From: Dehalococcoidia bacterium
GTDB lineage: Bacteria > Chloroflexota > Dehalococcoidia > UBA2247 > RBG-13-53-26
NCBI GenBank assembly: GCA_041478915.1
Contig: JBGOXA010000003.1
Location: 1-19,881 of the forward strand
Direction of reading: 5' to 3'
Length of the DNA: 19,881 nt
In this document: in pieces, positions 1-19,881 of the stretch
How positions within the stretch are numbered: position 1 is the stretch's first letter
How the letters are laid out: each line of letters starts with the position of its first letter
Program-made: the position numbers and the translations under genes
The notes under the pieces: generated by a model
The model's database searches: none
What the model was told of the DNA's origin: nothing
What the model saw: the letters and a program-made list of their open reading frames with translations, nothing else

Positions 1-60
1 AATGACTCCCCCCGCCATGCCCATGACCTGGCCCGTCTCCTCCGGGGACTTAATTGCCAT
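1..60 (-). CDS. possible 5' end (20 codons) of an unidentified CDS running off the left edge
   Basis: ATG at 60-58 on the minus strand has AAGG 5 nt upstream. It reads MAIKSPEETGQVMGMAGGVI and stays open to position 1. This is ambiguous: plus-strand frame 2..64 is also open (...PVSSGDLIAI*), so 60 nt cannot decide the strand. Confidence 0.25.
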   Translation of the reverse strand, partial: MAIKSPEETGQVMGMAGGVI

Positions 61-330
61 CTAAACCTTATTCCAGCCAGCCCAACCATCGACAGGAAAT
101 TCCTACCCCCCTTGATGAAGCAGGTTCTCATATTTCAGCGGGAGCTGACACTGTGCGGCATCTCGAATACTCTGCGGGTGTCCAAAGGCCTGAATATAGA
201 AGCTGCCTGTGGACAGTTGCGCTCTAGGTGCAGAACCCTCTGCTGAACTGGCACAATGCCGCCTGGTGATTAGTTCCGAGCTTTGATGTGAGCCTGGTTT
301 TGCCTCGACACTGTCCCTCGTTGCTAAGGA

Positions 331-360
331 TTGAATTTGAGGGTCTGGCCAAGATATACT
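331..360 (+). promoter_or_regulatory. candidate sigma70-type promoter for rpiB
   Basis: TTGAAT (331-336), 18-nt spacer, TATACT (355-360). It lies about 20 nt upstream of the rpiB SD and ATG. Confidence 0.35.
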
Positions 361-379
361 AGTAGCGCAAGGGGGAACC

Positions 380-823
380 ATGAAAATCGCCCTCGGCTGT
401 GATCATCGAGGCCTGCAACTTAAGCAAATGATCATCAACCTCATCACCGAGATGAGACATACCTACAAAGACTTCGGTTGCTATTATGACACCACCCGGG
501 TTGACTATCCTGACTTCGCGCAGAAGGTGGCGGAGGAGGTGGCTAACGGAGGATTCGATTGTGGCATTCTGGTATGCGGCACTGGCATTGGCATGTCCAT
601 TGCCGCAAACAAGGTGAAAGGCATAAGGGCAGCAAAATGCGATGACCTTTTTTCAGCGCGTCGCGCCCGGCAACATATCGACGCCAATGTACTCTGTCTG
701 GGACAGGACATAGTGGGACAAGAGTTAGCCAGAGAGATCGTACAGACCTTTCTCGCCACTGAATTTGAGGGGGGAAGACACGCTCAGCGTTTGGAAAAGA
801 TAAAGATTCTGGAGAACAGGTGA
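380..823 (+). CDS. rpiB: ribose-5-phosphate isomerase B (RpiB/LacAB family sugar-phosphate isomerase)
   Basis: 147-aa ORF. The N-terminus MKIALGCDHRG and the loop GILVCGTGIGMSIAANK (active-site Cys) are the RpiB signature as I recall it. A purine-rich SD (AAGGGGGA) lies just upstream of the ATG. Confidence 0.9.
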   Translation: MKIALGCDHRGLQLKQMIINLITEMRHTYKDFGCYYDTTRVDYPDFAQKVAEEVANGGFDCGILVCGTGIGMSIAANKVKGIRAAKCDDLFSARRARQHIDANVLCLGQDIVGQELAREIVQTFLATEFEGGRHAQRLEKIKILENR

Positions 824-830
824 GGCCACC

Positions 831-2744
831 TTGAAGATGAGGCAAAAGGCGAGGGTCCTCGATGCGGTCAACGGCCCAGCCGATTTGAGGCGCTTGTCCC
901 GCCGCCAGCTAGAAACCCTGGCCACCGAGATTCGAGAGGAACTGGTCACCCTTGTCGGAGTCACCGGGGGGCACCTGGCTTCCAATTTGGGAGTGGTTGA
1001 ACTCACCCTTGCGTTGCACCGCGTCTTTGATAGCCCCTCAGACAAGATTATCTGGGACGTAGGGCACCAGTCTTACGTCCACAAGATGTTGACCGGACGT
1101 AAACAGCGCCTTTCTACCCTCCGTCAGCATGGGGGCCTATCAGGGTTCCCTGCCCGCGACGAGAGCCCGCATGATGCTTTCGGAACCGGGCATGCCAGCA
1201 CATCCGTCTCCGCCGCCCTGGGCATGGCCATCGCCCGAGACCTGGTGGGTGACAGTTACCATGTAGTGGCAGTTATCGGCGATGGTGCTCTAGCCGGAGG
1301 AATGGCATTTGAGGGCCTGAACCATGCCGGCCAATTAGGCTCCAGGCTTATCGTGGTGCTAAATGATAATGGCATGGCAATTTCTCCCAGCGTCGGTGCT
1401 CTGGCCAAGGTGCTCAATAAGCTACGCCTGGATACTCGCCTCCGCTGGCCAGAAAAGGGCATGGAACGGGTCATCACCAGGTTACCCCTGGGCAAACGGG
1501 TAGGCAAGCGGGTCAAAATGGGGTTCAAGGGCTTTCTTTTACCCAGTATAATGTGGGAGGAATTGGGCTTTGCCTACCTGGGACCTGTCGATGGACACAA
1601 TATCGCTGACCTGGAGATGGCCTTGTACCAGGCGCGAAGCTACACGAAAGGCCCTGTCTTCATCCACGTCATCACCACTAAGGGCAAGGGATACGACCCA
1701 GCCGAGAAAGATGCCATCAGTTTCCATGGCATACCAGCCAACGGAAACCAGGGAAATGGCCCCACCTACAGTCAAATCCTGGGGCAAACCGTGCTGCGCA
1801 TCGCCCGGGAAAACCCCAGGGTGGTGGTCATCACGGCTGCCATGCTGGAGGGCACCGGGCTGGTTAACGTATCCAGGAAGCTCCCCAGTCGGGTATTTGA
1901 TGTGGGCATCTGCGAGCAGCATGCGGTCACCTTCGCCGCTGGCTTAGCCACGCAGGGATTCGTGCCTATTGTAGCCATCTATTCTACTTTCTTGCAGCGC
2001 GCTTTCGATCAGATACTCCACGATGTTTGTCTCCAGGAACTGCCGGTGGTTTTTGTTATCGACCGTAGCGGTATCGTAGCTGATGATGGGAAGACTCACC
2101 AGGGTAGTTTCGATCTTTCATACCTTGGCTGTATCCCCAACCTGATAGTCTCCGCTCCTAAGGATGAGAATGAACTTCAGCACCTAGTCTATACCGCCGT
2201 AAGGGCGAATCGCCCTATGGCGATCCGCTACCCTAAAGGCCCGGGGCCAGGAGCAGCGTTGGATAAGGTGCTGCAAGAACTTCCCATCGGCAAAGGAGAG
2301 CTTCTCCAAGATGGAAAGGATGTAGCCATCCTGGCTCTCGGCGCTATGGTATACCCTGCGCTGGAGGCAGCCAGAGAGCTGGAAGAGGCCGGGGTGGGGT
2401 GCAGGGTCATCAACGCGCGCTTCGCCAAGCCTCTGGACTCCAACCTCATCCTGGACACAGCTAGAGAGATCAAAAGGGTAATCACCGTAGAGGAGAATAC
2501 CGTTGCCGGAGGGTTTGGCAGCGCGGTGCTGCAGCTACTGGAAAGCTCCAGGACGCAGGGTGTCGCGGTGAAATGTCTGGGGCTTCCTGATACGTTTATA
2601 GAGCATGGCAGCCAGTCGCTCCTTCGTTCCAACTACGGCCTTGATGCTCCGGGGATAGCCCGTCAGGTTCTGGCATCTTTCCCCGAGCTTACCGCAGTCT
2701 CCAGGAGGAAAAACCTGGTGGCCAGTCCCTCTTCTTCGAAGTGA
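831..2744 (+). CDS. dxs: 1-deoxy-D-xylulose-5-phosphate synthase
   Basis: 637 aa. Has the Dxs-type N-terminus (VNGPADLRRLS), GHLASNLGVVELT, the ThDP motif IGDGALAGGMAFEGLNHAG...VLNDNGMAIS, and a transketolase-like C-terminal half. The start is TTG 831 (GTGAGG 5 nt upstream); ATG 837 is an alternative. Confidence 0.95.
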   Translation: MKMRQKARVLDAVNGPADLRRLSRRQLETLATEIREELVTLVGVTGGHLASNLGVVELTLALHRVFDSPSDKIIWDVGHQSYVHKMLTGRKQRLSTLRQHGGLSGFPARDESPHDAFGTGHASTSVSAALGMAIARDLVGDSYHVVAVIGDGALAGGMAFEGLNHAGQLGSRLIVVLNDNGMAISPSVGALAKVLNKLRLDTRLRWPEKGMERVITRLPLGKRVGKRVKMGFKGFLLPSIMWEELGFAYLGPVDGHNIADLEMALYQARSYTKGPVFIHVITTKGKGYDPAEKDAISFHGIPANGNQGNGPTYSQILGQTVLRIARENPRVVVITAAMLEGTGLVNVSRKLPSRVFDVGICEQHAVTFAAGLATQGFVPIVAIYSTFLQRAFDQILHDVCLQELPVVFVIDRSGIVADDGKTHQGSFDLSYLGCIPNLIVSAPKDENELQHLVYTAVRANRPMAIRYPKGPGPGAALDKVLQELPIGKGELLQDGKDVAILALGAMVYPALEAARELEEAGVGCRVINARFAKPLDSNLILDTAREIKRVITVEENTVAGGFGSAVLQLLESSRTQGVAVKCLGLPDTFIEHGSQSLLRSNYGLDAPGIARQVLASFPELTAVSRRKNLVASPSSSK

Positions 2745-2785
2745 GGATTCCCCGCATTTCAAGTCCACGGTCGCTGGAGAGTTAG

Positions 2786-3883
2786 ATGTCCTTACCGGAC
2801 TCATTCTCGCGCTATCAGGATGAACTCGAAGCAGAGCTCAGAGCGGTGATCGGTGGCGGCTTGTCACCACTATATACCATGATGCGCTACCATCTGGGGT
2901 GGATCGACGAAAAGAGTCAGAATCGGCAAAGCTCGGGGAAGATGTCACGCCCTAGCCTTTGTCTCCTCGCCTGCGAGGCGGTGGGGGGTGATTGGCATTC
3001 TGCGCTGCCAGCAGCCGCCGCCATCGAGCTTATTCATAACTTCTCGCTGATCCACGATGATATACAGGACAGGAGCTGGGAGCGGCGGAATCGGCCTGCG
3101 GTGTGGAAGCTATGGGGAGAAGCGCAGGGGATAAATGCTGGTGATGCTATGTATGCGCTGGCACAGCTTGCCCTCCTCAAGTTGGAGGAAAAAGGTACCC
3201 CCCCAGAAAAGGTAATCCTCCTTTTAAAGCGATTGGCCCAGGCTAGCATAGAACTCTGCGAGGGGCAATACCTGGATATTGCCTATGAGGATCGTCTTGA
3301 CGTTGGCACTGAGCACTACCTCGATATGATTGATAAGAAGACAGCCCATCTCTTCGAAGCCTCCCTGTGCTTTGGCGCTCTCCTGGGAACAGACAACCAC
3401 GCACAGGTTTCGGCTCTTTGCTCCTTCGGTAGGAATCTGGGCATGGCCTTCCAGGTGTACAACGACTTGCAAGGTATCTGGGGCGAGGGGAAGAGGACCA
3501 AGAAGTCCCCTTACACTGATGTCAGGAATAAGAAGAAGACCCTACCCATAATATATGCTCTGCAGAAGGCAAACGGCGAAGAAAGGGAGAGGCTAGTCGA
3601 GCTCTATGGCAAAACAAGAGTGCCAGCCAAAGACGTCCCCTTGGTACTGCGCATCCTTGACACCACTGGTGCCCGAGGATACGCAGAGAAGTTCAAGGAG
3701 CAGTATCATCTTCAGGCTCTCAAAGACCTTGCCCGGGCGGAAGTCCCTCCATTGTATCAACAGGAATTGAGGGAGGTAGCCGCCTTTCTGCTTCGAGAGG
3801 ATCTATCGATGAAAACTATCAATCGCAAAAAGCGCCTGGGGGGCAACGAGCCTGGCAAAGAAAAGGGGACGATATGGAAGTAA
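2786..3883 (+). CDS. polyprenyl diphosphate synthase family protein (trans-IPPS, GGPP-synthase-like, YHLGW subgroup)
   Basis: 365 aa. Has MRYHLGW, the first Asp-rich motif IHDDIQD (3056-3070) followed by RRNRP, and the second motif region FQVYNDLQGIWGE (variant, see findings). GGAG SD 6 nt upstream of the ATG. Confidence 0.85.
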   Translation: MSLPDSFSRYQDELEAELRAVIGGGLSPLYTMMRYHLGWIDEKSQNRQSSGKMSRPSLCLLACEAVGGDWHSALPAAAAIELIHNFSLIHDDIQDRSWERRNRPAVWKLWGEAQGINAGDAMYALAQLALLKLEEKGTPPEKVILLLKRLAQASIELCEGQYLDIAYEDRLDVGTEHYLDMIDKKTAHLFEASLCFGALLGTDNHAQVSALCSFGRNLGMAFQVYNDLQGIWGEGKRTKKSPYTDVRNKKKTLPIIYALQKANGEERERLVELYGKTRVPAKDVPLVLRILDTTGARGYAEKFKEQYHLQALKDLARAEVPPLYQQELREVAAFLLREDLSMKTINRKKRLGGNEPGKEKGTIWK

Positions 3884-4587
3884 TCCCCGCCATTGATCTC
3901 AAAGGGGGCAAATGCGTCCGCCTCTATCAAGGGGACTACAGGCAGGAAACCGTCTTCTCCGATGATCCTCTGGGTATGGCACTGCACTGGTCTTCCTCAG
4001 GGGCATCGAGGCTGCACCTCGTCGACCTTGATGGTGCAGCCAAAGGCGAGCCGCGTCATTGGCTCGTCATCGCCGAAATAGCCAAGGCGATCAACATTCC
4101 TGTACAGGTAGGTGGAGGTATCCGCCGCATGGAAACTATAGAGAGGTTGCTGGGCAGTGGCGTGGACAGGGTTATTCTGGGCACGGCGGCAATAGAGGAC
4201 CCAGAGCTGATCAAAGAAGCATGCCACCGTTTTGGAGAAGCCATTGTTGTTGGGGTCGACGCCAGAGATGGATATGTTGCCACCCATGGATGGAAAAGGA
4301 AAACCAGGTTTACTGCCATTGAACTGATTCAAGGGATGACGTCACTAGGGGCGAAACGCTTTATTTACACCGATATCAGCAGAGACGGCACCCTGAGCCA
4401 ACCCAACTTTGAAGTTATCGCTGAGCTAATCAGCACGACGAAGCTGCCTATTATTGCTTCAGGAGGTATCGCCTCAATAAGCCACCTTGTCAGGCTGAAG
4501 CAACTGGGGGCGGAAGGCGCTATCGTAGGGAGAGCGCTTTACACCGGAGACATAAGGCTAGAGGAGGCCTTGGCAGCCCTCCGATAA
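3874..4587 (+). CDS. hisA: 1-(5-phosphoribosyl)-5-[(5-phosphoribosylamino)methylideneamino]imidazole-4-carboxamide isomerase
   Basis: 237 aa. N-terminus MEVIPAIDLKGGKCVRLYQGDY; also LHLVDLDGA, VQVGGGIR, ASGGI and GAIVGRALY, typical of the HisA barrel. The ATG overlaps the preceding gene by 10 nt. Confidence 0.9.
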   Translation: MEVIPAIDLKGGKCVRLYQGDYRQETVFSDDPLGMALHWSSSGASRLHLVDLDGAAKGEPRHWLVIAEIAKAINIPVQVGGGIRRMETIERLLGSGVDRVILGTAAIEDPELIKEACHRFGEAIVVGVDARDGYVATHGWKRKTRFTAIELIQGMTSLGAKRFIYTDISRDGTLSQPNFEVIAELISTTKLPIIASGGIASISHLVRLKQLGAEGAIVGRALYTGDIRLEEALAALR

Positions 4588-4685
4588 GTTCGACAACAGT
4601 GAAGACATCGAGCGAACGGGCGGTAGGCCGATGGGGAAGGCCTTTATCCCTTTGCTGGTGACTTGTTAACAGGAAGGACGGTGCC

Positions 4686-4997
4686 TTGATGTTAAAATTA
4701 GACGAAAAGGGACTGATTCCGGCCATAATCCAGGACGCTGATTCCGGCGAGGTGCTGATGCTTGGTTACATGAACGAGGAGTCTTTGCGCAAGACCTTCG
4801 AGACACGGCAGGTATGGTTCTACAGTCGCAGCCGACAAGAGCTGTGGCATAAAGGAGCCACTTCGGGCAACTATCTCAACCTGGAGGCGGTGTGGAAGGA
4901 TTGCGATGAAGACACCCTGCTGGTTAAGGCCAGACCTGTTGGCCCCGTCTGTCACACCGGGAACAGGACCTGTTTTTTCCAGGAGCTAAAGCCTTAG
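4686..4997 (+). CDS. hisI: phosphoribosyl-AMP cyclohydrolase (monofunctional HisI)
   Basis: 103 aa with [30 protein letters not shown] and the C-terminal [10 protein letters not shown]. Start is TTG 4686 or ATG 4689, after GGAAGGA. Confidence 0.9.
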
Positions 4998-5887
4998 CCA
5001 GCGGGCAAGACGCCCTCCTCAGGCTTGTCGGCCTCAATCACCCCCTTCAGGGCAGCAATGGCGGCTTCCAGTTGGCTATTGTCTGGCTCTCGGGTAACCA
5101 TTGCCTGTAGTACCAGGCCTGGGGCCAGAAGCGCCCGTACCACGCGATTATCTGCATGCCTGGCACCAAGATGGGTGATTTCGTAGCCAATAGCGGCAAT
5201 AATTGGGATGAGCGCAATACGGGACAGCAGGCGCAGCCACATTGCCTGGTGCCCCAGGAGAGCGAAAACGATGATAGCGAGAACCAATACGGTAAATACA
5301 AAAGCGGTTCCGCAACGAGCATGAGCCGTAGAGTATCCTCTGGCTGCCGCCACCTCCAGAGGGGCCTCATGTTCATAGGCATTGACTACCTTATGCTCGG
5401 CGCCGTGGTAGGCAAAGACTCTCCTGACATCGGGTATCAGATTCATGGCCCCAAGATAAACCAGGAAAATGCCGATACGGATGACGCCCTCTACTATGTT
5501 GCTCAGTAATGCCGAGTCGAGATAGGGATCAGCCAGGTGAGCCAGAGCCACCGGAGCCAGAAAGAAAAGGGCCACTCCGAAGCCGAAAGAGACAAGGAAT
5601 AACCCCCATGATTTGATGCCTGAAATCTCCACCTTCTCCTCTTCCAGGGATATGTTGGCGGACTCGAACAGGGCCTGTGTGCCCATAACCACGGTCTTGA
5701 TCAGAATAACTATACCTCGGAGCAGAGGTATTTTCTTCACCCCTCCGGTATAGGTATCTGGCAGGGGCTTAGTGATGAGCTTCAGCTCACCATTAGGGCG
5801 GCGCACTGCCATCGCCATGTTCCTCTGCCCCAGCATCATCACCCCTTCGATGACGGCTTGCCCCCCATAGTGGAATTCCTTTGACAA
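4994..5887 (-). CDS. DUF1385 domain-containing membrane protein (YqhQ-like)
   Basis: 297 aa with [19 protein letters not shown] and several hydrophobic segments. TTG start preceded by AGGAGG. Its position just downstream of rpmE matches what I recall for this family. The stop overlaps the hisI stop convergently by 4 nt. Confidence 0.8.
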
Positions 5888-5896
5888 GCTCCCTCC

Positions 5897-5932
5897 TGAT
5901 AATAAGAAGAGCGGAATCTCTTTCCGCTCTTC
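5897..5932 (-). terminator. intrinsic-terminator-like hairpin between rpmE and the DUF1385 gene
   Basis: Perfect 11-bp stem GAAGAGCGGAA/TTCCGCTCTTC (5906-5916 / 5922-5932) with a 5-nt loop. On the minus-strand transcript it is followed by TTATTAT. It lies about 47 nt after the rpmE stop. Confidence 0.5.
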
Positions 5933-5979
5933 AACTATCCTTTTCCCTCTAAGATTTTCTTAGACTTAGAATACGCCTA

Positions 5980-6201
5980 TCATGGCAACGGCTGAGACTG
6001 CCCTTTCTCGTACCGCCTTCTAAACCGCTCCACTCTTCCCGCCGTATCAACTATCCGTTGCTCGCCAGTGAAAAAGGGGTGGCATTTACTACATACCTCT
6101 ACCCTGATCTCCTTCTTGGTGGCTCCGGTGACGAAGGAGTTACCGCAGGCGCAGGTTACCTTGGCATTCGAATAATACTTAGGATGAATCTTGTCCTTCA
6201 C
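5980..6201 (-). CDS. rpmE: 50S ribosomal protein L31 (Zn-ribbon type)
   Basis: Contains KDKIHPKYY...CACGN...[13 protein letters not shown]...GRVERF. The ORF-track start at 6264 would add 21 non-L31 residues and overlap rpmA by 53 nt. GTG at 6201 (GAGG 8 nt upstream) gives the canonical (M)KDKIHP N-terminus and 73 aa. Confidence 0.9.
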
Positions 6202-6211
6202 TTTTCCAGCC

Positions 6212-6469
6212 TCAAGACGCCGAATATACGCTGACCTTCCTTTTATTCTTGCCAGCCGGTTCAAACTTGACCATGCCGTCGATTAGAGCAAAGATGGTAT
6301 AGTCCTTGCCCAGCCCGACGTTATTACCAGGATGGATGCGGGTGCCCCTCTGACGGATCAGAATATTCCCAGCACGCACCTTCTCGCCAGCATATCGCTT
6401 CACTCCCAGTCGCTTCGACTGGCTATCCCGACCGGCGCGTATACTGCCGCCACCTTTCTTGTGTGCCAT
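6212..6469 (-). CDS. rpmA: 50S ribosomal protein L27
   Basis: 85 aa, MAHKKGGGS...[16 protein letters not shown]. There is no N-terminal propeptide. The ATG overlaps the rplU stop (TAATG). Confidence 0.95.
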
Positions 6470-6810
6470 TAGGTTTTACCTCCAGCTCGGGATGCCTCGC
6501 CCAGACTTATCTCTTTTATTGCCAGCCTGGTGTATCGCTGGCGATGCCCCGTCTTTCGACGGTACCTCACCTTAGGCTTATATTTGAATACGATTACTTT
6601 CTTGCCCTTTTCCTCTCCCAAGGCCTCAGCCACCACCTTTGCCCCTTCGATCAACGGCGTACCAACCCGCACCTTGTCCCCATCAGCGACGAGGAGCACC
6701 CTGTCCAACTCGACTTGGCCACCCTGATCCACTGGAAGGCGTTCCACTGAGATCACCTGTCCCGGGGCTACCTTATATTGCTTTCCGCCAGTTTCAATAA
6801 GCGCGTAAAT
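6469..6810 (-). CDS. rplU: 50S ribosomal protein L21, apparently initiated at ATT
   Basis: The ORF-track version (GTG 6756) lacks the conserved L21 N-terminus. The same frame continues upstream as (I)[17 protein letters not shown], the canonical [12 protein letters not shown] block. Between the in-frame TAA (6847-6849) and this block there is no ATG, GTG or TTG. ATT at 6810-6808 sits 8 nt after GGAG. Confidence 0.85.
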
Positions 6811-6843
6811 CGTTCTCTCTCCTGACTTTCGCTTCTTGAAAGA

Positions 6844-6873
6844 ATTTTACTATTCCTCCAGCTTCGCTGTCAA
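6844..6873 (-). promoter_or_regulatory. candidate promoter of the rplU-rpmA-rpmE operon
   Basis: On the minus strand: TTGACA (6873-6868), 18-nt spacer, TAAAAT (6849-6844), about 35 nt upstream of the proposed ATT start. Confidence 0.55.
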
Positions 6874-6988
6874 GCCGCGTGACTCGGCTCTATTCTGATT
6901 TGTATGGGAAAGGATAAGGTGGTAGAAGTCCAGGCAAAAGAAGAGGTTAAAGGAAAGGAGGTCTTACCACCAGTGGCTGACAGCCAAG

Positions 6989-7019
6989 AGGATAGTCCTT
7001 GACAGTGAAGGACTATCCT
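6989..7019. repeat. perfect 12-bp inverted repeat (hairpin) in ORF-free DNA
   Basis: AGGATAGTCCTT (6989-7000), loop GACAGTG, AAGGACTATCCT (7008-7019). Neither strand has a U-tract after it, so it is not a classical terminator. Confidence 0.9.
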
Positions 7020-7866
7020 GCTGGGGCTGGAAGAGTATAAGGTAAAAGTGGTAAGGGATGATGAACGAGGTATTGTAGGAATGGTAGGAGGGGTGGCTGC
7101 CTTTTTCACGGGTGTTTGGGGGTTACAGGCATGGGCAAAGCCAGCCGAGGAAGGTGCTTCATAGCTAGAGCAGGGCAAGAAGGTTTACCTCGAGGTACAC
7201 CGGAGGCGGTGGCGATGTCGGAGATGCCGCTGTTTTTCAGCGGTGGGGCAGAGCTAATACGACCCCTTACTCCAGGATTACCAGACAAACAGAGGCAGAA
7301 CCGCTGTGGCAGCTTAAGGGTCGGAGTTTTGCTCAGGTGGGGAGAGGGTTAGGGATAGGGTATACTTCCCTTGAAGGAGGGAAATAAACGAGCAGTCGCT
7401 GAGCCGCGTTGCCGATAAAGAGGAGACATACCTGGGCATTGGCGAACATGATCCTTAGCGCCTCTCCTATGGCCTAGGAAATGTGGAGGCCTACCGAAGA
7501 AAAATGCTCCTGGGGCTTGTACCATCCCGTGCCTCTTCCACATAGTTTGACATAGAGCCTTAATTCGGCAGGGATTGAGGATGTCCTTCCCTTTTGGCGG
7601 ACAATCTTGCTAGAACGCGATGCCAAAGAAAAGTGGTCAAGGGCATTACGGCCATCCCTTTGCTGACAAATCTTGGGTTTAAGCAGAAATCTAAGGTAAC
7701 GAATCGGGCACGGCATCACCACTAGGTGAAGGACGGGGAGATGTTAACCAACCGAATTTCTTGTTACCATGCGAGACGCAGCGTGGCTCCTTCGTTTACC
7801 GGTGCGCAGGTTGACGGATGGTGTGCGAGTAAGCCAAGGGCAGGCATTGCTCCAGGCCAGTAGCAA

Positions 7867-7895
7867 TTGACCTGCTCGGCAGTGAATGCTAGCAT
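7867..7895 (+). promoter_or_regulatory. candidate promoter for the crotonase-family gene
   Basis: TTGACC (7867-7872), 17-nt spacer, TAGCAT (7890-7895), with TGC directly upstream (extended -10-like). It lies 30 nt upstream of ATG 7926, which has GGAGG 6 nt upstream. Confidence 0.35.
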
Positions 7896-7925
7896 GGGCT
7901 GTATCACTACTAGAAGGAGGATGGT

Positions 7926-8753
7926 ATGGCTTATAAGAACCTGGAGTTTGAATGCCGCGACCATATTGGCTGGCTGACTTTCAACCGCCCTGACCGACTG
8001 AACGCCTTGTCCCTGGAGATGGCTGGGGAATTGCGGCATTTCTTCGCTAGCCTGGAGGAACATCTGGATGCGCGTGTGGTCATCGTCAGAGGCGCGGGAC
8101 GGGCCTTTTGTGCTGGTTTCGACGTGTCAGGCCTCTCTGGCGGGATGGCAAAGATTGACTCAGCGACGACAATGCCCACTGGAGCCGTGACTCACGGCCA
8201 CATGGTGCAGCGGCTGATGAATGATGTGGTAATCAAGATGCGTCAAGCGCCACAGCCCCTCATTGGCGCCATTCGAGGTGTGGCTGTTGGAGGTGGCTTT
8301 ACTCTGGCTATGGGCTGCGATGTGCGCCTGGCTGGTGAAACGGCTCGCTTTAATGCTGCCAACATTCGCATCGGGTACACTGGAGCCGACATGGGGTCCT
8401 CCTATTTTCTACCCCGGCTCATTGGCCTATCACGGGCCGCTGAGTACATGTACACTGGTCGCATCTTGGATGCCGCTACCGCCGAGCGCATTGGCTTCGT
8501 ATCTCGGGTAGTGCCTGACGATGAGCTGGATCAGGCTGCCATGGCACTCGCTGAGGAGATGCTTCACGCAACGCCTCTAGCACTGAGGCTGACAAAAGAG
8601 TTACTCAATATCAATGTTGATGCCCCCAGCCTCATGGCAGCTACCCAAATGGAAGCTGGCAGCCAGCTTCTCTGCGGTATGAGTGAAGATGCCCAAGAGG
8701 CAATTAAGGCAGCCTACTTCGAAAAGCGCCCGCCGTTGTATCAGGATCGCTAG
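7926..8753 (+). CDS. enoyl-CoA hydratase/isomerase (crotonase) superfamily protein, probably not a hydratase
   Basis: 275 aa with WLTFNRPDRLNALS, FCAGFD and GAIRGVAVGGGFTLAMGCDVRLA (oxyanion-hole region). The canonical catalytic Glu positions are Thr and Asn (see findings). Confidence 0.85.
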   Translation: MAYKNLEFECRDHIGWLTFNRPDRLNALSLEMAGELRHFFASLEEHLDARVVIVRGAGRAFCAGFDVSGLSGGMAKIDSATTMPTGAVTHGHMVQRLMNDVVIKMRQAPQPLIGAIRGVAVGGGFTLAMGCDVRLAGETARFNAANIRIGYTGADMGSSYFLPRLIGLSRAAEYMYTGRILDAATAERIGFVSRVVPDDELDQAAMALAEEMLHATPLALRLTKELLNINVDAPSLMAATQMEAGSQLLCGMSEDAQEAIKAAYFEKRPPLYQDR

Positions 8754-8839
8754 GTTCAACAGTGTGCTCTAGCTCATCTTGCCATTTGTGGCTTGACGTG
8801 GCAGGCTTATCTATCGGCAGCGCTCTTTGGCTTTGGAGC

Positions 8840-9877
8840 CTATTCCCCACTCGGGGGGACGTCTGTCAGCTTGTACATGCTTAGGCCGCCCCTCTCTTCC
8901 ATGACCACCTGGCCGCGGCTCTCCAGAAATTGAAGATGGGCCAGGGTTTCCCGCACAGCCAGGAGGTGATTAGTGGCGTCCATCTCTTCCCAAGGGCCCA
9001 CGTCCCAGTGCACCTTACTCGCCAGGTCCCAGGGGGTTGAGGGACGGTCGGACAATCCTGCCAGCACCTCTGCGAGGCGCTGCCGGTGATGCTCCAGGAT
9101 CTCATCTACTCTCCGCGCCAGATGACTAAAAGGCCTCTCATGGGCCGGCAGGACCAGTTCCGCGTCCATGGATCGAACATTTCTCAAAGCCTCTAGAAAC
9201 TGACCAAGCTGGTTATAGCTGGTGAGGTGGCTGGGGGAGACGTGAGGGGTGATCTCAGGGAGAACATGGTCACCAGAAAAGAGCACCTTGCTCTTTTCAT
9301 CATAGAGGCACATGTGTCCAGGGCTATGGCCCGGGGTGAGGATAGCTCGCAGGTGCCCATCCCCTCCCAGTGCGTTCTCCTCACCCTGAAAGACTATATC
9401 GGGCTCTAGCCCCCTGGGGAACAGCGTTCTGCCGAAGCTGGCCATTTGGTAGAATCTATCCAGCTCCAACGGTGGCACGCCCAGGCTCCCTGACCATTGC
9501 ACCAGCCCATCCAGGGTCCATGTTTCGGTTGGGCTGACAGCATGCTGCAGGATGTCCCAATCCTGCTGATGGATTATCACTTTAGCCCCAGAAGCCGCCT
9601 GGATACGCAACGCCAGCCCGCTGTGGTCGGGGTGGTAATGGGTGATAAACAGCCATTTAATGTCCTTAAAGGGGATGCCCAGCGCCTGTAGCTGTCGGCG
9701 CAAAGATTCAAAACAGCTATCGTCGTTAAAGCCGCAGTCCACCATCAACCAACCATCCCTTTCTTCTATCAGATAGCACAGCGTACCAAAAGACTCGTCC
9801 TGCGCCGCAAGCTGAGGGAGACATGGGACATCCACCATGTAGATCCCCGGGAGTATCTGACGAGGTTTTTCTTTCAT
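8840..9877 (-). CDS. MBL-fold metallo-hydrolase with C-terminal helical/winged-helix-like extension
   Basis: 345 aa with the metal motif ITHYHPDHSG, later TPGHSPGH and GDHV. The substrate cannot be inferred. Confidence 0.85.
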   Translation of the reverse strand: MKEKPRQILPGIYMVDVPCLPQLAAQDESFGTLCYLIEERDGWLMVDCGFNDDSCFESLRRQLQALGIPFKDIKWLFITHYHPDHSGLALRIQAASGAKVIIHQQDWDILQHAVSPTETWTLDGLVQWSGSLGVPPLELDRFYQMASFGRTLFPRGLEPDIVFQGEENALGGDGHLRAILTPGHSPGHMCLYDEKSKVLFSGDHVLPEITPHVSPSHLTSYNQLGQFLEALRNVRSMDAELVLPAHERPFSHLARRVDEILEHHRQRLAEVLAGLSDRPSTPWDLASKVHWDVGPWEEMDATNHLLAVRETLAHLQFLESRGQVVMEERGGLSMYKLTDVPPSGE

Positions 9878-10023
9878 TCACTCAGGCCACAAAGTTAGAA
9901 TCTTCCTGGTGTATGAAAAGTTTACCACATTCTCACTAGTGGCGCAGCAGCCGGATAAGAGTAGGGTTGAAAATAGGGTAAGGCGCGTCACCTGCACGGG
10001 CAAGAAGCCTTTTCGGTTCTGCG

Positions 10024-10185
10024 TCAATAACTGTGATAGTGCCTCATGCAGCTTTGGGCATATAGCCCCCTTCCGTTCGTCAGGAGGATTCTCTGTCTGA
10101 AGTTGGCCACATTGCGATAGCCATAGGCCACCCTCTTTATCACCTTGATACGGTTGTTCTTGACCTCCAAGAAGCCATTGAGGTA
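10024..10185 (-). pseudogene. C-terminal fragment of an ISL3-family transposase
   Basis: Reads NGFLEVKNNRIKVIKRVAYGYRNVANFRQRILL followed by a stop. This matches the conserved C-terminal block of ISL3 transposases (xNGxxEGxNNKIKxxKRxAYGxRNxxNFxxRIL) as I recall it. About 350 N-terminal residues are absent. Confidence 0.6.
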
Positions 10186-10195
10186 TAGGACGCAA

Positions 10196-10438
10196 TTGAC
10201 CGTCACCGATAGGGATGATGGTCTTGATGGTGACCTGTCACTCATCGTAGATTACCTCATCCACTAACAGGTGAAGTAGTTCTCGGCGCTGCTGGAAGTC
10301 CATGACCTCCAAGCCCTGGGTGAGCCTCTTGGCCAACGCTTGCACCTGCCCTTGGTAGCTCAGGGCCTTGTGCAAGTGGGCTAGGATTTTGTAGCTGATC
10401 TTCTCTCTTGATCCTAGCCTGGGCGATGGCCTTGACCT
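10196..10438 (-). pseudogene. degenerate 3' fragment of a large serine-recombinase-like gene
   Basis: The frame reads ...LAKRLTQGLEVMDFQQRRELLHLLVDEVIYDE*QVTIKTIIPIGDGQL, with an internal TGA at 10240-10238. This resembles the C-terminal tail of large serine recombinases (LDFexrRxLLrlLVdxVxv...). No catalytic N-terminal domain is present, and it abuts the ISL3 fragment directly. Confidence 0.4.
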
Positions 10439-10653
10439 TCAAAGGATGGTGACCTCCTCCACCAGCTCATCACCGTCCAGTTCCGCGTGGCCTCCAGCAG
10501 CGCTCTGAACCCAACTCCCCATCCCAGATATGTAGCGCTGTGCACCTGACGACGCCTCAGAAATTGCTGTGACGCTCTGTTTACCCACCAAACACTCAGG
10601 AGACGATATCACTCAAACTGATTGCCTCTAGACGCACCAGCCAGTCTGCAAGC

Positions 10654-11619
10654 TCATGGTTTTACAAGGACGCCCACCTCTTTTCGTTCCAGCAGGGCTC
10701 TCATGGCTTCGTTGATCTTCTCTAGAGGTACGATGGACGAGTATAGAGCATCCAAATTGACACGCCCCGATTCAACCAGTGTGACGCCAAGCAGAAATAG
10801 GTTATCCATGCCTTGTACGCCTTGGAGGTCCAGGCTCTTGAGCATGACAGTATTGAAGTCGATCCTAGGAGTGTGTTCGTAAGCCGATACAATCACACCT
10901 TGGCCATGGAAGGGAAGCATTTCGACCAGTTCATGAAGGGCTTCGTGGTTTCCGCTGCATTCGAACACGATGTCCGGACCCCGCCCACTTGTCAGTTCCC
11001 TGACCTGTTCCACAGGATCCTCCTTGTTTACATTGATCACCTCGTCCGCGCCCAGTTCCTTGGCAATCGCAAGCCTATGTTCGGACATCTCTGTAATAAT
11101 AGTTTTGCTGACACCAGCTACGCGCACGCATTGGAGGACTAGTAGCCCAATAGTCCCGGCCCCCTGCACTACCACAACATCCCCAAGCCGTACTCGCGAC
11201 TTTTTGACGGCATTGAGCGCCACGTTCAAAGGTTCCAGGTAGGCAGCTTGTTCATACGTTATCGAATTCGGCAATGGCTGGGCCCACTGGTGCAACACAT
11301 ATTCCGCATATCCCTCTCCCGGCCCCTGCAACGCGACTCGATCCCCCACCTTGCAACATGTGACACCTTCACCCGTCTCTACTACATCCCCAGAGATTTG
11401 ATGGCCAATGACCGCATGGATAGGAATCCCCATGACCTTGCTGAAACTGTCAGCCAGAGGATCCGCTCCGGGGACCTTGTTGTATTTGTATATGTGCACG
11501 TCGGATCCACAGATCGAACAGTAGCGAACCTTGACCAGGATTAGTCCAGGCCCAACTTCAGGCTTGGGCATGTCCCGGATCACGAAGTTGTACGCGCCTT
11601 CGAAAACTGCCTTTTTCAT
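10654..11619 (-). CDS. zinc-type medium-chain dehydrogenase/reductase (sorbitol/threonine-dehydrogenase-like), short form, copy A
   Basis: 321 aa with CSICGSDVH (catalytic Zn Cys), GHQ in place of GHE, LEPLNVALNAV, and the Rossmann motif VVVQGAGTIGL with TE at the end of beta-2. The structural-zinc Cys lobe is absent. It is a paralog of 14684-15649. Confidence 0.85.
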   Translation of the reverse strand: MKKAVFEGAYNFVIRDMPKPEVGPGLILVKVRYCSICGSDVHIYKYNKVPGADPLADSFSKVMGIPIHAVIGHQISGDVVETGEGVTCCKVGDRVALQGPGEGYAEYVLHQWAQPLPNSITYEQAAYLEPLNVALNAVKKSRVRLGDVVVVQGAGTIGLLVLQCVRVAGVSKTIITEMSEHRLAIAKELGADEVINVNKEDPVEQVRELTSGRGPDIVFECSGNHEALHELVEMLPFHGQGVIVSAYEHTPRIDFNTVMLKSLDLQGVQGMDNLFLLGVTLVESGRVNLDALYSSIVPLEKINEAMRALLERKEVGVLVKP

Positions 11620-11833
11620 GGTTTTCCCCCTGTATCAGGGCAGGTGAGGCAAAGAGCTACGTTGAGCCTCTGACCCTTTCCTGCTCCGTCTTCTGTGGTC
11701 TGGCTAGGCCTATCTTGAGGCACCTCTTCATGCCCCCTCCATCGATTGATTTACAGAACGCCCTGTCGACTCCTTATCGCCGCGTTTGGCCCATCGTGAG
11801 TCTTTCTGTACTCCTGTGTGCTCGTCCCTCGAA

Positions 11834-14077
11834 TCAGCCGCAGCCAATGATCTTCTCCACCTCTACCAAAGCCGTGTTGTAGGCAAATGCTCCTCCTGGC
11901 GAAGGTTCATCGTTCGTTAAAACGTTGGCACATCCTCCCCTGTCTACCCCGTTGCCATCGGGGTCATACCATGCGCCTTGCGGAACATCAATCACGCCTG
12001 GCATGATCCTCTCGGTTACCCTGGCACGAATGACAACCTCACCCCTGTCGTTGAAGACTCTGACTGTCTCGCCGTCCTGGATATCCCTATTGCGGGCATC
12101 TTCCGGGTTGATCAAGGCAGCCTGCTTCTGAAGCTCCCTCAGCCAGGGCACAGTCTCAAACTGGGCGTTGGTGCGTCTCTTGAAATGGGTGCTTATGAGT
12201 TGCAGCGGGTATTTCTTGACAAGAGGATCATTTCGGCTTTCCCAGGTCTCAATATACTTCGGGATCGGTAGCGCGAGTGGATCACCAATATCCGCAATTC
12301 GCTGCGAATAAATCTCAATCTTTCCCGATGGGGTGGGGAATGGGTTGTTGGCCGGATCCTCTATTTGGCTCTTGAAGGCTACGTGCGGCTCCGGGAGGTT
12401 CAACCAGTGGACTGCTTTCTGCGTCCACACGTCATAGTCAGGGATAGCATTCAGTTGGGCCCTATATCTGAGTAGCTCCTCCTCGCTTTTGTCTAGGAAG
12501 CCAGTGATGCCCATCCTTTCTGCAAGCTCAGCCGTAATCTGCAAGGGCGACTTTGATTCACCCAGTGGTTCGATCACCTTGTTCTGCTTGCCTATGAACG
12601 CCAACCCCTGCCCATAGGCCATATCCTCCCTCTCCATGAACGTATTCACCGGCAGCACGATATCGGCGTACTTCGCCGTCGCCGTCATCACCTGCTCCTC
12701 AACAACAATGAACTCCAATGATTGCGACTGCAAGGCCCTGACGATCTTGTTGACATTGGGAAAGGAATTAACGTAATTAGCCTTTTTCACGTAGAGCAGC
12801 TTGTAGTCGGTGAAATACCCTCCAGCTCGCCCGGTAAGAATGGCATCGGCGATCTTGGCCACATGTACTCTGGGTTCCCTTCCCAGAGCGAATTCGACAA
12901 GCACTCCTTCTGGCCTACCGGGAAGACCCTGCTCCAATGGATTCGGCATAAAGTCCCACAATTCGAGACTGGATAACACGGGAGGCAAAAGGTACGGGAA
13001 TCCTGAGAGTGGCCCGCCCTGAAACATGGCTGCTGCGTTCCCCCCACGAATGCCAACGTTACCAGTCATGGCCGCAAGCGTAATGGCCGCACGATGGTAT
13101 TGCTCCCCATAGGCAGTGCGACCGGGAGCGTTGCTGGCTAACAGCGCCGCTGGTTTAACTGTGGCGTACTTCCTGGCCAGAGTCTCGATAGTGGCTGAAG
13201 GCACCCCTGTGATCTCTTCTGCCCACGCTGGCGTCTTGGGCACCCCGTCTTCCGCGCCCGTGACGTAGTCTTTGTATCGGTCAAAACCGACGGTGTACGT
13301 CTCCAGGAACTTCTCGTCGTGGAGACGCTCCTTGATCATCACATACGCCATTGCAATCAGCATCGCGGCATCGGTACCGGGCCTAATCGGTATCCATTCA
13401 TCCGCTAGGGCGGCTGCCGTGTCTGTAAATCTTGGGTCGACCGCCACGGTTCTGGCTCCCGCTTCCCTGGCCCGGGCCAGGTACCAACAGGTGTTGGTGC
13501 CGCAGATAGTGTCCGCCGGATTGGTGCCCCATAGAATGATGAGCCTGGAGTTGAGCAGATCATCCGAAGTGTTGGAAGTATCGAGAGTTCCATAGGTGAA
13601 TATGGCAGAATAAAGGGCCGCGTTGAAGGATGCTGCACCCCAGTACATGGTAAAGCCACCCGCCATGTTCAGTAGCTTTTCCAGCGCTCCCCAACCCGTT
13701 AAGGAAGCAGTATCACCAGGCATTTGCACCATAAGGATAGACGCTGGACCATAAGTGTCCCTGACTCTTTTTAGCTCCCCGGCTACTGTGTCCAGGGCTT
13801 CATCCCATGAGATCCGCTCAAATCTACCTTCCCCCCTGGCACCCACCCGCTTTAGCGGGTACAGAATGCGTCCGGGGTCGTAAATCCTCTGCCGATAGGC
13901 CCGCCCTCGAAGGCAACCTCTCAACTGAGGCTCTTTCCCATCGTCGGTCTCTATTCTGGTGATAACGCCATCCTTCACGTGAACCTTCAGCAGACACACC
14001 CCCCCGCAATGGCTGGAACAGGTGGTCGGTATCACCTGTTCCTTTTCAACCCGTGTATCGCTCCTGTCGTCGGTCAT
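11834..14077 (-). CDS. DmsA-type molybdopterin (bis-MGD) oxidoreductase catalytic subunit, no Tat signal
   Basis: 747 aa. Has the N-terminal Cys group CSSHCGGVC...GCLRG (FS0-type 4Fe-4S), LYPLKRVGARGEGRFERISWDEA, ILWGTNPA, VDPRFTDTA, and a C-terminal barrel domain (VRVFNDRGEVVIRARVTERIMPGVI). AAGGAGG lies 7 nt upstream of the ATG. The N-terminus MTDDRSDTRVEKEQ has no RRxF motif. Confidence 0.9.
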   Translation of the reverse strand: MTDDRSDTRVEKEQVIPTTCSSHCGGVCLLKVHVKDGVITRIETDDGKEPQLRGCLRGRAYRQRIYDPGRILYPLKRVGARGEGRFERISWDEALDTVAGELKRVRDTYGPASILMVQMPGDTASLTGWGALEKLLNMAGGFTMYWGAASFNAALYSAIFTYGTLDTSNTSDDLLNSRLIILWGTNPADTICGTNTCWYLARAREAGARTVAVDPRFTDTAAALADEWIPIRPGTDAAMLIAMAYVMIKERLHDEKFLETYTVGFDRYKDYVTGAEDGVPKTPAWAEEITGVPSATIETLARKYATVKPAALLASNAPGRTAYGEQYHRAAITLAAMTGNVGIRGGNAAAMFQGGPLSGFPYLLPPVLSSLELWDFMPNPLEQGLPGRPEGVLVEFALGREPRVHVAKIADAILTGRAGGYFTDYKLLYVKKANYVNSFPNVNKIVRALQSQSLEFIVVEEQVMTATAKYADIVLPVNTFMEREDMAYGQGLAFIGKQNKVIEPLGESKSPLQITAELAERMGITGFLDKSEEELLRYRAQLNAIPDYDVWTQKAVHWLNLPEPHVAFKSQIEDPANNPFPTPSGKIEIYSQRIADIGDPLALPIPKYIETWESRNDPLVKKYPLQLISTHFKRRTNAQFETVPWLRELQKQAALINPEDARNRDIQDGETVRVFNDRGEVVIRARVTERIMPGVIDVPQGAWYDPDGNGVDRGGCANVLTNDEPSPGGAFAYNTALVEVEKIIGCG

Positions 14078-14154
14078 CTTCTCGCCTCCTTTGAATTCTG
14101 AGGTTGTTCGGGAACGAGGCCCGCCCAGCTAGCCCCCGATCATTCTCCAATTTA

Positions 14155-14619
14155 TCATACGCCTCGAAACTCGTATAGCTCCAGCGTAACCCCATTCGTC
14201 TTTTCGCCGACCACGTAGGCGGCGCGCACCCCGAATTCTGGCAAATGTCCCTGAAACACAGGCTCGATGCCTACCCTAGCTAGGCGCGCCAGCACGCTAT
14301 CAAGATCGTCTACGCCCCGACAGCACAGATGCTGGATTCCCTCCCCCTTTTCCCTGAGAAACACGGAGTGGGGGGTTTCACCCTCCAAGACCTCGATCAA
14401 TTCGATCTGAACAGGATCGTACGAACTGAGGGCAACTCTTATTCGAGCATTGCATGCCCGGCCGCGATAGATGAAGTCTTTCAGGTCGAGTTCAAAGAAA
14501 CCAAAGGGTCCCCAGCCCAAGGTATTGGTGTAGTAGTCTACCGCTGCGTCCAGATCCTTCACTACGATGCCTATCTGCTCTATCGGGGGCAATTTCAGTT
14601 TGGATGTCTCCTCTCCCAT
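14155..14619 (-). CDS. VOC (glyoxalase/bleomycin-resistance/dioxygenase) family protein, methylmalonyl-CoA-epimerase-like size
   Basis: 154 aa with IEQIGIVVKDLDAAVDYY (beta-1/helix), IELIE, IQHLC and VTLELYE, the paired beta-alpha-beta-beta-beta modules. GAAGGAGG lies 8 nt upstream of the ATG. Confidence 0.8.
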   Translation of the reverse strand: MGEETSKLKLPPIEQIGIVVKDLDAAVDYYTNTLGWGPFGFFELDLKDFIYRGRACNARIRVALSSYDPVQIELIEVLEGETPHSVFLREKGEGIQHLCCRGVDDLDSVLARLARVGIEPVFQGHLPEFGVRAAYVVGEKTNGVTLELYEFRGV

Positions 14620-14683
14620 TGGATCAGCACCTCCTTCTATGTAATGGTCCTCGTTGAAAGACCGGAGACCGGCATTACCGTTG

Positions 14684-15649
14684 TTATGGTTCTACGATGA
14701 CTCCAACCTCTTTTCCTTCCAATAAAGCCTTCATGGCTTCGTTGATCTTCTCCAAAGGTACGATTGATGAGTACAGTGGATCCATCTTGATACGCCCGGA
14801 TTGGATCAAGGCGATGCCGATCGGCATGAGGTTGTCCGCGCCAAGTACTCCCTGGATATCCAAGCTCTTGATCATGACAGTATTGTAGTCGATGTTAGCA
14901 AGATGCTCGTAACTTGCCACAATCATCCCCTGGCCGTGGAAGGGAAGCATCTCGACCATTTTCTCAAGGGCTTCGTGATTCCCAGTGCATTCAAACACGA
15001 TACTCGGACCCAAGCCACCTGTCAGCTCTGTGACCCGTTCTACAGGATCCACTTCCCTTACATTAATCACCTCGTCCGCGCCCAATTCTCTGGCCATCTT
15101 GAGCCTGGGTTCAGACATCTCGGTGACAATAACCTTTGCGGCGCCGGCGGCTCGCGCGCATTGGAGAACTGACAGGCCGATAGTTCCAGCTCCCTGTACA
15201 ACAACAATATCCCCAAGTCCTAGCCGCGATTTCTTAACCGCATTGAGCGCCACGTTCAAGGGTTCTAAATAGGCCGCTTGTTCATACGTTATCGAATCCG
15301 GCACGGGCTGGGCCAAGTGGGTTACGACATATTCCGCATATCCCTCCCCCGGACCCTGCAATGCCACTCGATCCCCCACCTTACAGTACGTCACACCTTC
15401 GCCCGTCTCTACTACATCCCCAGAGATTTGATGCCCAATGACCGAATGAATGGGTATCCCGAAGGCTTTGCGGAAACTATCAGCCAAGGGATCCACTCCC
15501 ACTACCTTGTCGTACTTATACAGGTGGACGTCCGATCCGCAGATTGAACAGTAGCGGACCTTAACTAGCGTCTGTCCAGGGCCAACTTCAGGTTTGGGCA
15601 CATCCTTGATCACAAAATTATACGCGCCTTCAAAAACTGCCCTTTTCAT
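14684..15649 (-). CDS. zinc-type medium-chain dehydrogenase/reductase, short form, copy B
   Basis: 321 aa, aligning without gaps to 10654-11619 (249/321 identical by manual count). It has the same CSICGSDVH, GHQ, LEPLNVALNAV and GAGTIGL motifs. AAGGAGGGAG lies upstream of the ATG. Confidence 0.85.
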   Translation of the reverse strand: MKRAVFEGAYNFVIKDVPKPEVGPGQTLVKVRYCSICGSDVHLYKYDKVVGVDPLADSFRKAFGIPIHSVIGHQISGDVVETGEGVTYCKVGDRVALQGPGEGYAEYVVTHLAQPVPDSITYEQAAYLEPLNVALNAVKKSRLGLGDIVVVQGAGTIGLSVLQCARAAGAAKVIVTEMSEPRLKMARELGADEVINVREVDPVERVTELTGGLGPSIVFECTGNHEALEKMVEMLPFHGQGMIVASYEHLANIDYNTVMIKSLDIQGVLGADNLMPIGIALIQSGRIKMDPLYSSIVPLEKINEAMKALLEGKEVGVIVEP

Positions 15650-15805
15650 TTCTCCCTCCTTTCTGGGTTAGGCTTTTTGGTCTAGCGCTCTTGACCCGGA
15701 TTTCTCACCAGTCTGATTGGTTCACTTGCAAACTGTGAAGTCGCACCCCGGCAACAGATCCCATCATCACGGGATCCCAAGCCGCGACCTGCCCACGCAG
15801 GCTGT

Positions 15806-16588
15806 CTAGAAAGGGGCGAGTCCGCCATCGACTGATAATTGCACTCCCGTTATGTAGCCGGCCTGGTCAGAAGCCAGAAAGAGCACCGCCGATGCTATTT
15901 CCTGTGGCTGGCCGAACCGGGCGATGGGTTGAGTGGCTACCAACATATCCAGTACATCCTGTGTAAACATTGGGACATGAACGCCACTCTAGGTCCAACC
16001 TGGCGCCATACAGTTGACCGTTATCCCATGCGGTCCCAGTTCCCCGGCAAGACTCCTGGAGAAATGCGCCACGCCTGCCTTGGAGCTTGCATAGATTGAC
16101 AAAGTGGGCGACGGCATTTTGGCAGCATCGGTAGTGATATTGATTATCCTCCCGTAATGCTGGCTTACCATGTGAGGCACAACTGCCCGACACCAGTTCA
16201 GGGTACCTTTGAAGTTACTGTCTATCTGTAAATCACATTCCTCTGGCGTCATGTCAAGAGAAGCCGTAAGTGCGACGTTTGTGACAGCAGCGTTGTTGAC
16301 CAGCATGTCTGTCCGCCCAAACTCCTCGATGGCCTTTCTTGCCATTTCTTCCACATCGGCCCGCACACTGACATCGGTCTTGACAACAAGGACCCGCCGG
16401 CCCAGGGCACGGATCTCATCGACTGTAGCGCGCAGGGTACCCGGCAAACGAAACCGATCCACCGGTTCTTCCACCGAGCGGGCCGCTAGGACGAGGTCAG
16501 CCCCCTCCCGCGCCAAGGCAATGGCTATTGCCTTCCCAATTCCACGGCTGCTGCCAGTTACTATGGCTACTTTGTCCTGGAATCTCAT
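15806..16588 (-). pseudogene. classical SDR (FabG-like) oxidoreductase interrupted by an in-frame TAG
   Basis: TGSSRGIGKA (TGxxxGxG), NNAAV and YASSKAG (YxxxK) lie in the 199-aa ORF 15989-16588. After the TAG at 15991-15989 the same frame continues SGVHVPMF...[36 protein letters not shown] to 15806, the normal SDR C-terminus. Confidence 0.7.
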
Positions 16589-16906
16589 CTATAGAACCTC
16601 CCTGGTGTTGAGAACTCTAGCTAACCGATCTTCTACCTGACGGTCATTGTCCAAACCTGTCATTTCTGTCTGCCATGTCACTGCCCACCCTCACCCGATC
16701 AACTTGAGCCAGGTCATACTTCTTAGCCGAGGCAAGAGAGAAGCCCTCCCACTGGCCCGGTCATAAGCTTGAGCAAGGGCAAATCCGCTCAATACAGAAG
16801 CGCCCCCGGGTTCCCGTTCCTTCGGACAGGCATGGTTGTTGCTGACCAGTTTTGTCAACTAAGCGTTGCCAGGTGGCCTCCTCTCGTGGCTCGGATGGTG
16901 ACGGGT

Positions 16907-17817
16907 TCACAGGTCTCTAGCGATCGTCTTAGGAATAAGCTCCGTCAACTCATCAAGCGTCCAGGGCCCATACTTTTTGTGATCCTTGTAGATTCCCTTT
17001 AGCTCATAGGGCTCTGCATGCAGTGCCACAACCCCGCCGCCGCAGCGAAGCACCCGACCGTTTATGTTGGCTGCCTCGTCCGTTGCCAGGTAGACCACGA
17101 GCGCTGAAAAAACTCAGGTCCGGCCAAATCCAGGAATTCTTCCAATTGCGCTTTGGTCATCGTGCCAGCCTCGTACCATTCCCGAAGCGAAGCCTTGGTA
17201 TATTCGGAGTCCGTCAGCCTGGTTGCTGCTTCGGGGGCAATGGCATTACAGGTAACGCCATACCTCCTCATCTCCCTGGAGAGATATCTGGTTAAGCTTA
17301 CAATTCCTCCCTTTGCCGCCGAATAAGCAGCCGAGCCCAATGTGATCCCATACCAGGCATTAGAGGCGGTGTTTATTATCCGGCCACTCCTCTGGTCTCT
17401 CATCAGGACGGAGGCATGCCGGCAGCAATTGAAGGTTCCCTTGAGATGGACATCAATCATCGCATCCCAATCCCCTTCAGTTATGTCGAATATCACCCCC
17501 GGCCTCACGATACCGGCGCAGTTCACCAGAATATCCAGCCGACCAAAGTTGTCAACGCAGCTCTTGATAAGCCCCTCAGCTTTGCCGAAGTCAGCCACCG
17601 AATCATAATTGGCAACCGCTTGCCCCCCTCGGTTCTTGATTTCCCGGACCACCTCGTCGGCCGGCCCTAAATCAGTCCCACTTCCCTCCCAGGCTACCCC
17701 AGGGTCATTGACCACCACACTGGCGCCTTCGGCAGCCAGGTCCAAAGCTATGGCTCGACCGATTCCCCGGCCAGCCCCAGTCACTACCGCACCTTTGCCA
17801 TTCAGTCTTTGACTCAT
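16907..17817 (-). pseudogene. MFE-2/HSD17B4-like SDR (3-hydroxyacyl-CoA-dehydrogenase type) split by a frameshift
   Basis: The N-terminal part (17062-17817) has TGAGRGIGRA, VVVND, GGQAVANYDSV, NCAGI and YSAAKGG. The C-terminal part continues in another frame (16907-17098): (SAL)VVYLATDEAANINGRVL.... The frames meet at the A6 run 17107-17112. Confidence 0.7.
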
Positions 17818-18158
17818 TTCACGATGCCTCCTCAGCTTGGACTAGTGCTTAGTTGCGGAAATACCTTTACAAATATCTTGAGTGCGTTCAGCTTTGAGCC
17901 AATGTCGTAACATTTGCGCAATTAGGCACTAGAGTATCTCGATCCTGGCGCTTCTCTGAACAACGGGGTGCCATCCCCCACACTTCTACAGTCCCAAGAT
18001 GCGAGTAACTCGATCAAGTCGGGTCAGGGGTATATTTCCCTCCCCACACATGAAGGATGAGTATGAGGCCACCTTCTCGTCGGGCTCGAGCCCAAACGGG
18101 GGTGCCCCTAAGACCAAGAACCTGCTGCTGTTCCGCTCCGAAAACGAGCTTCTGCTCT

Positions 18159-19388
18159 TTACTCCGGTATCAAAGGCAGCCAATCAGCAACCCTCACCAG
18201 GTCCTTGTTTTCGGCGCTCCATTTGTAAGCCGCGAGGTCACTGAACAGATACCGCTTAGTCTCATTGTAACCCCATTCCCGATAACCTTCGTAGTGGGCC
18301 GTAAACTTTGCCGCGGCATTATAGAAGGCTTGGCCATCAAAGTTCTCAGCTCCCACCTCTGCTATTGCCTGACGCAAAATGTCAAAGAAGCAGTACATCC
18401 CATGGAATGAACCTACATAACCTATGCCCTGATAGATCAGATCATCAGCTTCCCCAGGATGGTACTTGTGCACCAACTCTTCGGCCAACTCGACTATGGG
18501 AGTGGTTTCATTCCACCATCGCGTCGGAAACAGAGTCAACGTTCCGTCCATCCCTTTCCAGCCAACCGCGTCCAGGTATAGACCCTTGCCAGAAGCGAAA
18601 GAGTCAGTAGACACCCACGTCGTCTTGTATCCATGGCCCAGAAAGCCCTCTAGAAAGGAAACCGATCCTGCATTGACATCAGTAGTGAATATGTAGTCGC
18701 ACCCTTTCAGCTTGTCTATCGCCCCGAAACCATAGCTCATTGTGCCCGCAGGCATTATTGAATCACCAACATACTCAAAGAGATCCGGGTGAGCTTGGCA
18801 GAAGTCCTTGATTGCTCGCACAGAATCAAGATTGTTCGAAACTGCCCAACCAAAAGCACCAATCTTGGGGACCATGGTATCATAATAGGGCCACTGTTCG
18901 CTGAGCCATTTCATGATGGTCGTTGCCACATCATAGAAAGTGGGACCAACACAAAACACCCATCCCGGAGGCTCTAGCATGCTCGCAGTAGAGGACCAAG
19001 TGAAAATCGGCACCTTGTCCCTTTCCGCAAAGGGTTTCAGGATATCTGGGGTGGTGTGCTGAGGAGTGATGATTAATTCTGCTCCGCGTCCCCTGCACCA
19101 GTCATAGCCAGGTACATCCCTGGCTGGGTCAAACCTGGCATCAAAAGTGACAAGTCTTATCTGCACCCGAGGGATCGGGTCATCCTCATTAATGTGCCTG
19201 ACGAAATCGTTCATGGCTAAGTTGAGGGTGCGCAGTGCCATTGCCCCAGGTCCCGTGTAATCACTCATGAAACCAAGCGTAATAACTACCGGTCCTCCTT
19301 GGCGTTTGTGGCCGCAAGACAAGCAAAGCACGGCTATTAGGGTCAGGACCAGAAACAAAGCTATCGCCCTTCTATACTTACTCTTCAT
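18159..19388 (-). CDS. ABC-transporter substrate-binding protein (type-I periplasmic binding fold, Leu/Ile/Val-binding-like), probable lipoprotein
   Basis: 409 aa. N-terminal signal MKSKYRRAIALFLVLTLIAVLCLSCG with a Cys-containing lipobox-like end. The body resembles the Peripla_BP_6 family (ITLGFMSDYTGPGA..., FDARFDP...). GAGGAGG SD. No permease or ATPase gene is in the window. Confidence 0.8.
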   Translation of the reverse strand: MKSKYRRAIALFLVLTLIAVLCLSCGHKRQGGPVVITLGFMSDYTGPGAMALRTLNLAMNDFVRHINEDDPIPRVQIRLVTFDARFDPARDVPGYDWCRGRGAELIITPQHTTPDILKPFAERDKVPIFTWSSTASMLEPPGWVFCVGPTFYDVATTIMKWLSEQWPYYDTMVPKIGAFGWAVSNNLDSVRAIKDFCQAHPDLFEYVGDSIMPAGTMSYGFGAIDKLKGCDYIFTTDVNAGSVSFLEGFLGHGYKTTWVSTDSFASGKGLYLDAVGWKGMDGTLTLFPTRWWNETTPIVELAEELVHKYHPGEADDLIYQGIGYVGSFHGMYCFFDILRQAIAEVGAENFDGQAFYNAAAKFTAHYEGYREWGYNETKRYLFSDLAAYKWSAENKDLVRVADWLPLIPE

Positions 19389-19391
19389 TTC

Positions 19392-19881
19392 TTACCTCCT
19401 CACATGAGAATATGCCACACGTTTCAATAGTGACCTTTTCATGTCCTTTATGGATACAGCAACATGATTCAGACGCGCGTCAAAAGCCCCCTTTCTGGTT
19501 GTTATCCCAGTACAAGCTTCGTTCGAACCGAAGGTGGCCCTAGAAGAACTGCAGTCGAGATCCTCCTCCGAACGGGGCAACTCAGTAAACTGTAGTGTCA
19601 CTCCGTCAGGATCAAAATAGAGGACCTGTCTCGACTCTATATACCACTTGGAACTTGAAGGTCCAAATAGGAGTTCTAGGCTTGAAGCCCTTTTCCTCCA
19701 AGTCCTTTACCACCTTGTCCAAATCGGGCACCATCCAGTCCACCTCCTTGAGGCCTGTGGTCCTATACGCCGGATGCTCCGGAGGGCTCTCGGTGACTCG
19801 GGGATGTCGCCACTCCTGCAGTTCCAGCGAGCTCTGACCATCACTTAGAATCACCAACCTGAAGGCAGCACCTCTGTCAAA
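19392..19881 (-). pseudogene. VOC-family gene (5' end outside the window) with a frameshift, fused to a short N-terminal fragment of a second VOC module
   Basis: Frame A is open from the window edge: FDRGAAFRLVILSDGQSSLELQEW...DLDKVVKDLEEKGFKP..., stopping at 19612. The expected VOC C-terminus (Q)VLYFDPDGVTLQFTE lies in the +1 frame. That frame runs on through ARLNHVAVSIKDMKRSL (a VOC beta-1 start) and stops 3 nt before the SBP ATG. Confidence 0.55.

Follow-up and report, generated by a model that had tools for sequence, protein, structure and literature searches.

What might explain why an enzyme resembling the catalytic subunit of a respiratory DMSO reductase is encoded without a leader peptide, a ferredoxin or a membrane anchor, among genes for dehydrogenases and a VOC-fold protein? 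The unit in question belongs to an uncultured Chloroflexota bacterium and consists of MDR-B, VOC, the Mo enzyme and MDR-A, in that order on the minus strand of the window (the whole stretch of 19,881 nucleotides that was analyzed), with spacers of 64 nt between MDR-B and VOC, 77 nt between VOC and the Mo enzyme, and 214 nt between the Mo enzyme and MDR-A. An earlier examination of the letters of this DNA, referred to here as the sequence-only reading, had suggested a cytoplasmic enzyme in a catabolic island rather than a respiratory reductase; its gene coordinates and gaps were all reproduced on recheck. The features that matter for the argument are the following.

10024-10245, minus strand: fragment from the C-terminus of an ISL3-family transposase (Pfam PF01610, E 1.6e-9; profile positions 208-240 out of 240)
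10654-11619, minus strand: MDR-A, paralogue of MDR-B (Pfam, NCBIfam; 77.6% amino acid identity to MDR-B)
11834-14077, minus strand: Mo enzyme, catalytic subunit of a DmsA-like Mo/W-bisPGD enzyme, 747 aa (Pfam, NCBIfam, PDB alignment, tree)
14085-14091, minus strand: Shine-Dalgarno sequence AAGGAGG, 7 nt 5' of the Mo enzyme ATG
14155-14619, minus strand: VOC-fold protein, 154 aa, Glyoxalase_4 (Pfam, alignment A2, adjacency in clade loci)
14684-15649, minus strand: MDR-B, medium-chain dehydrogenase, 321 aa, NAD(P)-dependent, polyol/threonine/butanediol type (Pfam, NCBIfam)
15806-16588, minus strand: SDR1, short-chain dehydrogenase with a TAG within its frame at 15991-15989; read-through would yield 260 aa
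16907-17817, minus strand: SDR2, short-chain dehydrogenase, frameshifted at a T6 run; its C-terminal 68 codons (17113-16907) are in another frame
18159-19388, minus strand: solute-binding protein (Peripla_BP_6) in which a Cys follows an N-terminal hydrophobic segment

Cytoplasmic location and clade placement of the Mo enzyme

The Mo enzyme is built of Molybdop_Fe4S4 (PF04879, E 6e-11), Molybdopterin and Molydop_binding domains, and both the cysteine group and the block LYPLKRVGARGEGRFERISWDEA listed by the sequence-only reading are present in the 747-aa ORF. The FS0 cysteines (C20-x3-C24-x3-C28 ... C55, encoded at 14020-13913) are invariant across the clade to which the enzyme belongs (alignment A1). 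On the 5' side the reading frame is closed by an in-frame TAG at 14131-14129, and no ATG, GTG or TTG lies between this TAG and the ATG that follows the Shine-Dalgarno sequence, which leaves no room for a Tat leader. The N-terminus is identical in L001, an independent metagenome contig whose Mo enzyme is 95% identical in amino acids, and the earlier argument for this start codon stands. No twin-arginine motif was found in any clade member, even with the longest possible ORF, while SRRxFLK-type motifs were recovered in the enterobacterial DmsA sequences of the same set, which served as the control; nor does an RR motif occur among the 120 closest database proteins (median length 733 aa, median leader 17 aa). 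The claim that a Tat leader is absent is thus borne out by the closed frame and by both searches, and, as judged from sequence, the clade as a whole is Tat-less and hence predicted to be cytoplasmic, a clade-wide trait rather than an oddity of the window.

In a neighbor-joining tree with E. coli BisC and TorA as the outgroup, both of which lie outside the clade, and built without PadB, transhydroxylase, acetylene hydratase and catechol dehydroxylases, the Mo enzyme clade is monophyletic in 95/100 bootstraps, apart from enterobacterial DmsA/YnfE, which form their own clade (100/100), and from the other sampled DmsAB(C)-type groups. Its members belong to MAGs of Dehalococcoidia, other Chloroflexota and Desulfobacterota. 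They measure ~715-760 aa, open with a short hydrophilic stretch ahead of CX3CX3C, carry the motifs G-x-x-S-F (at the ligand) and K-G-K-A-G-G-Y and have no anchor, and the Mo enzyme of the window displays all of these hallmarks (alignment A1, tree), with G419, G420, Y421 and D424 among its clade-specific positions. The TIGR02166 (DmsA/YnfE) score is 670.3 bits, under the cut-off of 777.7, and the hit begins at position 39 of the profile, past the leader; the TIGR00509 (BisC family) score is 417 bits, the cut-off there being 1017.55. With E. albertii DmsA the identity is 38%, counted from residue 56 on. The best PDB matches are DMSO reductase (E 6.5e-88, 299 bits) and TMAO reductase (6.6e-86), and transhydroxylase 4v4c_A and acetylene hydratase 2e7z reach 205 and 190.8 bits, respectively. 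The hydratase, hydroxylase or transhydroxylase chemistry put forward by the sequence-only reading is speculative, the sequence standing much nearer to DmsA/YnfE than to acetylene hydratase or transhydroxylase. Taken together, these comparisons place the Mo enzyme in a distinct clade, nearest to DmsA/YnfE yet outside the sampled canonical groups. The phylogeny that had been proposed as a check therefore answers in the negative whether the enzyme falls inside canonical DmsA, and the earlier idea of a cytoplasmic enzyme other than canonical respiratory DmsA gains support from the separate clade and from the absence of Tat motifs and DmsC in its members.

S150 (codon at 13630-13628), invariant in alignment A1, lines up with Ser147 in the DMSO reductase of R. 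sphaeroides (1eu1) and, in DmsA, with the serine of DYS-S; by alignment it is a putative Mo ligand, and the match made by eye in the sequence-only reading was right. The ligand region reads Ala149-Ser150, the residue following C24 is Gly, and Tyr114 and Trp116 of the R. sphaeroides enzyme are replaced by Met and Gly (PDB alignment). With a dN/dS of 0.16 against L001 and every clade-invariant residue kept, the Mo gene is, as its codons indicate, intact and under purifying selection.

Partner genes and genomic setting

The CxxCxxCxxxC motif is absent from all six frames of the window, and DmsB, DmsC and the clade's own ferredoxin have no phmmer or tblastn match there, in agreement with the earlier statement that the window encodes neither a ferredoxin nor an anchor. 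The label "partner-less" holds within the window but not as a general trait: a DmsB-like four-cluster ferredoxin adjoins the catalytic gene in 23/45 clade loci, including L087, the closest non-trivial relative (76% identity), where it lies directly downstream of the Mo gene in the place that MDR-A occupies in the window. The OYE and ferredoxin genes of L087 are both missing from the window. Two tandem catalytic genes are found per single ferredoxin gene in L028, L122, L139 and L152, and in L028 and L122 a separate VOC gene lies upstream of each of the two. Of the clade loci with sufficient flanking sequence, ~16 are ferredoxin-free, and loci of this kind are spread over several sub-lineages. 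The clade ferredoxin scores 181 bits against the DmsB family (cut-off 214) and is a better match to PsrB and DmsB than to the transhydroxylase small subunit. Because a ferredoxin occurs in 23 of the 45 loci and a single ferredoxin gene accompanies two tandem catalytic genes in four contigs, it is plausible that the ferredoxin for the window's Mo enzyme is encoded elsewhere in the genome. DmsC was found in none of the 45 clade loci, whereas in the control DmsAB(C)-type groups the same method detected DmsB in every locus with downstream sequence and DmsC in most. Since no clade member has a DmsC-type quinol-oxidizing anchor, the Mo enzyme cannot act as a DmsABC-type respiratory reductase.

The VOC subfamily is the characteristic upstream neighbor of the clade's catalytic genes, tightly or translationally coupled to them, the VOC/Mo junction being a 4-nt overlap in L002 and in L007 and a gap of 5-77 nt otherwise. 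When the search is reversed, starting from VOC, a Mo gene lies directly downstream in 27/59 informative loci. The order MDR-VOC-Mo recurs in the independent contigs L001, L087, L105 and L147. The neighborhood, whose conservation had been named as a check, is indeed conserved, VOC and Mo being tightly linked in many loci. The same VOC subfamily is also found upstream of acetylene-hydratase-like enzyme genes, and in L036 and L045 a DmsA-like clade enzyme and an acetylene-hydratase-like enzyme are encoded within one operon. The VOC protein has weak similarity to methylmalonyl-CoA epimerase and glyoxalases, and its conserved residues Q15, E73, H97 and E147 (alignment A2) are likely to form a metal site.

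The two medium-chain dehydrogenases had been correctly recognized as paralogues. MDR-B has (R,R)-butanediol dehydrogenase as its best PDB match (3.9e-46) and is 99.5% identical in nucleotides to L001, and an MDR_B-like gene is also upstream in L087; in L001, as in the window, the Mo gene is followed by the same 214-nt spacer and MDR-A. The two SDR genes reported upstream are both there, but both are disrupted. The TAG of SDR1 is also present in L001, and within the window hisI, ECH and MBL use TAG as an ordinary stop codon; SDR1 is likely to be a pseudogene, and SDR2 would be either a pseudogene or the product of a homopolymer sequencing error. Given these disruptions, the role once assigned to the SDR proteins, handling the product of the Mo enzyme, is unreliable. 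Elsewhere, SDR genes abut the Mo gene (L004, L089, L022), OYE-type flavoprotein genes occur in 10/45 clade loci, and genes for acyl-CoA dehydrogenase, CoA-transferase and enoyl-CoA hydratase recur near the clade. Part of this co-occurrence is expected by chance, given how common dehydrogenase genes and CoA-related genes are in the genomes concerned. The context is also heterogeneous: some clade operons, that of L002 among them, consist of ferredoxin, VOC and Mo enzyme alone, without a dehydrogenase.

The last gene in synteny with relatives is rplU, and the module lies beyond it; because synteny breaks off there, the module is situated in a variable region of the genome, which supports that part of the island idea. 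The ISL3 fragment is the downstream edge of the module, and of the transposase and recombinase debris described at this edge, the C-terminal transposase piece was verified by Pfam and the recombinase-like piece remained unconfirmed. Together with the disrupted SDR1 and SDR2, the ISL3 fragment represents local decay in the window. The Mo genes of the window and L001 differ by 5% in nucleotides, and the divergence between the two contigs is mosaic in pattern. A sequence search of the PDB returned no relative of the solute-binding protein; related binding proteins are encoded in L004 and L089, where they lie 5' of clade Mo genes, and in L100, near VOC.

Proposed function and competing readings

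What would such an enzyme do? The reading that we favor, and that has about an even chance of being correct, is that the Mo enzyme is soluble and non-respiratory and catalyzes oxygen-atom transfer on an organic substrate, with VOC and the MDR proteins responsible for adjoining steps. The soluble Mo enzyme would perform a two-electron oxygen-atom transfer on an imported organic compound, the likeliest reaction being a water-dependent hydroxylation at carbon or its reverse, the reductive removal of an oxygen function, and the partner in electron exchange with FS0 would be either a soluble ferredoxin or a ferredoxin subunit whose gene lies elsewhere. By an enolate-type step, VOC could isomerize or epimerize the substrate or product, and MDR-A and MDR-B could interconvert the resulting secondary alcohol and ketone. 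SDR, MDR, OYE and CoA-metabolism genes near clade Mo genes were counted for an organic substrate; counted against the hydroxylase reading was that, by sequence, S-/N-oxide reductases and selenate reductases are the nearest characterized relatives, as were the heterogeneous gene context, the chance share of the co-occurrence, the local decay in the window and its lack of the ferredoxin and OYE genes of L087. A broader proposal, tentative and on balance doubtful, is that VOC may be the obligate partner, as a subunit or as a substrate/product isomerase, of an unrecognized soluble cytoplasmic Mo/W-bisPGD class that includes DmsA-like and acetylene-hydratase-like branches and carries out O2-independent hydroxylation, hydration or dehydroxylation of organic compounds in Dehalococcoidia and Desulfobacterota.

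Could the enzyme instead be a cytoplasmic S-/N-oxide reductase (for DMSO, TMAO, methionine sulfoxide and the like), fed by ferredoxin/DmsB and acting as an electron sink or, like BisC, in repair or scavenging, with the dehydrogenases unrelated or only loosely related to it? We consider this unlikely but a serious competitor. It is the reading suggested by the top family matches (DmsA/YnfE at 670 bits, then the BisC family at 417 bits), the best solved structures, the conserved Ser ligand, the DmsB-type ferredoxin of the clade and the existence of the minimal L002 operon, which is free of catabolic genes. It is also the provisional reading in the literature for homologues in Dehalococcoidia single-cell genomes (PMC4959651). 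However, the curated cut-offs of TIGR02166 and TIGR00509 are both missed, the clade is separate and 38% identical to DmsA, the Tyr114 and Trp116 positions have changed, and a simple S-/N-oxide sink has no need of tightly linked SDR, MDR, OYE and VOC genes, or of a VOC partner common to acetylene-hydratase-like enzymes.

It is improbable that the enzyme is a non-redox hydratase or hydroxyl-transferase, similar to acetylene hydratase or transhydroxylase, in which the Fe-S cluster would take part in no net electron transfer and VOC would tautomerize an enol product. Half of the clade has retained a four-cluster ferredoxin, Ser takes the metal-ligand place that Cys has in acetylene hydratase, Gly follows the second FS0 cysteine and Ala precedes the Ser ligand, with Asp at neither position, and acetylene hydratase (191 bits) and transhydroxylase (205 bits) score far below the 299 bits of the DMSO reductases. 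Consistent with a non-redox enzyme are the presence of FS0 without a ferredoxin gene, as in ~16 clade loci and as in the make-up of acetylene hydratase itself, the VOC subfamily 5' of acetylene-hydratase-like genes, the operons of L036 and L045 that hold both types, and the adjoining dehydrogenases, which could act on a hydration product.

The damaged SDR1 (TAG shared with L001) and SDR2 genes, the ISL3 fragment directly downstream, the missing OYE and ferredoxin genes of L087 and the mosaic divergence from L001 could be viewed as signs of a decaying remnant, its ferredoxin and OYE partner lost after rearrangement in a variable region and the module non-functional. This is very unlikely, as the Mo gene is full length and keeps all clade-invariant residues at a dN/dS of 0.16, MDR-B, VOC and MDR-A are intact, L001 has the same layout around a Mo gene 5% different in nucleotides, and ferredoxin-free loci exist in several sub-lineages.

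A canonical respiratory DmsA, with its Tat leader, DmsB and DmsC missing only through assembly or annotation, is scarcely credible despite high overall similarity and names like "anaerobic dimethyl sulfoxide reductase subunit A" in databases, being already contradicted by an upstream frame shut by TAG with no alternative start, an N-terminal layout identical in L001, the clade-wide lack of Tat motifs and DmsC (both detected in canonical groups by the same method) and a clade set apart in 95/100 bootstraps.

Comparison with known systems

The DmsABC-type DMSO and selenate reductases (DmsA/YnfE) share with the Mo enzyme the three-domain architecture, the FS0 spacing CX3CX3C...C, the aligned Ser ligand, 38% identity over the whole mature length and, where the clade has a ferredoxin, one of DmsB type. 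Unlike them, the Mo enzyme has no Tat leader, misses the TIGR02166 cut-off and sits in a separate clade that lacks DmsC and has a VOC-fold protein, and often dehydrogenases, coupled to it. The BisC/TorZ-type S-/N-oxide reductases are likewise soluble, Ser-ligated and non-respiratory, and BisC is cytoplasmic, but the BisC type is without the N-terminal Fe-S domain that the Mo enzyme possesses, and the 417 bits compare with a cut-off of 1017.

The pyrogallol-phloroglucinol transhydroxylase from Pelobacter acidigallici (4v4c) and resorcinol hydroxylase are similar in being cytoplasmic, Ser-ligated and anchor-free, in combining a catalytic with a ferredoxin-like subunit, and in acting on organic substrates. 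In transhydroxylase the residue before the Ser ligand is Asp174; the Mo enzyme has Ala there and an additional FS0 domain, and the match is 205 bits only. Acetylene hydratase of Pelobacter acetylenicus (2e7z) is cytoplasmic, a single subunit with FS0 that needs no partner, and acetylene-hydratase-like genes have the same VOC partner subfamily, at times in the same operon. Its metal ligand is Cys and its catalytic Asp comes right after the second FS0 cysteine, whereas the Mo enzyme, at 191 bits, has a Ser ligand and no Asp beside that cysteine.

Phenylacetyl-CoA:acceptor oxidoreductase (PadBCD) of Thauera and Aromatoleum is a DmsABC-like Mo-Fe-S enzyme that must use a cytoplasmic CoA thioester, and it hydroxylates or oxidizes an activated methylene group. 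Compared by description, it recalls the clade through the CoA-metabolizing genes that recur near the latter, and differs in having a membrane subunit, PadD; in a plasmid search for PadB the matches were canonical DmsA only. The catechol dehydroxylases of Gordonibacter and Eggerthella, also compared by description, constitute another branch of the DMSO reductase family, nearer to acetylene hydratase, and occur in association with MFS transporters and LuxR regulators rather than VOC or MDR genes. The Gordonibacter enzymes are without signal peptides, are taken to be cytoplasmic and act on imported organic substrates (PMC12771579), and so provide a precedent for cytoplasmic family members that work on organic compounds.

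Clade genes are routinely annotated as "anaerobic DMSO reductase subunit A" in metagenomes, and such genes have been used to infer DMSO/TMAO respiration in subsurface Dehalococcoidia (PMC4959651). An architecture that has a VOC partner but neither a Tat leader nor an anchor cannot sustain DmsABC-type respiration, and these inferences need revisiting. If the Mo enzyme does transform organic compounds in the cytoplasm, it would represent a new branch of oxygen-independent Mo/W chemistry and offer a handle on the attack of recalcitrant organic matter by sediment bacteria. If the VOC-partner class is real, subsurface carbon turnover would gain a new enzymatic route in place of a "DMSO respiration" inferred from annotation. 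The VOC-Mo pairing, which acetylene-hydratase-like enzymes have in common with the clade, is concrete and cheap to test. The Dehalococcoidia and Desulfobacterota are reported to be widespread in anoxic sediments.

The catalytic gene and its family placement

The 747-aa DmsA-like Mo/W-bisPGD protein (the Mo enzyme) has a familiar fold and cofactor set; its cellular setting and its partner set are new. A six-frame ORF list reproduced the four minus-strand genes laid out by the sequence-only reading, with their spacers of 64, 77 and 214 nt:

14684-15649, minus strand, MDR-B
14155-14619, minus strand, VOC protein
11834-14077, minus strand, Mo enzyme
10654-11619, minus strand, MDR-A

The cysteine group is as previously read, C20-x3-C24-x3-C28...C55, and the product contains the Molybdop_Fe4S4, Molybdopterin and Molydop_binding domains. 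The proposed start also holds: the Shine-Dalgarno sequence AAGGAGG lies at 14091-14085, 7 nt ahead of the ATG, and with an in-frame TAG upstream at 14131-14129 and no ATG, GTG or TTG between that stop and the start, there is indeed no room for a Tat leader. The by-eye alignment of the ligand segment was correct, placing the putative metal ligand S150 opposite Ser147, the Mo ligand in R. sphaeroides DMSO reductase, and opposite the equivalent DmsA serine. An AlphaFold2 model from a 17-sequence alignment (mean pLDDT 59, pTM 0.52, with the ligand regions and the N-terminal [4Fe-4S] cluster, FS0, below 50) was too poor for fold search or active-site inspection, and the exact sequence of the protein matched no record in the assembly collection.

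Where does such a leaderless protein belong? The top-ranking NCBIfam family is DmsA/YnfE at 670 bits, below the cut-off of 777.7, with a match that starts at profile position 39, past the leader; BisC ranks next at 417 bits. The protein shares 38% identity with Escherichia albertii DmsA, counted from residue 56 of the latter. The closest 120 database proteins (60-95% identity, median length 733 aa) come from Chloroflexi, Dehalococcoidia and Deltaproteobacteria/Thermodesulfobacteriota MAGs, and none of the 120 has a twin-arginine motif, the median leader being 17 aa. A scan of species-representative genomes yielded about 40 loci of this kind, together with control DmsAB(C) loci of Acidobacteriota, Aminicenantes, Bacteroidales and Moorella and enterobacterial DmsABC loci. 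No RR motif was found in the group of the Mo enzyme, even in the longest possible ORFs, and the same check recovered SRRxFLK-type motifs in the enterobacterial controls. With E. coli BisC and TorA as the root, a neighbour-joining tree built from loci retrieved by peptide patterns, and without PadB, AthL, Ahy or catechol dehydroxylases, resolves this group as one clade apart from DmsA/YnfE (bootstrap 95/100). The enzyme thus does not fall inside canonical respiratory DmsA, the position that the sequence-only reading had named as contrary to its proposal. The window protein clusters with those of contigs L001 and L087 (100/100) within a nine-locus subclade (100/100).

In a 50%-identity representative library the clade shrinks to a few representatives, P0002 at 76% and then others at 52% or less; its diversity, gauged from these representatives, is moderate. 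Searching plasmids by tblastn returned canonical DmsA only, at 41% identity or less; neither a clade member nor any protein named PadB was among the matches. Earlier work described Dehalococcoidia homologues and provisionally named them DMSO or TMAO reductases, without experiments (PMC4959651). Our literature search found no characterised clade member.

A second Tat-less DmsA-like group lies outside this clade (L048, L049, L056, L059, L062, L064, L065 and L067); its N-termini read …CPAHNCGGRC…, downstream of some members come unusually long (~390-480 aa) DmsB-like ORFs, and other members of the tree group that holds it have Tat motifs. One member of the clade, next to a ferredoxin gene and accompanied by an enoyl-CoA hydratase gene, is on a contig binned as a Promethearchaeota (Asgard archaeon) MAG (L029, JBHLNL010000041.1, 654-2945), a placement that could reflect horizontal transfer or a binning error.

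Genomic partners

To find partners, seed proteins were run by phmmer against every ORF that simple ORF calling gave for the loci; the gene-context counts are tallies without a formal null model. The most distinctive partner of the clade's catalytic genes is the VOC-fold protein. Its gene lies directly upstream of the catalytic gene, overlapping it by 4 nt in L002 and L007 and otherwise separated from it by 5-77 nt, and this tight linkage is seen both in the window's subclade and in neighbouring ones. When a profile of the clade-coupled VOC proteins was searched reciprocally against metagenome contigs, a Mo-enzyme ORF lay directly downstream on the same strand in 27 of the 59 informative loci and nearby in four more. 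Six VOC loci (L103, L108, L110, L111, L114 and L135) have an acetylene-hydratase-like enzyme of a different branch downstream, that of L111 matching 2e7z with an E value of 1.3e-98. A same-strand array in each of L036 and L045 combines an acetylene-hydratase-like gene and a DmsA-like gene with those for a 640-aa OYE/Pyr_redox_2 flavoprotein, a ferredoxin and a VOC protein:

L036, 4691-6910, entry for the acetylene-hydratase-like/DmsA-like array
L045, 4407-6641, entry for the same kind of array

The VOC subfamily conserves a Q/E/H/E residue set that is likely to bind a metal. We found no description in the literature of a VOC protein paired with a DMSO reductase-family enzyme.

The sequence-only reading called the Mo enzyme partner-less, which stands locally and need not hold for the organism's enzyme. 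The CxxCxxCxxxC motif is absent from every frame of the window, which also gave no matches to E. coli-type DmsB, to DmsC or to the clade's own ferredoxin. By phmmer, a DmsC anchor was found in no clade locus; in the canonical-group controls, DmsB is present in every locus with downstream sequence and DmsC in most. A ferredoxin of ~190 aa with four cysteine groups, of the DmsB type yet under the DmsB cut-off (181 against 214 bits), adjoins the Mo gene in 23/45 non-redundant clade loci, including the closest relative, L087 (76% identity; MDR(partial)-OYE-VOC-Mo-ferredoxin). Its lack in the window is therefore a local fact and no proof of a partner-less enzyme. Within the clade the ferredoxin is optional: it is missing from about 16 of the 45 loci despite adequate flanks, and four contigs (L028, L122, L139 and L152) have a single ferredoxin gene for two catalytic genes; in L028 and L122 a separate VOC gene precedes each of the two.

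Dehydrogenase and flavoprotein neighbours are frequent. OYE-type flavoproteins occur in 10/45 clade loci, and short-chain dehydrogenase (SDR) genes abut the Mo gene in L004, L089 and L022, all three without ferredoxin; acyl-CoA dehydrogenase, CoA-transferase III, enoyl-CoA hydratase and Peripla_BP_6 binding proteins also recur. Conservation of the neighbourhood in relatives, which the earlier reading had left to be checked, thus holds for the VOC-Mo pair. It is looser for the order MDR-VOC-Mo, which recurs in four contigs (L001, L087, L105 and L147), because the MDR proteins of L105 and L147 are only distant kin of those in the window. By type, the window MDRs are polyol or secondary-alcohol dehydrogenases. 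MDR-A (10654-11619) and MDR-B (14684-15649) are each only 321 aa long, seem by eye to be without the four-cysteine structural-zinc lobe, and have GHQ where zinc-dependent relatives usually have GHE; judged from these residues, their metal dependence may be atypical. A phloroglucinol pathway was considered for the L004-type cluster (SDR, BKACE, 3-hydroxyacyl-CoA dehydrogenase), whose NCBIfam matches are generic and under cut-offs, and was set aside as a specific proposal: the published pathway requires a 'cyclase'-family cyclohydrolase (PMC10470551), and none was seen.

Candidate chemistry

The clade's enzymes are cytoplasmic and without an anchor, retain FS0 and the Ser ligand, and are coupled to a VOC protein. 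We infer that the Mo enzyme would be soluble and would catalyse two-electron oxygen-atom transfer on an organic substrate imported into the cell, with carbon hydroxylation, reductive dehydroxylation and organic S- or N-oxide reduction as candidate reactions. Electrons would pass between FS0 and either a soluble ferredoxin or a ferredoxin subunit whose gene lies elsewhere. The VOC protein may isomerise or epimerise the substrate or product, a role that fits the proton-transfer chemistry of the fold and the conserved Q/E/H/E set. VOC-fold enzymes, such as glyoxalase I and methylmalonyl-CoA epimerase, typically carry out metal-assisted proton transfer via enolate-type intermediates. The main rival is a plain DMSO- or TMAO-type cytoplasmic reductase, towards which sequence similarity points, with solved-structure scores of 299 bits for DMSO reductase and 292 bits for TMAO reductase. 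A non-redox hydratase or transhydroxylase is less likely: similarity to acetylene hydratase and the transhydroxylase is low (191 and 205 bits, respectively), the metal ligand is Ser where acetylene hydratase has Cys, and their catalytic Asp residues are missing at the equivalent positions. The catechol dehydroxylases of Gordonibacter, family members taken to act on organic compounds in the cytoplasm (PMC12771579), provide a precedent for location and substrate type. Acetylene hydratase and the transhydroxylase are further precedents of this sort.

A maintained gene among decayed neighbours

Both SDR genes that the sequence-only reading placed upstream of the module are disrupted:

15806-16588, minus strand, SDR1, with an in-frame TAG at 15989-15991 (…APGWT*SGVHVP…)
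16907-17817, minus strand, SDR2, frameshifted at a T6 run (TTTTTT) near 17113, its last 68 codons in another frame

The SDR1 TAG recurs in L001 (positions 6-8), an independent contig from JGI sample 3300035688. Recoding is ruled out, because TAG is the ordinary stop of hisI, ECH and MBL in the window, and the codon is a true nonsense codon; from these sequences it looks like a mutation that has become fixed in the population, as opposed to a sequencing error. The second-frame codons of SDR2 include …VVYLATDEAANINGRVL…, and this gene is either a real pseudogene or the product of a homopolymer error.

L001 matches the window in layout: the end of SDR1 is followed by MDR-B, VOC, the Mo enzyme, the 214-nt spacer and the start of MDR-A, where L001 has a 1-nt deletion in an A-run. 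When window 11588-15996 is compared with L001 1-4409, identity is 99-100% between the end of SDR1 and a point most of the way through VOC; from ~14350 on, across the Mo gene and spacer, it falls to ~94% and later 85%, and it is back near 100% from ~11700 into MDR-A. The mosaic points to a recombination tract that spans the Mo gene. That the Mo gene is a dead remnant, as its decayed flanks might imply, is unlikely in the face of the selection on it: dN/dS against L001 is 0.16 and every clade-invariant residue is kept, so the catalytic gene has been maintained. One reading of the arrangement is that the two MDR paralogues took the place of the SDR pair found next to the Mo gene in L004 and L089.

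The window belongs to uncultured Chloroflexota by its Dxs homologues, of which the named ones come from a Chloroflexi MAG (77% identity) and a Dehalococcoidia MAG (68%). Two related contigs retain rpiB-dxs-polyprenyl synthase-hisA-hisI-DUF1385-L31-L27-L21 and diverge past L21, which places the module in a variable region. Rfam and tRNA scans of the window gave no matches, and promoter and terminator counts in 9800-19881 were at the level of shuffled controls, with no bearing on co-transcription. The ~1.17 kb between rplU and the ECH gene (6757-7925) lacks a convincing ORF and is likewise free of Rfam and tRNA matches; only its first ~120 nt resemble the related contigs, and conserved synteny stops here. 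As for the transposase and recombinase debris described earlier, just one piece was confirmed, a C-terminal fragment of an ISL3 transposase. The window's enoyl-CoA hydratase-family (ECH) gene (7926-8753, plus strand) has a 245-bit relative in L017 (2-772), where a clade Mo gene follows it after 25 nt, and may once have been part of the module, although it now lies on the opposite strand, past the ISL3 fragment.
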